From: Bacteroidales bacterium
GTDB lineage: Bacteria; Bacteroidota; Bacteroidia; Bacteroidales; VadinHA17
Assembly: GCA_035299385.1 (NCBI GenBank)
Contig: DATGWQ010000076.1
Span: forward strand, 28,267 to 92,266
Reading direction: 5' to 3'
Length of the DNA: 64,000 nt
The notes under the pieces are model-generated. The model was not told where the DNA came from and made no database searches. It saw only the letters and a program-made list of their open reading frames with translations. This document shows, one piece after another, positions 1 to 64,000 of the stretch (the stretch's first letter is position 1; each line of letters begins with the position of its first letter). A program made the position numbers and the translations under genes.

Positions 1-207
1 GGCTGTAAGATCGGATTTGTCCATATCCCGGATTTCCTCAACTCGCCTGGTCATTCTGCTGAGTTCTTCCTCGCTGAGCTTATTTTCAGTCTTGTCAGGA
101 ATTGCAGCTTCATCTTTCCTGCTTTTTTTCTCATTTCCAGCTGCGAATGCTGTCGATACACCCAATGAAAGGATCATCAGGTATACCATAATAATAGTCT
201 TCTTCAT
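1..207 (-). CDS. hypothetical secreted protein, N-terminal part only (gene runs off the left edge)
   Basis: ATG at 207 reads MKKTIIMVYLMILSLGVSTAFAAGNEKK (signal-peptide-like) and stays open in frame to base 1. It is absent from the ORF track because it has no stop in the window. The listed 17..214 (+) ORF is its antisense shadow. Confidence 0.5.
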   Translation of the reverse strand, partial: MKKTIIMVYLMILSLGVSTAFAAGNEKKSRKDEAAIPDKTENKLSEEELSRMTRRVEEIRDMDKSDLTA

Positions 208-241
208 CTCATAAACTTTTTTAAGTTGTTAATATTGGAAA

Positions 242-309
242 CAAAGGTAAAGTGCCATCATTTACTGCCTGTTACACATTAAAGTCTAAGAGTTACATAA
301 TTTTCTTTA
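242..309 (-). promoter_or_regulatory. three-box promoter element, copy H (box 1 degenerate)
   Basis: Minus strand: ATGTAA (298-293), TGTAAC (276-271), then 21 nt to TACCTTTG (249-242). Sits upstream of the partial gene starting at 207. Confidence 0.45.
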
Positions 310-344
310 ACATTCCGCAGCCTTCCCCGGAAGGGTATTCCATT

Positions 345-536
345 TCAGATTTTGTGAATTTCGAAGATCTCGTGTTTCCCGGAACCTGACTGATCATGCA
401 GCTTAAGCAGCATCTGTTCCATTTTTTCCTGTTCAAAACAAAGATTATCTACAAGGGACGCGATCTTCTTTTTAAGCTTTTCGGTCTGTTCGCTCCAGAT
501 TGCCGACGCTTTTGGTTTTATTATGGATTTAGACAT
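345..536 (-). CDS. small hypothetical protein (63 aa from first ATG)
   Basis: The ORF track gives 345..572, but its first codon is TTG and overlaps a predicted -7 box (570-577). The first ATG is at 536 (MSKSIIKPK...). No recognisable family. Confidence 0.45.
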   Translation of the reverse strand: MSKSIIKPKASAIWSEQTEKLKKKIASLVDNLCFEQEKMEQMLLKLHDQSGSGKHEIFEIHKI

Positions 537-569
537 ATAATTAGTTTTATTTTGAACAATTTCAAAATT

Positions 570-639
570 CAAAGATCACGAGCTTTGACTGTTTCATTAT
601 TACAAAACTTTTGAAAAAAGTTATAATATTCCCACACGG
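570..639 (-). promoter_or_regulatory. three-box promoter element, copy I
   Basis: Minus strand: GTGTGG (637-632), TATAAC (625-620), TGTAAT (604-599, 21 bp after box 2), then 21 nt to GATCTTTG (577-570). Confidence 0.55.
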
Positions 640-701
640 CTGATTTTCTGAGTTTTTGTACCGGATTCTGGCATAATCATCTGAATTTTTGTTATATTTA
701 T

Positions 702-1262
702 ATGCAACCTGATGAGAAATTAAAAAATTCGGAAATGACAGAAGAAAACGAAACTCAGGCAGGATTTACATCCATCCCGATGAACAAGGTCCTGATAGCT
801 CTTGATTTTGATCCTACGGCCAGGAAAGTAGCAGAAGCCGGTTATTCGCTGGCCACGGCTCTGGGTGCAAAGGCAGTGCTCCTCCATGTAATTGCTGATG
901 ATGTGTATTTTTCAAGCCTGGAGTATTCACCCATCACAGGCTTCAGCGGGTTCAGCAATTCTGATTACACCCTCATGGCCAGCTCTGAAGGTCTGGCAAG
1001 GGCTTCGGAGTATTTCCTCGAAAGCACCATGAATCATCTTGGCGATGAAACCATCCAGGTAATTGTTGAACAGGGTGACTTTTCGGAGATGATTCTCAAA
1101 GCTGCTGAAAGGACCGGCGCGGATCTGATTGTGATGGGTTCACACAGCCGGCGCTGGCTTGACCAGATACTTATGGGCAGTGTTACGGAGAAAGTCCTCC
1201 ATAACACTTCCTTACCACTTTTTATAGTCCCGACAAAGGGACCTTCACCGAAGAAAAAATAA
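702..1262 (+). CDS. universal stress protein (UspA family)
   Basis: KVLIALDFDPTARKV..., VLLHV..., ADLIVMGSHSRRWLDQILMGSVTEKVLHNTSLPLFIVP are typical Usp motifs. The true start may be an internal Met (735 or 780), because a -7-like box (684-691) lies just upstream of 702. Confidence 0.85.
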   Translation: MQPDEKLKNSEMTEENETQAGFTSIPMNKVLIALDFDPTARKVAEAGYSLATALGAKAVLLHVIADDVYFSSLEYSPITGFSGFSNSDYTLMASSEGLARASEYFLESTMNHLGDETIQVIVEQGDFSEMILKAAERTGADLIVMGSHSRRWLDQILMGSVTEKVLHNTSLPLFIVPTKGPSPKKK

Positions 1263-1265
1263 CTA

Positions 1266-1709
1266 TCAGGAAGGCACCCTGATTGAAAGCTTTTTCTCCT
1301 GCTGGCTGAGGACAGTTTTTACCTTGTGCCAGTAATCATTGGTCATGACCCCGGATCCGTTCCATTTCCTGGCGATCGTTTCATAATCTGATCCTATCCT
1401 TATGGCATAATACCTGAAAACTTCCCTGGAAACTTTCATGGTATAGCAGTCTCTCATAAGGTAACTTTTGCCAGTCCTTCTGTTATAATCGGTGAGTCTG
1501 ATAGGCCTGATCTGAAATGGTCCGTAGGCTTGCTCCACAGGATTGTAAGCCAACGTGTCACCTGCACTCTCCACTTCGAGAATTGCCTTCATTAGTTTCT
1601 CGTAAATATCCACACGCTGTGCTTCCACAACCGGCAGAATCTTCACATTCGGTGCAATTGCCCTTGCTGTACTAAGCAACAGGAACATCATAGCCATAGT
1701 GATCCGCAT
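1266..1709 (-). CDS. lysozyme-like / SLT-domain lytic transglycosylase family protein with signal peptide
   Basis: N-terminal hydrophobic signal; the EVESAGD...YGPFQI motif resembles the catalytic Glu-Ser block of SLT domains. Confidence 0.7.
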   Translation of the reverse strand: MRITMAMMFLLLSTARAIAPNVKILPVVEAQRVDIYEKLMKAILEVESAGDTLAYNPVEQAYGPFQIRPIRLTDYNRRTGKSYLMRDCYTMKVSREVFRYYAIRIGSDYETIARKWNGSGVMTNDYWHKVKTVLSQQEKKLSIRVPS

Positions 1710-1791
1710 ATATATTTAAATATAGGTTAAAACCGGCTTTGTTTCCTGATACCTGAGATTTCTTCAATCTAAAAGAATCAGTCGATAATCC

Positions 1792-1950
1792 TTACTTGCT
1801 GATTTTGTTCAGTCGGCTCTTCTTTCCCGAATTCTCTCTCTCCAACTGCATCCCCTCTTTTTGAACCCTCGTTTTCTTCTTTCTGTAACTCCTGTCCTTG
1901 TATTTTTTATACACTGTCAGGAATTCAAGGGCAATTCTCTCTTCCTCCAT
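1792..1950 (-). CDS. candidate small basic protein (52 aa), not in ORF track
   Basis: ATG at 1950 reads MEEERIALEFLTVYKKYKDRSYRKKKTRVQKEGMQLERENSGKKSRLNKISK then stop. It lies about 40 nt downstream of a three-box promoter element (1999-2066, minus). No homology recognised. Confidence 0.25.
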   Translation of the reverse strand: MEEERIALEFLTVYKKYKDRSYRKKKTRVQKEGMQLERENSGKKSRLNKISK

Positions 1951-1998
1951 CACGACTGGTTTATTTTTCTCTGCTTATGATATATTGATTTTCATAAG

Positions 1999-2066
1999 CA
2001 AAGATGCACACTCGGCGTTGCACAACGATTACATAACTCAGGGAAAAATTTACATAATTCTCACAT
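1999..2066 (-). promoter_or_regulatory. three-box promoter element, copy G
   Basis: Minus strand: ATGTGAGA (2066-2059), TGTAAA (2054-2049), TGTAAT (2033-2028), then 21 nt to CATCTTTG (2006-1999). Confidence 0.55.
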
Positions 2067-2161
2067 CAGACGATATGATGGCGCAAATGTCCACTAAGAG
2101 GGGCGGTACTCACTTAGTTGACGTATCTCATTCGGCTCTATATATTAAGGTAACCTACAAT

Positions 2162-2227
2162 ATGTGTGAATAATATAAATTAAAATGAAAGTTGTGTAAC
2201 TTTTTTTAGGAGCAGGATTTAGATTTT
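2162..2227 (+). promoter_or_regulatory. three-box promoter element, copy A
   Basis: ATGTGTGA (2162-2169), TATAAA (2174-2179), TGTAAC (2195-2200), then 19 nt to TAGATTTT (2220-2227). Upstream of the isochorismatase-family gene. Confidence 0.55.
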
Positions 2228-2244
2228 TACATCAGATATTCCAC

Positions 2245-2284
2245 AACGCTGTTCATGAATTAAAAACGCTGTTCATGAATTAAA
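2245..2284 (+). repeat. perfect 20-bp tandem duplication AACGCTGTTCATGAATTAAA x2, each unit carrying the palindrome TTCATGAA
   Basis: Read directly. It lies between the predicted -7 box (2220-2227) and the ATG at 2331, an operator-like position. Confidence 0.8.
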
Positions 2285-2330
2285 TATGTACAGGTAAAGA
2301 ATCCGGTAACCAAATTAAAAATCAAAAAAG

Positions 2331-2951
2331 ATGATTATCATGGAAAATGCTCAATCGGACTTTATATCGGTAATAAACAGCCTTCTTCTGATTGTTGATT
2401 ATCAGACTGCAATTTTAGGTGAGATTGAATCCGGAGAGCAAAACGAAATAAAAACAGCGGCGCTGGCGACTGCCAAGGCCGCCAGTATACTCAATGTGCC
2501 TGTCGTTATGACTTCACGCAATGAAAGTGAATATGGCAGGATACTGAGCGAGATTACAGACTTTTTTCCGGGAAGGGAGGTGATCAGCAGGAAAGACAGT
2601 GCTGTCAATGCTTTCGATGATGAGAAGGTTTTGCAGCAGGTGAGGAAACATAACCGTGATAAGCTTATAATAACCGGAATCCCGACAAGTGAAGGGCTTA
2701 CGGAGACCGCATCAATGGCTGTCCGGGAAGGTTATGATGTATATGTTCTTATTGATGCGTGCGGTGACAAGTCAGGTGAACGACATAACTACGGAGTCCA
2801 GAGAATGCTCAAAGCCGGGGTAACCCCGATAACATGGATGTCGCTTGCATCGGAATGGATGAACGGATGGGCTGATCCAGTCATCGGCGAGATGAACCAG
2901 GAAGCTTTCGGAAAGTATAATGTGATGCTTTCCTATCTTTCCAGGCATTGA
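2331..2951 (+). CDS. isochorismatase-family cysteine hydrolase
   Basis: LLLIVDYQ..., VPVVMTS..., LIITGIPTSEGLTETA..., VYVLIDACGD (catalytic Cys context) are typical of the isochorismatase/YcaC family. Confidence 0.85.
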   Translation: MIIMENAQSDFISVINSLLLIVDYQTAILGEIESGEQNEIKTAALATAKAASILNVPVVMTSRNESEYGRILSEITDFFPGREVISRKDSAVNAFDDEKVLQQVRKHNRDKLIITGIPTSEGLTETASMAVREGYDVYVLIDACGDKSGERHNYGVQRMLKAGVTPITWMSLASEWMNGWADPVIGEMNQEAFGKYNVMLSYLSRH

Positions 2952-2974
2952 TGTTGAACGAATATTCTACAAAA

Positions 2975-3042
2975 ATGTGTGAAAAATGTAATCTTTACTG
3001 GAAATTATATAAACGCCGGATAAAAACGCGGGAATAAATTTG
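2975..3042 (+). promoter_or_regulatory. three-box promoter element, copy B
   Basis: ATGTGTGA (2975-2982), TGTAAT (2987-2992), TATAAA (3008-3013), then 21 nt to TAAATTTG (3035-3042). Upstream of AraC paralog 1. Confidence 0.55.
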
Positions 3043-3112
3043 ACTAACATAATCAATTGAGATCTGAAGAACGAAATATAAATGACGAATATAACCCTGA
3101 AAACACAAATCA

Positions 3113-3700
3113 ATGTCTGACATAAAAACTCGAAAAGCAATGACTATCTACGTTAAAAATATGGCCTGCCTTCACTGCCAGGAGCTGGTGAAGTCGGAAC
3201 TTGAAAAGCTGGGATTGCACAGACCTGTCATATCCCATGGCGAAGTTAAAATCTCACAGGAACTTTCGCCGTTTAAAAAAGCTGAACTGGACAGGGCCCT
3301 GAGAAGATCGGGGTTCGAGCTCATGGATCCGCAAAAAGTAATGCTGGTAAAGAAGATACGGGGTATTGTAGATGAGTTTCTTCACTATTCGGAGGAACAG
3401 CTCAGGCAGGTTCTTCCCGGTTACCTTTCAAGGAAGCTCAAACATGATTACAATTATCTTTCACAGCTCTTTTCGGAAGTGTACAACACAACTATTGAAA
3501 AATATTTTGTTCTTGCAAAAATTGAACGTGTGAAAGAACTGCTTGTTTATTACAGGCTCAATCTTACAGAAATATCCTATCAATTGAACTATAACAGCAT
3601 AGCCCAGCTTGCTAACCAGTTCCGTGAAGTAACCGGAATCTCTCCAAACAACTTCCAGAAAATCAAATACATACGACAGACTGCCCAACAGAATGTGTGA
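3113..3700 (+). CDS. AraC-family transcriptional regulator with HMA-like N-terminal domain (paralog 1, CxxC present)
   Basis: N-terminus IYVKNMACLHCQELVKSELEKLGL (ferredoxin-like, MxCxxC). C-terminal AraC HTH (LTEISYQLNYNSIAQLANQFREVTGISPNNF). Paralogous to 53207, 58597 and 48369. Confidence 0.85.
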   Translation: MSDIKTRKAMTIYVKNMACLHCQELVKSELEKLGLHRPVISHGEVKISQELSPFKKAELDRALRRSGFELMDPQKVMLVKKIRGIVDEFLHYSEEQLRQVLPGYLSRKLKHDYNYLSQLFSEVYNTTIEKYFVLAKIERVKELLVYYRLNLTEISYQLNYNSIAQLANQFREVTGISPNNFQKIKYIRQTAQQNV

Positions 3701-3760
3701 ATGATATAATTTTAATTCAGTAATATGTAACACTTGGGGGGCTAAAGCTCAGCATATTTG
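3693..3760 (+). promoter_or_regulatory. three-box promoter element, copy C (box 1 contains the TGA stop of AraC paralog 1)
   Basis: ATGTGTGA (3693-3700), TATAAT (3705-3710), TGTAAC (3726-3731), then 21 nt to CATATTTG (3753-3760). Confidence 0.55.
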
Positions 3761-3835
3761 TACTGATTTTTTTTCTGACCGCTCAGTGGGGGTCCGGATA
3801 AAAAAGGAGTGTATAACATTACAATTCCTTTATGT

Positions 3836-4432
3836 ATGGAAAAGAATACTTTTATCAGTACAGAGCAACTAATTGTCCAGAACAATAATAACACAGGAGT
3901 AAGTGAAAATCCAATAAGAGAAAAACTTTCTGATGCCAGGTACAGGCTTTATTACGATTACCTGGAATGGCTTGGTTTTTCAGATGATCCGAATGTTATC
4001 GTTCTCGCTCCCAATGAGCATTACTATTATGATGATGAAGATCTCAGGCATGTATCTGCGCTGGTAAATCTCAAACAGCTGAATTACATAAGAGAGTTAA
4101 AGGATTTTCTGACAACCGTATTCCAGATGCTGCCCCACAGGAGTTTTTTTGTAGGAAGCTTCATTGAAAGGAAACATCAGTTCAGCTTTTTTTCCAATCC
4201 GCCGCATGCCACACATATAAACGGCAGCATTGATCCAGTAGAGAACGGCATAGCCTCCAGGATCCCGCTTCTGAATATTATTTACGATTTCATTGATTCC
4301 CGCACAAATAACAGGAACCTAACTAGAAAATCAGTTACAACAATGCTTGAAATTGCCGGATTCAGGCTGCTTGATATGACGGAAATCAATGGGATTACCT
4401 GCTTCTGCGCTCAAAAAAACACTTTATCGTAA
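3836..4432 (+). CDS. hypothetical protein, methyltransferase-fold-like but without a GxGxG SAM loop
   Basis: The ORF opens at 3809 with GTG; the first ATG is 3836 (MEKNTF...). The C-terminal ...MLEIAGFRLLDMTEINGITCFCAQK resembles class I MTase C-termini. No glycine-rich loop seen. Confidence 0.55.
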   Translation: MEKNTFISTEQLIVQNNNNTGVSENPIREKLSDARYRLYYDYLEWLGFSDDPNVIVLAPNEHYYYDDEDLRHVSALVNLKQLNYIRELKDFLTTVFQMLPHRSFFVGSFIERKHQFSFFSNPPHATHINGSIDPVENGIASRIPLLNIIYDFIDSRTNNRNLTRKSVTTMLEIAGFRLLDMTEINGITCFCAQKNTLS

Positions 4433-4434
4433 AA

Positions 4435-4463
4435 AAATCAGAAACACAGGACTGTTCTGATTT
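4435..4463 (+). terminator. hairpin between the 3836 gene and the WbaP-like gene (possible terminator or attenuator)
   Basis: AAATCAGAA-N11-TTCTGATTT is a 9-bp stem flanked by an A-run and T-rich sequence. Confidence 0.4.
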
Positions 4464-4474
4464 GTTATTCAAGT

Positions 4475-5950
4475 ATGAAAACTGAAAACTGGTTTTCCAT
4501 GACTGTTTTTACAGCTCTCTACCGCTATAAGATCATCCCTTTTCTGAAGAAATGGAATCTGCTGAATTTCATTCTCGGCGCGACAGACATCTTTTCAATA
4601 GGACTCGCCTTTGAATTTGCCTATCTGATGAACTATCATGAACGCGGCATCCTGTTTTTCGAAAACAGGCAGGTCTTCGTGATGTTCCTTGTTCTCCTTC
4701 CTGTCTGGATATTGATCCTTTACCTTCTTAAGGTAGCTGAGATACCAAGGACCAAAAGGTACCGCGTCCTTTTTTTCGAGTACGTGCAGTCAGCCACGGT
4801 CCTGTTCCTCCTTTTCACATTCGTGTATTTTGTATTTGATCTTTACCCGATCCCCAGGCTGCTCATAGTTGAGGTGATAATATTCGGGCTCTTCCTCCTG
4901 TTTTCGGTAAGAATGTTTGAGTATAAGGTTTTCAAGATTTACAGGTCGCAGGGATTCAATACTATCAACATAGTCCTGATTGCCGACGATTCATCAAATT
5001 CTTTCATCCAAAAGCTGCTGCAGCATAAAGAATGGGGTTATAAAATCTATGCAATATTCACAGAATCAGAATCGCTACTTGCCAAATACGAGAAAACGAT
5101 CATTATGCTGCCCGGAAAATACCTCAAAGTACTTAACGATCTTATGGATGGGGACCTGATAGATGAAGTTCTATATGTCAAAAAGAAAGTATCGACTGCC
5201 GATGTAAGGGATATAATAAGGTCGTGTGAGGAGGTCGGTGTCACTTTCAAGCTGCGTGTTACTGAGTCGCTTATAAAGCTTACGAATGCTTTCAAATCAG
5301 AAATTGCGGAAGAGAAATTCCTTACATTCACCAATATACCGCATAACCAGTACCAGCTTGCCCTTAAGAAGGTGATGGATGTTATTGTTTCGCTGGTTGT
5401 CATAATTCTTTTTTCACCGCTGTTCCTCCTGATAGCCATTGCAATAAAGCTCGATTCAAAAGGGGCGGTAATTTTCAAACAGGCAAGAGTAGGACTCCGG
5501 GGAAGGCCGTTTTACCTCTATAAATTCAGGACAATGGTTGCAAATGCGGAGGAGATAAGAAAGCAGCTTCATGAAAAAAATGAAGTTGACGGCCCCGTAT
5601 TCAAGATCCGTGATGACCCCAGGGTGACAAGGGTTGGAAAATTCCTGAGAAGGTCAGGTCTTGATGAATTTCCTCAACTTTTCAATGTATTGAAAGGAGA
5701 AATGTCTCTTATTGGCCCCAGGCCGCCATTGCAGAGCGAAACACAGCAGTACAAACGGTGGCAGCTGAGACGTCTCTCCGTAAAACCCGGGCTCTCTTGT
5801 TTCTGGCAGATCAAACCCGAAAGGAACAGCATTCGTTTCGACAAATGGATGGAACTCGACCTGGCATATATCGACAACTGGTCGATCAGGCTAGACCTCA
5901 TGATCCTGTTCAAGACAATAGGCACTGTTTTCAAGAGAACAGGGCTCTAA
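4475..5950 (+). CDS. polyprenyl-phosphate glycosylphosphotransferase (WbaP-like initiating sugar transferase)
   Basis: Multi-TM N-terminus plus the bacterial sugar transferase domain: LDSKGAVIFKQARVGLRGRPFYLYKFRTM...DGPVFKIRDDPRVTRVGKFLRRSGLDEFPQLFNVLKGEMSLIGPRPP. Confidence 0.95.
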   Translation: MKTENWFSMTVFTALYRYKIIPFLKKWNLLNFILGATDIFSIGLAFEFAYLMNYHERGILFFENRQVFVMFLVLLPVWILILYLLKVAEIPRTKRYRVLFFEYVQSATVLFLLFTFVYFVFDLYPIPRLLIVEVIIFGLFLLFSVRMFEYKVFKIYRSQGFNTINIVLIADDSSNSFIQKLLQHKEWGYKIYAIFTESESLLAKYEKTIIMLPGKYLKVLNDLMDGDLIDEVLYVKKKVSTADVRDIIRSCEEVGVTFKLRVTESLIKLTNAFKSEIAEEKFLTFTNIPHNQYQLALKKVMDVIVSLVVIILFSPLFLLIAIAIKLDSKGAVIFKQARVGLRGRPFYLYKFRTMVANAEEIRKQLHEKNEVDGPVFKIRDDPRVTRVGKFLRRSGLDEFPQLFNVLKGEMSLIGPRPPLQSETQQYKRWQLRRLSVKPGLSCFWQIKPERNSIRFDKWMELDLAYIDNWSIRLDLMILFKTIGTVFKRTGL

Positions 5951-5954
5951 AATA

Positions 5955-6022
5955 CTTAACCTTATTTTAAGCCTTTCTTAATTCATGCTTAATGATTTAC
6001 CGGCATATTACGTGTATGTTAG
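5955..6022 (+). promoter_or_regulatory. 11-bp-phased TTAA array, copy X (upstream of wza)
   Basis: CTTAAC 5955, TTTAAG 5966, CTTAAT 5977, CTTAAT 5988, then 21 nt to TATGTTAG (6015-6022). Confidence 0.55.
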
Positions 6023-6177
6023 TCATGATAAACGTGACATGAATTTTCAGGCGTTTTCTTGTTGCATAAAGGGAAAAAAGAAAAAACAACTATATATAAA
6101 TCAATATTTTACAACAATTCTCCAACCTGAGCAAAAAACAGGTTATTGATTGATTTTATTTAAACAAGAAGAAACAT

Positions 6178-6948
6178 ATGCAGAAAATGCTCCTGAAATT
6201 TATTTGGATCGGCACCGTCCTTATGGTGCTTATTCTGAATTCGTGCGTCCCTGTCAGCCAGCTGAGCTATTTCAACGACATTGAAAAGCTTCAGCCCGTT
6301 GTGAATCCGAAAACCCAGAAGATCATAATGCCATTTGACAAGCTTTACATCAAAGTCCTGAGTATCGATCCCCAGACCACTCAGATCTTCGCCACAAACG
6401 AGGAAGTGAGAGCGGGTACCATGGGCGCAGGCAACATACTGGGATACCCGGTAGATGAATCAGGGAACATAAATTTCCCTTTTGTCGGTACCATCAATGT
6501 GGGTTCGCTGACAACCGCCCAGGCAGCTTCAAAAATCGAGAAAGCTCTGAGCGATTATGTGGCAAACATTTCAGTTAGTGTCAAATTTATTGATAATGAG
6601 GTTACAGTGATTGGTGAAGTCCAGAGGCAGGGAGTCTATAATTTCAGCCAGGATAAAATCAGCATTTATGAAGCGATTGGACTAGGCGGCGGGCTGACAC
6701 GGTACGGCGACAGGAAAAATATAATCCTCACGCGGAACAATGGCGAGAAAATTGTCCATTACAGGCTTAACCTTTCAGATTCAAAGATAGCTTCAAAAGA
6801 TTACTACTATGTGCTGCCGAATGATATAATAATAGTAGAGCCTCTCAGAGCTGTCTCTGCAAGTTACTCGAATATTACCTATACCACCGTTCTAAGTTCA
6901 ATCACGACACTGATTGCTGTTCTGCTCTTTACCGGTGTCAAATTTTAA
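6178..6948 (+). CDS. wza: polysaccharide export outer-membrane protein (Wza family)
   Basis: Signal/lipoprotein-like N-terminus (LNSC), Poly_export-like NFPFVGTINVGSLTTAQAASKIEKALSDYV, and SLBB-like ...VTVIGEVQRQGVY. Confidence 0.9.
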   Translation: MQKMLLKFIWIGTVLMVLILNSCVPVSQLSYFNDIEKLQPVVNPKTQKIIMPFDKLYIKVLSIDPQTTQIFATNEEVRAGTMGAGNILGYPVDESGNINFPFVGTINVGSLTTAQAASKIEKALSDYVANISVSVKFIDNEVTVIGEVQRQGVYNFSQDKISIYEAIGLGGGLTRYGDRKNIILTRNNGEKIVHYRLNLSDSKIASKDYYYVLPNDIIIVEPLRAVSASYSNITYTTVLSSITTLIAVLLFTGVKF

Positions 6949-6959
6949 ACAGAAAATAA

Positions 6960-9338
6960 ATGGCAAATCAGAACCAATACGCTTCCAATGCCTTGATAAT
7001 AAAGGATTTTCTCGCCCAGGTGCTTTCGCTTAAATACTATTATATAGTAAGCTTCCTGATCCTTCTCGGAATTGCTTTCGTAGTCAACAGGTACTCGCCG
7101 GTGGTTGTCGAGGCCAACACAGTTATTGGTCCTATTGAGGATCAAAGGGCTGCGCTCCTCGGGTCAAATGACCTGTTCAGGGGGCTTGTCTCTTATGAAC
7201 AGGCAAGGAATATTGAGAATGACATAAATAACATCAAGTCATTCACCCTTGTCTCGGCCACGCTCAGCAAGATGAGCCTTGAAGTGGGCTATTTCACAAA
7301 GAAAAGCCACTTCCTCGACCATGACAGGCAGGTTTACCCCGATCCTCCTTTCCATGTCAGTATAGACAAGTCACATATCCAGCCTATCGATGCAAAGATC
7401 AATTTCAGCGTAATCGACAGTAATACTTACAGGATACAAATTGAAGAGGATGAAGTATCGCTTTACAACTATATCGATAATGCGGTAATCAGCGAAAAGA
7501 ATGTAATAAAGATCGATACCGTCTGCAAGTTCAATGAGACAGTCAGCAACAGGTACTTAAAATTCGTTGTTAATCTCACAATGCCGGGAGTTTTTTCAAA
7601 CCGCCGTGAGAAACCGCACGATTACTATTTTGTTTTTTACAATCTCGATGATCTCGCCAGAGGCTATCTCGAAAACATCGAGGTGAAACCGGTTACACTC
7701 AGGTCGTCTCTTATCAATGTTTCGATGAAAGGCAAGAATATCAGCCTCATAATAGATTTTCTGAATACTTATGTCCAGACCTTCCTCGACGATAACCTGT
7801 CAAAGAAAAACAAGATGTCGTATAATGCAGTCAGCTTTATCGACAGGCAGATAGCGAATACTTCGGATTCCCTTAACCAGTCGGAATCAAGGCTTAAGGA
7901 TTACAGGTCTGCAAACCAGGTTATGGATCTGAGCTATCAGGGTCAGCAGGCGTTTCAGCAGATGAGCCAGATCGAATCAGACAGGACGCAGCTGCAGATA
8001 CAGGAAAGGTACTACAGGTCGATCCTGGAAAATTTTGAAAAGAATGCCAATATAGCAGGAATTGCACCTCCTTCAGCGGCAAACATCAACGACCCTATTA
8101 TGAATACCCTTATTCTCGATCTTCATGCGCTTAATACCGAACGCTCTAACATTATGGGCAACGCATCGGAGAAGAATCTTTTCCTTGGCCAGATAGACAA
8201 TAAGATAAAGCTGCAGAACCAGGCAATCCTGGAGAATGTCAAGAACAACCTGAATACACTTGTTTTGAAGAAAAATGAGCTTGATTACAGGCAGCAGAAA
8301 CTTTCGCAGGAGCTATCGAGGCTTCCCAGGACGGAGCTGAACATGGTGAGCATGCAAAGGAAATTTGACGTCAGCGGCAATGTTTATACTTTCCTGCTGC
8401 AGAAAAGGACGGAAGCAGCAATAACGGCGGCTTCGAACCATCCCGATTACGAGATACTCGAGCCCGCAAGGTATACAACCCGCAACATCATTTCTCCGAA
8501 ACCAATGATGAACTACATGTTTGCTCTTTTCTTTGCTCTGCTGCTACCGACCGGATACCTTCTGCTCAAGAATTTCTTCAATGAAAACATAACCCGTGTC
8601 TGGGATGCCGAGGTTCTGCTGAAAAGGCCGGTCATCAGCATAATTTACAAGAATCCGATGAAGACCGATGCGGTTGTAACTGAAGCTCCCACATCACCCA
8701 TTGCCGAATCGTTCAGAAACCTCAGGAGCAGGCTCTTCCTGAAGTATAAGAACCGGGAGCTCAGAACAATTGTTGTTACATCGTCACAACCTCGTGATGG
8801 CAAAAGTTTTATATCGTATAACCTAGCCGCGTCGATTGCGGGAGTCGGGCATAAAACGATATTGATAGATTGCGACCTCAGGCGTCCTACCCTTCATGCC
8901 ACATTGAATATGAAAAATGAGCTGGGAATAACCAATTATCTCGCTGACAATGTTTCGAAAGAAAATATCATACATGAGACGAACACCGAAAACCTGTTCT
9001 TCATACCTGCGGGACCAATCCTTGCAAATTCTTCAGAAATGCTTGAAGGAGGTTCACTTGACAACCTTATAGAATGGCTTAAAATTTCATTCAGATACAT
9101 CATAATCGATTCACCTCCAATGGGCATCGTTTCAGAGGCTACTCAGGTTATAAAGTATGCCTCACATATATTGTTTGTATGCCGGAACAATTATACAAGG
9201 AAAGATGTTTATACCGATGTGTTGAACATGTTCCGTACAAACAATATCGAGAACTTTGATGTAGTGTTTAACGACATGGATATTGACAGAAGCAAATATG
9301 GTCACTACCGTGACTACTATTACAAGAGGGCTGAATAA
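6960..9338 (+). CDS. wzc: polysaccharide co-polymerase / tyrosine autokinase (Wzc/GumC-like)
   Basis: Two TM segments flank a coiled periplasmic domain. Walker A-like SSQPRDGKSFISYNLAAS, DCDLRRP, and a C-terminal Tyr cluster YGHYRDYYYKRAE. Confidence 0.9.
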   Translation: MANQNQYASNALIIKDFLAQVLSLKYYYIVSFLILLGIAFVVNRYSPVVVEANTVIGPIEDQRAALLGSNDLFRGLVSYEQARNIENDINNIKSFTLVSATLSKMSLEVGYFTKKSHFLDHDRQVYPDPPFHVSIDKSHIQPIDAKINFSVIDSNTYRIQIEEDEVSLYNYIDNAVISEKNVIKIDTVCKFNETVSNRYLKFVVNLTMPGVFSNRREKPHDYYFVFYNLDDLARGYLENIEVKPVTLRSSLINVSMKGKNISLIIDFLNTYVQTFLDDNLSKKNKMSYNAVSFIDRQIANTSDSLNQSESRLKDYRSANQVMDLSYQGQQAFQQMSQIESDRTQLQIQERYYRSILENFEKNANIAGIAPPSAANINDPIMNTLILDLHALNTERSNIMGNASEKNLFLGQIDNKIKLQNQAILENVKNNLNTLVLKKNELDYRQQKLSQELSRLPRTELNMVSMQRKFDVSGNVYTFLLQKRTEAAITAASNHPDYEILEPARYTTRNIISPKPMMNYMFALFFALLLPTGYLLLKNFFNENITRVWDAEVLLKRPVISIIYKNPMKTDAVVTEAPTSPIAESFRNLRSRLFLKYKNRELRTIVVTSSQPRDGKSFISYNLAASIAGVGHKTILIDCDLRRPTLHATLNMKNELGITNYLADNVSKENIIHETNTENLFFIPAGPILANSSEMLEGGSLDNLIEWLKISFRYIIIDSPPMGIVSEATQVIKYASHILFVCRNNYTRKDVYTDVLNMFRTNNIENFDVVFNDMDIDRSKYGHYRDYYYKRAE

Positions 9339-9355
9339 TCACAAACCATAATAAC

Positions 9356-9613
9356 ATGAACCAGATAGATACAACAACTGTTACGGACAGGATCAGAGCA
9401 TATGTGATGGAGGAAACTTACGCTGAAAATGGAAAAATCAATAATGACACACTGGTTTTCAAAGAAGGTTTCTTTGACTCGATGGGCTTCATCCGCCTTA
9501 TAACATTCCTTGAGAATGAATTCAGGATTAAAATTTCCGATGATGATCTTGTGGAAAAGAATTTCGAGTCGATAAATTCAATGAGTGATTTTGTTCAATC
9601 CAGATTAAACTAA
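9356..9613 (+). CDS. acyl/peptidyl carrier protein
   Basis: 85 aa with the phosphopantetheine attachment motif FFDSMGFIRL. Confidence 0.8.
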   Translation: MNQIDTTTVTDRIRAYVMEETYAENGKINNDTLVFKEGFFDSMGFIRLITFLENEFRIKISDDDLVEKNFESINSMSDFVQSRLN

Positions 9614-9624
9614 AATTTCTCGTC

Positions 9625-11604
9625 ATGTGCGGAATAGCAGGGATAATTGATTACCAGGGGAAAACTGACGGGAAGCTTTGCACTGGCAAAATGCTGAGGA
9701 CAATCAGCTACAGAGGGCCTGATGAATGTGGTATATACCACTCAGGTGCGGCCACCATTGGCAATGTAAGACTGAGTATCATTGACATAGCCGGAGGGCA
9801 GCAGCCGTTGTCTGATCCGTCATCCAGGTACTGGATTACCTTTAATGGTGAAATTTTCAATTACAGGGAGCTGAGGGCAGATCTTGAGAGTAAGGGAACG
9901 AAATTCAGAACCCACTCCGATACTGAAGTCCTGTTGCAGCTTTACGCTTTGTACGGGCATGAATGCCTTAAATTACTGAACGGCCAGTTTGCCTTTGCGG
10001 TATGGGATAAACTTGAAGAGGAGCTCTTCGTCGCAAGAGACAGGATGGGCATCCGGCCGTTCTTTTTCAATATAAATGACAACGTATTCACCTTTGCGTC
10101 TGAAATCAAGGCAATTTTCAGGAATGAGGCAATTTCCAGGGAGCTGAACCCGAAAGGGCTGGTCCAGGCATTCACGTTCTGGACAACACTCACACCGGAG
10201 ACTGCTTTCAGGGGAGTGTATGAGCTTTCGCCGGGCTGTTACGGTTATTTCAGCAGAAAGGGACTGAGGACTTCCAGGTTCTGGGAGCTGAGCTTCGGCC
10301 ATGTGTCAAATCTTTCATTTGCCGAAGCCCTTGAACATTTCGATGAGCTTTTTTCCGATTCGGTCAGGATAAGGCTGCGGGCAGATGTGGAAGTAGCCGC
10401 ATATCTCAGCGGAGGAATAGATTCGAGCGCAACCGTCGCTTACATAAAGGATATCGAGCCCGGCATCCTGAACACTTTTTCCATAAGCTTCAGTGACAAG
10501 GCTTTCGATGAGAGCCGTTACCAGATCGAAGCAGTGAATTACTTCAAAACACGGCACCAGGTTTATACGTGCACACCAAAGGAAATTGCTGAAGTATTCC
10601 CAAGGGTTGTCTGGCATTCAGAGATACCTCTTACAAGGACAGCACCGGCTCCAATGTTCCTGCTTTCGAAGATGGTAAGGCAAAACAGGATCAAGGTGGT
10701 CGTTACAGGTGAAGGCTCGGATGAGTTCCTTGCCGGCTACGATATTTTCAAGGAGGCGATGATAAGAAGATTCTGGGCTTCGCAGCCCGATTCCAGGCTC
10801 AGGCCGCTTCTGCTGAAAAGATTGTACCAGTACATTCCGCAGATAGCAGATGCAGACGTATCCGTGCTGAGGATGTTTTTCAGTTACAGGCTCGGCGATA
10901 CGGGCAACCCGTTCTATTCGCACCTGCTGAGATGGAACGGCTCAAATCAGATCCGCAAACATCTGGCACAGGCTGTTGTCGCGGAAACTTCAGATTATTC
11001 TGCCCTGGATACATTGAAAGCAAGCCTGCCCACAGAATTTGAATCATGGGATCCGCTCGCAAAGGCACAGTGGCTTGAAGCAACTATCTTCATGTCGGGA
11101 TACCTGCTTTCATCCCAGGGAGACAGGATGGGAATGGCCAATTCAGTCGAAGGGAGATATCCTTTCCTGGACTACAGATTAATCGAGTTCTGCAACTCAC
11201 TGCCGCCGAAATTCAAGCTCAAAGGAGTCACAGAGAAATACCTGCTCAAGAAACTCCTGAGAGACAGGATCCCCGAACCGATCCTAAAAAGGACAAAGCA
11301 GCCGTACAGGGCTCCTGTGAACAATGCTTTCCTGGGAAAGAACGCTCCGGATTATGCACGTGAGATGCTTTCGCAGGAACAAACAGAAAAAGTTAATGTA
11401 TTCGATTATAATAAGCTGAAGCCGGTATTGACCAGGATAAACAGGGCCGGTTCCGCTTCAGAGATGGATGACATGCTTCTTGCGTCGGTGATTTCGACTC
11501 ATCTGCTGTTCGAACAGTTCATCGAAGGAAGAAACAGCAATTATGAAGCTGAGGAGCAAAAGATCGTGAGAATTACAGAAGATTCAATTCCAGTATTAAC
11601 CTGA
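9625..11604 (+). CDS. asparagine synthase (glutamine-hydrolysing) family amidotransferase
   Basis: N-terminal MCGIAG (Cys nucleophile), LSGGIDSS PP-loop, 659 aa. Confidence 0.9.
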   Translation: MCGIAGIIDYQGKTDGKLCTGKMLRTISYRGPDECGIYHSGAATIGNVRLSIIDIAGGQQPLSDPSSRYWITFNGEIFNYRELRADLESKGTKFRTHSDTEVLLQLYALYGHECLKLLNGQFAFAVWDKLEEELFVARDRMGIRPFFFNINDNVFTFASEIKAIFRNEAISRELNPKGLVQAFTFWTTLTPETAFRGVYELSPGCYGYFSRKGLRTSRFWELSFGHVSNLSFAEALEHFDELFSDSVRIRLRADVEVAAYLSGGIDSSATVAYIKDIEPGILNTFSISFSDKAFDESRYQIEAVNYFKTRHQVYTCTPKEIAEVFPRVVWHSEIPLTRTAPAPMFLLSKMVRQNRIKVVVTGEGSDEFLAGYDIFKEAMIRRFWASQPDSRLRPLLLKRLYQYIPQIADADVSVLRMFFSYRLGDTGNPFYSHLLRWNGSNQIRKHLAQAVVAETSDYSALDTLKASLPTEFESWDPLAKAQWLEATIFMSGYLLSSQGDRMGMANSVEGRYPFLDYRLIEFCNSLPPKFKLKGVTEKYLLKKLLRDRIPEPILKRTKQPYRAPVNNAFLGKNAPDYAREMLSQEQTEKVNVFDYNKLKPVLTRINRAGSASEMDDMLLASVISTHLLFEQFIEGRNSNYEAEEQKIVRITEDSIPVLT

Positions 11605-11616
11605 AATATATATAAC

Positions 11617-12639
11617 ATGACATCTACCAGCCTGGCTGAACCTGTCACCACAGGAAAAAAGCCTTTTACAAAAGATATCCTGTTGCTTGATGACGTGGAA
11701 GCTGTTGTCGAAGCTATAACAGTCAAGCTCCGCGAGGACGTTTTCCACACGCTTGCACGCAAGGGAGGAATTATCGGATTGAGCGGTGGAATAGATTCCT
11801 CGGTATGCCTTGCACTGGCTGTAAAGGCATTGGGACCCGACAAGGTTCTTGGAGTGATAATTCCGGAAAAGGATTCAAATCCTGAAAGCGAGAATTTTGC
11901 GAAGTTGCTGACGGACAAATTTGGTGTTACGTCCATTAAGGAGGTCATAACACCGGCGCTGGAAGGGTTCAGATGCTATGAGCGCCGTGATGAAGCAGTC
12001 AAACAGATTTTTCCTGATTATGATCCGGAAACATGGAAAATGAAAATCGGGATAAGGCAAAGCGGCCTGTTCACATCACTTCCCCCGATGTTCACACTTA
12101 CGGTTATCGACAACATGGGAAATGAGCACGAGCAACTGCTTCCGGCTGAAGAATACCTCAGAATTGTTGCAGCCTCCAACTTCAAACAGAGAACGAGGAT
12201 GTCGATTCTGTATTATCACGCTGAATCTCGTCACTATACCGTAATAGGCACCCCTAACAAGCAGGAGCAGGAACAGGGATTCTTTGTAAAATATGGTGAT
12301 GGAGGAGCTGATATTATGCCCATCGGCAATCTTTACAAAACACAGGTGTACCAGATTGCAAGGCACCTCGGCGTTCCTGAAGAGATCATAAAAAGGATAC
12401 CCACAACCGATACATATCCTGCCTCACAGACCCAGGAGGAGTTCTTCTACCAGCTGCCTGTTGAAATGATGGACGTATTCTGGTATGCTTTCGAGAAGGA
12501 TTATCCGCCTGCCGAGGTTGCAGAAGCAATGGGTGAAACGGAGGAGAGGGTAAAGGCCTTATATACCAACTTCAGGAGAAAAAGGAAGACCACCGATTAC
12601 CTGCGGATGTCCCCCATAAGGGATTATTTCGGCATCTGA
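11617..12639 (+). CDS. NAD+ synthetase (NadE) family ATP-pyrophosphatase
   Basis: GLSGGIDSSVCLALA PP-loop and ...FFVKYGDGGADIMPIGNLYKTQVYQIARHLGVP, typical of the NadE family. Its role in this EPS context is unknown. Confidence 0.8.
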   Translation: MTSTSLAEPVTTGKKPFTKDILLLDDVEAVVEAITVKLREDVFHTLARKGGIIGLSGGIDSSVCLALAVKALGPDKVLGVIIPEKDSNPESENFAKLLTDKFGVTSIKEVITPALEGFRCYERRDEAVKQIFPDYDPETWKMKIGIRQSGLFTSLPPMFTLTVIDNMGNEHEQLLPAEEYLRIVAASNFKQRTRMSILYYHAESRHYTVIGTPNKQEQEQGFFVKYGDGGADIMPIGNLYKTQVYQIARHLGVPEEIIKRIPTTDTYPASQTQEEFFYQLPVEMMDVFWYAFEKDYPPAEVAEAMGETEERVKALYTNFRRKRKTTDYLRMSPIRDYFGI

Positions 12640-12667
12640 CAGAATTAAACAACCAACCTTCACGTTC

Positions 12668-14146
12668 ATGAATGCTTTTGACTATTTTTTCGAAAATACA
12701 TACCTGCTGACCAAAAATTTCCTTGTGGGCAATGAGGAAATCTCGTTCGCTGAACTTTACAGATCGTCGCTGAATATTGCAGAACGACTCAGAAAGGAAG
12801 CAGGAACCGGAAAGAACATCATTCTTCTTTCTGCGAACAATCTTTTCTTCCTCAAAACGTACCTTGGCATTATAAAGTCAGGGAACACCTGCATTCCGCT
12901 GGATCCTAATACCGAAAAGGAAAACTTCAGGTATATAGCCGCACTTACCCGCCCTGATATTATCTTCATAACCAGGGAGCTGCAGTCGAAATTACCAGTA
13001 GAGGAATTCAGATGCATAACTCAGGACAACCTTCCTGACACGGTAGAGAACATTACGTTCCATCCTCCCGTCAACGGCGGCGGATACGACAATGTGTGCG
13101 CTGAGATAATTTTTACTTCAGGATCGACCGGCAAACCGAAAGGTGTCATGATCTCTCACCGGAACCTTATTGCAAACACCTCATCCATAGTTGAGTACCT
13201 TGAGCTCACTCCTGAAGACAGGATGCTGGTGGTATTGCCTTTCTATTATTGTTACGGACTTTCGTTGCTTCATACACATCTGAGGGCAGGCGGCTCGATT
13301 GTGCTGAATAACTCGTTCGTCTTCCTGGGAACGGTCATCAACAACCTGATTAAATACAACTGCACTGGTTTTGCAGGCGTTCCGAGCCATTTCCAGATAC
13401 TCATGAGAATGTCAGACACATTCAGAAAGACAAGATTCCCGGCGCTCAGGTATGTAACCCAGGCAGGCGGCAAGCTGGCTACCGTCTTTATTGATGAATT
13501 CCGTGAAGCGTTCCCCGAAATTAAATTTTACGTCATGTACGGTCAGACAGAAGCGACAGCACGTCTCTCCTACCTTCCCCCCAAACTGTACCCTGAAAAA
13601 AAGGGATCGATGGGCAGGGGTATTCCGGGTGTCGAACTCAGGGTTGTTGACCCTGAGGGTGAGGACGTTAAGCCCGGCCAGACAGGGGAAGTGATTGCCC
13701 GGGGAGAGAATATCATGCTTGGGTATTACCTCGATGAAGAAAGCACATCGAGGTCGCTCCGTGATGGATGGCTTTGGACCGGCGATCTGGGGGAAGTTGA
13801 CGACGAAGGCTTCATTTATCTGACAGCCAGGAAAAATGAAATAATTAAAGTCAGGGGTAAAAGAATAAGCCCGAAGGAGGTTGAATCAATAATTCTTCAG
13901 CTTCCTGAAGTTGTGGATTGCACCGTGGAAGGCATCGATGACAGTATTGAGGGAGAAACGCTCAAAGCTGTGATCGTAGTTAAAGAAGGTACTGAGAAAA
14001 CACTGACCGCTGATCACGTTAAAAAACACTGTCATTCAAAGCTTGCCCAGTTCAAGGTACCTTCAGTTTATGAATTCAGAAAAAATCTGAACATGAGTCC
14101 GACGGGTAAGAAAGTAAAAAAAGAAGAAGTAAAACAGCAGGGATGA
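12668..14146 (+). CDS. AMP-binding adenylate-forming enzyme (acyl- or aminoacyl-carrier-protein ligase-like)
   Basis: FTSGSTGKPKGV, YGQTE, GDLGEVDDEGFIYLTARKNEIIKVRGKRISPKEVE core motifs. Confidence 0.9.
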   Translation: MNAFDYFFENTYLLTKNFLVGNEEISFAELYRSSLNIAERLRKEAGTGKNIILLSANNLFFLKTYLGIIKSGNTCIPLDPNTEKENFRYIAALTRPDIIFITRELQSKLPVEEFRCITQDNLPDTVENITFHPPVNGGGYDNVCAEIIFTSGSTGKPKGVMISHRNLIANTSSIVEYLELTPEDRMLVVLPFYYCYGLSLLHTHLRAGGSIVLNNSFVFLGTVINNLIKYNCTGFAGVPSHFQILMRMSDTFRKTRFPALRYVTQAGGKLATVFIDEFREAFPEIKFYVMYGQTEATARLSYLPPKLYPEKKGSMGRGIPGVELRVVDPEGEDVKPGQTGEVIARGENIMLGYYLDEESTSRSLRDGWLWTGDLGEVDDEGFIYLTARKNEIIKVRGKRISPKEVESIILQLPEVVDCTVEGIDDSIEGETLKAVIVVKEGTEKTLTADHVKKHCHSKLAQFKVPSVYEFRKNLNMSPTGKKVKKEEVKQQG

Positions 14147-14922
14147 ACAGGATCATTTTTTTACATCATAGCACAGGAAACTGTATCTGGCTTGGTGATA
14201 CCAACCATTACCTTTCAAGGCTCGGAATAAAAGGGAGTGTCCAGAAATTCTTCGAGTCCTGGAACAAAAGAAATAACACCGAATATCTTATTTCGGAACA
14301 GGTATTCCCGAAAAAGTCGCCATACGGGTGGAAAAACTACCCGTTTGATTACTATAATATATGGGTAAGAAATGCCGGGCATGAAAGATACATGGAAGAA
14401 CCAACCCTGGAAATTCTTACGGCTGACTTCGATACCATCATTTTCAAGCATTGCTTCCCGGTTGGAAGAATCCGTGAAGACACAGGGAAGCCTGATATCA
14501 ATTCGGATGAAAAAAAACTTGAGAATTACAAGCTGCAATACAATGCCCTCAAAGCAAAATTGCATTCGTTTCCCGATAAAAAATTCATCATCTGGACACC
14601 ACCCGCGCTTGTAAAAAGTCAGGTCAGCCAGGAGCAGGCATTAAGAACGAGGGAGTTTTGCAGGTGGATAGTTGAAGAATGGGATGAGCCCACGAGCAAT
14701 ATATTTGTCTGGGATTTTAACAGTTACGAGACCGAAGGCGATCTCTACCTCCGTGAGGAATATGCAATAAGCGCTTCGGATTCACATCCCAACAGGGCAT
14801 TTTCAGAAAAGATGGCTCCTGTTTTTGCAAAGTTCATAATCGATGTGATCGAACAAAATCAATATCTGTCAGAAAATGAAGATAACCAGTATTTTCAGGA
14901 AAATACAGCTCGAAATTATTAG
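14143..14922 (+). CDS. hypothetical protein, possible SGNH/GDSL-like esterase or acyltransferase
   Basis: 4-nt overlap with the upstream gene. IIFLHHSTG near the N-terminus and DSHPN near the C-terminus resemble SGNH blocks I and V. Assignment is tentative. Confidence 0.5.
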   Translation: MNRIIFLHHSTGNCIWLGDTNHYLSRLGIKGSVQKFFESWNKRNNTEYLISEQVFPKKSPYGWKNYPFDYYNIWVRNAGHERYMEEPTLEILTADFDTIIFKHCFPVGRIREDTGKPDINSDEKKLENYKLQYNALKAKLHSFPDKKFIIWTPPALVKSQVSQEQALRTREFCRWIVEEWDEPTSNIFVWDFNSYETEGDLYLREEYAISASDSHPNRAFSEKMAPVFAKFIIDVIEQNQYLSENEDNQYFQENTARNY

Positions 14923-15424
14923 GCGGTCGAGCGACCTGAAGAAATCAAATTATCTCAGGAAGCAGGGAATGAAGGTTGGCGAAAAGTGTCATTTCAATTC
15001 CATGTCATTCTCTACAGAGCCTTATCTGATCGAGCTAGGGAATAAAGTTGTGGTATCCGGAGGCTGTGATTTTGTAACACACGACGGTGCTGTCATTTGC
15101 TTCAGGGACGAGATTAACGATGCTGATATTTTCGGAAAAATTGTAATAGGCAACAATGTATTCATAGGAATTAATTCGACTATACTTCCAAATACATTCA
15201 TCGGCGACAATTCAATAGTCGGAGCCGGGAGTGTAGTTAGAGGGAAATTCCCCGAGAACTCAGTAATCATCGGCAACCCTGCAAAAGTTGTGATGAAAAT
15301 GAGCTTTCAGAAATTTCTTTACCTGCAGAATCCGGGGCTTGTCAGGACATCGAATATGACGGACAGGCAAAAGGAAAAAATAGTGAAGAAACATTTTACC
15401 AGGAACCAGGAAAAGTATCAATAA
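14876..15424 (+). CDS. left-handed beta-helix (hexapeptide-repeat) O-acetyltransferase
   Basis: IGNNVFIGINSTILPNTFIGDNSIVGAGSVVRGKFPENSVIIGNPAKVV hexapeptide repeats. Confidence 0.85.
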   Translation: MKITSIFRKIQLEIIRRSSDLKKSNYLRKQGMKVGEKCHFNSMSFSTEPYLIELGNKVVVSGGCDFVTHDGAVICFRDEINDADIFGKIVIGNNVFIGINSTILPNTFIGDNSIVGAGSVVRGKFPENSVIIGNPAKVVMKMSFQKFLYLQNPGLVRTSNMTDRQKEKIVKKHFTRNQEKYQ

Positions 15425-15467
15425 AAGTCTGTTTTGACTAATTTTTCCCGGCGCTGCTGAGACAAAT

Positions 15468-15535
15468 CTTAACTCCGTTTTAAATCCTTCTTAATTCTCT
15501 CTTAATCAAGAAGACACGGTTATTTAATACTTTCA
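15468..15535 (+). promoter_or_regulatory. 11-bp-phased TTAA array, copy Y (upstream of the FISUMP lipoprotein)
   Basis: CTTAAC 15468, TTTAAA 15479, CTTAAT 15490, CTTAAT 15501, then 21 nt to TACTTTCA (15528-15535, a weak -7 match). Confidence 0.5.
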
Positions 15536-15561
15536 TTAGCCACTTAAATCTGCAAATAATT

Positions 15562-17142
15562 ATGAAAAGACAAACTGACTATTTACTTGTAACACTCTTT
15601 GTTTCAGGCCTTTTAATACTGACAGGATGTAAAAAGCTGGACCCGCCAACAGTTTCGACCGGCGCTGTTTCTGATGTGACACTGACAACAGCCAAAGCCG
15701 GAGGAAACATTCTTGATGACGGCGGTGCTGATGTGACGGCCCGGGGAGTTGTCTGGGGCACCCAGACTGAACCGACAACATCAGGCGACATGACATCTGA
15801 CGGCACCGGATCCGGCGAGTTTACCAGCCAACTTTCAGGACTTGAAGAGGGCACCACGTACTATCTCAGGGCCTATGCCACGAACAGCGAGGGAACCGCT
15901 TATGGAGATGAGGTTACCTTCGCAACTGCTTCAACATCAACTGCATCGATAACCACTACGGCAGTAACCGCAGTTACGTTCACATCTGCAGTGACAGGCG
16001 GCAATATTACCAGTGACGGATTGGCGCCAGTTACTGCAAGAGGCGTTGCATATGGTACAGCTGCCAATCCAACCGTAGCAGGCAGCAAGACAACCGATGG
16101 ATCAGGAGCCGGAACCTTTACAAGCAATCTTACAAATCTTGCAGAGGGTACTACATATTACGTAAGAGCCTATGCAACAAACAGCAGGGGGACGGCTTAC
16201 GGGAACGAAGTCACGTTCAGCACGACTGCAGCAAGCACAGCCACACTGACAACAGCCGCACTCACAAATTTATCACTTACGGGAGTCACAACAGGTGGAA
16301 ACATAACCGGTGACGGCGGGGCTGCCGTGACTGCCAGGGGCGTCGCCTACGGAACAGCTGCCAGTCCGACCGTCACAGGGACAAAAACAACCAACGGAAG
16401 CGGCACTGGTGCATATGTCAGCAGTATCACCGGACTTAGCCCGGGTACAGTTTACCATCTGAGAGCATATGCTACCAACAGCAAGGGCACTGTTTATGGC
16501 AATGAACTAACCTTTGTAACCCCTATTGCCGATATTGAAGGCAATGTATACAAGACAGTTCTCATCGGCACCCAGGTATGGATGGCTGAAAATCTCAAAT
16601 CGACACGGTTCAACAACAATACTGTAATTCCTCAGGTAACTGACAGCGTCCAGTGGATGGCCCTTACAACTCCTGCGTACACCTGGTACCGCAACAAGGA
16701 CGCCAATAAGACGAATGGGGCCCTTTACACATGGTTCACAGTTGCAGCAGGCAACCTTTGTCCGCAGGGCTGGCATGTTCCGACAAATGCAGAGTATCAG
16801 ACAATGGAAGTTGCAGTTGGTGTTCCTGCCGACAGTGTCAATAACTGGGGATGGAGAGGGAACGGTGCTGGTACAAAGCTGAAAGATGCAGTTGCATGGG
16901 GAACAGGTCATGGCACCAATACAACAGGGTTCACTGCCATGCCATCAGGATATCGCGCGTGGGCCAATGGGGAATTCAGAGGTCTTGGCGAAATTGCATA
17001 TTACTGGACTGCTTCAGACGATGCAGTAAACGGGCATGCTGATGTTGGATGGTATCGTCGTCTGGATGCAACATCTCCATGGATATACAAGGCAACAACC
17101 GGCAAAACCGGTGGCAAAAGTGTCAGGTGTATTAAAAATTAG
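15562..17142 (+). CDS. surface lipoprotein with three tandem ~97-aa repeats and a C-terminal FISUMP (Fibrobacter succinogenes major paralogous) domain
   Basis: Lipoprotein signal (LLILTGC). Three repeats end in TYY(L/V)RAYATNS.GT.YG.E.TF. C-terminus has DIEGNVYKTVLIGTQVWMAENLK...GWHVPT...GFTAMPSGYR...SVRCIKN. Confidence 0.9.
   Translation: MKRQTDYLLVTLFVSGLLILTGCKKLDPPTVSTGAVSDVTLTTAKAGGNILDDGGADVTARGVVWGTQTEPTTSGDMTSDGTGSGEFTSQLSGLEEGTTYYLRAYATNSEGTAYGDEVTFATASTSTASITTTAVTAVTFTSAVTGGNITSDGLAPVTARGVAYGTAANPTVAGSKTTDGSGAGTFTSNLTNLAEGTTYYVRAYATNSRGTAYGNEVTFSTTAASTATLTTAALTNLSLTGVTTGGNITGDGGAAVTARGVAYGTAASPTVTGTKTTNGSGTGAYVSSITGLSPGTVYHLRAYATNSKGTVYGNELTFVTPIADIEGNVYKTVLIGTQVWMAENLKSTRFNNNTVIPQVTDSVQWMALTTPAYTWYRNKDANKTNGALYTWFTVAAGNLCPQGWHVPTNAEYQTMEVAVGVPADSVNNWGWRGNGAGTKLKDAVAWGTGHGTNTTGFTAMPSGYRAWANGEFRGLGEIAYYWTASDDAVNGHADVGWYRRLDATSPWIYKATTGKTGGKSVRCIKN
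15643..16527 (+). repeat. three tandem ~290-bp coding repeats (protein-domain repeats) inside the lipoprotein gene
   Basis: The protein repeats are read directly from the translation; boundaries are approximate. Confidence 0.7.
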
Positions 17143-17180
17143 GTAATACCGGGGTCGGACTTTGTGCTGGGGATAAAAGA

Positions 17181-17214
17181 AGTAAGGCTGCCTTTTGGGC
17201 AGCCTTACTGTTTT
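17181..17214. terminator. bidirectional rho-independent terminator between the convergent EPS blocks
   Basis: AGTAAGGCTGCC-TTTTG-GGCAGCCTTACT is a perfect 12-bp stem, with an A-run before and GTTTT after. Confidence 0.75.
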
Positions 17215-17234
17215 AAGCTGTTCTCACTCATTCG

Positions 17235-17666
17235 TCAGGCGGATCCTTCATCCGCGATCACGGATGCCTTCTCACCAGTCTCGATAAGCTCGATATTGAT
17301 TCCCTGTGATGCAAACAGGAATGCGATATTATTGTTATTGAATGCCTCGCCGGGCTGCGGAGGTGCGAGCAGCCGCAGACCTTTCGAAGTTAATTCAGTT
17401 ACCGTTCTGTTAATATTTTCACACCTGAAGCACAGGTGATGAAATCCTCCGTTATGAGCAACAAAGTTCAGAAGGGATTTATTGTCAGGAAGAGGTTCAA
17501 TAAGCTTTACCGTGATGCTTCCTTCTTTCCTGAGAAAAGTAACTTTAACTTTCTGGTGAGTGTTGATTACTGTACTGGTCATCCTCTGATAACCGAAGAC
17601 GTTATTCCAGTAGACAACAGATTCTTCAATATCCTTTACTGCAAAGCAGATATGATCAATTACCAT
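17235..17666 (-). CDS. VOC-family protein (glyoxalase / methylmalonyl-CoA epimerase-like)
   Basis: The homologous part starts at the internal Met MVIDHICFAVKDIEES... (17666). The longer 17831 start would overlap the upstream gene by 170 nt. Confidence 0.8.
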   Translation of the reverse strand: MVIDHICFAVKDIEESVVYWNNVFGYQRMTSTVINTHQKVKVTFLRKEGSITVKLIEPLPDNKSLLNFVAHNGGFHHLCFRCENINRTVTELTSKGLRLLAPPQPGEAFNNNNIAFLFASQGINIELIETGEKASVIADEGSA

Positions 17667-18436
17667 CTGTCGGGCCGGCTTGTAACCTGATTTATATCCT
17701 TTTTGGCTGTGAGCTTTTCCTTCATCACCAGGTATACGAAGATCGAGTTGCCCACAAGATATCTTTTCCACATGCGGCCAGGTTCCTGGGCGAGCCTTAC
17801 AAACCACTCCATTCCCATGTTCTGAACCCATTTCGGCGCTCTTTTGGTCAGTCCTGCAATTATGTCGAAGGTACCGCCTACACCCATAGTAAAGTTTACC
17901 TGCCGGAGTATGTTCTCATACTTGTACAGAAATTTTTCTTTTTTGGGTGAAGTTATTGCGACGAAAAGCAGATGAGCGCCGCTCTCAGCTATCTGCCGTG
18001 CCACGCTCTCTTCCTCATCCTCCCTGAAATATCCGTTCCTGTAACCTGCAATGATTTCCGGGCCATAGTTCCTTGTATATTTTTCGACGACTTTCTTCAC
18101 CACATCTTCCTTTGCACCGAGAAAAAAGCACTTGTAGCCCTTTTCAGCCGAAAGTTTCACAAGTTCCTGCATCAGGTCTATTCCTGCCACCCTTCCGGGA
18201 AGTTTTTTTCCCAGGAAACGTGCAGCCCAGACTATGCTCTGACCATCAGCATTGATGATGTCGCATGAAAGAACACTTTCGAACAGGTCCCTGTCTTTCA
18301 TCATCGACACCACTTTCCCTGCATTAATCACAACATGGTTGATATGTTCCCCAGACCTGATGGCCTGATCTACCCTGGCGATTGTTTCCTCCAGTGTGTG
18401 ACAATCGACAGGTATCCCCATAAAATCTATCTTCAT
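17660..18436 (-). CDS. WecB/TagA/CpsF-family glycosyltransferase (GT26)
   Basis: MKIDFMGIPVDCHTLEETIARV..., FFLGAKEDVV..., GVGGTFD are typical of GT26. Confidence 0.9.
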   Translation of the reverse strand: MKIDFMGIPVDCHTLEETIARVDQAIRSGEHINHVVINAGKVVSMMKDRDLFESVLSCDIINADGQSIVWAARFLGKKLPGRVAGIDLMQELVKLSAEKGYKCFFLGAKEDVVKKVVEKYTRNYGPEIIAGYRNGYFREDEEESVARQIAESGAHLLFVAITSPKKEKFLYKYENILRQVNFTMGVGGTFDIIAGLTKRAPKWVQNMGMEWFVRLAQEPGRMWKRYLVGNSIFVYLVMKEKLTAKKDINQVTSRPDRW

Positions 18437-19605
18437 TGACTTGTTTTATAATCCCTTGTATACTCAACAATTGAGTTTACAATTCGTTCAGCAGTGTTTC
18501 CATCCCATAATTCGGGTCTGCTCGGGCTTCGTTCCAGGTGTATTGTCCTGTTATACTCTTCACGGATCCTGTTTAGATTGTTTCCCACAAGCACGCTTAC
18601 CCCGCCATGCTCCCTCAGTGTAACAGGCCGTTCAGTGTTCCACCTAAGTGTCAGGCATGGCGTGCCCAGAACGCAACATTCCTCCTGTAAGCCGCCTGAG
18701 TCGGTGAAGACGATTTTAGCGCCCATGTTAAGCCGCAGCATTTCATGGTAATCCACAGGTTCGAGCAATATGAGGGACGGATGTGCCAGCACCTGGTCCC
18801 ACAGATTCATGCTCTTAAGCTGCTTCAGCGCCCTTGGATGTATAGGCCATATCAAAGCCATATCCTGCCCTGCCTCATTCAGAAGGAACTCAACCAGAGG
18901 CTTGAACGTTTCCTCATGATCCACGTTAGATGGCCTGTGCAGGGTAATTATCCCGTAATTGTTGTCATAGAGCTCAGGATGTGACCCGTTCATACCTTTT
19001 ACCAGGTTCTTTCCGACTATCTTCGAAAGCAGCATTGATGCCGAAATGTTCCTGTTTGCCTCAAGGGTATCGATCATTATGTTCCCGACAAAACGGATCT
19101 TCTCAGGAGGCGTCCCCTCTTTCAGAAGGTTGTCGACCGAAATGCGGTCGGGGGTAAGCAGAAGGTCTGAAAGCCTGTCTGTTACCAGCCTGTTAACTTC
19201 CTCAGGCATTGCAATATCGCCCGACCTCAGGCCAGCTTCGATATGGCAAACTTTCAGCCCAAGCCTTTTTGCGATAACTGAAACCGAGAGCGTCGCATTT
19301 ACATCTCCCACGACAACTACCCAGTCCGGTTTATGCTGAAGCAGGACTTTTTCTACAGCTATCATCGTATTGCCAAGCTGCTCTGCATGACTGCCGGATC
19401 CGATCTCAAGATTTATATCAGGATCAGGAATCTGCAATCCCTTGAAGAATGCTTCTGACATTCTTATATCATAATGCTGCCCTGTGTGCACCAGTATGTG
19501 CCTGATCGTATTTTCAGCCTTTTTATTGTATTTTTCAATTGCCCTTATGAAAGGTGCAATTTTCATGAAGTTCGGACGCGCGCCCACTACTGATAAAATC
19601 TTCAT
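18433..19605 (-). CDS. wecB: UDP-N-acetylglucosamine 2-epimerase (non-hydrolysing)
   Basis: MKILSVVGARPNFMKIAPF..., HTGQHYD. The track start at 19611 is TTG; the first ATG is 19605. Confidence 0.95.
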   Translation of the reverse strand: MKILSVVGARPNFMKIAPFIRAIEKYNKKAENTIRHILVHTGQHYDIRMSEAFFKGLQIPDPDINLEIGSGSHAEQLGNTMIAVEKVLLQHKPDWVVVVGDVNATLSVSVIAKRLGLKVCHIEAGLRSGDIAMPEEVNRLVTDRLSDLLLTPDRISVDNLLKEGTPPEKIRFVGNIMIDTLEANRNISASMLLSKIVGKNLVKGMNGSHPELYDNNYGIITLHRPSNVDHEETFKPLVEFLLNEAGQDMALIWPIHPRALKQLKSMNLWDQVLAHPSLILLEPVDYHEMLRLNMGAKIVFTDSGGLQEECCVLGTPCLTLRWNTERPVTLREHGGVSVLVGNNLNRIREEYNRTIHLERSPSRPELWDGNTAERIVNSIVEYTRDYKTSQ

Positions 19606-19684
19606 AACCAATCGGAAACTTTTCTTCGATTAAATTAAAACCGTTATTATAAAGGTAATCAGTTTTATCATAGCAAACAATGAA

Positions 19685-20869
19685 TTAACGACATCCTGCA
19701 GCATGATAAATATACATACTCATCGAATAGAACATCCATGCCTGTGCCCATCGCATATAGGGGATTCTCGATGAGAAGTACCTGTTAATCTGGTAATAGA
19801 AATAACCTTTTTCCGATTGCATGTTTTCAATAGTCCATTGCATAACCCTTTCCAGGAGCTCCTGCTTTTCCCTGAATCTATTGGTCTTTACAGCGGTAAT
19901 GATGATCTGAGCTGAAGAATGAATATCAACAGGATAGATTGAATTATTATAATACTTTGGAATACCTTCAGCAGTGAAGAAGGTCCGGAAATAATAGTTC
20001 AGTCCTTTCTCAAGGTAATAATCGAATGAATGGTCACCCGTGTACCTTGCATAATCCGCAAGACATTCAAGATTGTAACCGGTATGAAAATTATCGATCC
20101 ATTTGTGAAAGGAAGCTTTTCCATAGCTCCATGAGCCGTCTTCATTCTGGTTATCGCAACAGTATCTCACTGACCTGAGAGCAGTTTCTGCCAGGTGCTG
20201 CTCCCCTGTATGGTTGTAAACCCTTGCAAGCATCCTGCTGCCGAGCAATGAAGCGTTGTATACGACGCTATTGTCAAGGGGGGAATATGAAAATGCAAAA
20301 TTGCCGTTCCGGTCGGAAGTGCGGTTCAGGTCCTCAAGGATGAAGTCGCATGCACTGCGTGCTGTTTGCAGGAGCCTTTCGTCGCCGGTTATCTCATATG
20401 CATCGATGAGAGAGCACCCTGTAAAAGTGGTTGCGACAACAGTAGGCGTATTTTCAGGCTGGAAGAATGCCCTGGCCTGCCAGTCGAAATTATAACCCCA
20501 CGATGCTCCGCTCCATGAATTGCTCGCAAGCTCGAGAATCTTTTCAGTAAAGAAATGTATTTTCTCAAGGTACCGGGCCTCGCCTCCATATTTGTAAAGC
20601 CGGCAGTAGCCCGACAGAAAAAGGCCCAGGGCCTTTGGGTTATAACCTTTCTGCACACCTGTCAGAGGCCTGAGGTTAAGAGGCGATCTCTTGAAAAGCT
20701 GGATCCAGGCCAGCCTTGCATACCTGTTGTGCGAAAGCAACGGGACTGATCTGAATATTTTGCTGTTCAGCCCGTCATATGGATCATAGCCCCTGTAGCC
20801 CTCGTTTTCGCACCACACGGAAAGCTTTTCAAATGAATTCCGCACTGTATCTGTCAGTACATCATTCAT
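19685..20869 (-). CDS. hypothetical EPS-locus protein, possibly an (alpha/alpha)6-barrel fold
   Basis: 394 aa with W/Y-rich repeats (NEDGSWSYG, WGYNFDW). Function not recognised. Confidence 0.6.
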   Translation of the reverse strand: MNDVLTDTVRNSFEKLSVWCENEGYRGYDPYDGLNSKIFRSVPLLSHNRYARLAWIQLFKRSPLNLRPLTGVQKGYNPKALGLFLSGYCRLYKYGGEARYLEKIHFFTEKILELASNSWSGASWGYNFDWQARAFFQPENTPTVVATTFTGCSLIDAYEITGDERLLQTARSACDFILEDLNRTSDRNGNFAFSYSPLDNSVVYNASLLGSRMLARVYNHTGEQHLAETALRSVRYCCDNQNEDGSWSYGKASFHKWIDNFHTGYNLECLADYARYTGDHSFDYYLEKGLNYYFRTFFTAEGIPKYYNNSIYPVDIHSSAQIIITAVKTNRFREKQELLERVMQWTIENMQSEKGYFYYQINRYFSSRIPYMRWAQAWMFYSMSMYIYHAAGCR

Positions 20870-23016
20870 GGCAGACTGATATCCTGCGGAAGCCCGGTGG
20901 ACAGGCTGTCCAGAATCCTGAATGTGGTTACTGTTGTCAGGCAGGCAGACCTGAAGCTTAAAGGGCTGTCCACTCCCTTCACCAGGGCATCGAAGAATTT
21001 CTGAACCTCCTCCCTGTGCCCTTTCCCTTTTGAATCGAGCTTAATTGTTTTTCCATTGCGGTATAAAATGCCATCACGGAAATCGTTGATGACAGCACTG
21101 CTTCCGCCCCCTGACACTTCGATTCTTTCTTTTGCGAGTCCGCTATCACCATTTGCAAGGTACATCAGGTTGCCGACTGATCCGTTCCTGAATTTCACGA
21201 CAACGGCAATATTGTCGTATGCAGCAATGGCTGAGCTGTCAGTCGTCACAGACTCCGCGAATACACTGACGGGTTCAGAGCCGGTGAGGAACTGCATCAG
21301 GTCTATGAAATGACAGACCTCACCGATTATCCTCCCCCCTCCTATTTCCGGATTCTGGATCCAGTGTTCCCCGGGTATGATGCCTGCATTGACCCTGATG
21401 TTTACCAACAGTGGTTCTGCAATCGTTTCAAACTCCGATCTTATTCTTTCTGCCACCGCTGAGAACCTTCTGTTAAAACCAACCATTACAGGCTTCCTGA
21501 AATTATTTCTTGCCTCCATAACCTGGGCAAGCTGTTCCATATTTATGGCAAGCGGCTTTTCGACAAAGACATTTTTCCTGGCTTCCAGGGCTTTCGCAAC
21601 AAGCGATGCGTGTGATGCATGCGGGGTGGCAATGAATACGGTATTGATATTTTTATCATTCAGCACATCATCGATGTTCGTCGAGCAATAGTTGAAGCCG
21701 AATTTTGAAGCCACATTCTTCGAAGTGATTCCACGTGTTGTAACAACACCGTTCAGGGAGCCTCCCGAAGACCTGACAGCAGGAATGAGGTAGCTCTGGG
21801 CAAAGCTCCCCGCCCCTATAAAACCTGTGCTCACGCTTCCGGACGGATCGTTCTTGAGGTTAACAAGGCTTCTTTCCTTGCCATTCGAAGGTGCATATCT
21901 GAGCAGTATTCCGCTGCTGAATTCTTTTGTTTTCCCGAGAACGATATCATAGGCTTTCTCCGCATCTGAAATATCGAACACATGCGTAATCAGCGGCTTC
22001 ACGTTGATAACTTTCATTGAAAGCATTCCCAGGAAGGCTTCCATATTCCTTTGTTCCGTCCATCTTACATACGGGTAGGGGTAATCGTGACCTCCTTCCT
22101 CGTAGGAAGGATCGTACCTGCCGGGCCCGTAAGAACAAGACATAATCAGCTCGAGCTCTTTCCGGTAGAAATAAGGATCACGATGAAGCTCCATCCCAAC
22201 GGCACCGACTATCACTATTTTGGCTTTCTTCCGTGCTATCGAAGCTGCAAGCTCCACTGGATCGTTCGACTGTGTTGCGGCAGTTATAATGACACTGTCA
22301 AATCCGTATCCGTCTGAGAAATCAAGGCATGATGAGACAATGTTGGCATCATCCCTGCGCATGGCAATAACTCCTGCATTTTCCTGTGCTGTTTTTACAA
22401 GCTTTTCATTCAGGTCTATCCCGAACACCATGCAGCCGTTGGCCTTCAGAAGCTGACAGGTTATCTGCCCAAGAAGGCCCAGCCCTATTACCGCAACTTT
22501 TTCACCCAGGTTGGGCGATGCCTGCCTTATTCCCTGCAGGGCTATTGATCCGACAGTTGTAAAAGCTGCTTCTTCGGATGAAACATTGTCGGGGATCCTG
22601 GCCACAAGATTTTGCGGAACAGATATTACAGCTGCATGTGAAGCATAATCCTGGCCTGCACATGCTACCCTGTCGCCAGGCCTGAAAAGACCGTTTTTAT
22701 CCAGTGAAGCTTTCACAACACCGGCGCTGCTGTAGCCTAGCGCCTTAAGGGAATCGAGCTTTGTGCGGACCTTGTTCAGAGTGGCCGTAATCCCTTCTTT
22801 CTTAATGTTCTTGATTACCTGTGCAACCAGATCTGGCCTTTCCTTTGCCTTGCCAAGCAGGTTTGCCTGTGCTATTTTCACAGTACCCCGTTCCGTACCT
22901 GCACTGATAAGTGAGAATTCATTACCGACAAGAACCATTCCGGCCGATATTGCCGGTGCCGGTATCTCATCAACATACATCTCACCCGATTTGAAATTCT
23001 GTATAAGCTGTTTCAT
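20866..23016 (-). CDS. bi-domain oxidoreductase (MDR zinc-type alcohol dehydrogenase N-domain plus Gfo/Idh/MocA C-domain)
   Basis: N-terminal MDR-like (VAVIGLGLLGQ Rossmann). C-terminal GFIGAGSFAQSYLIP... EKPLA motif of Gfo/Idh/MocA. Confidence 0.8.
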   Translation of the reverse strand: MKQLIQNFKSGEMYVDEIPAPAISAGMVLVGNEFSLISAGTERGTVKIAQANLLGKAKERPDLVAQVIKNIKKEGITATLNKVRTKLDSLKALGYSSAGVVKASLDKNGLFRPGDRVACAGQDYASHAAVISVPQNLVARIPDNVSSEEAAFTTVGSIALQGIRQASPNLGEKVAVIGLGLLGQITCQLLKANGCMVFGIDLNEKLVKTAQENAGVIAMRRDDANIVSSCLDFSDGYGFDSVIITAATQSNDPVELAASIARKKAKIVIVGAVGMELHRDPYFYRKELELIMSCSYGPGRYDPSYEEGGHDYPYPYVRWTEQRNMEAFLGMLSMKVINVKPLITHVFDISDAEKAYDIVLGKTKEFSSGILLRYAPSNGKERSLVNLKNDPSGSVSTGFIGAGSFAQSYLIPAVRSSGGSLNGVVTTRGITSKNVASKFGFNYCSTNIDDVLNDKNINTVFIATPHASHASLVAKALEARKNVFVEKPLAINMEQLAQVMEARNNFRKPVMVGFNRRFSAVAERIRSEFETIAEPLLVNIRVNAGIIPGEHWIQNPEIGGGRIIGEVCHFIDLMQFLTGSEPVSVFAESVTTDSSAIAAYDNIAVVVKFRNGSVGNLMYLANGDSGLAKERIEVSGGGSSAVINDFRDGILYRNGKTIKLDSKGKGHREEVQKFFDALVKGVDSPLSFRSACLTTVTTFRILDSLSTGLPQDISLP

Positions 23017-23019
23017 CTG

Positions 23020-25410
23020 TTATTTTATTAAAAGCGGAATTTTTCCAAATATTGTTTTGAATGGCTCCTTCACCTGCTCGAACAGGACATCCATGTTGAG
23101 GTTCGTCGAGTCAAAAAGCTCGGAAGGGTTTTCCACAAGGGAGTAATTTGAGTAGTAAACTTTTATTGTACCCGGTAATACCTGCTTGACCTGGATAAAA
23201 TTGACCCTGTCGAAGAGCTTATGATGTCTCCCGAAAATAAGTGCTGTGAGGGATATTTTTTTGTTGTTCTTGTCGATGACAAATTCCCCGAGCCTCCCTT
23301 CGGTTATTTCGAAGCTTTCGAGATAACCCATGCTGTTAAAGTTCGGATTTATCAGGTCTTCAGTGTCGTACCTGATGAAAGGTGTGGCATAATTATCAAA
23401 GCTTGTTCCGACAAGATGATAGAGGTTATCTTTCTTCACAGCTTCGGTATAACCATACGAAAGGAAAGGAACATACAGGTATTTCTCGTACAGTTCACCG
23501 GCAAGGATCACTCCTTCGGTGTGACCATACCAGGAGATGGTGTTCTTTGTAAGGATGCCTTCAATATAATCCCTGAAATGCGGTGAAGGAAATTCCGAAC
23601 CGAACATTATCCCTTTTATGTGCTTCCTGAGAAAATCAAGAAGAAAAGGCGCATTGAGCGATACTTCCTTGAGAAAATTGTAAATGGCGCTCGGATATCC
23701 GTGAATATATTCTGTATTGTATTTTTTGAAAACCCTGAGAAGCTCCAGGTAATCTTTGGTTGTGAATGAATAATATGAATTGATCAGGAACTCGTTCTGG
23801 TTATACCTGTACTTATAAATATTGACAAGGTTTCTGCCACGAATGGTGATCTTTGTACTCGTGGGCTTATAGCCTATCCTTTTCCACATGTAATGCATGT
23901 GCGACCACTCCCGGGAGTAGAAATTGTTTTCCAGGAAAAATGTAAGCGGAGAACCTGAAGTGCCTCCGGTATTGAATTGTTTCAGTCCGTGCTTCATCAC
24001 GGTTCTCTTTTCAACGGGCATTTCTCTCAGTGCGGCTTTGGTTATAAGCGGCAGGTTTGAGATATCATCGAGACTCTTTATTATATCGGGTGAAAATTCA
24101 CTGTTGTCAGTGAAGTTCCTGTAGAAAGAGCTGTTTTTCCTGAAATGTGAATATATCCGGTTGAACCCGGAAATAATGTAATTGAATTTTATCTGGCCAT
24201 CGGCATGCATCATGCTTTCAGCGCGCTTGTAGTAATCAGAGTATTCACTTCCGAGCCTTAATCTGAAAGGAATATAATTCAGCAGCACACCTGCAGTCGG
24301 AGGTATTTTCTCGGTAAGTATCTTACCGCTCCCGATGATATCCACCTGGGACCGGGTGTTCAGGACTGATTCAAGTATGCTGCTGTAGAACATCCGGTAT
24401 TCCCTGGTAAGATCCTCAACCGCGATGTTTTCATTTTGATGAAGGCCGTTGATTACTGAGATCAAGGTCTTCTCAAGGTCATCATAATCCCTGTTCCGGA
24501 AAAGAATTGTTTCAGCTGGCCGGGGTATCACATCCGAGGCGATTATGGGCTTGCCGAGAAGGATGGCTTCCCTGACTGTAAGGGCATCCCCGTCTGTGTT
24601 CGTAGGCCTGAGTATAATATCAGAGAAGGTAATGAGCCTCACGAATGAGAGCTGTTCATTCATCAGCATGAAATGATTGTGGAAACTGCCGGAAGCTATC
24701 TCCTCCTGGTACTTTTCGAAGAGATCACGGTTTTTTTCAAGGGATGAAACATTGTAAATAAAGCTTACCGGAAAACCTTTTACTGTCAGCCTGCGTGCCG
24801 CTTCAATGCACATGTCGAGGCCATAAAGATCATGGGATTCAAAGTACTTCAGCTGGTATGCATTAGCACTTATGATTATACGCCCGCTTTGTTTCTCTGA
24901 TTGGATCCAATCGGTTATATTCCCCGGAAGTTCTGGTTCATCTTTCATTGACGGAGGTAAGAAAGCTGATTTCACCACGCTCCTGTTCCTGTTGATCTTA
25001 ACCCTGTCGAGAATGAATGAATTCACAACGATAACTTTATGAGCCATGGAGTAAAATAAGGAGTCAATAAAATTCAGAAAGGTCCTGTTGGCATACGGAT
25101 AACCATGAACAGTCAGAACTATTTTTTTCCTGAACAGCCTCCCCATAATCACATGAAAAATAAACAGCTGCCTTTTCCCGCTGTGTATGTACACAATGTC
25201 CGACTGCCTGACTTTTTTAAGATAGCTCACAAGATTATATGTCCTCAGATTGAAATAGTTTTCTTTGATAATGTGTGATTCATCGACAAAATCAAGGTTG
25301 AAGTCCTTGTCAATAAGGCTGCAAAGTCTCTTGATGTGGATACTCACACCTCCCACCGGAGGGGGCAGTGGACCGATAAACAGCACATTACTTTTGTCCT
25401 TTGATTTCAT
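23020..25410 (-). CDS. fusion protein: GT4-type glycosyltransferase (N) plus CapK / phenylacetate-CoA-ligase-like adenylating domain (C)
   Basis: The N-terminal half is paralogous to the 26506 GT (PTNTDGDALTVREAILLGKPIIASDVIPRP). The C-terminal half has FNTGGTSGSPLTF (a TSGTTG-like P-loop of the PaaK/CapK family). Confidence 0.75.
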   Translation of the reverse strand: MKSKDKSNVLFIGPLPPPVGGVSIHIKRLCSLIDKDFNLDFVDESHIIKENYFNLRTYNLVSYLKKVRQSDIVYIHSGKRQLFIFHVIMGRLFRKKIVLTVHGYPYANRTFLNFIDSLFYSMAHKVIVVNSFILDRVKINRNRSVVKSAFLPPSMKDEPELPGNITDWIQSEKQSGRIIISANAYQLKYFESHDLYGLDMCIEAARRLTVKGFPVSFIYNVSSLEKNRDLFEKYQEEIASGSFHNHFMLMNEQLSFVRLITFSDIILRPTNTDGDALTVREAILLGKPIIASDVIPRPAETILFRNRDYDDLEKTLISVINGLHQNENIAVEDLTREYRMFYSSILESVLNTRSQVDIIGSGKILTEKIPPTAGVLLNYIPFRLRLGSEYSDYYKRAESMMHADGQIKFNYIISGFNRIYSHFRKNSSFYRNFTDNSEFSPDIIKSLDDISNLPLITKAALREMPVEKRTVMKHGLKQFNTGGTSGSPLTFFLENNFYSREWSHMHYMWKRIGYKPTSTKITIRGRNLVNIYKYRYNQNEFLINSYYSFTTKDYLELLRVFKKYNTEYIHGYPSAIYNFLKEVSLNAPFLLDFLRKHIKGIMFGSEFPSPHFRDYIEGILTKNTISWYGHTEGVILAGELYEKYLYVPFLSYGYTEAVKKDNLYHLVGTSFDNYATPFIRYDTEDLINPNFNSMGYLESFEITEGRLGEFVIDKNNKKISLTALIFGRHHKLFDRVNFIQVKQVLPGTIKVYYSNYSLVENPSELFDSTNLNMDVLFEQVKEPFKTIFGKIPLLIK

Positions 25411-26519
25411 CTGTTATAATAGACAAGAGGCTGTATATTCAATTTTCTTCTCATTCCGCCAATTGAGCACTGGAGCTGGTCAAGACCATAATTCAAGTTG
25501 ATTTCTATGGCCATGATCCTGTCCTCGAGAAGAGCAATATCCCAGGCAACATCAGGAAATTCAGGTGCGCATGCGACGTATCCCAGAACTTTCTCTTTTA
25601 TGTTTTCAAAATCAGCAATCCTGAAATTTTTGAATGAAAAGCCTGTATCTGGATGACTTGCAAATTTCTCCGGATCGTGAAGGAGGCATGCCTGCTCGTT
25701 AATTTTGCCGGTATTTATGTCGACTGGTGAAAAGACCCCTCCAAAAGAGCTGTTGTCGACAAATGAACCGTTTCTCCCCATACGAAGCACAACGGCAACT
25801 ATCCTTGGAGTGTTATTGAAATACTGTGTTATTATCCTGAGAGTATTGACAGAAAAAGGATATATCTTCTTCAGATCGCTTCTCTGCACTATACCTTCCT
25901 GTACAACATAAGTATTCCCTTCTGTAATATTTTGCAGAAGCCCGGCATAAAGGAAATCATCGTTTATGAACAGCTCATCCTCAAACCTTTCAATTTTAAT
26001 TATACCCTTACCACCCCTTCCGCCATCTGGCTTGATGAACCATGCCTTTCCACCCGAGCGCAGAAGTATCTTCTTGAAATCATCATAATTAATCCTGCTT
26101 CCACCGGAATCATGGATTATTCCATTTCTGATCGTCCCGACGATAGCAGGCGTTGCTATCTTCCTGGATTTAAAGAATTCATTCATCCTGATTTTGCTGT
26201 CTGTAAGATTTATATGTTCATCCCTGTAAAGTGAAGGCATATAAAAATTATAGAAGTAATAAGGAGGAATGTAATCCAGCAGCTCGTCACCGCTAAGATC
26301 TTTCTCGTACAATCTATACCGGAAATAATAGGCTGGATCGCATTGCCAGTAATCCTTTATAAGGGAAAGCTCATCCCTTACCCTGTCCCTGTGCTTGAAA
26401 TTCTTTTTAACAAGGTAGCCGGCAAATCCTGATCTGTAGTTGTGATCAGCAATTTTGCTGTACGTAAAATAGAGGAAATTGTTCCTTTTTACTTTTTTGC
26501 GTAAATCATCCAATATCAT
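25407..26519 (-). CDS. ATP-grasp enzyme (sugar-transfer-associated ATP-grasp type)
   Basis: GGKAWFIKPDGGRGGKGIIKIE and overall ATP-grasp-like layout. Start chosen at MILDDLRKK (26519) to limit the overlap with the upstream gene to 14 nt. Confidence 0.7.
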   Translation of the reverse strand: MILDDLRKKVKRNNFLYFTYSKIADHNYRSGFAGYLVKKNFKHRDRVRDELSLIKDYWQCDPAYYFRYRLYEKDLSGDELLDYIPPYYFYNFYMPSLYRDEHINLTDSKIRMNEFFKSRKIATPAIVGTIRNGIIHDSGGSRINYDDFKKILLRSGGKAWFIKPDGGRGGKGIIKIERFEDELFINDDFLYAGLLQNITEGNTYVVQEGIVQRSDLKKIYPFSVNTLRIITQYFNNTPRIVAVVLRMGRNGSFVDNSSFGGVFSPVDINTGKINEQACLLHDPEKFASHPDTGFSFKNFRIADFENIKEKVLGYVACAPEFPDVAWDIALLEDRIMAIEINLNYGLDQLQCSIGGMRRKLNIQPLVYYNR

Positions 26520-27564
26520 ATTGTTCGAGAATTTTATCGGCGAAATTTGAAGTGTAATTATTGAGTCCGGAAATAATTTCATTGTAGTTCTCGAACAGAT
26601 CGACCGTTTTGGCAAAAAGGTCATCGGATGAATCGCGTTTGTAAGTTATTGTACCTGCCGGTCGCGGAACGGCATCTGATGTGATGACGGGCGTCTTAAG
26701 GAAAAGAGCTTCCCTTATTGACAGTGCATCACCGTCGGTTTTTGTCGGTCGAAGCAGCAGGTTCACCCTCTTGAGAAGGGGCCACATATCCATGGGTGAA
26801 CTTTCTATCCACATGAAATGATCTTCAAGGTTCTTTTCCCTGATGTATCCCTTTAACCTGTCGGTAAATTGCCTGCTTTCTTTCGGCTGATGCAAACCGA
26901 GCACGATCAGTATCATACCGGTATCCCTTCCGCTCTCATTCATCCTCACCCCCAGCTCGACTGCATCACCGAATCCGTACAGGTCATTGTACCTTTCATT
27001 GATTATTACGAATCCGTTGACGAGGATTTTGAATGTTCTTCTCTGAACAAAACTCTCAATAGCTCCTTCGACGTTTTTTGAGACAGATGGTTTAGATTCG
27101 GCCGGAGGTATGAAAGCAGGTATCTCGACAGCCCTGTAACGCAGCTTTTCTGGCACATTGACCGAGTCCCCTTCCCTCACACAGATTATCGTGTCAAACC
27201 CCCTCATTGCAAAGTAACCTCTGTGCGACTTCATCCTGCCGGTGATTGATCCATGGATGGTCAGTATGAATTTTGTTTTTTTTGAAAAGAGCGGCCTCCA
27301 TAAGGAAACATAAAACTTCGGAAGAAAATTACTTACATGGAAATGGATGATGTCAAAACGTTTATGGAACATCAGGTATACCGGCAATGACAGATATTTC
27401 AGGAATTTAAGGATCTTCCAGTTAATCTTTTTGTTGCTGAGCTGAGTGTCAAACTTCACAGGCTGATAGCCAAGGCTGACAAGATGATCGCACAGCCTCT
27501 TGACACTCACGCTCACTCCGCCGATAAAAGGAGGAAACGGGCTTACCTCTAGTATCCTTTTCAT
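26506..27564 (-). CDS. glycosyltransferase family 4
   Basis: N-terminus ...FPPFIGGVSVSVKRL. C-terminus PTKTDGDALSIREALFLKTPVITSDAVPRP. Confidence 0.85.
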   Translation of the reverse strand: MKRILEVSPFPPFIGGVSVSVKRLCDHLVSLGYQPVKFDTQLSNKKINWKILKFLKYLSLPVYLMFHKRFDIIHFHVSNFLPKFYVSLWRPLFSKKTKFILTIHGSITGRMKSHRGYFAMRGFDTIICVREGDSVNVPEKLRYRAVEIPAFIPPAESKPSVSKNVEGAIESFVQRRTFKILVNGFVIINERYNDLYGFGDAVELGVRMNESGRDTGMILIVLGLHQPKESRQFTDRLKGYIREKNLEDHFMWIESSPMDMWPLLKRVNLLLRPTKTDGDALSIREALFLKTPVITSDAVPRPAGTITYKRDSSDDLFAKTVDLFENYNEIISGLNNYTSNFADKILEQYDIG

Positions 27565-28700
27565 TTTATTGATTCCTCCGCAATTACGGATTGTTTAATA
27601 CGATCAGGGCTGGTCAGTTTACGGTAAAGGTCATTAAACTCCGCTCCCATCTTTTCGATTGAAAAATATTGTTCTATCCTTTCCTTTCCCCTGGCACCCA
27701 TCCTGGACGCAAGCTCTTTGTCATTCAATAGTTTTTCGATGAGGCGTATGACCTCATACCGGTCCCTCCCGGTGCAATATCCCGTTTCACCGTCAATGAT
27801 CAGTTCACGGCTGCCGCCTTCTGTATCTGTTGCGATAACAGGTTTGCCAAGAGCCATATATTCAATGATGGAATTTGATATGCCCTCTTTTTTCGTACAG
27901 AGCAACCCTATATCAGCTGCAGCAACTATATTCTCGACATCTCTGCGCCTCCCCGCAAGGATAATGTTTGATATTTTCCCGCTTTTGATTCGTTCTGTGA
28001 TTCTTCCGAAATCCGGTCCGTCGCCGACAGCGACAAAACTTAAATCTTTTCTCTTGTTGAGCATGCCTGAGGCGACATCCACAAAAAGGTCATAATCCTT
28101 GAATGATGAAAATGAAGCAACCATCACCACCATATACTTTGTTGTAACGCCGAGCTCTTTCCTTGTTTGATCTGCGGCAGAGCTACTGTTGAATCTTGAC
28201 AATCTCACACCATTGTAAATCACCCTGGATTTCGGGGAGCGGATGCGGTAAGATTCAAGTCCTGCATAGGAATTTGACAGTATGATATCAGAAAATAACA
28301 GGTTAGTGCGGAGCAGGGCTGCATACCCGGAAAATGATCCATAGCTCCTGCTCGAATCCGCTATAAGGCTGGAAACCAGGGGTATTCCAAATATAACTTT
28401 TGAAGGAATGGCATAGAATGTAGCCATCTTGCCCCAGGCATGGATAAGGTCGGGCCTGAATGACCGGCAAACCTTCATGAACCTCAGGAACAATGACGGG
28501 TCATACTTCAATCCCTTCCGTTTCAGCACTGTAATATCCACCCCTATGTCGCGGACTTCCTCATAATGTATCTGATCCTCTGTGAGTACAAGGTTTATCT
28601 CATATCTTTCAGGCTGATTTATAAGGTATCTCATCAGCTCGACTGACCTGCGCTCCTTCCCGCCGGCGTGCAATGATTCAAGGAAGAAAAGAATTCTCAT
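27561..28700 (-). CDS. glycosyltransferase family 4
   Basis: EGISNSIIEYMALGKPVIATDTEGGSRELIIDGETGY (E-x7-E region). The first ATG is at 28700; the track start at 28703 is TTG. Confidence 0.9.
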   Translation of the reverse strand: MRILFFLESLHAGGKERRSVELMRYLINQPERYEINLVLTEDQIHYEEVRDIGVDITVLKRKGLKYDPSLFLRFMKVCRSFRPDLIHAWGKMATFYAIPSKVIFGIPLVSSLIADSSRSYGSFSGYAALLRTNLLFSDIILSNSYAGLESYRIRSPKSRVIYNGVRLSRFNSSSAADQTRKELGVTTKYMVVMVASFSSFKDYDLFVDVASGMLNKRKDLSFVAVGDGPDFGRITERIKSGKISNIILAGRRRDVENIVAAADIGLLCTKKEGISNSIIEYMALGKPVIATDTEGGSRELIIDGETGYCTGRDRYEVIRLIEKLLNDKELASRMGARGKERIEQYFSIEKMGAEFNDLYRKLTSPDRIKQSVIAEESIK

Positions 28701-29641
28701 CAATCTTCAGGATTTATCTGTGCGAGTGATTGCCTCATCAACCGCCTGTTCCGTATAAAATTTTTCCATTGTTCCTTTACTGAAAAAGTCCATTTCAGGC
28801 CGTCAATCACAATCAGGTCATCACATACATTCAGGGTATGTATATTATGGATGCCATTCTCCTGCATGTTCCTGCGGTTTACCCTGATTGTCATGTATGG
28901 TTCTTCCGAAAAACGCTTTTCATCGAGGGCCGTTATGCGGTTCAGTGTTATCGATTCACCATACTCAACGGCACAGTTTTGTGCAGGCCTGTAGATATTT
29001 CCGTCAACTTCGATGAAGTCGCCTGCAGCCCTGGTCCCGTTAAGGCCGTTTCTGACCGGGTTGCCACGATGTGGAATATACGGTCCTGTGATGCTTTCGG
29101 AAACAAAGATGTGAAGCTTGTAATCACGCCGTCTTTCAAATACTGAGCCGAAAAGCCAGTACTTATCCTCGAACTTCAGGATTGCCGGATCATAAAGATT
29201 CGCGTCCATGATATCTCCCAGGTGAATAAGTGTCTTCAAAACAGGATCGAACCGGTAACATGAAAGCTTCCCGCTGCGCACTGATTCAGGGAAGATGTAG
29301 ATACGATCATCTTCCCTGAAAATAAAAGGAAAGGAAAGATGGCTCCCGGTGTCGAGCAAAACTTTAATATTTGTTATATTCAATTCCCTGTCAAGGGTCA
29401 TCAGGGAAATATTTCCATAATGCTCATTTATGAGGAAATCTTCAAACAGGATCAGTATTTCACCATCGGTCCCCTTGATTATGAAAGGGTCAGCATAGAA
29501 ATGATCTGAAGAAGCGGGCTGTATCCATTTAAAGTCCTGCCTGAAATTCCGGGTCCTTATCATTTCCCTTATATCCCCCCGTGCCAGTCCTATGATCCAC
29601 TGCTTGAAGTACAGCTTCTTTATGTAATCTGATTTTTCCAT
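28700..29641 (-). CDS. hypothetical EPS-locus protein (family not recognised)
   Basis: 313 aa with N-terminal ...KQWIIGLARGDI...HFYADPFII. Function not assigned. Confidence 0.6.
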   Translation of the reverse strand: MEKSDYIKKLYFKQWIIGLARGDIREMIRTRNFRQDFKWIQPASSDHFYADPFIIKGTDGEILILFEDFLINEHYGNISLMTLDRELNITNIKVLLDTGSHLSFPFIFREDDRIYIFPESVRSGKLSCYRFDPVLKTLIHLGDIMDANLYDPAILKFEDKYWLFGSVFERRRDYKLHIFVSESITGPYIPHRGNPVRNGLNGTRAAGDFIEVDGNIYRPAQNCAVEYGESITLNRITALDEKRFSEEPYMTIRVNRRNMQENGIHNIHTLNVCDDLIVIDGLKWTFSVKEQWKNFIRNRRLMRQSLAQINPED

Positions 29642-30761
29642 ATCTGAGCTCAGTAAAAATCCTGTTTATTTCATTCACTTTTCTTTCATTCATGGCATGG
29701 TGCTCTTCGATGTATTTCAGGGCCCGTGAAGGGAATTCACTACCGCACGAGAATTCATTCAATGCCCTGGCAAGCTTATCGATGTCGCCGTGTGCAATCA
29801 CACCAAGGGATTCCTTTTGTATCACCGATCCCGGATCAACGATCAGTGAATAGACCGGAATTCCACATGCCCATGCTTCAATGAAGACATTCGGAAACCC
29901 TTCGGAAGGCGATGTGCTGATGAGCGCTTTGGATTGTGAAATCTCCTTAAGAGTCCGTGCGTGTGGCAGTTCACCCATCAGGCGGACGTTGGGAAATGTC
30001 TTAAGCTTGTCATAGTAATGATGCCCGAACTTGTCACGTGGCGCGCCGATTATTTTGAAAGTGTGGTTTGGCAGTTTCTTTATTATTTCATAGAAAAAAG
30101 GGAAGCCTTTTCTCTTGTCAAGCCAGCCAACATATGTAAAATCTTCATATTGCATGCCGTTAGGCCCGGGGATGGCAGACATGTCAATTATGTTGTAAAG
30201 TATTACCGGTTTGATGTTTTTCTTAAGCAATACATCTCGCTGACCCGAGTGCTGTACAAGCACAAGGTCAGCATGCCGCAGAAGCCACGGATAAACAAGC
30301 TCGATCAGTAGCCCGCTGAAAAACCACCACAGGGTGGCCGGCTTTGCCATATAAAAGCTCTTGAACCGTTCCCTGAAACTCATGGCATCCAAATCCGAAG
30401 CCATGTGTATCACGAATTTGCCTTTCACTTTCCTGGCAACCCAGTAAGCTATTATATGCCTGAAATCGCGTATCCTGCAATAGTAGATATCAGCTTTCTG
30501 ATTTTTCAGTGTCGAATACAACCCCGGTATCCTGTGTGTTACTGTCCTCAGGATCTTCTTCCCCTTATTCCAGTCTTTCACGGTAAAGACCTTTATTCCT
30601 TCAGGAGTTATGAATTCTTCATTCGTTGCATAATCCACAACAACAACTTCATGACCGCATTTTGCAAGAGCTCTGGCAATGAAGGCAATCTGAAGCTCTC
30701 CGCCGCCGTCTGTCTTGCCTTTGAGAGCATTAGCCACGTTTCCCCAAAAACAAATTTTCAT
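29529..30761 (-). CDS. glycosyltransferase family 4
   Basis: SPSEGFPNVFIEAWACGIPVYS motif. The 3' end overlaps the next gene by 113 nt (see findings). Confidence 0.85.
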   Translation of the reverse strand: MKICFWGNVANALKGKTDGGGELQIAFIARALAKCGHEVVVVDYATNEEFITPEGIKVFTVKDWNKGKKILRTVTHRIPGLYSTLKNQKADIYYCRIRDFRHIIAYWVARKVKGKFVIHMASDLDAMSFRERFKSFYMAKPATLWWFFSGLLIELVYPWLLRHADLVLVQHSGQRDVLLKKNIKPVILYNIIDMSAIPGPNGMQYEDFTYVGWLDKRKGFPFFYEIIKKLPNHTFKIIGAPRDKFGHHYYDKLKTFPNVRLMGELPHARTLKEISQSKALISTSPSEGFPNVFIEAWACGIPVYSLIVDPGSVIQKESLGVIAHGDIDKLARALNEFSCGSEFPSRALKYIEEHHAMNERKVNEINRIFTELRYGKIRLHKEAVLQAVDHRTGTGGYKGNDKDPEFQAGL

Positions 30762-30781
30762 ACTATTATTTTGAACTTTTA

Positions 30782-31774
30782 TCAGAGATATCTGTGAAAA
30801 GGATTGTAAAACAGATCAACAATGTTTCTCCTGAATTTCCTGTTTCTCAGATGCTTTGAAACGGTCTTCTCATAGGAGTCGGTGAAAATGTCTTCTTTCA
30901 GATGTATGAACCTGTCGAAAGGAGTCGACCTCATCTGAACAATGAAATCAGCCATGAAGACGAACTTCCTTATTTCATATTCCATTGTTTCGAGGTCCAG
31001 GGCGAGTCCCCACGATATCCTGTTCCAGGGCATAAGCCTTTTCGAGAATGAGGAAAGGGGTTTGCCTTCCTCATCAAAGAATGAAGGGGTATTCCTGAAA
31101 GATGGCATAATAAAGTTTCCAAGGCCATAAGCAATGATCCCTTTACCATATTTTTCCACAGCCTGGGGTGCATGTGAATGGCTGCCTATCACCGCATCAG
31201 CTCCTGCGTCGATCATCTTCCGGGCTGTCTTGACCTGTCCGGGCGAAGGATACGAGGATTCGGGCATGCCCCAATGAACATGCACTATCAGCCTGTCTGA
31301 TTTATCCCTTGCAGATCTTATTCGCTCGATTATCTCCTCTTTATCGAGCAGATCAACATAATTGAAATCGTCAAATTCCACGAGCGGTGTCGTCATTTCG
31401 GCAATTACCGACATGCAAGAAATGTTATGATCTTTAAATTTGAGAATTAAGGGGTTATGTGTCGAATCGGCAGGTAAATTGATCCCGAAATAACCTGCAC
31501 CCGTTTTCCCGATTTCGGATATTGTGGAATTGAGTCCGGCAATACCATAATCGAGTATATGGTTGTTGGCAAGATTTACCGCAAGCAGTTTTGACCCGAA
31601 GATTTTTTCAAGATGATTTGAGGGCACACGCAGGCTGACCTTTCCTGAAACAGGTTTCTCTGACCGTGTTACAGGACACTCGAGATTAATAACCACGGGA
31701 AGGTTATTTTTGAATCTGAAAGGTTTGTAAGGGATCACATCCCCAAGGAACAGTATGCTGCTCTCTTCATTCAT
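30782..31774 (-). CDS. CapA-family protein (PGA_cap metallophosphatase-like)
   Basis: LLAVNLANNHILDYG and HVHWGMPESSYPSPGQVKTARKMIDAGADAVIGSHSHAPQ. Confidence 0.85.
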   Translation of the reverse strand: MNEESSILFLGDVIPYKPFRFKNNLPVVINLECPVTRSEKPVSGKVSLRVPSNHLEKIFGSKLLAVNLANNHILDYGIAGLNSTISEIGKTGAGYFGINLPADSTHNPLILKFKDHNISCMSVIAEMTTPLVEFDDFNYVDLLDKEEIIERIRSARDKSDRLIVHVHWGMPESSYPSPGQVKTARKMIDAGADAVIGSHSHAPQAVEKYGKGIIAYGLGNFIMPSFRNTPSFFDEEGKPLSSFSKRLMPWNRISWGLALDLETMEYEIRKFVFMADFIVQMRSTPFDRFIHLKEDIFTDSYEKTVSKHLRNRKFRRNIVDLFYNPFHRYL

Positions 31775-31779
31775 AGAGG

Positions 31780-32796
31780 CTATTTTAAGGCAAAATCCAG
31801 GGTCGCTTCCTTTGAAGCAAGCAAATTGTATTTATGTGCGGCTTCCGTCAATGTAACCGAAGTGATGCTGTTATATGTAAGAAGAACAAAAAAAGACTCA
31901 AGTAGTTCATAAAGTTTTTCCACTGCTTCACTGTCAGCCCTGTAGATGGAACAATCGGGCATGAGCTCGCTCGAATGGAACATCATTACCATAAAAGGCA
32001 GATTAAGGTATTGAGCTTCCTTCAGCAGATCCTCCAGCTGTTGGTACGTCATCCAGGGATACGGTCTGAGCCATACAGGCTGGTACCTGAAGAAGAGGCT
32101 TCTGAATGATCTTAATATGAAGCTGTTATTGACATTACTGAAATAAAAATCGGATAACCTGTCGTTTCGTTTTAACGGAAATTTCGTGGGCAATATGGTC
32201 ACCGGGATCTCGAGCAGTGATTTACTGCCGAAGGTGTAATTATACGGGGAGGGTCGCTTTTTCATGAAATCGGGCCCGCCGCCTGAGCCGGGCACACCTT
32301 TGAATGCCGCCCAGCTGATATACGGCGTAACCGAAGAATCGACAAGGTATTCGTTATTCGCCAGGGCTCTCGCAACGTTTTCGTTGAAGCCATACCGTCC
32401 GGACCTGAATGAAGTGGGCCGTCTGCCGAAAGCTGTCCCGATCTGGTCCGTAAGATAACGGAGCTTGTTGGCAAGCAGGTCCTCGGGAAGCTCGCTCGCA
32501 AAGGCGTGATTTTTGTCATTGTACCTGAAACCTTCCCTGTTCAGGAAAGGAGGCGTAGTCCATGAATGAAGGTGCGCTCCTATCTCGGCTTCATCGCTAT
32601 CGATATAATCGGAGAAGATTTCCCGGGCAAATGAGTCCTCGCATATCTCAGAGGTTACAAGATAAGTTGGCTTAATGCCGTATCTCCTGCAAAGTTCCTG
32701 GAAACGGGGAACCGCTCTCAGGTTTTCAACAGTGAGCCCGCGGCCATGATCCCACTGATTGTCCGCTTCAGTGTCAATTGTCATTATAAAGTTCAT
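31780..32796 (-). CDS. polysaccharide deacetylase-family (WalW-like) protein
   Basis: MTIDTEADNQWDHG... and ...EIGAHLHSWTTPPF, typical of this divergent deacetylase group. Confidence 0.65.
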   Translation of the reverse strand: MNFIMTIDTEADNQWDHGRGLTVENLRAVPRFQELCRRYGIKPTYLVTSEICEDSFAREIFSDYIDSDEAEIGAHLHSWTTPPFLNREGFRYNDKNHAFASELPEDLLANKLRYLTDQIGTAFGRRPTSFRSGRYGFNENVARALANNEYLVDSSVTPYISWAAFKGVPGSGGGPDFMKKRPSPYNYTFGSKSLLEIPVTILPTKFPLKRNDRLSDFYFSNVNNSFILRSFRSLFFRYQPVWLRPYPWMTYQQLEDLLKEAQYLNLPFMVMMFHSSELMPDCSIYRADSEAVEKLYELLESFFVLLTYNSITSVTLTEAAHKYNLLASKEATLDFALK

Positions 32797-32808
32797 GGAA
32801 GTATCCTG

Positions 32809-33987
32809 TTATAGTTTGTATAATGAATCAACAAATGGAATTATTCTTTTTGCCTGGTAATTGTAGTTGAATACGGTATCGGCAAGTATCGTTCCCTGCC
32901 TGGCTGTTGAGAGCGCATTATCATAGTGGTCCAGGACCATATCGAGCTTCTCCGCCAGCTTTTCCTTGTTTCCGGGCTCTACCAGGAAAGCATGCTTGCC
33001 ATCCTCCAGATATTCCGAGATTTCACCGACGTTGACGGATATCACGGGTTTTCCGGAAGCCAGGTATTCCGTCAGCTTGGATGGGAAAGAAGCATTGGTG
33101 TTTGCATCATTCGTCCTTACCATTACCAGCACTTTAGAATTGACCATGTACCTGATCACTTCTTCCCTCTCCATATAATCCAGAAGGTGGACCCTCTCGC
33201 CTACGCCAAGATCACTGATAAGCTGTCTTATCTTGTCTCTTTCGTTGTTGTAATTCGGCCCTCCAAGAACGAGGTTCAGTCCGGGATACCTGTCCTTGAT
33301 CGCTGAAAATGCCTGGATGAGCACGTCAATGTTATCACGGTAAAATGACAACATACCGAAATAACCGACATAGGGAAAGGGAAACGGACATTCAGAATTT
33401 ATCCTGAATCTTGCAGGATCGACAGTGCTCGGAAGCAGGAGAAGGCGGTGTAAAGGATATCCCAGCCTGGTATGAAAATCTATCAGAAATTTCGAGATGC
33501 AAAGGATGCCATCAGTCATGGGCAATTCAAGTCGGAGTATCAGCTTCCCGTATACCCTGTTCAAACGGCCTTTCTGGAATCCCCTCAAAGGGTGCTCACT
33601 TACTTCCTGGATCAGCACCGATCTTGTCATGATTTTCAGGTACCATGCCAGCAGAAAGGTTCCGGGGAGCATAGTGTAAACTATTATGGCCCGGATCTTC
33701 TCGTCTTTGTTCAGTTTTCTTACCAGTGATGCTGTACGGTAAAATTTCATCACTTTCTTCCAGTTACGCCTGAAGAAATTGGGGTTCCTCTCCTTTTGTG
33801 CGAAAGGCCTGTAAAATTTAATCCCGTTCAATTCTCCAGCGGCTTCCGGCAGGTAATCATTCCTGAAGCATATTATATGCACTTTCCTGCCATTCTCAGT
33901 AAGTCCTTTTGCATAGCTGTGGACCCTGTTTGTCGACGCTTCTCCCTGTGGAAAAGTGAACAGGTCTCCGAATATCACATACGACAT
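32809..33987 (-). CDS. glycosyltransferase family 4
   Basis: FPSKLTEYLASGKPVISVNVGEISEYLEDGKHAFLVEPGN. Confidence 0.9.
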   Translation of the reverse strand: MSYVIFGDLFTFPQGEASTNRVHSYAKGLTENGRKVHIICFRNDYLPEAAGELNGIKFYRPFAQKERNPNFFRRNWKKVMKFYRTASLVRKLNKDEKIRAIIVYTMLPGTFLLAWYLKIMTRSVLIQEVSEHPLRGFQKGRLNRVYGKLILRLELPMTDGILCISKFLIDFHTRLGYPLHRLLLLPSTVDPARFRINSECPFPFPYVGYFGMLSFYRDNIDVLIQAFSAIKDRYPGLNLVLGGPNYNNERDKIRQLISDLGVGERVHLLDYMEREEVIRYMVNSKVLVMVRTNDANTNASFPSKLTEYLASGKPVISVNVGEISEYLEDGKHAFLVEPGNKEKLAEKLDMVLDHYDNALSTARQGTILADTVFNYNYQAKRIIPFVDSLYKL

Positions 33988-33988
33988 A

Positions 33989-35326
33989 TCAAAAATTATT
34001 ATTCTGGTTCAATGATGTTTCGAGTGCCGGTATTCTCCCTGTTTCAGGTTCTTCATCAAGATGCGGTTCAAAAAGAGCCAGCATCCAGAAGCACATGAAA
34101 AATGGAATGAAAACGATGGAATAACTTATCGAAATACCAATTATGATGAGGAAAAGCAAAAACTTTCCCCGGTATTTGAAAATGCGTGCAAACATGAATG
34201 AGCTCTGGATCGACAGCACCAGGAACGGAATAATGCCCACAAGCCCGAACTGGGCCATCAGGTTGCCGATCCCGGAAATAGGCGATATTCTCGATCCCAT
34301 TCTCCTGGTCCATGACCTTTCCGAATGTGCCGCCAGGCCCAGGACAGGATTATTTTTGAAATCCACCATCGTTATGAGGAAAGAAGTGAACCTCTGGGGT
34401 GTTGCCGGATTCTCCCTGGCATAAGCCTCGCTCACGATATAATCTATATCAGTTTCATTCATCAGCTTGACAATCTTGTCTTTCATGAATGGCAGCGAGA
34501 ACACGATTATCACAACTGCGATCACCACCGGGGCCATGAGAAGTATTTTTTTAATATCCTTGTTGAAGAAATAAAATGAAAGGATCAGGATCATTATCAC
34601 ATACCCGGTGGTCGACAGGGTCGAAAGAAGAGCAGCCATGAGAACGATGAACCTCTTTTTCCGGTCGGCGTCATCCTTTACCATAAAAAGGTTTATGAAC
34701 AAACCGATGGCCAGGTAGCTGGCATAGCTTCCTGGTTCCCAGGCAAACCCGCAATTCCTGGCAATCGTATGTTCATTTATAAGCGTGGTTTCATATGGCT
34801 GTATCGAATAGACGACAATGCTCAGCCCGTTACCCGACACATAGGATATATCCTGCAGGAACGAGAGACGAGAAAAAATATTGAAAAGGAAATCGCCTCC
34901 GGCCGCCACCTGTATCCCCCACAGGAATAATGACAGGATGGCGAAGTAGTACAGTATCTTCTCATAGATGAAAAAGATATCGAGCTTCAGCACACGTATG
35001 GCAACATATGCTGTGAAGAACAGGAAATAATATGTCAGCACGAATGTCGGCTGTATGTCATAAAATTTTATGGATATCGCAAGAAAATAAAGCAGGAAGA
35101 TGAAAAGCAGTGCATAGAATTCCTTGGTAATGTACAATTTCCATTTGAATGCCATTATTCCGCTGAAAATGACCGGAAGAAGAACCCCGATCGGATTTTC
35201 AGTGATCAGGGGACTTTCGAAGAACCTGATCGCCCTTGCTGCATAAAACATCAGCATCAGGACATACGCATATTCGAGAGGGCCGGTTTCGACCTTTCTG
35301 TCAGTGTGGGTTAGTGAAGAGACCAT
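33989..35326 (-). CDS. wzy: O-antigen/EPS polymerase (Wzy-like) integral membrane protein
   Basis: 445 aa, about 10-12 hydrophobic segments with one larger loop, positioned next to wzx. Confidence 0.7.
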   Translation of the reverse strand: MVSSLTHTDRKVETGPLEYAYVLMLMFYAARAIRFFESPLITENPIGVLLPVIFSGIMAFKWKLYITKEFYALLFIFLLYFLAISIKFYDIQPTFVLTYYFLFFTAYVAIRVLKLDIFFIYEKILYYFAILSLFLWGIQVAAGGDFLFNIFSRLSFLQDISYVSGNGLSIVVYSIQPYETTLINEHTIARNCGFAWEPGSYASYLAIGLFINLFMVKDDADRKKRFIVLMAALLSTLSTTGYVIMILILSFYFFNKDIKKILLMAPVVIAVVIIVFSLPFMKDKIVKLMNETDIDYIVSEAYARENPATPQRFTSFLITMVDFKNNPVLGLAAHSERSWTRRMGSRISPISGIGNLMAQFGLVGIIPFLVLSIQSSFMFARIFKYRGKFLLFLIIIGISISYSIVFIPFFMCFWMLALFEPHLDEEPETGRIPALETSLNQNNNF

Positions 35327-35335
35327 TATATCTTA

Positions 35336-36655
35336 TTAGTTTGCAGCTGCAAGGGGTTCAGTTTTTTTTTCTGCAGGAAATTCCTCAGACTCCCTGATGA
35401 GCCTCATTGACAACCGGCGGTAGAACCAGTACATACTGCCAAGATAAGTCACTCCCGAAAGGATACGCGTGTACGCTGCACCTGTCTCGCCGAAAAGGGG
35501 GATCAGAGTGAAATTGCAGACGAATATTACAATGCCCACAACAATTGCACTGTTCCTTAATGCCTTTCCCTTCCCGTGAGCTCCGAGGAAACGGTTATAG
35601 TAATCACCCATGCCGTTGGCCATTATACCTATACTTCCTATTATTGTGAGTATAATCACAGGGTGAAACTCCTTTCCGTAAAAAATATTGATGAACGGAC
35701 CGACGAGCAGCCAGCACAGGAGCAATGCGGAAACGGAAACTCCAATGGTAACCAGGGTCAGCCTTCTTTCAATCTTTTTCTTTGTTGAAAATTCTTTATA
35801 ATGTGTTGTGGCAATGACGTTCGGAATGAAGTTTAGCGGCTCGGAGATGGTCATTGCGAGGGCAAAATATCCCACACCCGCATTATTGACACCGAAATAG
35901 CTGATCAACATTCCCGAAAGAGAAGCCATAGCAACATTGAAAATTGTACCTATATAGACATTGAATCCATAGATTTTGTTGAAATGCCAAATTTCCCTGA
36001 GCCTTTCCCTGTAATTCCTGAACGACGGATTGACCTTGTACAGGATATAAAGGAACCCTCCTATATGCGTCAGCAGGAACAAAAGCCACATTATTTTCAG
36101 TCTGTCGCCTGAATATCCCCTGAACAGGAAATATAATGCAAGAGTAGCAGCAAAAAAGAATATTTTGGGGTAAAGACGGCTCTTTGCAAGAAGGCTGATC
36201 TTATTGTCGGCCTGGAACAGTGTTTCGAAATAATTCATCAGGAGGAAGATCCACGAGAATGGGATTATGAAAAGCAAAACCGACCTCAATCCTTTTTCAG
36301 AGATGTTGGGATCAACAAATGCATATATGACGATAGCTACCGCGACTATGGCAAACAGACCTGCCGAGACAAGCAGCATCGATCCGTACAGCTCTCTTGT
36401 TTTTTGCCCGTCCGAATTCAGCACAATAGCCCTGTTGCCGGCCTGTAAAAAGCCGAAATTAAAAAGGGTCATTGCAAGGCTGAATACATAAAGAAGGAAT
36501 TTGAAGTCGCCGAAAGCAACAGGCCCCAGGAACCTTGTGATGAATATGTTTGAAACTACCGAAAGCGGTATTATCACAATGTTTACCGCAAACAATGACA
36601 TAACCTGCCTTAGACGCGGATAATTCGTGTACAGCCTCTCAACCCACCTGAACAT
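35336..36655 (-). CDS. wzx: polysaccharide flippase (Wzx, MOP superfamily)
   Basis: 439 aa, about 12 TM segments. First gene of the minus-strand EPS block. Confidence 0.8.
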   Translation of the reverse strand: MFRWVERLYTNYPRLRQVMSLFAVNIVIIPLSVVSNIFITRFLGPVAFGDFKFLLYVFSLAMTLFNFGFLQAGNRAIVLNSDGQKTRELYGSMLLVSAGLFAIVAVAIVIYAFVDPNISEKGLRSVLLFIIPFSWIFLLMNYFETLFQADNKISLLAKSRLYPKIFFFAATLALYFLFRGYSGDRLKIMWLLFLLTHIGGFLYILYKVNPSFRNYRERLREIWHFNKIYGFNVYIGTIFNVAMASLSGMLISYFGVNNAGVGYFALAMTISEPLNFIPNVIATTHYKEFSTKKKIERRLTLVTIGVSVSALLLCWLLVGPFINIFYGKEFHPVIILTIIGSIGIMANGMGDYYNRFLGAHGKGKALRNSAIVVGIVIFVCNFTLIPLFGETGAAYTRILSGVTYLGSMYWFYRRLSMRLIRESEEFPAEKKTEPLAAAN

Positions 36656-36713
36656 CTGAACTGAATTTGTTTATGAAAATGTTAAACAACTGATTGACAG
36701 CTTATTTGTAATG

Positions 36714-36751
36714 AATCTAAATTATTTAGCCTGTGTACGAAAATTTAGATT
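36714..36751. promoter_or_regulatory. 9-bp perfect inverted repeat AATCTAAAT-N20-ATTTAGATT in the divergent wzx / beta-helix intergenic region
   Basis: Read directly from the sequence. A third ATTTAG copy lies at 36784-36789. Confidence 0.35.
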
Positions 36752-36813
36752 AGGTCGTTATTAAATAGTTGTTTATCAAAGAAATTTAGTATTTCGTCAA
36801 AAATATAAACTAA

Positions 36814-38394
36814 ATGAAGAAAATCGCTATCATCATACTACTGGCAATTTCAACTGTTGCTTCAGCCACATCCTGGTACATTTCACCTTCAGGAAACGAT
36901 AATAATAACGGAACAATTGCTTCACCATTTTTCACACTCAATAAGGCCTGGTCCGTTGTACAGCCCGGTGATATCATTTATGCACGCGGGGGCGTATACA
37001 AGTTTGACCAGAGGCAGAATCTCACCGGTAAAAACGGAACATCCTCATCGAACATAAAAATATGGGCTTATGAAAATGAAAAACCTGTTTTCACCAAAAG
37101 TTCTTCCTTCGTCACTCCCTCCTGGCCCGTATCCCTTATTTATGTCAAAGCAAATTTCATTCATCTTAAAGGCATCGAGGTTTCCGGCTTCACCCAGAAA
37201 ACATCTACAATATGGTACGGCATAGCTGTCCAGGGTTCAAATTACGATATATTCGAGCAGATCAGCAGCCATCATAATGGCCATGGAATGGTTATCCGGG
37301 ATGAATCCAACCATAACCTGGTCCTTAACAGTGATTTCCACCATAATGCCGATCCTTTGACAAGCGGCGATGCTTACGGCAATGCCGACGGGCTTGAAAT
37401 TGGATATCAGAGTTCATCGATGGAAAATACTGTAAGGGGCTGCAGGATATGGATGAATTCCGACGACGGTATCGATCTCTGGGACAACAACGGCAATGTC
37501 ATTATTGACAGGTGCTGGTCATGGAAGAACGGGTACCGCGAGGACGGCAGAACCGCAGGCGGTGATGGCGGTGGTTTTAAATTCGGCAAAACCTCGACTC
37601 AAAATGGTTCATCATTCAAGAGAACCGTTACCAACTGCATTTCAGTGTACAACAGGAACAAAGGATTCAACCAGAACGGTGCAAACGTCAAGTTTTACTT
37701 CTATAACAATCTTTCTTACAAGAACGTTGACGGATTTGTTTTCTACGATTATAACCTTGCCAACGTATTCAGGAACAATATTTGCTTCGGCAATACGACT
37801 GAGGACTGGACCGGTACGTATTCAAACTCCACAAGAGACCATAACTCTTACGATCCCGCATTCTCACCGACCGGTCCGGTTGCCTCAGCGTCAGATTTTT
37901 TAAGTGTCGATACGACCGGTATTTCCGGGCTCAGGAAAGCATCCGGTGATCTTCCCAACCTTGATTTTATGAAACTTGCCGCAGGTTCCGACCTTATCGA
38001 CGCAGGTGTAAATACCGGAATGATGTATGCAGGCAATGCCCCGGACCTCGGGCCATTTGAATCAGGAAATGCTGTTGCTGCGGCACCGCAGGTCTCAGAA
38101 CAGCCAAAACCCGAGACGGCATCCGCCGAAATCCCGGTGATAACCGGCAGCGAACAGGTTTCACTGTCTCCATATCCTGCTAAAGATGTCATTTCCATAA
38201 AAAATTTCGTACAGGGCAACACGGCTGCAGTACTTAAGCTATTCGATTTTTCAGGCAAGGTCTGCCAGGAATCTCCTATTGCAAACACATCGTCTCCGCA
38301 AATTGCCCTTAATGTGAACCCGGGTTGCTATATAGCCAGGATCATGACGGGCGATGAAGTGAAGTACGTTCAAAAAGTAATTATTGTGAAATAA
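36814..38394 (+). CDS. T9SS-secreted right-handed parallel beta-helix protein (pectate-lyase-fold, putative polysaccharide lyase/depolymerase)
   Basis: Signal peptide, SWYISPSGNDNNNGTIASPFFTLNKAW...GDIIYARGGVY, DLIDAG...APDLGPFESG, and a C-terminal type A sorting domain (...VLKLFDFSGKVCQE...YIARIMTGDEVKYVQKVIIVK). Confidence 0.85.
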   Translation: MKKIAIIILLAISTVASATSWYISPSGNDNNNGTIASPFFTLNKAWSVVQPGDIIYARGGVYKFDQRQNLTGKNGTSSSNIKIWAYENEKPVFTKSSSFVTPSWPVSLIYVKANFIHLKGIEVSGFTQKTSTIWYGIAVQGSNYDIFEQISSHHNGHGMVIRDESNHNLVLNSDFHHNADPLTSGDAYGNADGLEIGYQSSSMENTVRGCRIWMNSDDGIDLWDNNGNVIIDRCWSWKNGYREDGRTAGGDGGGFKFGKTSTQNGSSFKRTVTNCISVYNRNKGFNQNGANVKFYFYNNLSYKNVDGFVFYDYNLANVFRNNICFGNTTEDWTGTYSNSTRDHNSYDPAFSPTGPVASASDFLSVDTTGISGLRKASGDLPNLDFMKLAAGSDLIDAGVNTGMMYAGNAPDLGPFESGNAVAAAPQVSEQPKPETASAEIPVITGSEQVSLSPYPAKDVISIKNFVQGNTAAVLKLFDFSGKVCQESPIANTSSPQIALNVNPGCYIARIMTGDEVKYVQKVIIVK

Positions 38395-38437
38395 AAACTG
38401 AAGAGAAATTAGGTATAACCATAAGCTAACCTGACCT

Positions 38438-40954
38438 ATGAAAAGAATATTAACTGCTATACTCTTCCTGGCATCGCTATGTCTTAATGCAGCTACATAT
38501 TACGTCGCTCCCGGTGGCAGCGACACCAACCCGGGCACCGTCACAGCCCCCTGGAAAACATGGCAGAAAGCCTTCAGCTCCCTTTCCCCCGGCGATATCC
38601 TCTACGTAAGAGGCGGCACTTATACTGGAATGTATGATTCCGGTCATGGTGTAAGTATATCAGGCATCAACGGAAGCTCCTCTGCAGTAATAACAGTAAC
38701 TGCATATCCGGGTGAAATTCCTGTGCTGGACTGCTCATCCCTTTCATCTTCAGCAGGGGTAAATTTCGGGATTCTCATGAGAAACTGCAATTACTGGAAT
38801 ATTAAAGGAATTACCGTGAAGAATGTCCGTGAGTACAACAATCTGAGCCAGTCGTCCGGAGGTTCGCCGGTCGACGGTTGGGAAATTGGCGATTGCAGCA
38901 ACATAACACTTGACCAGTGCATCGTTACAGCCTGTGGTAACGGCTTCAGCGTAAACGGTACGGTTACAAACATCAAATACAAATACTGTGATGCGTACGG
39001 TAATTATGATTACTATGACAATGGAGGCCTTGCAAATGGCTTTAACGGGAATATGAGAGCCGGAAGCACCATAACTTATGAAGGCTGCCGGTCATGGTCA
39101 AACAGCGACGACGGCTTTGACAATTACGGCGGGGCAGGTTACATAACTTACATGAACTGCTGGGCATTCGGCAACGGAAAGGGTACTCCTACCTCAGGAA
39201 ACGGCGACGGCTTCAAGCTCGGATATGACAATAGCGGAACCGAGCTTGCAGGCAGCCAGAGAACATTGTACAACTGTATTTCAGCCGACAATACCCTGAT
39301 GGGTTTCGATGAATCGATGGACGGAACAACAAGCATGGACATGGCTCTGTACAATTGCATCGCCTACAAAAACACTAGAGATTACGGGTTCAGGTTCTCG
39401 GTTACAAACGGTACCGGAGTGACAACCTTAAAAAACAATATTGCATATGGTAACGGCACCAATTATGCAGGCAGAACACGAAACATCACCAATCACAACA
39501 CATGGGATTCGGGAGCTCCCTCTGTTTCAGATGCAGATTTCACCAGCAACGATATTTCACAGCTTTCACGTACCAGGAAAAGCGACGGAAGCCTGCCGGA
39601 TGTCACTTTTACGAATCTTGCATCAGGTTCCGACCTTATCGATGCAGGTACAAATATCGGGCAGCCATACCTCGGATCGGCTCCTGACCTTGGAGCATTC
39701 GAATCAGGATCTGCTGCACCCGTGCAGGTTGTAACATACCAGGGCTCTTCCGTAAAAAACACCAATGCTTCACAGGTTGAGATCATCTACGATCATGCTC
39801 TCTCGTCAGTTGCACCTTTGGTTTCAGCATTCGAACTAAAGGTAAACTCGGTGGTCAGGACTATCAGCACGCTTGCAATTTCAGGTCAGAATGTGTATCT
39901 GAATCTTTCAGGTCCGGTTAAATATGGTGATGTCATCTCGCTTTCATACACCAAACCATCGACGAATCCCCTTACATGTACGGGCGGAACACAGGCAGAA
40001 TCGATATCTGCAAAATCTGTTACCAACCTTGTACAGGCTCCTGTCGTTTCTCTTAATTACCTGGGCTCCTCAATAAAAAACACATCGCCATCACAGGTTG
40101 AAGTCGCTTATGATCTTTCACTTTCATCATCTGCACCTTCCTCTTCAGCATATGAAATAAAAGTGAATTCAGTTACAAGATCCATAAGCAGCCTTTCAGT
40201 ATCGGGTCAGAATGTGTATCTCAACCTTTCGGCCCCCGTTGCTTATGGTGATGTAGTTACAATTTCATATACAAAGCCGTCGGTCAACCCCCTCAGCTCG
40301 ACGGGGGGTTCGCAGGCTGAATCATTCACAGGCAAACCAGTTACGAACCTGGTACAGGCGCCCGCACCTCTCTTCACCGGCGCGGTGGTGAACAATGACT
40401 CACCTTCCAGGATCCTGATAACGTACAGTGAAAATCTTTCTGACATCACGCCTCCTGTTTCAGCATACTCATGCAGAATAAACGGAGCAGCGGTTTCGAT
40501 CCAGTCGGTTTCTGTGCTCAATAATGCTGTGTCACTCACACTGTCTTCCCCCGCTCATTACAAAGACACAATAACAGTCTCATACACTCAGCCTGCAACG
40601 AATGCACTTCAGTCAATAAACGGAGGTTTTGCAGCCTCGTTTATTAACAAACCCGTTATAAACAATATTATCCAGGCAAGTACAGGAGGCGATGCTGTTG
40701 TCGATGACAGTAAAATCGACATCACCCCGAACCCTTCCAGGGGCTATATAAAGATCGTCAATTTTGTTCCGGGTTCCCAGGAAGCAGTTCTGAAGCTGTT
40801 GGACTTCTCCGGAAAACTTTGCCAGGAAATCAGGCTTACCGGCTACACTCCTACAACACAATATCAGCTTACAGTTGCAAAAGGAGTCTATATTGCCCAG
40901 CTTTATACCGGCACTATAGTCCGTCATACTCAGAAGCTTATCGTATTGAAATAG
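38438..40954 (+). CDS. T9SS-secreted beta-helix protein, paralog of 36814, with three inserted ~100-aa Ig-like repeats
   Basis: Same N-terminal beta-helix signature (TYYVAPGGSDTNPGTVTAPWKTWQKAF), three repeats (...NVYLNLS.PV.YGDV...SYTKPS.NPL...), and a type A CTD (VLKLLDFSGKLCQE...KLIVLK). Confidence 0.85.
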   Translation: MKRILTAILFLASLCLNAATYYVAPGGSDTNPGTVTAPWKTWQKAFSSLSPGDILYVRGGTYTGMYDSGHGVSISGINGSSSAVITVTAYPGEIPVLDCSSLSSSAGVNFGILMRNCNYWNIKGITVKNVREYNNLSQSSGGSPVDGWEIGDCSNITLDQCIVTACGNGFSVNGTVTNIKYKYCDAYGNYDYYDNGGLANGFNGNMRAGSTITYEGCRSWSNSDDGFDNYGGAGYITYMNCWAFGNGKGTPTSGNGDGFKLGYDNSGTELAGSQRTLYNCISADNTLMGFDESMDGTTSMDMALYNCIAYKNTRDYGFRFSVTNGTGVTTLKNNIAYGNGTNYAGRTRNITNHNTWDSGAPSVSDADFTSNDISQLSRTRKSDGSLPDVTFTNLASGSDLIDAGTNIGQPYLGSAPDLGAFESGSAAPVQVVTYQGSSVKNTNASQVEIIYDHALSSVAPLVSAFELKVNSVVRTISTLAISGQNVYLNLSGPVKYGDVISLSYTKPSTNPLTCTGGTQAESISAKSVTNLVQAPVVSLNYLGSSIKNTSPSQVEVAYDLSLSSSAPSSSAYEIKVNSVTRSISSLSVSGQNVYLNLSAPVAYGDVVTISYTKPSVNPLSSTGGSQAESFTGKPVTNLVQAPAPLFTGAVVNNDSPSRILITYSENLSDITPPVSAYSCRINGAAVSIQSVSVLNNAVSLTLSSPAHYKDTITVSYTQPATNALQSINGGFAASFINKPVINNIIQASTGGDAVVDDSKIDITPNPSRGYIKIVNFVPGSQEAVLKLLDFSGKLCQEIRLTGYTPTTQYQLTVAKGVYIAQLYTGTIVRHTQKLIVLK
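39725..40668 (+). repeat. three tandem ~300-bp coding repeats (Ig-like/SwmB-like domains)
   Basis: Protein repeats are visible in the translation; boundaries are approximate. Confidence 0.65.
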
Positions 40955-40987
40955 TTTTACTGTCATAATAAAGGGAACATTCCAGGG

Positions 40988-41023
40988 ACACAGGGATCCG
41001 AAAGTATCCCTGTGTTTCTTTTT
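40988..41023 (+). terminator. rho-independent terminator after the beta-helix genes
   Basis: ACACAGGGAT-CCGAAAGT-ATCCCTGTGT is a 10-bp stem, followed by TTCTTTTT. Confidence 0.8.
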
Positions 41024-41052
41024 GGATCAACTTTTTCCTTTATTTTTATCTT

Positions 41053-42039
41053 ATGAAGGTAAAAAAGATAATCCTGTCTGTCCTGTTGATCCTCCTTGTT
41101 ATCACTCTTGCGTTTGCCAGGCCTGTTACTTTGCGGCTTTCGCAATTCCTGTCAAAGTCGGAAAGAGTGAATGCCAGCATACTGGTGGTCGAAGGATGGC
41201 TGCCGTACAGGGATCTTTCAGCGGCACTGGATGAGTTCAGAAGCGGAAATTATGACTTCATGATAACGACCGGCTTGAAAGCCACACCTGAATATTATAA
41301 TGTCTTCACTGACGGCTTCCTGATCTTCTATACTGATAAATTCCTTCCGGGGGATAACGGGGTCACTACAGTTGCAGTTAAAGCCCACGGAGAGCCCGGA
41401 GGTATCAATGCACCGCATTTTAAGATATGGGTGAATAATTCAGTCATCGCAGCTTTTACAGCGTCGAAGCGAAAGAAGCTGTATACCACCACATGGAACG
41501 GCACACATGCGGATTCAGTTATGATACAGTTCGATAATGATCTCGTGGGAGATTTCGGTGACCGGAACCTGTACGTAAGCAAGATCATCCTGAACCACGA
41601 CACGGAAATTCCGTTCCTGAACAATTCGGTATACGACATACTGAAACTTGACAATAAAGACCGGATAATAAATGACATGACCTCTAATGCAGGCACCACA
41701 AGGAGCAGGCTGATCTCTATGGGTGCAGATCCCTCGAAAGTGGTAGAGGTGGCCGGCAACAAGGCAAGGATAAACAGGACCCTTACCAGCGCTCTTGCAT
41801 TACACGACTGGCTGAAAAAAGGAAATTTCAATGTTAAAGGAATAAACATTATAAGCTCAGGACCTCATTCAAGGCGTACCTGGATGACTTTTAACAGGGT
41901 GCTCGACAGGGATGTTCCGGTGGGGATTGTGGCTTTGCCGTACGGAGATCCCAAAAGTGATGATAATGTCCATTATCTCAAAACAGCCAGGGAACTTATT
42001 GCATACATCTGGTACACTATAGTCCTTACTCTTTACTGA
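41053..42039 (+). CDS. DUF218 (YdcF/ElyC/SanA-like) protein with an inserted carbohydrate-binding-module-like segment
   Basis: N-terminal TM segment. ILVVEGWLPYRDL...FMITTG and ...NIISSGPHSRRTWMTF look DUF218-like. The middle FKIWVNNSVIAAF...SVMIQFDNDLVGDFGDRNLYVSKIILN looks CBM-like. Tentative. Confidence 0.55.
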   Translation: MKVKKIILSVLLILLVITLAFARPVTLRLSQFLSKSERVNASILVVEGWLPYRDLSAALDEFRSGNYDFMITTGLKATPEYYNVFTDGFLIFYTDKFLPGDNGVTTVAVKAHGEPGGINAPHFKIWVNNSVIAAFTASKRKKLYTTTWNGTHADSVMIQFDNDLVGDFGDRNLYVSKIILNHDTEIPFLNNSVYDILKLDNKDRIINDMTSNAGTTRSRLISMGADPSKVVEVAGNKARINRTLTSALALHDWLKKGNFNVKGINIISSGPHSRRTWMTFNRVLDRDVPVGIVALPYGDPKSDDNVHYLKTARELIAYIWYTIVLTLY

Positions 42040-44149
42040 CGGCAATAAAATCAACCCTCCTGTTTTTTAATCTTACCGATTCAGGGTAATCGGGTGCAAC
42101 AGGTCTTGAGCTGCCATAGCCTTTTACTGTCAGCCTCGAACGCTCGATCCCCCTGTTCACCAGGTAATCTGCAATGCTCTGGGCCTGCCGTGCTGTAAGC
42201 TGGACACCGTCAGGAGCCGAACTGTCGGTGTGCGAAGCAACGATTATCCTGAGCCCCGGATTCCTCCTGAGGAGCAAAACCATCCGGTCGAGAAGTGTGA
42301 TGCCGTGCTGTGAAACTGTGATCCCGTTATTTACAAAATAATCGGCCGCAGACGTTCCGTAGGCTCTTTTATAATTCCACAGTTCAATCTCTCCCGTATC
42401 TGCAGGCATATAGGTTCTGATTTTTGCATTGTTGAAGCCTGAAGAGATGGCATCCGTGAGGGCAGGATAAGCATACATGAAATTCAATTCTTCCGATGAA
42501 AGATATGACCACGTTTTTTCCCCTGGGTATTGCACCCTACTGATATTGTACCTGGATGCGATCCTCTGGAAAGCAGGATCAGAATTACTGAGTTTTTTTT
42601 CAGATCTCAGGACTTCGACTGCATATACAGCTTTCCTTGCGATCTCATCCGATGCTGAGTAAAGTTTTACAAATGAGGCATTTTCGGGATTATGCGTTTG
42701 CACATCTGCGCTGTCTTTTCCTTTTGGTGCTGCCTGGCCTGCCACACCTACAGTGATGACCTTGCTGACGCATACCTGCTGCATTTTCCCAGATTCGTTG
42801 TTTTTTATTCTAGTAAGGAGCCTGACTTCGTAATCACCGCTGTTCCTGTAGATATGTGTGACATCCGGCCCCCTGCCCTCGCCAGAATCGCCAAAGTCCC
42901 AGAAACTGTCAACCAGGTCAAATCCTTTGGGAGAAGCGGGCTTGAGCTTTAACGGAACCCCGGGTGAAAGCTGATCACCTGTATTGATTTGCGGCATAAC
43001 GGATTGCTTTACTTCCACTTCAAGCCTTAGCTTGTTGAAAATTGTCCTTCCCGTCTTTTTGTCTGTGATATCTTCGGTGATCACATATTTTCCCGGGCCC
43101 GGGAAGCAATGCTTCACAACGTATCCTGAAGGCTTTGTTCCATTGCTGAGATCCCACTGGAACTTCATGGACAGGGGATCTATATCGATAGTCGCATCAT
43201 CCGCAAACGAGAGGCAAAAGCTGTTTTCCTTCTGGGGATAACAATACAGGAACTGGGGGTAAATTGTTTTGAAAGAATAAATATCGACCATTTTCCCACG
43301 GTCGGAAGAGAAATACCCCCTGCTCAGAATATCGTCGCATATAAATCCGAAATCATTTGCAGAAGAATTGACAGGCTGGTTCAGGTCAACAGGAGGGATC
43401 CAGGATGTATCGGAAAAAGTTGTGAAAAAAATATCTTTCCCTCCCTTACCCTTATGACCGTCTGAAGAGAAAAAGAGATCTCCGTGATCATTTACGAAAG
43501 GGTAAGCCTCATTTCCTTCCGTATTGACTATGTTTCCCAGGTTCACAGGATTATCCCAGTACCCGTTTTTCCATTGGCTGTAGTAAAGGTCAGAACCTCC
43601 GAAACCTTCCGGCTTGTCAGAAGCAAAATACAACGTCCTGCCATCAGGGGAAAGGCACGGAGTTGTCACATTCCAGGAATTGTCATTGAACCTCATCTCC
43701 GTCACATTGGTCCAGGTACCGTTTTTCAGAACTGCATAGAAGAGGCCCAGCTTGTTTTCAGGGCCTGTCACCTCTTTGAAGCTGCCTTCAACTATAAGGT
43801 TGCGCGAAAAGTACATCGTATCGCCATGCGGGCTGAATGTTGCAGGCCCGTTGTTGAAATGAGAATTGACATCACCGGGAACAAGCCTGCTTTCCTTGTT
43901 ATTCCTGGAAGTATCGGCATAATAAAGTTTAAAAAAAGGTTTATTATCCTTAGTCGCAAAACCGCTGAAGGTACCCGAACCCATGTTGGAACAGAAGACT
44001 ACCCCTCCCCTGTACCAGGATGGTGAAAAATCATCAGAAGTACCGGAGCTGAACGGAGCCTTCACTACAAGGTAATTGTCCTTCTGAGCCATAAGGCCGG
44101 AGCACAGGCACAATGAAACAAAGAATACAAAGAAATGCTTTCCGGCCAT
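42026..44149 (-). CDS. OmpA-family protein with TolB-like beta-propeller repeats and a PKD-like domain
   Basis: The C-terminus IVASHTDSSAPDGVQLTARQAQSIADYLVNRGIERSRLTVKGYGSSRPVAP...NRRVDF is OmpA_C-like. N-terminal repeats are of the ...LYFASD....GG.DLY type. Confidence 0.85.
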   Translation of the reverse strand: MAGKHFFVFFVSLCLCSGLMAQKDNYLVVKAPFSSGTSDDFSPSWYRGGVVFCSNMGSGTFSGFATKDNKPFFKLYYADTSRNNKESRLVPGDVNSHFNNGPATFSPHGDTMYFSRNLIVEGSFKEVTGPENKLGLFYAVLKNGTWTNVTEMRFNDNSWNVTTPCLSPDGRTLYFASDKPEGFGGSDLYYSQWKNGYWDNPVNLGNIVNTEGNEAYPFVNDHGDLFFSSDGHKGKGGKDIFFTTFSDTSWIPPVDLNQPVNSSANDFGFICDDILSRGYFSSDRGKMVDIYSFKTIYPQFLYCYPQKENSFCLSFADDATIDIDPLSMKFQWDLSNGTKPSGYVVKHCFPGPGKYVITEDITDKKTGRTIFNKLRLEVEVKQSVMPQINTGDQLSPGVPLKLKPASPKGFDLVDSFWDFGDSGEGRGPDVTHIYRNSGDYEVRLLTRIKNNESGKMQQVCVSKVITVGVAGQAAPKGKDSADVQTHNPENASFVKLYSASDEIARKAVYAVEVLRSEKKLSNSDPAFQRIASRYNISRVQYPGEKTWSYLSSEELNFMYAYPALTDAISSGFNNAKIRTYMPADTGEIELWNYKRAYGTSAADYFVNNGITVSQHGITLLDRMVLLLRRNPGLRIIVASHTDSSAPDGVQLTARQAQSIADYLVNRGIERSRLTVKGYGSSRPVAPDYPESVRLKNRRVDFIAVSKE

Positions 44150-45075
44150 CAGAATATCAGGGGATTGACTATATCAGCCTTATACATGAAGTCATACCTG
44201 AGCATTATTTCATGCGAACCGTTGCTGAATCTTCCCAGGCGGCTGAAATCGAGATAGTACGAATATGCTATTTTGAACTGGTTGCTGATGCTGAACTGAA
44301 ATAAACCTGCCATAGACCTGTTGCTCCTGAATGATGCCCCTGCCCACATCTTATCCGAGAAGCTGAAATAAGCGTTCAGATCAAAAAGTACTCTCTCGCC
44401 CGGTGAAAGGGACAAAAGGAATGAAGGCATGAAATTTACATCATCCGTAACCTTACTGACCATTCCTGCATTCAGGAGATAATAATATTGCCCGGGATTG
44501 ATCTTCAGAGAATACCTGTTCCTGTCATAGTCGAATTTATACCCTATCATCCTGGGTATGGACAAGCCGGCGAAATACCTGCTGTCTGCCCAGTACGTGC
44601 CGAAGCTAAAATCGGGCACAACAAAATTCCTCGAATCTGCAAGATAAAGCTCATCACCCGGGTCCAGGACAGTGAGTTCCGACCATCGTGTATTTGTAGT
44701 CATCAATCCCGCCCTGAGCCCGAAAGCAAGTGTGCCTCCGTATGCATTGATCTTGTATGAATACAGGCCGCTCAGCGTGGTCTCCCGTGTGACGCCGATT
44801 TTATCATGCATGATTAAAAATCCAAGCCCGACTTTCCCGTCCGACAAAGGTGAGTCGGCTGCCAGGTTTATGGTTTCTGGCGCCCCCTTTATGCCCGCCC
44901 ATTGTCTCCTGTAAAAAGCCGCCATGCTTAAAGAGCCCCTGCTGCCGGCATTGGCCGGGTTAATAAGCATGGGATTAAGGATATACTGATCCGAAACAGG
45001 GGCAATCTGCCCGTCCATTTCCTGTACCGCAGACAAAAACAACAAGATGCTTAAAATCTCGATAGCCCGCCTCAT
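44149..45075 (-). CDS. type IX secretion system membrane protein, PorP/SprF family
   Basis: QYILNPMLINPANAGSRGSLSMAAFYRRQWAGIKGAPET is the family hallmark. Confidence 0.9.
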   Translation of the reverse strand: MRRAIEILSILLFLSAVQEMDGQIAPVSDQYILNPMLINPANAGSRGSLSMAAFYRRQWAGIKGAPETINLAADSPLSDGKVGLGFLIMHDKIGVTRETTLSGLYSYKINAYGGTLAFGLRAGLMTTNTRWSELTVLDPGDELYLADSRNFVVPDFSFGTYWADSRYFAGLSIPRMIGYKFDYDRNRYSLKINPGQYYYLLNAGMVSKVTDDVNFMPSFLLSLSPGERVLFDLNAYFSFSDKMWAGASFRSNRSMAGLFQFSISNQFKIAYSYYLDFSRLGRFSNGSHEIMLRYDFMYKADIVNPLIF

Positions 45076-48000
45076 CGCCTGATAACGATATATCCGTTCC
45101 TGTATCTTCCGTCCCCGGTCCTCAGCACAAAAAAGTAAGTGTCATCATCAAGTGGCCTGTTGTGCTGATCAACACCATCCCAATCATTATTATAATTGTT
45201 GTCCCTGAAAACCATCGTTCCCCTCCGGTCGAAAATCGTCAGCTGGTTGTTCTGGAATGCTTCAATCCCGGACAGGATAAAAAAGTCATTCTTCCCATCA
45301 GAATTGGGCGTGATCAGTGTCGGAATGACAAGATCACGGACACTGATCTTCAGAGTGTCGGTAGCAGGCGGACAAACACCGTTTGTTACAGTCCACAGGA
45401 AAACGTTTATCCCTACGCCAAGATCCGATATTGTCGTGGTTGCCGATGCAGGCTGGCCGAAATTTGCGGTACCTGAGATAATCTTCCATTGGCCGGTCTC
45501 TCCGGGTTTAGGTTCCAGGGCTGAGGCAACGGTGGAAAACTGAAATTGAAGATCCTGGTCAGGTCCCGCATCAGCAACCGGGGAATCGAGTATTGAAACA
45601 GTCACAGGCTGAATTGCAGAACATTGAGACTGGTTAGTTCCCCTGATGTAATAAATTCCTGAAGTCGGCACGGCAGCCGGATTGGCTAATTCGACAGTAC
45701 CGGCGGAATTCGTCCAGTAGGTATATGTCAGTCCGGGACTTGATCCTGCAGTAACAGATGGTGCAGTGATGTTAACTGTGGATGGCGAGCATACAGGTAA
45801 AGGATTTACAACGACAACAGAAGGAGCATTTGGGATGGCCGGAATTGTCACTGCGGCTGAAGCTGAAGAGCTGCAACCTGCCGAATTCCTCACTATGAAT
45901 GAATATGTACCCGGAATCAACCCTCTTACAGTCGCCGATCCTCCTGAGCCGGAAATATTTACCCCTGCCGGAATGCTTGTTATAGTCCAGCCGCCCCCCG
46001 GCAATCCTGAAAGAACTACCCGCCCCTCGGGCAAAGCACAGGTTGGTTCCGTTATTGTACCCGGAACAGGCGGCTGGGGAGTGACAGGCTGCGGATTTAT
46101 TACCATGTTGGATGACAATGGCGATGTGCATCCCCCCGTGCCGGCGACAGTGAAGTTATACGTGCCGGAAGGGAGTGTCACTGTAGTGCTCGTTCCTGTT
46201 CCTGTTGTAGTTACAGTTCCCGGATAGCGGGTCAGCGTCCATGAGCCGGTCGCTGGCAATCCGCTTATCGTAATTGATCCTGTGGCCGTTGTGCATGTCG
46301 GCTGAACAATGGTACCCGCAACAGGCGGTGAAGGTACCGGCGGCTGAGCGTTGATCTGGACCTGTGAAGATGCTGGTGAAACACACCCGAAAGAAGAAAC
46401 CACGAAAGTGTATGTTCCGGCAGCCAGATTCTGAATGGTAACAGACTGCCCTGACCCCGACATCGATACATTCCCGGGATTCCTGGTAAGTGTCCATGTC
46501 CCTGTCGAAGGCAATCCTGAAATCACCACACTCCCTGTCGAAACAGTACATGTGGGCTGGGTGACAGTCCCCGGGACAGGAGCTGAGGGTATCGCAACAA
46601 CAGCCAGTGAATATGTTGCTGTTGCAGCCACACACGGCGAGCCTACAGGATTATTTGTTGTAAACGTCAGGTTAATGGTCTGGCCGATATCTGAGGCTGA
46701 TGGGGTGTAAGTGAATGTAAATGGGGAAGATGTAACGGTTGCAGGGGAGACTGAACCTCCGCCGTCGGTTGTGATCGTCAGCTGCGTGGCACTGCCGCCA
46801 AACCTGTTGCCGGTCACAGTCACGGCTGCAGTGCCGCATGTTGTGCCGGTTGTGGTGGAAAGACTGATGGAAGGACCGTTGACACATCCGCAGGCAACTG
46901 TAAAGTCGTTTCCTGTGGTGGTGCACCCGGCACTGTTCCTTACTGTAACTACATGATTACCATTGGCGACTCCAATGAACTGGTTTGAACTCTGGAAATT
47001 GCCGTTATCAAGCTGGTATTCATACCCGTTCCTTCCGTTTGTAACTGTAACGACGGCAAAACCGGTCCCGAGAAGGCAGTTTATATTTACGTTTGGCGAG
47101 GCCGGTGCGGTTGGTGCTGAATCGATGACAACTGCTGAAGATGATGGAGATGTGCACCCTGCAGAATTTGTCACCCTGAATGTGTAGCTTCCGGGTGCCA
47201 GGCCGGTGATTGTCGTGCTGGCACTGCTTCCTGTTACTGAAACATTGCCTGGAGATCGTGTAAGTGTCCACGTCCCTGAAGGAAGCCCGTTGATAACGGC
47301 ACTTCCTGTAGGAGTCTGACAGTCAGGCTGTGTAATTGTTCCGGGTTGCGGTGCCGCAGGAGATCCGGGGGGATCATTTATCACAGCATCGGAGGAGTTG
47401 CCTGATACACAACCAGCTGAATTCGTGACGGTGAAATAATATTTCCCCGGATTCAGCCCTGTTACTGTAGCAGTTGTACCTGAACCTGTCGATGTGACCT
47501 GTTGCGGATACCTTATAAGTGTCCACGAGCCTGGTGAAGGCAGTCCGCTCAGGCTGATATTGCCGGTCGGGGTGTTGCAATCAGGCTGCGTTATACTGCT
47601 GATATCCGGCGGGCTGACAGGGGCGCATTCAGTGTAGGTGTAAGCTGAAGTATTGTCATCCGAAGTTATATTGCCGCTGGTATAAGGTCCCACCTTAACC
47701 TCCGCCCTGAACCCGTTTGCCGGATCCGCCTGGGTAGAGTTTTGCGTCACGCGATAGGCAATGACTATTGTACCCGTGTATTTCCCGGGAATGGTGTCTT
47801 TCTGAGTACCTTTAAAAGTGCGGGCCGAGTATTCCCAGGTAAAAAGAGGTGCAGCAGTCCCTCCGAGTGCAGACAGCGGAATGTCATTGTCGGGAACACC
47901 GTTTGAGAGAACTATATTTATTACGAGTTTAAAGTCCTTGAGTGTGTCGGCACCAGTGTTTCCTGTTTCAAAGCTTATGGTTCCGGTGCCGGAAGATTCT

Positions 48001-48137
48001 GCGGGTTTCAATGGCGCAGGAGTGATCGAACCCTGGCGGACAAATGGGTTATAATCCTGAGCTGACACAGCCAGGGACAGTGAAAGAAGAATGGCAGTAT
48101 GAAACAAGGAGCAGGGTCGCAACATATTATCGTTCAT
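45072..48137 (-). CDS. large adhesin-like protein with a gliding-motility-associated (CHU_C, T9SS type B) C-terminal domain
   Basis: C-terminus IPTLITPNSDGKNDFFILSGIE...LTIFDRRGTMVF...DDTYFFVL.... Five ~85-aa Ig-like repeats (TQP.C..PTG...SGLP..G.WTLTR.PG...). Confidence 0.9.
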   Translation of the reverse strand: MNDNMLRPCSLFHTAILLSLSLAVSAQDYNPFVRQGSITPAPLKPAESSGTGTISFETGNTGADTLKDFKLVINIVLSNGVPDNDIPLSALGGTAAPLFTWEYSARTFKGTQKDTIPGKYTGTIVIAYRVTQNSTQADPANGFRAEVKVGPYTSGNITSDDNTSAYTYTECAPVSPPDISSITQPDCNTPTGNISLSGLPSPGSWTLIRYPQQVTSTGSGTTATVTGLNPGKYYFTVTNSAGCVSGNSSDAVINDPPGSPAAPQPGTITQPDCQTPTGSAVINGLPSGTWTLTRSPGNVSVTGSSASTTITGLAPGSYTFRVTNSAGCTSPSSSAVVIDSAPTAPASPNVNINCLLGTGFAVVTVTNGRNGYEYQLDNGNFQSSNQFIGVANGNHVVTVRNSAGCTTTGNDFTVACGCVNGPSISLSTTTGTTCGTAAVTVTGNRFGGSATQLTITTDGGGSVSPATVTSSPFTFTYTPSASDIGQTINLTFTTNNPVGSPCVAATATYSLAVVAIPSAPVPGTVTQPTCTVSTGSVVISGLPSTGTWTLTRNPGNVSMSGSGQSVTIQNLAAGTYTFVVSSFGCVSPASSQVQINAQPPVPSPPVAGTIVQPTCTTATGSITISGLPATGSWTLTRYPGTVTTTGTGTSTTVTLPSGTYNFTVAGTGGCTSPLSSNMVINPQPVTPQPPVPGTITEPTCALPEGRVVLSGLPGGGWTITSIPAGVNISGSGGSATVRGLIPGTYSFIVRNSAGCSSSASAAVTIPAIPNAPSVVVVNPLPVCSPSTVNITAPSVTAGSSPGLTYTYWTNSAGTVELANPAAVPTSGIYYIRGTNQSQCSAIQPVTVSILDSPVADAGPDQDLQFQFSTVASALEPKPGETGQWKIISGTANFGQPASATTTISDLGVGINVFLWTVTNGVCPPATDTLKISVRDLVIPTLITPNSDGKNDFFILSGIEAFQNNQLTIFDRRGTMVFRDNNYNNDWDGVDQHNRPLDDDTYFFVLRTGDGRYRNGYIVIRR
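45834..47597 (-). repeat. region of five Ig-like coding repeats (2 + 3, separated by a unique segment) in the adhesin gene
   Basis: Counted from the translation (about aa 181-768). This explains the many long antisense ORFs in the track. Confidence 0.65.
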
Positions 48138-48259
48138 TCGCTTACCGGGAAGCTTACGCCCCGTCAGTCACATTTGACAGGACCAACAAAACATTCGATT
48201 AAAGCCATCATTCAGTGCCTTTTACCGGGCAAAAATGACTTCTGTGTAATAAATATTTC

Positions 48260-48327
48260 TAAAGATTACACTTATGTAATCGAAGGTTGTTATATATTGG
48301 ATTCAATCTGTTACATAATTCACACAT
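48260..48327 (-). promoter_or_regulatory. three-box promoter element, copy F
   Basis: Minus strand: ATGTGTGA (48327-48320), TGTAAC (48315-48310), TATAAC (48294-48289), then 21 nt to AATCTTTA (48267-48260). Sits between the truncated HMA-like ORF and the adhesin operon. Confidence 0.5.
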
Positions 48328-48368
48328 GCCTGGTTTTCAGGCATCTAGGAATACTTTTGGATTGTTTT

Positions 48369-48686
48369 TCACCCTGCATTCTGGAACTCTGTTTCCTGGA
48401 AAGCTCCTTCTTCAACATCCTCGGTTATTCCTTCGGCTGCCGCCTCAAAATCGGGGTGGTATAATGAATATCTTAATCCGTTTTCAGGTTTGTCAAACAT
48501 CAATTCAAGGCCGTATTTTCTCAGGCTCAATTCCACACTCTTTGCCTCGTTGGTTGAAAGAGTCGTCTGGAAATCAAGCTCACCGGCGATAAAAGAACTG
48601 AGTTTCAATCCAAGCTTCTTTATTTCCATCAGGACGAATTTCCTGGTACCCTGGCAAACCATGTTCTTTATATATATCTTCATCAT
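48369..48686 (-). CDS. stand-alone HMA-like domain protein: truncated paralog (possible remnant) of the HMA-AraC regulators
   Basis: MMKIYIKNMVCQGTRKFVLMEIKKLGL...GLELM aligns with the N-terminal ~66 aa of 53207/3113/58597. It then diverges and ends without an AraC HTH. The CxxC is degraded to CQGT. Confidence 0.5.
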   Translation of the reverse strand: MMKIYIKNMVCQGTRKFVLMEIKKLGLKLSSFIAGELDFQTTLSTNEAKSVELSLRKYGLELMFDKPENGLRYSLYHPDFEAAAEGITEDVEEGAFQETEFQNAG

Positions 48687-48783
48687 CCTCTATCTTTTAT
48701 TTGATGTTGTAATGTCAGTATATAAGGTTATCCCATCTGCGGCCGGCAAATCAATACATGGAAATATTTCAGGTTTGGGGAGG

Positions 48784-49407
48784 TCAGTATGATACGAAGC
48801 TTAGATTTACCATATTGTATTTCTTGGCTTCATTATACCTGCTCTCAACGATCTCCCAGTTGACAAGATTCCAGAAAGCATCGAGGTAATCGTTGCGCCT
48901 GTTATGATAGTCGAGGTAATAGCTGTGTTCCCATACATCGCATGCAAGAAGCGGGGTGAAGCCTTTCCTGAGCGGATTGCCTGCGTTATTTTCAGGCATT
49001 ATCTCGAGAGATCCCCTTGGATTCCAGCACAGCCAGATCCAGCCTGCGCCGAAAAGGGCGGAGGCTTTCCTGATAAATGCTTCCTTGAAATACTGTACTG
49101 AGCCAAAGCTTCCTGATAAAACCTTGGAGAAAGCTCCATGGAGATTGCTCCTGTCACCCGGGATCATACTTTCGAAGTAGAAATTATGATTCCAGACCTG
49201 CGATGCGTTATTGAAGACAGGCCCGTCGGTTACCTTTATGATGGTCTCGAGCTCTGTGTCTTCATATTTGGTCCCGCTGATCAGGTCATTGAGGTTATTC
49301 ACGTATGTAAGTTGAAGCTTATTATAGTGAATATCCATAGTAGTACCTGAAATATGGGGTTCAAGTGCATCCAGAGAGTATGGTAATTGTGGTAATACAA
49401 ACAACAT
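48784..49407 (-). CDS. Fe/Mn superoxide dismutase
   Basis: LPQLPYSLDALEPHIS..., NNASQVWNHNFYF, DVWEHSYYLDYHNRRNDYL; metal ligands His, His, Asp and His are all identifiable. Confidence 0.9.
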   Translation of the reverse strand: MLFVLPQLPYSLDALEPHISGTTMDIHYNKLQLTYVNNLNDLISGTKYEDTELETIIKVTDGPVFNNASQVWNHNFYFESMIPGDRSNLHGAFSKVLSGSFGSVQYFKEAFIRKASALFGAGWIWLCWNPRGSLEIMPENNAGNPLRKGFTPLLACDVWEHSYYLDYHNRRNDYLDAFWNLVNWEIVESRYNEAKKYNMVNLSFVSY

Positions 49408-49462
49408 TTCAACCTGATTTTATTCCCGATCAATTGATTCTTTTTTGCAGCAATTGACGGTT

Positions 49463-49530
49463 CAAAAATACAGCAGAGATGCCGGTGACCGATTAAGGCC
49501 GAATTAATTCTAAATTAAGTTTCAATGAAG
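49463..49530 (-). promoter_or_regulatory. 11-bp-phased TTAA array, copy V (upstream of sod)
   Basis: Minus strand: CTTCAT (49530), CTTAAT (49519), ATTAAT (49508), CTTAAT (49497), then 21 nt to TATTTTTG (49470-49463). Confidence 0.55.
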
Positions 49531-49544
49531 AACCAAAGTGCGCG

Positions 49545-50222
49545 TTATTCCTCAACATTGACGGAATAACCAAACCCTTTCTTGGTATGGATAAGCTTTT
49601 TATCGAATCCCTTGTCGATTTTCTTCCTGAGTGAATTAATATGGACATCGATAACGTTGGTACCTGAATTGAAGGAGAAGCCCCATATCTTTTCAGCAAT
49701 GAGAAATCTGTCATACACTTTTCCCTGGTTGCTGAGGAGAAGCTCAAGTATCTTGTATTCTGTTGCGGTGAGATTGATTTCCTTCCCGCTTCTTTTCACC
49801 CTTCTCGAAACCGAGTCAAGTTCCAGGTCGGCAATAGCCAGAACGGGGTTCACAATCGCATCCCTGTTGCGCCGGTTGAGCGCTTTTATCCTGGCAAGAA
49901 GCTCCTGGAAGCTGAACGGCTTCACAAGATAATCATCTGCGCCATATTCAAAACCCGTAAGCTTGTCTTCAACTGAATCGAGTGAAGTCAGCATTATTAT
50001 AGGTGTGAGGATCTTATTGTTCCTGATTTTTTTGCATAGTTCAAAGCCGGATATGCCCGGAATGACAACATCGAGAACGATAACGTCGTATTTTCGCGAA
50101 AGCGCCAGTTTCTCTCCGATTGTGCTGTCATAGGCTATATCAACGAAACATTCATTGCTCTCAAGCCCTATCTTCACGAATGAGGATATTTTTTGATCAT
50201 CTTCAACCAAGAGTACTTTCAT
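49545..50222 (-). CDS. OmpR/PhoB-type response regulator (REC plus winged-helix)
   Basis: MKVLLVEDDQKI..., DVVIPGISGFELC..., and a C-terminal trans_reg_C-like ...LTATEYKILELLL...GFGY. Confidence 0.9.
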   Translation of the reverse strand: MKVLLVEDDQKISSFVKIGLESNECFVDIAYDSTIGEKLALSRKYDVIVLDVVIPGISGFELCKKIRNNKILTPIIMLTSLDSVEDKLTGFEYGADDYLVKPFSFQELLARIKALNRRNRDAIVNPVLAIADLELDSVSRRVKRSGKEINLTATEYKILELLLSNQGKVYDRFLIAEKIWGFSFNSGTNVIDVHINSLRKKIDKGFDKKLIHTKKGFGYSVNVEE

Positions 50223-50506
50223 AAGCTAAATTTCAAAAACATCTCCCAAATGAAACTGTAAAATAACAAATTTTTCGGCAGATTCTTAACAAATTTACAC
50301 CATTTTGGTCAATTTTGAACAATTCATGCGATTAATAAATTTTTGATCCTGCTATTAATCAGGTAAATATACGGCAATGCATAAGAATCTGATAATTTAA
50401 CTTTCAGCAGCTCAGGTAAATTATTGGTGGCAATCCGGAAATTTTGTAACTTTACCCTTAATAGCTTAAAGGAAAGCCTCAGGAGACACTTCATACCACT
50501 CAGCAT

Positions 50507-50968
50507 ATGGGGAATAATGTGCATGATCCTATTGACATCCTGATTGTTGAGGATAATCCCGGAGATGCCAGGCTCATAAGGGAAGTGCTTAACAGCAATA
50601 AGGGATACACATCGCTTCACATCGTGAATGACGGGGTCGAAGCAATGGATTTCCTGAACAATGGAGGAAAATTCGAGAATGCACCGAGGCCTGATCTGAT
50701 AATCATAGACCTGAATCTTCCCAGGAAAGATGGAAGGGAAGTTCTGGCTGAAATCAAGTCTGATCCTGACCTCCAGCACATCCCGGTTGTTGTGATGACA
50801 ATCTCGCAGGCTGAAGAAGATATCCATAATACCTATAAGCTCCATGCGAACTGCTATATTACAAAACCAATAGATCTTAACGAATTCATCAGGGTTATCA
50901 AATCAATTGAAGAATTCTGGTTCTCTGTTGTAAAGCTTCCTCCTAAAAGAGAGCTTAAAAAATGGTGA
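50507..50968 (+). CDS. single-domain response regulator (REC only)
   Basis: ILIVEDNPGDARLI..., PDLIIIDLNLPRKDG..., YITKP. Confidence 0.9.
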   Translation: MGNNVHDPIDILIVEDNPGDARLIREVLNSNKGYTSLHIVNDGVEAMDFLNNGGKFENAPRPDLIIIDLNLPRKDGREVLAEIKSDPDLQHIPVVVMTISQAEEDIHNTYKLHANCYITKPIDLNEFIRVIKSIEEFWFSVVKLPPKRELKKW

Positions 50969-52779
50969 TTAAAGCTGAACAAATGGCGATCACAACTCTG
51001 ACAAAAAACAAGGCAGAAGTTGAACAGGCTATAAGGATCCTCATGATTGAGGACAATCCCGGCGACCTGATTATTGTCCGCGAGCTGCTTAAAAGCTCTA
51101 AGACGGGGTTCTCTCTGTCAAACACCCCCACCCTCAGGGATGCCATTGCCCTGCTGAAAAACAATATATATGATGTAATCCTGCTTGACCTTGGTCTTCC
51201 TGAAAGCTCAGGCATAGAGACGCTAAAGGAATTCCTCAGCATAGAGGTCAGCCCTCCGGTTGTGGTTATGACAGGCCTTGATGACGAGGAAATGGCCATC
51301 GCTGCACTGCGTGAGGGAGCACAGGATTATCTCGTCAAAAACAGGCTTACCCCGGAAAATATCATAAAATCAATCCGGTACAGTATAGAAAGAAAAAAAC
51401 TCGAGAATCTCGAGAAGAAGAACAGCCGGCAGATGGCGATCCTTTCGTCGACTACATCTGCATTGTATGAGGGCGGCGAAATTTCACAGGTGTACACGCT
51501 CCTGTGCAGCAGCATAAGGAAACTTCTCGGAAATGCCTTCATAGCTGCTCTTGAGAAAACAGGCGATGATGCGTACAAGCTTAGCAATACTGAACAATTC
51601 ATCCCACTGGTCGAAAATCTGAAGCAACTGGGCGGAAATTACGAGTTCAGCCCGGATGAAATAAGTGCAACACTGGCCAGGATGCTCGGTGACGGGAAAA
51701 TCCACCATATTCCCGGCGGCGTTCCGGGACTAATGAAACAGGCAGACACTGCAGATTACAGGAAACTTGAATCAGAAGCGGGCATATCTCATGTTTACGC
51801 TATTGGCATCCTCAAGGATACTTTCCACTATGGCGGAATAATTATACTCTCAGGATCAGCACTTGAAGAAGGTGATAAAGGCTTTATCGAAAACATGTGC
51901 AGCCAGGCTTCACTAAGCATATACAGAAGTGTTATCCAGAAAAATCTTATCAGGAGTGAAGCACGATACCAGAGGCTTGCAGGTGAACTGGAGGAAATGG
52001 TAAAAGCGCGTACGGCAGAACTGGAACAAGCCAATATACAGCTCAGGAAAAGTGAAGCACAGCTCATGGAGCTCAATGCTACAAAAGACAAGTTCTTCAA
52101 TATTGTTGCCCATGACCTTAAAAACCCGTTTACAAGCCTTCTCGGCGCCACAGAACTGCTCTTCCACAATATCCAGAATATGGATACAGAGAAGATCAGA
52201 AAACTCGCCCAGATCCTGAATGATTCGGCAAAAAGCGGGTATGCCATTCTGCTCAACCTTCTCGACTGGTCAAGGTCACAAACCGGAACTATCAGGATCA
52301 ACCTCCAGAAGATAAATCTGAAGACCATCGTCGACGACAACATAGCCGATACGGCGCTCAGTTCCCTCGACAAGGATATTCTACTTGAATCGGATCTGAA
52401 AGAAGACATCCTCGTTATTGCCGACAGGAACATGATCAATACGGTCCTCAGGAATCTTCTCAGCAATGCCATCAAATTCACCAACAGGGGAGGCAAAATA
52501 AATGTCTGCTGCATAAAGACGGATTTCGAGGTACAGATTTCAGTAAGGGATAATGGTATCGGAATAGGAAAGGAAAATATAGACAAGCTCTTCAGAATCG
52601 ATTCAAAATACACCCGCCCTGGAACTGAAAAAGAAGGAGGAACCGGGCTCGGCCTGAAGCTCAGCAGGGAATTCGTCGAAAAGCTCGGAGGCAAAATCTG
52701 GGTGATCAGCAATGAAAATGAAGGTTCGGAATTCTTCTTTACTATCCCTTTTATCAGCAGCGAATTATCGTCCATTTGA
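50962..52779 (+). CDS. cytoplasmic hybrid sensor kinase: N-terminal REC, central sensory region, HisKA and HATPase_c
   Basis: ILMIEDNPGD...DVILLDLGLPESSG; H-box FFNIVAHDLKNPFTSL; N/G boxes LRNLLSNAIKFT, DNGIGI, GTGLGL. No TM segments seen. Confidence 0.9.
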   Translation: MVIKAEQMAITTLTKNKAEVEQAIRILMIEDNPGDLIIVRELLKSSKTGFSLSNTPTLRDAIALLKNNIYDVILLDLGLPESSGIETLKEFLSIEVSPPVVVMTGLDDEEMAIAALREGAQDYLVKNRLTPENIIKSIRYSIERKKLENLEKKNSRQMAILSSTTSALYEGGEISQVYTLLCSSIRKLLGNAFIAALEKTGDDAYKLSNTEQFIPLVENLKQLGGNYEFSPDEISATLARMLGDGKIHHIPGGVPGLMKQADTADYRKLESEAGISHVYAIGILKDTFHYGGIIILSGSALEEGDKGFIENMCSQASLSIYRSVIQKNLIRSEARYQRLAGELEEMVKARTAELEQANIQLRKSEAQLMELNATKDKFFNIVAHDLKNPFTSLLGATELLFHNIQNMDTEKIRKLAQILNDSAKSGYAILLNLLDWSRSQTGTIRINLQKINLKTIVDDNIADTALSSLDKDILLESDLKEDILVIADRNMINTVLRNLLSNAIKFTNRGGKINVCCIKTDFEVQISVRDNGIGIGKENIDKLFRIDSKYTRPGTEKEGGTGLGLKLSREFVEKLGGKIWVISNENEGSEFFFTIPFISSELSSI

Positions 52780-53091
52780 CAAACCCTTCCGGCATCTAAT
52801 CTTTACACACAAGTCAGTACATTATTGATTTGTAATTGTTTACACTTTGATTCTGGAATAATACTTTGATATCCATTAGTTTGATGGTACCAAGATGAAA
52901 GAAGCGGCGCGGCATTCTTTTCAAGAACACCTCCGGCCATCGCCATCCTGAGCGAATAAAAAGCCGAGCCTGCGAGGATTTTTGTAGCGAAGGATCCCTT
53001 CGGTAATGCAGGATATCATTCAATTCTGATACCATACCTGACCTCTAATATTGATTTTCGCCGGGTGTGAGTTCGTGCCACAATAAATTCT

Positions 53092-53159
53092 CTTAACCCT
53101 GCCTTTAGGTTGATTTAATTTAAAATTAATCACAGGCAAATCTTTTAGGCTTAAGTTAG
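53092..53159 (+). promoter_or_regulatory. 11-bp-phased TTAA array, copy W (upstream of AraC paralog 2; box 2 degenerate)
   Basis: CTTAAC 53092, CTTTAG 53103, TTTAAT 53114, ATTAAT 53125, then 21 nt to TAAGTTAG (53152-53159). Confidence 0.45.
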
Positions 53160-53206
53160 CTTCCTGAAAACAGCCCTCGCTGACCTTTGAAAGGAAATAT
53201 TTAAGG

Positions 53207-53773
53207 ATGATGAAGCTGTATATTAAAAATATGGTATGTGACCGTTGTAAACTGACGGTTAAAGCTGAAATTGAAAAACTCGGCCTTCATTATATATATG
53301 TTGACTATGGTGAAGCTGAAATCAGGGAAAGCCTTTCTGATGAAAAAATGGAAATGCTCAATGCCGGGCTGAAAAAATCAGGTCTTGAGCTGATGGACGA
53401 CAAAAAAAGCATGCTCATAGAAAAGATCAAGCTGCTGATAGTCGAGCTTGTGCATTACTCTGATGAACCGCTGAGGAAGAATCTTTCTGATTACCTGAGC
53501 GAAAAGCTGAATTACGATTACACATACCTGGCAAATCTCTTTTCGGAAGTACAGGGAACAACGATAGAGAAGTTCTTTATTATGCATAAGATCGAGAAAG
53601 TGAAAGAGCTTCTGGTTTATGATGAGCTTAACCTCAAGGAGATAGCATTCAAGCTTCATTACAGCAGCGTCGCCCACCTCTCGAGCCAATTCAAGAAACA
53701 AACCGGCTATACGCCTTCTCACTTCAAGCAGCTCAAGCAGAAAAAGCGCGTGCCGCTCGAATTTGTTCAATAA
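53207..53773 (+). CDS. AraC-family transcriptional regulator with HMA-like N-terminal domain (paralog 2, CxxC present)
   Basis: MMKLYIKNMVCDRCKLTVKAEIEKLGL... plus AraC HTH (LKEIAFKLHYSSVAHLSSQFKKQTGYTPSHF). Confidence 0.85.
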   Translation: MMKLYIKNMVCDRCKLTVKAEIEKLGLHYIYVDYGEAEIRESLSDEKMEMLNAGLKKSGLELMDDKKSMLIEKIKLLIVELVHYSDEPLRKNLSDYLSEKLNYDYTYLANLFSEVQGTTIEKFFIMHKIEKVKELLVYDELNLKEIAFKLHYSSVAHLSSQFKKQTGYTPSHFKQLKQKKRVPLEFVQ

Positions 53774-53799
53774 CGTTATGCGCTGTAACAGACAACGAT

Positions 53800-53869
53800 A
53801 AGTGTGAGAAAAATGTAATTTTTTATTTTTTTAATGTAACATTAAACACTGCCAGGAATCCAACCTTTG
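53800..53869 (+). promoter_or_regulatory. three-box promoter element, copy D
   Basis: AAGTGTGA (53800-53807), TGTAAT (53814-53819), TGTAAC (53835-53840), then 21 nt to AACCTTTG (53862-53869). About 25 nt after the stop of AraC paralog 2 and upstream of the small membrane protein cluster. Confidence 0.55.
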
Positions 53870-53908
53870 TATATTATTTGTTTAAGTAAAAAATTAAAAA
53901 TTACACAA

Positions 53909-54061
53909 ATGGGAAACTTGCTCTATGTAATAGCCGTAATTCTGGTCATAGCATGGCTGATCGGACTGGTTGGATTTCACGCTGGTGGTATTATCCACGT
54001 ACTACTTGTAATTGCAGTTATAGCAATTATTCTAAGACTTATTCAGGGAAGGGGTGTATAA
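53909..54061 (+). CDS. lmo0937-family small membrane protein
   Basis: MGNLLYVIAVILVIAWLIGLVGFHAGGIIHVLLVIAVIAIILRLIQGR. The track start at 53867 is TTG; the first ATG is 53909. Confidence 0.7.
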   Translation: MGNLLYVIAVILVIAWLIGLVGFHAGGIIHVLLVIAVIAIILRLIQGRGV

Positions 54062-54112
54062 GTTACCCCTGTGATTTTATTCTGATTTTTAACAATTAAA
54101 AAAATTAAAGCT

Positions 54113-54364
54113 ATGAGTTCAGGAAAAGTGTTATTGGGTGTGCTGACAGGTCTTGCAGCCGGAGCCATTCTAGGAATTCTGTTTGCTCCCGACAAAGGTT
54201 CGGAGACACGCAGGAAAATAGTTGAAAAAGGTGGCGATTATGCTGACGCAGTAAAGGAAACCTTTAACCAGGTTGTCGACAGCGTCAATGAGAAATTCGA
54301 TAAAGTCAGGGGCGATGTCGAATCAAAGGCCAGAACGGCAAAAAATGAATCGGCAATGATTTAA
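54113..54364 (+). CDS. YtxH-domain protein
   Basis: LLGVLTGLAAGAILGILFAPDKGSETRRKI is the YtxH signature. Confidence 0.8.
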   Translation: MSSGKVLLGVLTGLAAGAILGILFAPDKGSETRRKIVEKGGDYADAVKETFNQVVDSVNEKFDKVRGDVESKARTAKNESAMI

Positions 54365-54412
54365 ATTATAGCAAAACCGAATTCGGCAGTATCGCAAATA
54401 AAATGCAAGTCA

Positions 54413-54769
54413 ATGGAGGAGAAAAGTACTTTCGAAGCACTTCTTGAAAGAGTAGAAGATTATTCCAGAACCAGCATTGAGCTGCTGAGGCTGAAAGCAG
54501 TGGACAAGATATCAGATGGGGCGTCTTCGGCAGCATCCAAAACAGCTGGTCTGTTCTTCTTTTTGATGTTCTTCATACTGGCATCCGTGGGATTATCGCT
54601 TTGGCTTGGTGAGGTGTTGGGCAAGTCGTGGTATGGATTCTTTGCCCTGGCAGGGTTCTATGGCATTTTATGCGCGATACTGTTTTTTGTCAAACACAAC
54701 TGGCTCAAGAAAGTGGTCAGCAATAGTATAATCAAACAAATGCTTTCTGACAATGCAAAAAATAACTAA
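54413..54769 (+). CDS. holin-X-like ('phage holin family') small membrane protein
   Basis: Amphipathic N-terminus (FEALLERVEDYSRTSIELLRLKAVDK) followed by two TM segments. Confidence 0.6.
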   Translation: MEEKSTFEALLERVEDYSRTSIELLRLKAVDKISDGASSAASKTAGLFFFLMFFILASVGLSLWLGEVLGKSWYGFFALAGFYGILCAILFFVKHNWLKKVVSNSIIKQMLSDNAKNN

Positions 54770-55043
54770 TGCAGAAGAGCTCAGGGAAGCTATCGTCCGC
54801 CTGGAAGACAGGAAAAAAGCTGAGCAGGAATTGCTGAAAGCTGAGTTTCAGGTTACAAAGGAAAAGCTCAAACCTTCAAATGTTGTCAGAAACACATTCA
54901 GCCAGATCTTTACGGGCCCGAACCTTATAAGGACCGTCATGATAATAACCGTGGGGCTGACCGCTGGGTATATCACCAAGAAGTATTTCCAGGGTCTGAC
55001 GGGCCGGTTACTCAGACGTTTGCTCGGCAGGGTAATGTACTGA
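54753..55043 (+). CDS. hypothetical small protein (coiled N-terminus, one TM)
   Basis: 17-nt overlap with the upstream gene. The last gene before the terminator at 55069. Confidence 0.5.
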   Translation: MQKITNAEELREAIVRLEDRKKAEQELLKAEFQVTKEKLKPSNVVRNTFSQIFTGPNLIRTVMIITVGLTAGYITKKYFQGLTGRLLRRLLGRVMY

Positions 55044-55068
55044 CATACTCTACCCCGCTCAGTCGATG

Positions 55069-55109
55069 GCATTTTCGGAAATTTTTTTTCAGAAAATGCA
55101 TTTTTTTTT
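55069..55109 (+). terminator. rho-independent terminator
   Basis: GCATTTTC...GAAAATGC is an 8-bp stem, followed by a run of nine T. Confidence 0.6.
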
Positions 55110-55145
55110 CATGTACCACGACAATGAACCTGAAAGGAACACATT

Positions 55146-57089
55146 ATGAACAACAGATACATCATAGTATTTCTTATGTTTTGTGCCTGTTGTCGACTGT
55201 ATTCCCAGGAAAAGAAAACAATACACGATTCCACTATTATCGTTCGCGATTCAGTTATTTACAATTCTGTCGACTCGGCTTCGAGCAGCGTTGTTGATTC
55301 CAGTAAATACAAGGCTCTCCAGTCGTTAACCGAAAGATCTGCCTTCGCAGCTTTCCTGCATCGTGCGATCTTCAGACCTCTCGGCAGGGGAGCTCCGCCG
55401 CCACTTTATGAGGGACAAAAACTCGAATCGGCTTTCCATTCGGCAGCGCAGGGGAAAATCATAAGAAAAATCAGCATTATTACCCTCGATCCGTTCGGCA
55501 ACAACATAAGAGATACTTCAGAGCATCCTCATACACTTCTTTTTAAAACAGGTAACTGGGTCCACACAAAGACAAACATCGGGGTTATCAAAAACCTGCT
55601 GCTATTGAGGGAAAACCAGGTCTATGATTCGTTGATGGCGAAGGAATCAGAAAGGCTGCTGAGATCACACGATTTCATACGCGACATCTATCTTTCAGTC
55701 ATTGGCTCGACTGCAGATTCAGTGGATCTTGAACTTCGTGCAGTCGATGTCTGGAGCCTTCTTCCTTTCCTGTCGAGAAAAAGCACTGAAACGGGAATCG
55801 GCTTTTCCGATCTGAATTTTGCAGGTACCGGAAGCAGGCTTGAAATTACAGGCTGGTGGAAAAAGTACGGAGGAGGGAATATCACGCACGTGAGCTACCT
55901 TCTGCCAAATTTCCGCAACAGCTATATAAGCCTCAATGTGCAATTCCTTTTCGCGCCCGGCGGCAATTTGCTTGACCTGAGAGAGTTCGGGCATTACTAT
56001 TATTCCCCGGTCAGCTCAAATCCCCAGTACATGTTCCCGAGAAACAATAATATAGTAAGAAGCGTCGAAATCAACAGGCCCTTCTATTCACCCGTGGCAA
56101 GATGGGCAGGCGGCATATTTTACGGCCAGATAATGACAACCCAGAACTGGATCTCTTCCGATACCCTTCGCTACCTCTCTGCAAGAACAAACATACAGGA
56201 TCTGTGGGGCGGAAGATCGTGGCAGATCGGTCGTGAAAAGCCGACAGGAAGGATTACAAGCTTTGTGCTTTCCGGAAGGTTTGTCAGGACTTATACGCCA
56301 AACAGGTCTGCTGAGATAATCAGTGCCCGGCTCTTTCCCACTCATACGTATTTCTTCGGCTCTGTAAGCTTAAGCTCGAGAAAGTACTACCGCGACAAGT
56401 ATATTTTTAATTATGGTAAAATAGAGGATGTCCCGTCAGGAAGAATTGCCGGAATCACATTTGGTGAAGATTTCCAGCAAAGAAGCAGGCTTTATATCGG
56501 GCTTTACGCAGGCATTGGAAATTATTACAGGTTTGGCTACCTGAGCACATTCCTGTCATACGGAACCTTCAAAAATTCAACCGACGGTTTCCAGCAGGGC
56601 ATTCTGACCGGAAGGATAACATACTTCACCCCCCTTCTGAGTATCGGGGACTGGCGTATAAGGCAGTTTGTACGGCCTACATTTGTTTTTGGCATAAACA
56701 AATCACCGGCCGATAATCAGCCGCTGAATGTCGGTATTAAGGGTTTTGAAGCTGTCGAATCGAGAGCATCATCAGTTTCAATTATTTCATTACAGACGCA
56801 GACGTACGCACCATGGGACATCGCCGGTTTCCATTTCGGCCCATATATCTTCACCCACATCGGCCTTCTTGGTGAGCCCGGGCGACCGCAGGGAAGGCTT
56901 TATTCATTGGTTGGCCTGGGCGTGCTTATCAAAAACGATTACCTTATGTTCAGCACATTCCAGCTCTCTCTTTCATTTTATCCCTATCTTCCTGTGAACC
57001 GGCATAACATATTTAAAACAAACGCTTACAAGACAAGCGATTACGGATTCAAAGATTTCGAAGTTACAAAACCGGGGATAGTGGAATAA
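55146..57089 (+). CDS. outer-membrane beta-barrel protein, Omp85/BamA-like (POTRA-like segment plus barrel)
   Basis: Signal peptide. A POTRA-like segment (KIIRKISIITLDPFG...VIKNLLLLRENQVYDSLMAKESERLLRSHDFIRDIYLSV...VDLELRAVDVWSL). The C-terminal half is rich in alternating aromatic beta-strand patterns. Confidence 0.55.
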   Translation: MNNRYIIVFLMFCACCRLYSQEKKTIHDSTIIVRDSVIYNSVDSASSSVVDSSKYKALQSLTERSAFAAFLHRAIFRPLGRGAPPPLYEGQKLESAFHSAAQGKIIRKISIITLDPFGNNIRDTSEHPHTLLFKTGNWVHTKTNIGVIKNLLLLRENQVYDSLMAKESERLLRSHDFIRDIYLSVIGSTADSVDLELRAVDVWSLLPFLSRKSTETGIGFSDLNFAGTGSRLEITGWWKKYGGGNITHVSYLLPNFRNSYISLNVQFLFAPGGNLLDLREFGHYYYSPVSSNPQYMFPRNNNIVRSVEINRPFYSPVARWAGGIFYGQIMTTQNWISSDTLRYLSARTNIQDLWGGRSWQIGREKPTGRITSFVLSGRFVRTYTPNRSAEIISARLFPTHTYFFGSVSLSSRKYYRDKYIFNYGKIEDVPSGRIAGITFGEDFQQRSRLYIGLYAGIGNYYRFGYLSTFLSYGTFKNSTDGFQQGILTGRITYFTPLLSIGDWRIRQFVRPTFVFGINKSPADNQPLNVGIKGFEAVESRASSVSIISLQTQTYAPWDIAGFHFGPYIFTHIGLLGEPGRPQGRLYSLVGLGVLIKNDYLMFSTFQLSLSFYPYLPVNRHNIFKTNAYKTSDYGFKDFEVTKPGIVE

Positions 57090-57192
57090 TTTCTTAACCT
57101 AAGGGGAGGGCAGAGTGGGGTTCGAGAGGTGTAGATCTTCTAACTTTTTCTTGTCCATTTTTGTTATTGAAACGGAAACATAATCTGAAAGC

Positions 57193-58125
57193 ATGTTTAT
57201 CGACTATTATAAAATTCTGGGTGTCGACAGGACAGCGTCACAAAAAGATATAAAAGCGGCATACCGCAAGCTCGCCAGGAAATATCATCCTGATCTGAAC
57301 CCAAATGACAAGGATGCAAAAAAGAACTTTCAGCAGGTGAATGAAGCCCATGAAGTTCTGAGTGACCCTGAAAAGCGTAAAAAGTATGACCAGTATGGTG
57401 AGGAATGGAAGCATGCCGAAGAATATGAGAAAGCCGGACAACAATATGCCCGTTCCGGCAACCGGCAGGAATACGGTCAGCAATATGGCGGAAGGCGTTC
57501 GACCTTCACCGATGAGGATGAAGGCTTTTCCGATTTCTTTGAATCACTTTTCGGCAATATGGGAGGAAGAAGATCACGTGGCGGCAGAAAAATGCAGTTC
57601 AGGGGAGAAGACTACACTGCCGAGCTCACACTTACCCTGAAGGACGTTTATCAGACACATAAGAGGGAACTCAATGTGAATGGAAAGAAGATCAGGATAA
57701 CCATACCGGCCGGAATTAATAATGCCCAGACAATAAAAATTGCAGGCCATGGTGGCACAGGTACCAATGGCGGGCCAAACGGTGACCTGTACATTAAATT
57801 CAATGTCGGGAACGACCCCGGGTTCAAGAGGCTGAATGACGACCTTTACACAACTACCGGCATTGATCTCTACACAGCCGTGCTTGGCGGGGAGGCTGTC
57901 GTCGATACATTTGACGGGAAAGCCAGGCTGAAAGTTCAGCCCGGAACTCAGAACGGCACCAAAATAAAACTTAAAGGAAAGGGATTTCCTGTCTATAAAA
58001 AAGAAGGACAATTCGGTGACCTCTACATAACGTATAATGTAAGGATACCATCTGTCCTGTCGCAGAAAGAAAAAGACCTGTTCAAAGAGCTTGCAGATTT
58101 AAACGCAAAAAAGACAGCCGGATGA
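57193..58125 (+). CDS. cbpA: J-domain co-chaperone, CbpA-type (no zinc finger)
   Basis: [34 protein letters not shown]...[13 protein letters not shown], a G/F-like region, a DnaJ C-terminal domain, and no CxxCxGxG repeats. Confidence 0.85.
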
Positions 58126-58436
58126 AAAGTGAGGATCTTGTAACGGCTTCCGAATTCTGTTCAGTAAATAATATAGAACTGACTTTTCTTTACAGCCTGG
58201 AGGAATACGGAATTATCGAACTTGAAAGAAGGGATCAGGTGATCTGCATCCCTGCAAGGCAGCTTGCCGAACTGGAGAAGATCATAAGGCTGCACTTTGA
58301 CCTCGACATAAATCTTGAAGGTATCGGTCCTGTCATAGATCTGCTCAGGAAATTCGAAGCAATGCAGGAAGAAATAACCGACCTCCGCAACCGGCTTCGT
58401 TTTTATGAGGAAATTGGTGTTAATACAGAATTTTAA
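58122..58436 (+). CDS. cbpM: chaperone modulatory protein CbpM-like (MerR-type HTH)
   Basis: 104 aa, 4-nt overlap with cbpA, typical gene pairing. Confidence 0.65.
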
Positions 58437-58471
58437 CCCTTTGTATGTTCTTGATTATATGTTATTTATAA

Positions 58472-58539
58472 GTTAACTCCATCTTAATTTCATCTTAATT
58501 CATACTTAATGTCTTCCCTTCTTATTTAGCATATTTTTG
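58472..58539 (+). promoter_or_regulatory. 11-bp-phased TTAA array, copy Z (upstream of AraC paralog 3 and mscS)
   Basis: GTTAAC 58472, CTTAAT 58483, CTTAAT 58494, CTTAAT 58505, then 21 nt to TATTTTTG (58532-58539). Confidence 0.55.
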
Positions 58540-58596
58540 GAAGTACTAATCAGAAAACCACTCTCACTGATTCAGGAATAATATAAAGGAAGAAGT

Positions 58597-59169
58597 ATGA
58601 AAATATCAGTTAAAAACATGGTTTCCACACGTTGTATTCTGATGGTGAAGGCAGAACTCGAAAGCCTGAAAATTCCGTACGAATCTGTGGAGCTTGGAGA
58701 GATCGAAACCGCTGTTAATGTACCTGAAGACAAGGTCAGGCTACTTGATCAGCGCCTCAGGATGATAGGACTCGAGGTGAGGGAAAATAAAAAATATCAG
58801 ATCGTCGAGAAGATCAAGGAAGCAATTGCCGACCTCGTCCACAACACAGATGAACAGATGAAAGTCACTCTTTCAGATTACCTTAGCAGGCGTCTGAATC
58901 ATAACAGCACATACCTTTCAAACCTGTTTTCCGAAATAACCGGAGTATCAATTGAAAAATACTTTATAACAAGGAAGATTGAACATGTGAAGAGGCTGCT
59001 TGTTAATGAAGGGCTCAACCTTAAGGAGATCTCCTACATCACCAATTACAGCAGTGTTGCGCACCTTTCATACCAGTTCAAGAAAATGACTGGTTTTGCG
59101 CCTTCCGAATTCCGTTCCATGCTGAGCAGGAGTGAAATGAAGCTGCAGGAGGCAGCTTACCAGATATAA
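58597..59169 (+). CDS. AraC-family transcriptional regulator with HMA-like N-terminal domain (paralog 3, SxxC)
   Basis: MKISVKNMVSTRCILMVKAELESLKI... plus AraC HTH (LKEISYITNYSSVAHLSYQFKKMTGFAPSEF). Confidence 0.85.
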   Translation: MKISVKNMVSTRCILMVKAELESLKIPYESVELGEIETAVNVPEDKVRLLDQRLRMIGLEVRENKKYQIVEKIKEAIADLVHNTDEQMKVTLSDYLSRRLNHNSTYLSNLFSEITGVSIEKYFITRKIEHVKRLLVNEGLNLKEISYITNYSSVAHLSYQFKKMTGFAPSEFRSMLSRSEMKLQEAAYQI

Positions 59170-59181
59170 CCGCGTAAACGG

Positions 59182-60231
59182 ATGAAAGATTATTTCAGAA
59201 GCGAAACGCTTGATCTTCTCCTGCGAACTGTTCTGCTTGCTGCAATTCTTGTAGTTGTATCATTCATATATTTCAGGCTCTTCGCATGGGCACGCAGGAA
59301 AGTTTTGAAAACAGAATCCACGTTTGATGATTATGCTGTCAATCTTTTCAGGTCTCCCCTGCTGCTGCTTCTTTACTGGTTTTTCCTCTTCCCCTTCATC
59401 AGCCTGTACAGGAATTTCGCTGTACACGGAGCCCTTCTGAAGATCAGCAGCCTTTTGCTGATCTTCACGCTGGCATGGCTGGCAATTCAGTTCATTTCTG
59501 CAGGAGCATATTACATCCAGACAAGATTCGATGCCGGGGGTACGACCAGCATAAAAGCAAGGAAAAACCTGACACAGGTGAAGGTTTTCAGGGCAATTGC
59601 CGTCACCATAATAGTGATTATTGCCATTGGAGCCGGACTGATGACCTTTGAGCAGGCACGAAAAGTAGGTGTGAGCGTGCTGACATCAGCCGGGATCATA
59701 GGAGTCATTGTCGGCATTGCGGCCCAGAAAAGCCTTGGTATGATCCTGGCCGGCATTCAGCTTGCGATCACACAACCGATAAGGATCGACGACACCGTTA
59801 TACTTGAAGGAGAGTTCGGGATTATTGAAGAGATACAGCTCACATATGTCATCGTGCGTATCTGGGATGAGAGGCGCATGATTGTGCCTGTGACATATTT
59901 CCTGGAGAAACCATTTCAAAACCTGACAAGAACGACATCGGGCACTACAGGAACCATTTCCCTTTATGTTGATTACGGCTTTCCCGTGGACAGCATCCGG
60001 AAAGTTCTTCCCGGTCTCCTCGGCAATAATACAAACTGGGATGGAAGGACTGCAAACATCGAGGTAAGCGACAGCACCGGAAATTATAAGGAAATAAGGA
60101 TAGTACTCAGCAGTTCGGATTCCGGGAAAAACTGGAATCTTCGCACTGCAATTCGTGAAAAGCTTATTGATTTTATAAATGCAAATTACCCCGATGCTTT
60201 TGCCAGGATAAGAATAAAAACAGTTCAGTGA
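59182..60231 (+). CDS. mechanosensitive ion channel (MscS family)
   Basis: TM segments then GIIGVIVGIAAQKSLGMILAGIQLAITQPIRIDDTVILEGEFGIIEEIQLTYVIVRIWDERRMIVP. Confidence 0.9.
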   Translation: MKDYFRSETLDLLLRTVLLAAILVVVSFIYFRLFAWARRKVLKTESTFDDYAVNLFRSPLLLLLYWFFLFPFISLYRNFAVHGALLKISSLLLIFTLAWLAIQFISAGAYYIQTRFDAGGTTSIKARKNLTQVKVFRAIAVTIIVIIAIGAGLMTFEQARKVGVSVLTSAGIIGVIVGIAAQKSLGMILAGIQLAITQPIRIDDTVILEGEFGIIEEIQLTYVIVRIWDERRMIVPVTYFLEKPFQNLTRTTSGTTGTISLYVDYGFPVDSIRKVLPGLLGNNTNWDGRTANIEVSDSTGNYKEIRIVLSSSDSGKNWNLRTAIREKLIDFINANYPDAFARIRIKTVQ

Positions 60232-60292
60232 AGTTTACTGTTCATCGTGCCATGAACAGGGAATTGGCATTTTTCATTTTAAAAAGTTCTTT

Positions 60293-60745
60293 ATGAAAAA
60301 AATAGGTATTTCAGCAGATCACGGAGGATACGCAATGAAAGAATTCATTGCCGGAGAGCTGAGGAAGAATGGATACAGTGTCGAGGATTTCGGCAATGAC
60401 CTTTATGATAAAAATGACGATTTTCCTGATTTCGTGGTGCCCATGGCCCGGGCACTTTCAAGAGGTGATCTTTACAGGGGTATCGCCGTCTGCGGAAGTG
60501 GTGTCGGAGCATGTATAGCTACAAACAAGATACCCGGCGTAAGGGCCTGTTTGATATCCGAGCATTTTTCCGCCCACCAGGGCGTCGAGGACGACAATAT
60601 GAACCTGCTTTGCCTTGGCGGTTGGATAACAGGGAATAAGACATCATGGGAAATTGTAACCACCTTTTTAGCGGCAACATATAAGGGTGAAGAGCGGCAC
60701 AGGAGGAGGCTTTTAAAAATAGAGCAGCTCGAAAAAGGCGCCTGA
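60293..60745 (+). CDS. rpiB: RpiB/LacA/LacB-family sugar-phosphate isomerase (ribose-5-phosphate isomerase B)
   Basis: IGISADHGGYAMKE..., GIAVCGSGVGACIATNKIPGVRA..., NMNLLCLGG. Confidence 0.9.
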   Translation: MKKIGISADHGGYAMKEFIAGELRKNGYSVEDFGNDLYDKNDDFPDFVVPMARALSRGDLYRGIAVCGSGVGACIATNKIPGVRACLISEHFSAHQGVEDDNMNLLCLGGWITGNKTSWEIVTTFLAATYKGEERHRRRLLKIEQLEKGA

Positions 60746-60747
60746 AT

Positions 60748-60815
60748 ATGTGTGATAAATATAAATGATTATCGAAATGTTGTAATGAATAGCTCCTCGG
60801 GGGTATATATTTTTG
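60748..60815 (+). promoter_or_regulatory. three-box promoter element, copy E
   Basis: ATGTGTGA (60748-60755), TATAAA (60760-60765), TGTAAT (60781-60786), then 21 nt to TATTTTTG (60808-60815). Upstream of the HEAT-repeat gene. Confidence 0.55.
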
Positions 60816-60874
60816 CTTGACAATTTTGATTGCTGTCGGCCTTATAAAAATATAATCAAGAGGAGAATTTTATA

Positions 60875-61303
60875 ATGGAACAGGGAAATCGCCTGGAACA
60901 TATCTCAATAATACCCCGCAAAGACAAGCCTTTTTCAGCTTTCAATGAACGTCTGAAGATTGAGTTTGAGAATATCATCTGTGTTGTGGCAGACAAGAGA
61001 GCAGTTCCCTCTCTTATTGAATTACTTGATGATGACGGGCATGAAATAAGATGGATCGCTGCTGAAAGCCTCATCAGGGTTGGGCGGAAGTGCATAATTC
61101 CTATCCTTCAGGAAATAAGGGATGGAAAGCAGTTCCATTACCCCCGGAAGGTGCATTATGTTCTTGAAAGCCTTCTTACCAGGAAGGAAAGAAAGGAACT
61201 CAGCCATCTTCTCGCCAGCCTTGACAGCTATCCTTACATGTCGGAAATAGCGCCGCTCGAAGCCTCTGTGGCTCTCAGGAAAATTTTCGGATCAGGCTTC
61301 TGA
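60875..61303 (+). CDS. HEAT-repeat protein
   Basis: AVPSLIELLDDDGHEIRWIAAESLIRVG is a HEAT/PBS-lyase-like repeat. Confidence 0.6.
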   Translation: MEQGNRLEHISIIPRKDKPFSAFNERLKIEFENIICVVADKRAVPSLIELLDDDGHEIRWIAAESLIRVGRKCIIPILQEIRDGKQFHYPRKVHYVLESLLTRKERKELSHLLASLDSYPYMSEIAPLEASVALRKIFGSGF

Positions 61304-61409
61304 TTGAAAATTGCAACATTTCGCATTAATGTTGTAATAATTCCGTTACAAAATCATCCGATTTTTAATACACCAATTTTACATTTATTAATATTTTAAA
61401 TATTAGCAA

Positions 61410-61715
61410 ATGAAATCAACGAAAACACACCAGAGAACGAGGGAAAGGGAAGATGATGACCTTCCGGGATACCCCGAGTATGCGCGTGAGAACGACATCT
61501 ATGCAAATGCCGAGCAGGAGGAAGAGATAGATCCGGAAAACATACACAGCCGTAAGAAAGCGGTTGCTGCATACAGGAACCGTCGCGATGAGGAGGATGA
61601 CCTCGATATTCCCGGGTCAGAATCCGATGACGAGCAGGAAGAGATAGGTTCGGAAGACGAGGAAAATAATTTTTACAGCCTTAGCGATAACGATGACCTT
61701 GAGGATCTCATATGA
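61410..61715 (+). CDS. highly acidic hypothetical protein
   Basis: 101 aa, D/E-rich (DLPGYPEY..., DLDIPGSESDDEQEEIGSEDEENNFY). Function unknown. Confidence 0.5.
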   Translation: MKSTKTHQRTREREDDDLPGYPEYARENDIYANAEQEEEIDPENIHSRKKAVAAYRNRRDEEDDLDIPGSESDDEQEEIGSEDEENNFYSLSDNDDLEDLI

Positions 61716-62229
61716 CGCGGTATCGTGTTATCAGTGTACCTTCTTCATTTACCTGTTTAAAATCAATAAGATGCAGCTTCACATCAAGTTCTTCAGGATG
61801 GATCAGGTTCAAGCCGGTGCCGAAAAGGCGCGGTTCGATCGTGAGCCATATTTCATGAATGAGTGAATCTTTAAGAAATGAAGTTGCAATGAGCGGACCA
61901 CCGACAACAGTCATCAGGTCCGCTCCTTTTTTTGCGTTGTCCGAAACCAGTTCAGCAGGAGACATGCTGCTGAATTCAAGCTGTCCGGGCATTTCCTGAC
62001 CCGTGAACTTTTCAGGTTCATGCGTCATTACGATGATCAGCCTCGAAGATGAAGGTGTGATTATGTTCTGCTTCCAGGTATTGCTTCCCATTACCACCAG
62101 CCGTGAGTCGCGCCATACCCTTGCATAATGCTCCTTGTCGCCCTCAGATGACCAGTGCTTCACTTCAGGATCACCTCCCCTGGTGATCTTTCCGTTCAGT
62201 GTCGAAACAAAAACCAGGACTACCTTCAT
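61708..62229 (-). CDS. dihydrofolate-reductase-family protein (RibD C-terminal domain type)
   Basis: MKVVLVFVSTLNGKITRG..., ...VVMGSNTW..., ...LMTVVGGPLIATSFL. Confidence 0.7.
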   Translation of the reverse strand: MKVVLVFVSTLNGKITRGGDPEVKHWSSEGDKEHYARVWRDSRLVVMGSNTWKQNIITPSSSRLIIVMTHEPEKFTGQEMPGQLEFSSMSPAELVSDNAKKGADLMTVVGGPLIATSFLKDSLIHEIWLTIEPRLFGTGLNLIHPEELDVKLHLIDFKQVNEEGTLITRYRVI

Positions 62230-62243
62230 GAGCCGACTGTTTC

Positions 62244-62711
62244 TCAGGCGATCTGCCCGGCGAGATAGTTTTGTACGCCCATCTGATCTATCTGGCTCAG
62301 CTGCGCCTCAAGCCAGTCGGCATGATTTTCCTCATCGAGAATTATCGAATCCAGAAGCTCTTTGGTCCCGCCGTCGAGCAGCTCGGTGGACAGCTTTATT
62401 GCATCATTGTACATCCTGACTGCACTTTCCTCGGCATCAAGATCTTTTTTGAACTGGTCCTCGATGGTGGCGCCTATCGTTATCTTGTTCAGCTCGCTTA
62501 CAATAGGCTTGCCATCAAGATAAAGTATTCTCTTGATCAGCTTTTCAGCATGCTTCATCTCCTCGATCGAACGCTTCTCAATATGCTTGTGAAGCTTCTC
62601 ATACCCCCAGTTATCGCACATTTCTCCATGTACGAAATACTGGTTGACAGCAGTCAGCTCTTCTCTTAACAGTGCATTAAGAGTGTCAATGATTTTTGCG
62701 TTGCCTTTCAT
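62244..62711 (-). CDS. bfr: bacterioferritin
   Basis: MKGNAKIIDTLNALLREELTAVNQYFVHGEMCDNWGYEKL...IEEMKHAEKLIKRILYL. Confidence 0.9.
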   Translation of the reverse strand: MKGNAKIIDTLNALLREELTAVNQYFVHGEMCDNWGYEKLHKHIEKRSIEEMKHAEKLIKRILYLDGKPIVSELNKITIGATIEDQFKKDLDAEESAVRMYNDAIKLSTELLDGGTKELLDSIILDEENHADWLEAQLSQIDQMGVQNYLAGQIA

Positions 62712-62728
62712 AACCGGTGATTTTAAGT

Positions 62729-64000
62729 TTAAATGTTCTTTATCTCGCTAACCAGATTCTGGAGAGTAGATTTCGCATCTCCGAACAGCATCCGGCATTT
62801 GTCATCATAGAAAAGCGGATTTTCAATTGCTGCATATCCTTTACCCATCCCCCGCTTCATAACAATAATGTTCTTTGCCTCGCGTGCCCTTATGATCGGC
62901 ATCCCGTAAATAGGGCTCGATGGATCATCCTCGGCAGCCGGATTGACGACATCGTTAGCACCTATAACCACAACTACGTCCGTATTGGGCATATCAGGAT
63001 TTATTTCATCACTTTCCACAAGCTGCTCATAAGGAACATCGGCTTCAGCGAGCAGCACATTCATATGGCCCGGCATTCTACCTGCTACAGGATGAATGGC
63101 ATACTTTACCTCCACCCCTTTTTCCTCAAGCAGCTTATCGAGCTCATGACAGACATGCTGTGCCTGCGCAACAGCAAGCCCGTAACCAGGCACTATTACA
63201 ACCTTCCTCGAAAAACTGAGCAGCACTGCTGCATCGCTCACAGAGATCTCCTTTATGGATCCCGTCACTGCAGCACCGGCCTGGCCGCCTCCTCCGAAAA
63301 CACCGATAATGACGTTCAGAAGGGAGCGGTTCATCGCCCTGCACATCAGTATGGTCAGGATGGTACCTGCCGATCCGACCAGTATCCCGCCTGTAAGCAT
63401 AGCCTGGTTATTGTAGAGGAAGCCTCCCATTGCTGCTGCCACTCCCGTGAATGAATTAAGGAGCGAAATAACCACCGGCATGTCTGCCCCGCCTATGGGC
63501 ATTACAAAAAGAACTCCGTAAAGGACCGAAACACCGAATAATATATAGACTAAAGCATTAAGTTCCGAAGAGACCTGTACGTCTCTTGTCATTATGAATA
63601 TTATAAATGCTATGACAAAAAAGAGAAGGGCAAGGTTCACGTACTTCATCGATTTTACACGCAAATCGCCAATCCGGCCGTCGAGCTTGCCGAATGCGAT
63701 CATGCTTCCCGCCCATGAGACCGAACCAATGACCAGCGCCAGGAGGATCGCAAGAACATGCCCGTTTGCCATTCCTGATCTTGCAAGCAGCTCCGGATTC
63801 ACATGAGGGAATTCCATCAGTGATATCAGGGCTGCCGCCGCACCGCCCATACCGTTAAAAAATGATACCAGCTGCGGCATTGCTGTCATTTTTACCCTTT
63901 TCGCAATAAACCAGCCTATTGCAGTGCCGATAACGATTGCAAGTGCTATGAGACCCAGGTTTCTTATGGGTTCACCGTCCTTATGATGAAAAAGAAGCGT
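62729..64000 (-). CDS. pntB: NAD(P) transhydrogenase beta subunit, C-terminal ~424 aa (gene continues past the right edge)
   Basis: The frame stays open upstream of the track's Met at 63889 (…LGLIALAIVIGTAIGWFIAKRVKMTAMPQLVSFFNGMGG…), and 62729-64000 is in frame. The C-terminal dIII-like part has ...VIVPGYGLAVAQAQH...GRMPGHMNVLLAEA...VIGANDVVNPAA. Confidence 0.9.
   Translation of the reverse strand, partial: TLLFHHKDGEPIRNLGLIALAIVIGTAIGWFIAKRVKMTAMPQLVSFFNGMGGAAAALISLMEFPHVNPELLARSGMANGHVLAILLALVIGSVSWAGSMIAFGKLDGRIGDLRVKSMKYVNLALLFFVIAFIIFIMTRDVQVSSELNALVYILFGVSVLYGVLFVMPIGGADMPVVISLLNSFTGVAAAMGGFLYNNQAMLTGGILVGSAGTILTILMCRAMNRSLLNVIIGVFGGGGQAGAAVTGSIKEISVSDAAVLLSFSRKVVIVPGYGLAVAQAQHVCHELDKLLEEKGVEVKYAIHPVAGRMPGHMNVLLAEADVPYEQLVESDEINPDMPNTDVVVVIGANDVVNPAAEDDPSSPIYGMPIIRAREAKNIIVMKRGMGKGYAAIENPLFYDDKCRMLFGDAKSTLQNLVSEIKNI

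Follow-up and report, generated by a model that had tools for sequence, protein, structure and literature searches.

The nine short repeats scattered over the window, which is the whole 64-kb stretch of DNA analyzed here, are real copies of a promoter element spread across the phylum Bacteroidota. Their reading as a composite promoter, in which three boxes precede a putative −7 box, is strongly supported: the copies are intergenic, face genes, and keep a fixed register to the −7 box. We consider that the element probably corresponds to a set of sigma-A promoters whose activity requires an AraC-type activator of class II and which control a general-stress-like regulon, the candidate binder being a family of proteins in which an HMA-fold domain is joined to an AraC DNA-binding domain (HMA-AraC).

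Copies, conservation, and anatomy of the element

The evidence for the nine copies (Table 1) is as follows. (i) The pattern TRTAA-N16-TRTAA was matched nine times in the window, against 0.40 matches expected, and none of the shuffles got to nine. (ii) A 41-nt weight matrix, whose training loci all came from other genomes with the window left out, returned precisely the nine sites that a first-pass annotation of this DNA had proposed. Eight of these scored between 25 and 44 bits; the remaining one, at 242-310 on the minus strand, scored 11.5 bits. No other sequence in the window reached at least 8 bits, and Markov shuffles gave 0 matches. (iii) The 21-bp distance between boxes 1 and 2, by which the 181 seed sites of the matrix had been picked and which is thus uniform among them by selection, was exact in 9/9 window sites. 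(iv) An nAnnTTTn octamer was present in all nine and began 48 nt downstream of the first base of box 1. Some details of the first-pass annotation had to be revised. A spacing of 12 nt had been assigned to two copies (570-638, minus, and 53801-53869, plus), both of which in fact keep the common register, their box 0 being GTGGGAAT and GTGAGAAA, respectively, and not GTGTGAAT. At copy 2162, the octamer reported at a 19-nt spacing exists (TAGATTTT, 2220-2227), but a second one (GATTTTTA, 2222-2229) lies in the usual register. The partial version described for the uspA promoter was not supported, as no matrix score of at least 8 bits was obtained at uspA.

Table 1. HMA-AraC genes, putative promoter copies, and predicted target genes in the window
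Feature	Position	Strand	Size or matrix score	Characteristics	Predicted target
HMA-AraC regulator, CxxC class	53207..53773	+	188 aa	NMVCDRC; candidate primary binder	
HMA-AraC paralog	3113..3700	+	195 aa	NMACLHC; 49% identity to 53207	
Fourth paralog, full-length, SxxC class	58597..59169	+	190 aa	NMVSTRC	
Truncated paralog	48369..48686	−	105 aa	HMA-like N-domain only (NMVCQGT)	
Putative promoter, copy 1	2161..2229	+	39.8 bits	Box 0 GTGTGAAT, box 1 ATATAA, box 2 GTGTAAC; −7 box TAGATTTT or GATTTTTA	Isochorismatase-family gene 2331-2951 (Pfam Isochorismatase)
Putative promoter, copy 2	2974..3042	+	30.8 bits	−7 box TAAATTTG at 3035-3042; upstream of HMA-AraC gene 3113-3700	
Putative promoter, copy 3	3692..3760	+	43.8 bits	First 9 nt, AATGTGTGA, are the final two codons and stop of AraC gene 3113-3700	Gene 3836-4432
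Putative promoter, copy 4	53801..53869	+	26.2 bits	27 nt past stop of paralog 53207-53773	lmo0937/YtxH/holin-X-like cluster (lmo0937 family, YtxH, and Phage_holin_3_6 matches)
lmo0937-family gene	53909-54061	+		Predicted target of copy 4	
YtxH gene	54113-54364	+		Predicted target of copy 4	
Putative promoter, copy 5	60747..60815	+	25.2 bits	2 nt past rpiB-like gene 60293-60745 (LacAB_rpiB)	HEAT-like gene 60875-61303 (HEAT_2 match weak)
Putative promoter, copy 6	1999..2067	−	39.8 bits		52-aa basic ORF 1792-1950
Putative promoter, copy 7	570..638	−	34.3 bits		Divergent CsbD-like 63-aa gene 345-536
Putative promoter, copy 8	48260..48328	−	35.7 bits	41 nt past stop of truncated HMA-only ORF	T9SS adhesin operon 45072-48137/PorP-SprF/OmpA-PKD (CHU_C, PorP_SprF, and OmpA matches)
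Putative promoter, copy 9	242..310	−	11.5 bits	Box 0 degenerate; −7 box TACCTTTG	Small secreted protein, 1-207, gene continuing beyond window end

Outside the window, the element was found in 79 of 80 loci centered on homologs of the window's AraC genes (236 sites; 0 in shuffles), these loci having been picked via the regulator and used for matrix training, so that the independent sets are the window and the metagenome contigs only. The AraC-centered loci with the element belong to Bacteroidales, Chitinophagaceae, Flavobacterium, Prolixibacteraceae, and others. Cultivable carriers include Niastella caeni, Flavihumibacter fluminis, Draconibacterium aestuarii, Carboxylicivirga, and Ancylomarina. 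The metagenome set comprises 120 contigs that were retrieved by the DNA motif alone. Sites were located outside long ORFs in 440 of 450 cases, though ORFs cover 75% of the bases, and a same-strand ORF started at most 200 nt downstream of 322 of 402 sites, compared with 105 for divergent ORFs. The element keeps its position and gene orientation at orthologous positions across orders. The intergenic placement and the orientation toward genes that the annotation had described are borne out.

The consensus element spans about 70 bp and reads AATGTGTGAAT-n-ATGTAAC-N15-TGTAAC-N21-nAcCTTTG. The −7 box occurs at offset 47 or 48 in 211/242 and 174/203 sites (86 to 87%) and is almost absent at other offsets; its form is nAnnTTT[G/A], compared with TAnnTTTG for Bacteroidota sigma-A, and the first T is weakly conserved (0.36). 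The −7 box and the ATG are a median of 42 nt apart. Bacteroidota sigma-A promoters also contain a −33 TTTG element some 19 to 21 nt upstream of the −7 box. This element is not present here, and its expected place holds the invariant TAA of box 2 (matrix positions 24-25 are AA); RNA polymerase should therefore need help at these promoters, which points to activator dependence. In flavobacteria, the −7 octamer occupies −12 to −5 (PMC9723704). With the octamer placed accordingly, box 2 (AAT-n-r-TGTAAC) would span roughly −44 to −34, counted from the inferred start, box 1 (AAT-n-A-TGTAAC), precisely 21 bp further upstream, would span −65 to −55, and box 0 (ATGTGTG) would carry the distal site out to about −71. 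The element sits upstream of the inferred transcription start, and neither an Rfam match at gathering thresholds nor a tRNA was found in the window.

The HMA-AraC proteins and their linkage to the element

The three full-length paralogs in Table 1 match HTH_18 and HTH_AraC above the Pfam cut-offs; the one at 58597-59169 was not in the list of the first-pass annotation. The C-terminal domain of the 53207 protein is MarA-like with two helix-turn-helix motifs, and its fold matches MarA, SoxS, Rob, AdpA, AraC, and ToxT. In the AlphaFold2 (AF2) model of this protein (pLDDT 89), residues 2-62 form an N-domain of beta-alpha-beta-beta-alpha-beta topology (pLDDT about 90), for which Foldseek returned TTHA1718, Atox1, Atx1, and GolB with probabilities of 0.97 to 1.0. 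The label HMA is consequently upheld by the fold but not by the Pfam threshold, since scores of 16.9 and 18.1 bits stay below the PF00403 cut-off of 24.8; profile matches to HMA entries of the PDB were weak (2kyz, E = 0.0019; ZntA, 0.024; CopZ, 0.08). A CxxC motif preceding helix 1 is present in 65 of 106 homologs and SxxC in 40. Given that these 40 lack the first cysteine, CxxC chemistry cannot be a general requirement for DNA binding. Among homologs, hardly any variation is seen in the two predicted recognition helices, and the DNA motif is similarly constant. In NCBIfam, matches were limited to generic AraC models below cut-off, with no curated family name, and a search for a solved structure of a family member in the PDB yielded other AraC DNA-binding domains and the weak HMA matches. 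The truncated paralog at 48369 is the sole N-domain match without a DNA-binding domain among 114, and the idea that it represents a conserved class of anti-activators was dropped on the basis of this single case.

The genes of this family are physically linked to the element. In the window, the copies at 3692, 53801, and 48328 lie beside paralog 3′ ends and that at 2974 precedes gene 3113, as had been described, so that the paralog 3113..3700 is flanked by the element before and after. Among CxxC-class genes, 49 of 65 carry the element at or just past the stop codon, and in 38 of the 65 the TGA of GTGTGA doubles as the stop codon of the regulator gene, whereas the element is upstream of 15 of 40 SxxC-class genes; this difference in wiring is significant (Fisher p = 6e-7 and 5e-6). 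Over all homologs, the stop codon is common to gene and element in 43 of 99. The matrix scan of the window detected no element adjoining the paralog 58597..59169. Box 0 has the sequence GTGTG in 72% of sites at CxxC loci, compared with 45% at SxxC-only loci, but both phylogeny and the fused sites confound this comparison. The only conserved neighbors of the regulator are on the same strand and downstream, and no conserved partner gene was found upstream of it. In the contigs selected by motif alone, no other protein family of at least 100 aa is as widespread as the regulator; it was seen in 17 of 120, with nine sites fused to its stop codon. The other 103 show no regulator gene, as would be anticipated if a large regulon is sampled through short contigs, although this agreement proves nothing. 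The genomic context thus agrees with the proposal of the first-pass annotation and supports the HMA-AraC proteins as candidate binders of the boxes.

Proposed mechanism and rival explanations

According to the activator reading, each copy would be a complete Bacteroidota-type sigma-A promoter that needs an activator. An HMA-AraC dimer would occupy the two direct repeats, two helical turns apart, with the distal monomer engaging both of its helix-turn-helix motifs, one on GTGTG and the other on TGTAAC, and the proximal monomer placed against sigma region 4. This would be a class-II mode of activation like that at AraC I1-I2, XylS, and RhaS sites. The N-domain of HMA fold, whose loop ahead of helix 1 contains CxxC, may act as a sensing and/or dimerizing module. 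Because CxxC-class genes have the element on their stop codon without being under it themselves, and SxxC paralogs are frequent targets, the data suggest a two-tier circuit. A more far-reaching version, possible but doubtful in our judgment, would make HMA-AraC a phylum-wide master regulator of general stress. In that version, the CxxC HMA domain would be a redox-controlled or metal-bridged dimerization switch that allows monomers to fill the repeats spaced by 21 bp, CxxC-class sensors would turn on SxxC-class amplifier paralogs, and a protein bound over the regulator's stop codon could link the switching-on of the following gene with a roadblock against read-through from the regulator gene. 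No metal-homeostasis genes were found among the predicted targets.

If the regulator just happened to be the best-conserved member of the regulon, a similar genomic picture would result. In one rival reading, the element would be a real regulated promoter with another binder, such as a response regulator paired with the conserved soluble histidine kinase, and the HMA-AraC genes would be only conserved neighbors and members of the regulon. A sensor-less HisKA-HATPase kinase is indeed a frequent predicted target (16 sites), genes for kinases and for a receiver-only protein turn up repeatedly in the motif-selected contigs, a hybrid receiver-kinase gene is directly upstream of paralog 53207, and tandem TGT-containing repeats could fit winged-helix regulators too. 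We nevertheless regard this as unlikely, since no further DNA-binding family recurs in those contigs, the receiver protein lacks a DNA-binding domain and is present at only 5 loci, compared with 14 to 17 for the AraC family, direct repeats of 21 bp whose proximal site adjoins the −33 region are the AraC/XylS layout, and operators on the regulator's own stop codon would otherwise be hard to explain. That HMA-AraC proteins bind the boxes mainly as repressors or dual regulators, masking the −33 region until a signal arrives, would fit the position of box 2 over the expected contact of sigma region 4, and operators overlapping the −35 region are typical of repressors as well. The missing −33 TTTG and the weak first T of the −7 box, however, give these promoters the look of intrinsically weak, activator-dependent ones, and the nearest structural relatives of the DNA-binding domain (MarA, SoxS, Rob, AdpA, and ToxT) are activators, so that we judge mainly repressive binding to be quite unlikely.

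The chance that an alternative sigma factor uses the element as its promoter, with TGTAAC as a −35-like and nAcCTTTG as a special −10 element and boxes 1 and 0 as an upstream enhancer, seems very small. GTAAC-like −35 elements do occur in ECF promoters, a gene for an ECF sigma factor is motif-driven in a few loci, and the −7 box departs from TAnnTTTG at its first base. ECF promoters, however, have a CGT-type −10 element spaced 15 to 17 nt from the −35 element; here, TGTAAC and the octamer are separated by 22 nt, too long a spacer for such promoters, and the downstream box, which lacks CGT, carries a TTTG core of the sigma-A type in the register expected for sigma-A. In addition, the same 11-mer recurs 21 bp upstream, for which a sigma factor has no need, and few ECF genes lie close to the element (4/120 contigs). 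Practically no weight remains on the copies being nonregulatory, either as a dispersed repeat of the miniature mobile element type or as a structured RNA. Several near-identical short blocks within intergenic DNA might suggest a dispersed repeat, but conservation is limited to the boxes, the spacers vary freely, and orthologous positions with constant gene orientation are kept across orders, which effectively excludes a mobile repeat. A structured RNA is effectively excluded by RNAalifold, which predicted no base pairs across 37 copies, and by the null result in Rfam.

Relation to known systems and predicted targets

In AraC at araBAD (I1-I2), XylS at Pm, RhaS/RhaR, and MelR, a C-terminal domain with two helix-turn-helix motifs is combined with an N-terminal sensor or dimerization domain, as it is here. 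Their promoters, in the site layout generally known for the family, likewise contain two direct-repeat sites with a 21-bp period, of which the weaker proximal one abuts or overlaps the −35 equivalent, and lack a good upstream hexamer. The differences from AraC are that (i) the N-domain has an HMA fold and not a cupin fold, in a protein of only ~188 aa; (ii) the polymerase belongs to the Bacteroidota sigma-A type, whose −7 box is TAnnTTTG; (iii) the predicted regulon is large and stress-like, whereas AraC controls a single catabolic operon; and (iv) the operator commonly overlaps the regulator's stop codon, and there is no evidence of looping. MarA, SoxS, and Rob are the nearest structural matches to the DNA-binding domain (TM-score 0.7 to 0.8, target normalized); they are stress activators whose recognition helices lie ~10 bp apart in successive major grooves, which resembles the spacing of boxes 0 and 1. 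MarA and SoxS, however, are single-domain monomers controlled by their abundance that bind one 20-bp site, and a monomeric activator of this type was rejected in view of the additional sensor-like N-domain of 65 aa and the second repeat at 21 bp. CopZ, Atx1/Atox1, and GolB share with the N-domain the beta-alpha-beta-beta-alpha-beta order and a CxxC at the beta1-alpha1 junction. Unlike these metallochaperones, which have GMxCxxC, the domain has NMVCxRC, is fused to a transcription factor, reads SxxC in a large part of its homologs, and scores below threshold for PF00403.

The families preceded by the motif include cupin (48), CsbD-like (43), lmo0937 (23), and OmpA/Gly-zipper (18) proteins; further such genes encode YtxH, DJ-1/PfpI, YceI, mlaEFD-like, and ice-binding-like proteins and SxxC paralogs of the regulator. 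The CsbD-like gene 345-536 belongs to a cluster that also contains 42 other small motif-driven genes; of the 24 members tested, 16 match Pfam CsbD. This gene content agrees with the stress-type regulon suggested by the first-pass annotation and supports the view that the predicted targets form a general-stress-type regulon. From its target list, the isochorismatase, the 52-aa ORF, the lmo0937/YtxH/holin cluster, and the T9SS operon could be retained, and the HEAT protein is backed by a weak HEAT_2 match. The predicted targets overlap the sigma-B regulons of Bacillus and Listeria and the RpoS regulon of Escherichia coli in CsbD/YjbJ-like, YtxH, lmo0937, glycine-zipper/OmpA lipoprotein, DJ-1/PfpI, and YceI genes, and a Usp gene is adjacent here; the proposed control differs in that an activator would act on the housekeeping sigma factor in place of an alternative one. 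In Listeria, lmo0937 is lowered by a sigma-B inhibitor (PMC3225968).

The element and its regulator family offer a concrete candidate for stress control in Bacteroidota, consisting of one protein family, one 41-bp operator, and a rigid promoter frame. To our knowledge, the phylum has no equivalent of RpoS, sigma-B, or EcfG, and we know of no established mechanism by which it coordinates genes for stationary-phase, osmotic, and desiccation-type stress. A description of the motif or the regulator was not found in the open-access literature, including PMC11109978 and PMC9723704, and may exist elsewhere. The architecture is unusual in both the fusion of the two domains and the operator that overlaps its regulator's stop codon. 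With operator and protein family at hand, the regulon would be predictable by a simple scan in any Bacteroidota genome or metagenome, and the element might serve as a compact inducible promoter tool for Bacteroidota genetics. As a minor observation, the predicted product downstream of copy 9 bears a by-eye likeness to a family that is motif-driven in nine other loci.

An intergenic element in the window and in other genomes

The window has nine matches to TRTAA-N16-TRTAA, where 0.40 would be expected; none of the shuffles reached that number. These matches are the nine copies of a putative promoter element (box 0, box 1, box 2 and a -7 octamer, ~70 bp) reported in the first-pass annotation. 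To avoid circularity, we trained a 41-nt weight matrix, covering box 0 to box 2, on the loci of other genomes only. Eight of the nine sites scored 25 to 44 bits and the ninth, with a degenerate box 0, scored 11.5 bits; the window contained no further matches of at least 8 bits, and Markov shuffles scanned with the 41-nt matrix gave 0 matches. In 9/9 sites, an nAnnTTTn octamer starts 48 nt downstream of the position where box 1 begins. The two copies described as having a 12-nt spacing are in the same register as the others, with GTGGGAAT and GTGAGAAA replacing GTGTGAAT. The copy with a supposed 19-nt spacing has an octamer at the claimed register, but a second octamer is found at the common register too. 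The partial copy proposed for the uspA promoter is not supported by the matrix.

The source is an uncultured member of the Bacteroidales, and among named proteins the nearest matches belong to Bacteroidales metagenome-assembled genomes. Downstream of the window sites are genes for an isochorismatase-family protein, a 52-aa basic ORF, a divergent CsbD-like protein, the regulator paralog 3113, a 198-aa protein with no assigned family, an lmo0937/YtxH/holin-X-like cluster, a HEAT-like protein, a T9SS CHU_C adhesin operon with PorP/SprF, and a small secreted protein. No tRNA or Rfam families were found in the window. Between the -7 box and the start codon of the isochorismatase-family gene, in its inferred 5' leader, a 20-bp unit, AACGCTGTTCATGAATTAAA, is perfectly duplicated in tandem. 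The CsbD-like and uspA promoters are back to back, and box 0 of the former is only ~20 nt from the uspA upstream region; uspA could therefore be influenced by its neighbour's element without having its own copy.

Coordinates of features in the window
Feature	Position	Strand	Remarks
Ninth element site	242-310	-	
CsbD-like and uspA promoters	570-691	- and +	uspA -7 box at 684-691 (+)
Tandem duplication	2245-2284	+	
Regulator paralog, full-length	3113-3700	+	one of three, ~190 aa
Regulator paralog, truncated	48369-48686	-	one copy, N-domain only
Hybrid receiver/HisKA/HATPase gene	50962-52779	+	directly 5' of paralog 53207
Regulator paralog, full-length	53207-53773	+	one of three, ~190 aa
Regulator paralog, full-length, SxxC class (NMVSTRC)	58597-59169	+	absent from the first-pass list; no adjoining element

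A search for regulator relatives in one genome per species yielded 80 loci (63 to 82% identity) from Bacteroidales, Lentimicrobiaceae, Chitinophagaceae (Niastella, Flavihumibacter, Ferruginibacter), Prolixibacteraceae (Draconibacterium, Mariniphaga), Marinilabiliales-type genera, Flavobacterium and Aequorivita. The element is plentiful in these loci: 236 sites of at least 20 bits were detected in 79/80 loci and 0 in shuffled versions, a count that is not independent since the matrix was trained on the same loci. The consensus consists of an upstream part, A-A-T-G-T-G-T-G-A-A-T-n-A-T-G-T-A-A-C followed by an A/T-rich stretch, and a downstream part, A-A-T-T-g-T-G-T-A-A-C, ~21 unconserved bases and n-A-c-C-T-T-T-g. 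The -7 box, which was excluded from the matrix score, is at offset 48 (or 47) in 211/242 sites and almost never at other offsets; the next ATG follows the octamer at a median distance of 42 nt. When metagenome contigs were scanned for the DNA motif by itself, at least 120 were returned; the 120 listed contain 206 matrix sites, with the -7 box in register in 174/203.

Considering both locus sets, with genes called as simple ATG-ORFs, 440/450 sites are outside long ORFs, which cover 75% of the bases, and in 322/402 sites an ORF on the same strand starts no more than 200 nt downstream, compared with 105 for a divergent ORF. In an alignment of 37 copies, the boxes are conserved and the spacers free, and no base pairs are predicted. 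Because it is intergenic, gene oriented and has these properties, the element is a promoter and operator at the DNA level. An RNA element was ruled out by the lack of predicted pairs, and a mobile repeat by the conservation of boxes between free spacers.

The regulator and its link to the element

The AlphaFold2 model of the regulator (mean pLDDT 89) has two domains: a beta-alpha-beta-beta-alpha-beta N-domain (residues 2-62), with CxxC at residues 11-14, where helix 1 begins, and a C-terminal domain of seven helices. Foldseek matched the former to TTHA1718, Atox1, Atx1 and GolB and the latter to the AraC-family DNA-binding domains of MarA, SoxS, Rob, AdpA, GadX and AraC. The earlier label HMA-AraC holds at the level of the predicted fold, but HMA matches by sequence are weak and under Pfam's threshold; we consider it right as a fold description, with metal binding putative. 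No NCBIfam model specific to the family was found. The truncated paralog is the sole N-domain match among 114 in all loci that lacks a downstream DNA-binding domain and thus probably represents gene decay, not a conserved class.

In 43/99 homologous regulator genes, the TGA of GTGTGA is the stop codon, so that the codons of the C terminus ...E-(D/N)-V-stop coincide with box 0; 13 more have an element at most 125 nt downstream and 14 an element upstream. As AATGTGTGA is also present at sites not fused to the regulator stop, the DNA motif constrains the protein tail and not the reverse. Among the motif-selected contigs listed, the regulator is the most widespread protein family of at least 100 aa (17/120 contigs; 9 sites fused to its stop codon). 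Its two predicted recognition helices, DYTYLANLFSEV(K/Q)G and YSSVAHLSxQFKKxTG, show almost no variation in either cysteine-motif class, in parallel with the invariant DNA motif. No conserved gene was found upstream of the regulator in other genomes.

We classed 106 regulator genes (window and loci L001 to L200) by the motif before helix 1. The element is at or after the stop in 49 and upstream in 2 of the 65 CxxC genes, whereas the corresponding numbers for the 40 SxxC genes are 10 and 15 (Fisher p = 6e-7 and 5e-6 for element placement). This wiring, with CxxC genes rarely and SxxC genes often preceded by the element, suggests two tiers, one of sensors and one that is induced. The Flavobacterium loci L051 and L080, which have SxxC-class genes only, keep GAAT and two TRTAAC boxes with a degenerate GTGTG; of all sites in CxxC loci, 72% have GTGTG, as do 45% of those in SxxC-only loci, a comparison confounded by phylogeny.

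Proposed mechanism and alternatives

Promoters of Bacteroides and Flavobacterium are known to have a TTTG spaced at -33, and the invariant TAA of box 2 fills this position. With the -7 box at -12 to -5, as reported for flavobacteria (PMC9723704), box 2 would be at -44 to -34 and box 1 at -65 to -55, and box 0 would extend the distal site to -71. The AAT-n-r-TGTAAC direct repeats, 21 bp apart, with a GTGTG one helical turn upstream as an extension of the distal copy, would fit a dimer of two-helix-turn-helix proteins, of which the promoter-proximal protomer would act as class-II activator. This layout resembles the direct-repeat class-II sites known for AraC I1-I2, XylS, RhaS and MelR, and the mechanism would be one form of the familiar AraC/XylS class-II design. 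Sensing and dimerisation would most obviously fall to the HMA-like domain; that the dimer is redox driven or bridged by a metal is speculation.

Recognition of the element by another transcription factor is unlikely, given that no competing DNA-binding family recurs near it in the contigs listed; apart from the regulator, the regulatory families there are limited to soluble histidine kinases (in 8 loci), receiver-only proteins (5 loci) and ECF sigma factors (4 loci). That the regulator represses rather than activates is also unlikely, as the promoters appear intrinsically weak, and an alternative sigma factor promoter is still less likely in view of the 22-nt spacer, the TTTG core of sigma-A type and the upstream duplication of box 2.

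In the open-access literature searched, we found, provisionally, no description of the motif, of the function of the regulator family or of a general stress regulator in Bacteroidota. What appears new is (i) the sensor-domain fold, (ii) the phylum-wide rigid promoter frame, (iii) the overlap of the operator with the stop codon of the regulator gene, (iv) the two-class wiring, and (v) the stress-type regulon.

Genes downstream of the element

The first ORFs downstream of 409 sites were clustered and representatives annotated; family counts rest on BLAST single-linkage clusters. Most populated were Cupin_2 (116 aa, 48 sites) and CsbD-like proteins (61 aa, 43 sites; Pfam CsbD match in 16/24 tested), followed by lmo0937/DUF5670 (23), an ice-binding-like T9SS protein (19), OmpA with glycine zipper (18), the regulator itself (16), a sensor-less HisKA-HATPase kinase (16), a WXXGXW protein (10), MlaE (10, with mlaF- and mlaD-like genes nearby), B12-radical-SAM with DUF4070 (9) and the Thivi_2564 family (8). 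Smaller groups included YtxH, DJ-1/PfpI, YceI, a KaiC-like ATPase and an ECF sigma factor. This gene content resembles that of the sigma-B and RpoS general stress regulons.

Of the loci holding a CxxC-class gene, 39 have a cupin gene downstream in the same orientation. In the regulator-centred loci, the 116-aa Cupin_2 gene is ~0.1 to 2.5 kb past the CxxC-class regulator and has its own element copy; since in classical AraC the cupin is the built-in sensor domain, a separate cupin partner deserves attention. Motif-driven genes that rank among the most frequent in the metagenome contigs listed include an mlaE/mlaF/mlaD-like operon and the gene for the T9SS-secreted ice-binding-like protein, a hint of roles in the envelope and in cold or desiccation. 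In Listeria, lmo0937 responded to a sigma-B inhibitor (PMC3225968).

Follow-up and report, generated by a model that had tools for sequence, protein, structure and literature searches.

Phased four-box TTAA arrays at promoters of a Bacteroidales genome and a neighbouring OmpR/PhoB-family response regulator as their candidate activator

Five promoters in a 64,000-nucleotide stretch of Bacteroidales DNA (the window) are each preceded by four TTAA-cored hexamers, which raises the question of what reads these arrays and which functions are controlled through them. An earlier note on this DNA had described the elements as four nTTAAn boxes at 11-bp phasing, with exactly 21 nt between the last box and a TAnnTTTG-like octamer (the -7 box). 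Every coordinate and hexamer agrees with the sequence, the 21-nt distance is exact in all five cases, and each element spans 68 bp. The arrays, the genes that they precede, and the response regulator gene beside array V (RR-X) are as follows:

Array X, 5955..6022, plus strand: boxes at 5955, 5966, 5977, and 5988 (CTTAAC, TTTAAG, CTTAAT, CTTAAT)
Array X -7 box, 6015-6022, plus strand: TATGTTAG, promoter of wza-wzc
wza, 6178-6948, plus strand: polysaccharide export (Pfam Poly_export/SLBB), target of array X
wzc, 6960-9338, plus strand: polysaccharide export (Pfam GNVR/AAA_31), target of array X
Array Y, 15468..15535, plus strand: boxes at 15468, 15479, 15490, and 15501
Array Y weak -7 box, 15528-15535, plus strand: TACTTTCA, promoter of the FISUMP-domain lipoprotein gene at 15562-17142
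Array V, 49463..49530, minus strand: boxes at 49530, 49519, 49508, and 49497 (CTTCAT, CTTAAT, ATTAAT, CTTAAT)
Array V -7 box, 49470-49463, minus strand: TATTTTTG, promoter of sod, between the RR-X stop codon and sod
sod, 48784..49407, minus strand: Fe/Mn superoxide dismutase (Pfam Sod_Fe_N and Sod_Fe_C), target of array V
RR-X, 49545..50222, minus strand: OmpR/PhoB-family response regulator (Pfam Response_reg and Trans_reg_C)
Array W, 53092..53159, plus strand: boxes at 53092, 53103, 53114, and 53125
Array W -7 box, 53152-53159, plus strand: TAAGTTAG, promoter of the small AraC regulator at 53207-53773
Array Z, 58472..58539, plus strand: boxes at 58472, 58483, 58494, and 58505
Array Z -7 box, 58532-58539, plus strand: TATTTTTG, as in array V, promoter of the small AraC regulator at 58597-59169 and mscS at 59182-60231

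All five arrays of the 64-kb window are intergenic, oriented toward the downstream gene, and of low GC (0.23-0.28), with 26-155 nt from the end of the -7 box to the ATG. The flanks around them are unrelated, and the arrays are therefore not a mobile repeat. Phasing of this kind had been expected to be rare by chance and was found to be so, as a search for TTAA-N7 four times with ≤1 mismatch returned 6 matches in the window compared to a mean of 0.01 in 100 dinucleotide shuffles. Periods of 8-10 and 12-14 gave 0 matches in the window, even with 2 mismatches, and the distances between TTAA pairs in the window peaked at 11, 22, and 33 nt (15, 10, and 5 pairs, respectively; ~1-2 at other distances). 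The layout of a direct-repeat operator (6-8-bp half-site, 10-11-bp centre-to-centre) was thus found at period 11 only. A separate ‘three-box element’ reported by the earlier note was not confirmed, with three-box scans of the window recovering sub-arrays of the five alone. Isolated TTAA-N7-TTAA pairs at 1716, 53831, and 62666 resemble background, and one or two weaker in-phase boxes lie further upstream of array Z (58461, 58450). A scan for E. coli-type promoters and terminators was uninformative for Bacteroidetes; a ‘terminator’ at 49484-49471 merely overlaps the -7 box of array V.

Pfam assignments agree with the genes first proposed to be served by the arrays, namely Wza/Wzc, a FISUMP-domain lipoprotein, an Fe/Mn SOD, and two small AraC-type regulators, one of which is followed by MscS. 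The label ‘HMA’ given to the AraC regulators fared less well, as two of the N-termini had Pfam HMA matches below threshold (E 0.004-0.009) and the third, that of the array Z regulator, had none.

Beyond the window, the array and its 21-nt spacing to the -7 box recur in dozens of other Bacteroidales contigs. At the wza promoter, one of those singled out for a check of orthologues, the boxes and the -7 box are kept in four orthologous loci (Wza identity, 73-87%) with diverged flanks. Counterparts of array W occur at orthologous AraC genes in two loci (L021, array at 6103 on the minus strand, and L071), and counterparts of array Z at orthologous AraC+MscS operons in another two (L051 and L076; 72-74% identity), with a perfect TAnnTTTG at +21. 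A further array near-identical to Z was found in a locus that stops 140 nt beyond the -7 box, before any readable gene (L079). Array Y was not found before the FISUMP genes of three syntenic loci (L208, L209, and L211), which indicates that it is lineage-specific.

The geometry is equally rigid across loci. A perfect TAnnTTTG occurs exactly 21 nt past box 4 in 43 of 57 arrays, with ≤1 mismatch in 55 of 57, and the stretch from box 4 to the -7 box has no conserved TTTG, at -33 or elsewhere. Among 52 non-redundant arrays, the repeated motif is T-CTTAAT with a 4-bp, partly A/T-rich spacer; box positions T2, T3, A4, and A5 are 97-100% invariant across these divergent arrays, with variable spacers in which G and C are tolerated. 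A genome-wide pattern scan gave at least 118 matches, most of them plain 11-bp microsatellites or Cloacimonadota repeat elements, which are distinct from the arrays and unrelated to promoters.

A candidate reader of the arrays is encoded beside one of them. The stop codon of RR-X lies 15 nt from array V, and the window encodes no other DNA-binding regulator of the OmpR type. Putative signalling partners of RR-X are encoded at 50507..52779:

Single-domain receiver (50507-50968) and hybrid histidine kinase (50962-52779), plus strand: divergent from RR-X, assigned by Pfam

This divergent layout is repeated on other contigs with an identical RR-X, and a kinase gene is also divergent from RR-X in L021, L087, and L130. 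The comparative set consisted of 80 metagenome loci with RR-X relatives, 40 of which contain close orthologues (≥61% identity, ≥300 nt of sequence past the stop). A same-strand array lies ≤300 nt past the RR-X stop in 27 of these 40 loci, and at sod, the other promoter proposed for an orthologue check, the order of RR-X, array, and then ECF sigma factor and/or sod holds in 27 of the 40 close loci and also in L021. Within 1.5 kb of RR-X, array density (4.97 per 10 kb) is 8 times that found further off on the same contigs (0.60 per 10 kb), and 67 arrays were observed in the RR-X loci compared to 0 in shuffled controls. An array immediately precedes the RR-X gene itself in three loci (L145, L153, and L183) and the divergent kinase in one (L130), and in a more distant RR-X clade with a regulator-kinase operon (45-55% identity) 9 of 23 loci have it immediately past the kinase. 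Most arrays are downstream of RR-X, before its neighbours, rather than upstream of RR-X. Conserved synteny with the sod and sigma factor genes might account for the linkage to RR-X.

RR-X itself falls below all curated cut-offs, including those for PhoB, PmrA, and RprY. Its nearest NCBIfam model is the heavy-metal CztR/SilR/CopR subfamily (TIGR01387, 241 bits, under the cut-off of 279), the HprR model scores 219 bits, and the nearest solved DNA-binding domain is that of PcoR (2JZY, E 2e-26), with the PmrA DNA-binding domain as a distant match (2M87, E 7.6e-9). The recognition helix of RR-X (TNVIDVHINSLRKK) keeps the DNA-reading residues Thr187, Asn188, and Val192 of PmrA (T-N-x3-V), of which Asn188 contacts the ‘AA’ of TTAA (PMC4660055; PMC10570014). 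PcoR also has T-N-x3-V. Because the box reported for CusR and the copper-regulator group is different, this sharing weakens the argument from the recognition helix. RprY of Porphyromonas was rejected as an orthologue of RR-X (126 bits compared to a cut-off of 370); the RprY paper reports no motif, and the sod promoter served there as a negative control. No described Bacteroidota regulator with a TTAA-array motif was found in the literature searched.

The targets near RR-X relatives also include an ECF sigma factor, fumC, RR-X itself, and its kinase, and among the pattern-scan matches listed for other Bacteroidota, arrays precede bacterioferritin/OsmC, rubrerythrin-like, and cytochrome bd genes. 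Taken with the targets in the window, this gene set suggests a response to stress, oxidative or general, that also involves the envelope.

The arrays are probably the sites of RR-X, a response regulator of the same window that would activate stress and envelope genes, and most likely represent a new regulon of a well-known regulatory type. Each 68-bp element may serve the primary sigma factor of Bacteroidetes as a promoter that depends on an activator, in which four (T)CTTAAT half-sites at 11-bp spacing (7-bp repeat plus 4-bp spacer) would be bound by phosphorylated RR-X as two head-to-tail dimers on one helix face. As box 4 ends 21 nt before TAnnTTTG, the promoter-proximal protomer would occupy the place of the usual -33 TTTG and could recruit RNA polymerase in a class II-like manner via sigma region 4 and/or alpha, which may be likened to PmrA and PhoB at promoters with a box in place of the -35 element. 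The predicted regulon within the window would comprise sod, wza-wzc, the FISUMP lipoprotein, and the two small AraC-type secondary regulators, one with MscS. The proposal that a multimeric factor on one DNA face replaces the -33 TTTG is thus retained from the earlier note and agrees with the recurrence of the arrays, the wza footprint, the lack of a conserved TTTG, and the linkage to RR-X. Sequence comparison establishes the arrays with their fixed spacing, their persistence between genomes, and the linkage to RR-X, and from these we infer the mechanism, with RR-X as the binder, its stoichiometry, activation rather than repression, and the signal.

It is unlikely that the arrays are Pho boxes read by PhoB, the phosphate regulator, or by a further OmpR/PhoB paralogue from beyond the window, with RR-X a mere neighbour and the sod, EPS, and AraC genes falling within a broad phosphate-starvation or stress regulon. 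In some proteobacteria, PhoB controls genes for EPS and for oxidative stress. In L009, L090, L112, and L203, porin-pstSCAB-phoU is preceded by CTTAAY arrays of four boxes, with TAnnTTTG at +21, similar arrays adjoin pst genes in Elusimicrobiota, Planctomycetota, and Ignavibacteria, and cyanobacterial SphR Pho boxes are CTTAACCT-type 8-mers with an 11-bp period (PMC1906773). These arrays at pst operons suggest that PhoB-type regulators read very similar sites and could cross-bind. As the main reading of the window, however, Pho boxes were rejected on three grounds. RR-X is not PhoB, failing both PhoB models (TIGR02154, 191 compared to 296.2; NF053854, Bacteroidetes PhoB, 174.5 compared to 270). 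Phosphate genes are absent as targets, with no phosphate-related gene served by the 5 window arrays or by ~60 arrays near RR-X, and no pst or pho homologues occur in the window. Lastly, position 7 of the box is different, with an A in 21 of 28 boxes of pst-linked arrays (8 of 12 in Bacteroidota) but in 19 of 224 boxes of RR-X-locus arrays, counted with an array detector that ignored position 7, and in 0 of 20 in the window. A confirmed Bacteroidota PhoB (L206, NF053854 320.8 bits) also differs in its recognition helix and has TGTAAT-type boxes about 10 nt from the -7 box, and PhoB leaves the 8-fold enrichment of arrays around RR-X unexplained.

The small AraC-type regulators, with their HMA-like N-terminal domain, might instead bind the arrays and autoregulate, a dimer contributing four HTH units to four successive major grooves, though this appears quite improbable. 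AraC-family dimers on direct repeats touch four major grooves on one face, and arrays directly precede small AraC genes at W and Z and also in L021, L051, L053/L092, L071, L076, L082, L126, and L155; small AraC genes are the most frequent single target class, as is classic for an autoregulated factor. Yet the third small AraC gene (3113-3700) is without an array in the window and in four syntenic loci, and many array-bearing loci have no small AraC gene in reach (e.g., L087, L042, L023, L099, and the pst loci). An AraC/XylS-family operator has half-sites of about 17-20 bp, each composed of two unlike sub-boxes for two different HTH units, but the four boxes follow one common consensus, without the A/B alternation that such units should give. 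Arrays built in this way also stand at pst operons of other phyla, where they can be ascribed to PhoB-type regulators. We know of no AraC-family operator of this form. A related idea, that the arrays are shared operators integrating two inputs, is highly doubtful; in its boldest form the small AraC paralogues, with HMA-like and partly CxxC-bearing N-terminal domains, would act as redox- or metal-sensing dimers whose four HTH units each read one of four identical TTAA boxes, to our knowledge a mode undescribed for the AraC family.

The arrays are AT-rich, lie ahead of the core promoter, and have a phase near the helical repeat, but it is hardly credible that they are UP-like or intrinsically curved DNA acting without a protein, or an artefact of chance or repetition. 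The match count given above rules out chance, box positions 2-5 stay invariant while spacers vary freely among the 52 divergent arrays, and the five window arrays contain no phased A4+ tracts. The invariant TTAA cores, the G and C in the spacers, and the absence of such tracts also speak against the protein-free curved element that the earlier note had offered as its second interpretation.

Almost nothing has been mapped of how transcription is controlled in uncultured environmental Bacteroidales, and the arrays supply a cis-element, a candidate regulator, and a rigid promoter grammar (4 x 11 bp, 21 nt, TAnnTTTG), along with a target list of sod, an ECF sigma factor, EPS export, small AraC regulators, and fumC. 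With either RR-X or the AraC regulators as the binder, a background of ~0.6-0.8 arrays per 10 kb would correspond to a regulon of possibly about two hundred promoters in each genome, and in such a global regulon an activator array would systematically substitute for the -33 element. The arrays offer a system for testing how, at promoters of the unusual Bacteroidetes sigma factor, an activator takes the place of the -33 element, and could yield inducible promoter parts. The half-site of the PmrA and Pho boxes (YTTAAY at 11 bp) appears to be reused by different OmpR-family regulators in several phyla, raising the question how such regulators escape cross-talk with PhoB, for which box position 7 is a candidate discriminator.

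Among known systems, ArcA binds 2-5 direct repeats at 11 bp, with a half-site that also includes GTTAA, and TorR binds four tor boxes. These multi-repeat operators resemble the arrays in that one helical face carries three or more direct repeats and, on the binding mode proposed here, in being read by more than one dimer, but belong to unrelated lineages and signals, and ArcA is mostly a repressor with variable positions compared to the fixed -7 distance here. The heavy-metal and peroxide regulators CusR, CopR, PcoR, and HprR are the closest protein relatives of RR-X, and the link of HprR to an oxidative-stress-type regulon resembles that predicted for RR-X. In contrast, the recognition helix of PcoR has AVRR where RR-X has HINS, and no copper or silver efflux genes are served by the arrays.

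The Pho box, both of the cyanobacterial CTTAACCT type and in the tandem boxes of E. coli pstS, has an 8-mer and a 3-nt linker that give the same 11-bp period, near-identical sequences in several tandem repeats, and a fixed distance to a -10-type element at which it stands in for the -35 element. An SphR Pho box (CTTAATTCtatCTTAATTTcgaCTTAATCA) has the half-site and spacing of the arrays (PMC1906773). Unlike the arrays in the window and near RR-X, which avoid A at position 7, the arrays at pst operons prefer it.

In the PmrA box, a pair of XTTAAY hexamers separated by 5 nt overlaps the -35 element (PMC10570014), with the hexamer also given as YTTAAK (PMC10927774). It has two half-sites compared to four here, at promoters of the Bacteroidetes -7/-33 type. 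By its score, RR-X is no orthologue of PmrA (NF007928, 164.6 bits; cut-off, 330), and the targets are sod, EPS export, and secondary regulators, with no lipid A modification gene among those identified. PmrA (BasR) of the Enterobacteria and Acinetobacter is nonetheless alike in its hexamer and 5-nt spacing (e.g., CTTAAT), and RR-X keeps the Thr-Asn...Val of its recognition helix; its box overlaps or replaces the -35 element and is bound by a head-to-tail dimer of an OmpR/PhoB-family regulator, as is proposed here for RR-X and the -33 element.

Each of the five arrays in the window consists of four nTTAAn boxes with an 11-bp period, followed after 21 nt by a TAnnTTTG-like -7 box; on direct reading, the hexamers, 11-bp register, 21-nt spacer, and -7-like octamers described in the earlier note were exact at all five places. 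A search for TTAA-N7-TTAA-N7-TTAA-N7-TTAA with at most one mismatch returned six matches in the window, the sixth being a register-shifted match of array Z, compared to a mean of 0.01 in 100 dinucleotide-preserving shuffles. Periods of 8–10 and 12–14 gave zero four-box matches in the window, even at two mismatches, and the histogram of TTAA-to-TTAA distances peaked solely at 11, 22, and 33 nt. All five arrays lie between genes, each pointing at the next gene, with 26–155 nt from the end of the -7 box to the start codon. The features concerned are as follows.

5955: array X, upstream of wza-wzc
15468: array Y, upstream of the FISUMP lipoprotein gene
49530, minus strand: array V, upstream of sod
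53092: array W, upstream of a small AraC gene
58472: array Z, upstream of AraC and MscS genes
49545–50222, minus strand: OmpR/PhoB-type response regulator gene (RR-X), stop codon 15 nt from array V
50507–52779, divergent from RR-X: single-domain receiver and hybrid histidine kinase genes
53207–53773: small AraC gene (W regulator), array W upstream
58597–59169: small AraC gene (Z regulator), array Z upstream
3113–3700: third small AraC gene, without an array

Pfam agreed with the assignment of the served genes to Wza and Wzc, a FISUMP-domain lipoprotein, an Fe/Mn superoxide dismutase, and two AraC-type regulators (~190 aa), one followed by an MscS channel gene. The ‘HMA’ N-termini ascribed to the AraC regulators stood only as a weak resemblance of the N-terminal 70–80 aa to the HMA fold, with sub-threshold Pfam matches in two of the three (E 0.004–0.009) and none for the Z regulator, while a separate ‘three-box element’ was not found in scans of the window. 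Two of the small AraCs possess a CxxC (MVCDRC, MACLHC) and the Z regulator keeps one Cys (MVSTRC). The array-less AraC gene is always followed by a conserved ~205-aa gene (3809–4432; no Pfam match on record), just upstream of the EPS locus, and the pair (window 3113–4432) recurs in other loci (L021:4725–5938; L208–L211, ~6900–8260); a homologue of the ~205-aa gene in L128 has its own array. Downstream of the W regulator is a run of small genes (53867–55043; 64, 83, 118, and 96 aa) with no array upstream, most with hydrophobic membrane-like stretches and reminiscent of general-stress proteins.

Regulators of the OmpR/PhoB family bind as head-to-tail dimers on tandem direct repeats with ~11-bp spacing, and the array architecture is, by this analogy, exactly that expected of their binding sites. 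RR-X, the window's sole DNA-binding member of this family, was missed by the earlier note, which had not tied the arrays to the neighbouring response regulator. The nearest NCBIfam models to RR-X were the heavy-metal CztR/SilR/CopR subfamily (241 bits, cut-off 279) and HprR, with RR-X under the cut-off for every NCBIfam equivalog, including both PhoB models, PmrA, and RprY; among solved structures, its DNA-binding domain was nearest to PcoR (2JZY).

A metagenome scan with RR-X recovered 80 loci with relatives of 45–91% identity. Using a matrix derived from the window boxes and summed over four boxes (threshold ≥27 bits), 67 arrays were identified in 717 kb of these loci and none in block-shuffled copies. 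For close orthologues (≥61% identity; 40 loci with ≥300 nt past the stop codon), a same-strand array occurred within 300 nt past the RR-X stop in 27 of the 40 loci, followed usually by an ECF-type sigma factor (confirmed) and/or sod, and sometimes by a small AraC, receiver protein, or lipoprotein gene. Other arrays precede fumC (L155) or the divergent kinase (L130), or lie directly upstream of the RR-X gene itself (L145, L153, L183). Within 1.5 kb of RR-X there were 4.97 arrays per 10 kb, against 0.60 per 10 kb farther out on the same contigs. At 21 nt past box 4, TAnnTTTG was perfect in 43 of 57 arrays and had at most one mismatch in 55. The consensus of 52 non-redundant arrays was T-CTTAAT-nnaT-CTTAAT-c.aa.-(A/C)TTAAT-nnnnT-CTTAAT-t, with no conserved TTTG between box 4 and the -7 box; box positions T2, T3, A4, and A5 were 97–100% invariant and the spacers variable. 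The element genetically linked to RR-X thus comprises four conserved direct repeats at 11 bp with a fixed 21-nt gap to the -7 box and without a -33 element. In a distant clade (45–55% identity) the regulator and a CusS-like kinase share an operon, and 9 of 23 loci have an array immediately past the kinase gene (among them L162, L169, L172, L173, L175, L178, L179, and L181, ~1450–1600 nt past the regulator stop), before a conserved ~560-aa lipoprotein (motif ATDDYFQEIG). Genome-scan loci of this clade (L042 at 4540, L023, L099) have the -7 box 10 nt past box 4, not 21, one repeat closer.

Scanning one genome per species for the exact pattern gave at least 118 loci, many of which were plain 11-bp microsatellites in unrelated taxa. 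At least 12 non-tandem matches, all from Bacteroidales/Bacteroidota MAGs, had a perfect TAnnTTTG exactly 21 nt past box 4; among the matches listed, these arrays preceded AraC and MscS genes orthologous to the Z operon (L051, L076), other small AraCs, bacterioferritin with OsmC, a rubrerythrin-like protein, and a cupin. An array followed by a cytochrome bd gene (L055) was left out of these matches because its -7 box is weak (TATCTTCA). One locus (L021), syntenic with the window at 48.7–53.8 kb, holds four arrays in 8 kb, including one between the RR-X orthologue (83% identity) and an ECF sigma factor with sod, and a second preceding the orthologue of the W regulator. The comparison of orthologous wza promoters proposed earlier found array X conserved in four syntenic loci (Wza 73–87% identical), where invariance upstream of wza is confined to the four boxes and the -7 box and the remainder has diverged, making array X a clean phylogenetic footprint. 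Array Y was not conserved in these four loci.

Arrays also cluster, as in the window, in the Bacteroidota MAG MFD04780.bin.1.106, with at least three strict-pattern arrays in 32 kb (CAWHOW010000016.1, 32–64 kb; L010, L050, L047) and a fourth on another contig (L055), preceding bacterioferritin with OsmC, a dihydroorotate-dehydrogenase-like gene (sod nearby), a lipoprotein then a small membrane protein, and cytochrome bd. Among repeats in the scan, near-perfect tandem runs of the 11-mer CTTAATGAC(C/T)A (L004, L032, L061, L063, L069, L101, L104, L105, L117) were a microsatellite common to several Bacteroidales and Ignavibacteriales MAGs and one MAG labelled Woesearchaeota. Cloacimonadota contigs (L007, L030, L035, L036, L058, L065, L096, L102, L108) have a composite repeat in common, in which 3–4 direct copies of CTTAATCAAG(T/C) precede inverted ones (tattaacgcttgattaaggcttgattaag); it resembles a dispersed repeat element or a set of iterons.

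The scan also matched arrays adjoining pst genes in several phyla, including at porin-pstSCAB-phoU operons.

L027:1628–1700: Elusimicrobiota
L086:1321–1400: Planctomycetota
L080:3607–3644: Planctomycetota
L033:477–514: Ignavibacteria
L009 and L090: Bacteroidota
L112:1856–1930: Bacteroidota
L203:4487–4560: Bacteroidota, via PstS homologues

Six of these (L027, L086, L080, L033, L112, L203) possess CTTAAC/CTTAAT boxes with an 11-bp period directly upstream of pst, so that PhoB-type regulators there would read CTTAAY arrays, making a PhoB-type regulator a serious rival as reader of the window arrays; given such arrays at pst in several phyla, the cyanobacterial-type Pho box seems widespread beyond cyanobacteria. 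By its NCBIfam scores, however, RR-X is not PhoB. A true Bacteroidota PhoB (L206; 320.8 bits on NF053854; beside phoU and a kinase gene, presumably phoR) has a recognition helix that differs from that of RR-X, and the boxes associated with it, in both the porin-pst and the phoU-phoB promoter, are of the TGTAAT/ATTAAT type and lie ~10 nt from the -7 box. None of the ~60 array-served genes of the window and RR-X loci is phosphate-related, and A at box position 7 occurs in 21 of 28 pst-linked boxes (Bacteroidota, 8/12), but in 19 of 224 boxes of RR-X-locus arrays, detected from TTAA cores and the -7 box alone, and in 0 of 20 window boxes. Based on these three lines, the window arrays belong to the RR-X class, though PhoB may cross-bind at them. 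The porin-pst promoters of two other Bacteroidota lineages, one named Prolixibacteraceae (L206/L207), carry four TGTAAT/ATTAAT/TGTAAT/TGTAAY boxes with an 11-bp period (L205:4517–4580; L206:4480–4560), and the phoU-phoB-kinase promoter (L206:2100–2170, minus strand) has a TGTAAT-type four-box array too; the -7-like box in these arrays is only ~10 nt past box 4, a register unlike the +21 class.

The small AraC regulators, whose genes are frequent array targets, could in principle be autoregulated array binders, but one paralogue (3113–3700) has no array either in the window or in four syntenic loci, many array loci lack small AraC genes, the boxes have no A/B alternation, and pst operons share this architecture in phyla where it is accounted for by a PhoB-type regulator. 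The curved, protein-free UP-like element suggested in the earlier note conflicts with the base-specific invariance and with the absence of phased A-tracts.

As the predicted reader of the arrays, phosphorylated RR-X would occupy one face of the DNA as two head-to-tail dimers, by analogy with the PmrA and PhoB transcription-activation complexes. As at Bacteroidetes promoters generally, the start site probably lies ~5–8 nt past the -7 box; with such a start, box 4 would span ~-40 to -35, boxes 3–4 would be centred near -41, and the promoter-proximal RR-X protomer would take the place of the -33 contact, recruiting polymerase. Members from the window (sod, EPS export, AraC regulators with MscS) and RR-X loci (ECF sigma factor, fumC), together with array-served genes of other Bacteroidota MAGs (bacterioferritin, rubrerythrin, cytochrome bd), suggest an oxidative or general stress and envelope response, partly via secondary regulators.

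As a cis-regulatory element the arrays are both real and conserved, and they are best read as the predicted operator of an undescribed regulon under a known regulator family, not as a new kind of system; literature searches turned up no described Bacteroidota regulator with this motif. The element is of interest for its rigid promoter grammar, for how broad the putative regulon is in uncultured Bacteroidales, and because different regulators reuse one half-site. The PmrA box consists of two XTTAAY (YTTAAK) hexamers five nucleotides apart, overlapping the -35 element, with Klebsiella half-sites CTTAAT and CCTAAG (PMC10570014; PMC10927774), and is identical to the arrays in half-site and spacing. 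In the PmrA-DNA structure, Thr187, Asn188, Val192, His195, Asn196, and Arg210 contact DNA, with Asn188 reading ‘AA’ (PMC10570014; PMC4660055). The RR-X recognition helix, TNVIDVHINSLRKK, has Thr, Asn, and Val as T-N-x3-V, like PmrA (register from published residue numbers, not a computed alignment), and D-R occupies the first two of these positions in the verified Bacteroidota PhoB; because PcoR shares T-N-x3-V, the pattern is mild support only. Cyanobacterial SphR Pho boxes are CTTAACCT 8-mers with 3-nt linkers, such as CTTAATTCtatCTTAATTTcgaCTTAATCA of Synechocystis pstS2 (PMC1906773), and are almost identical to the arrays.
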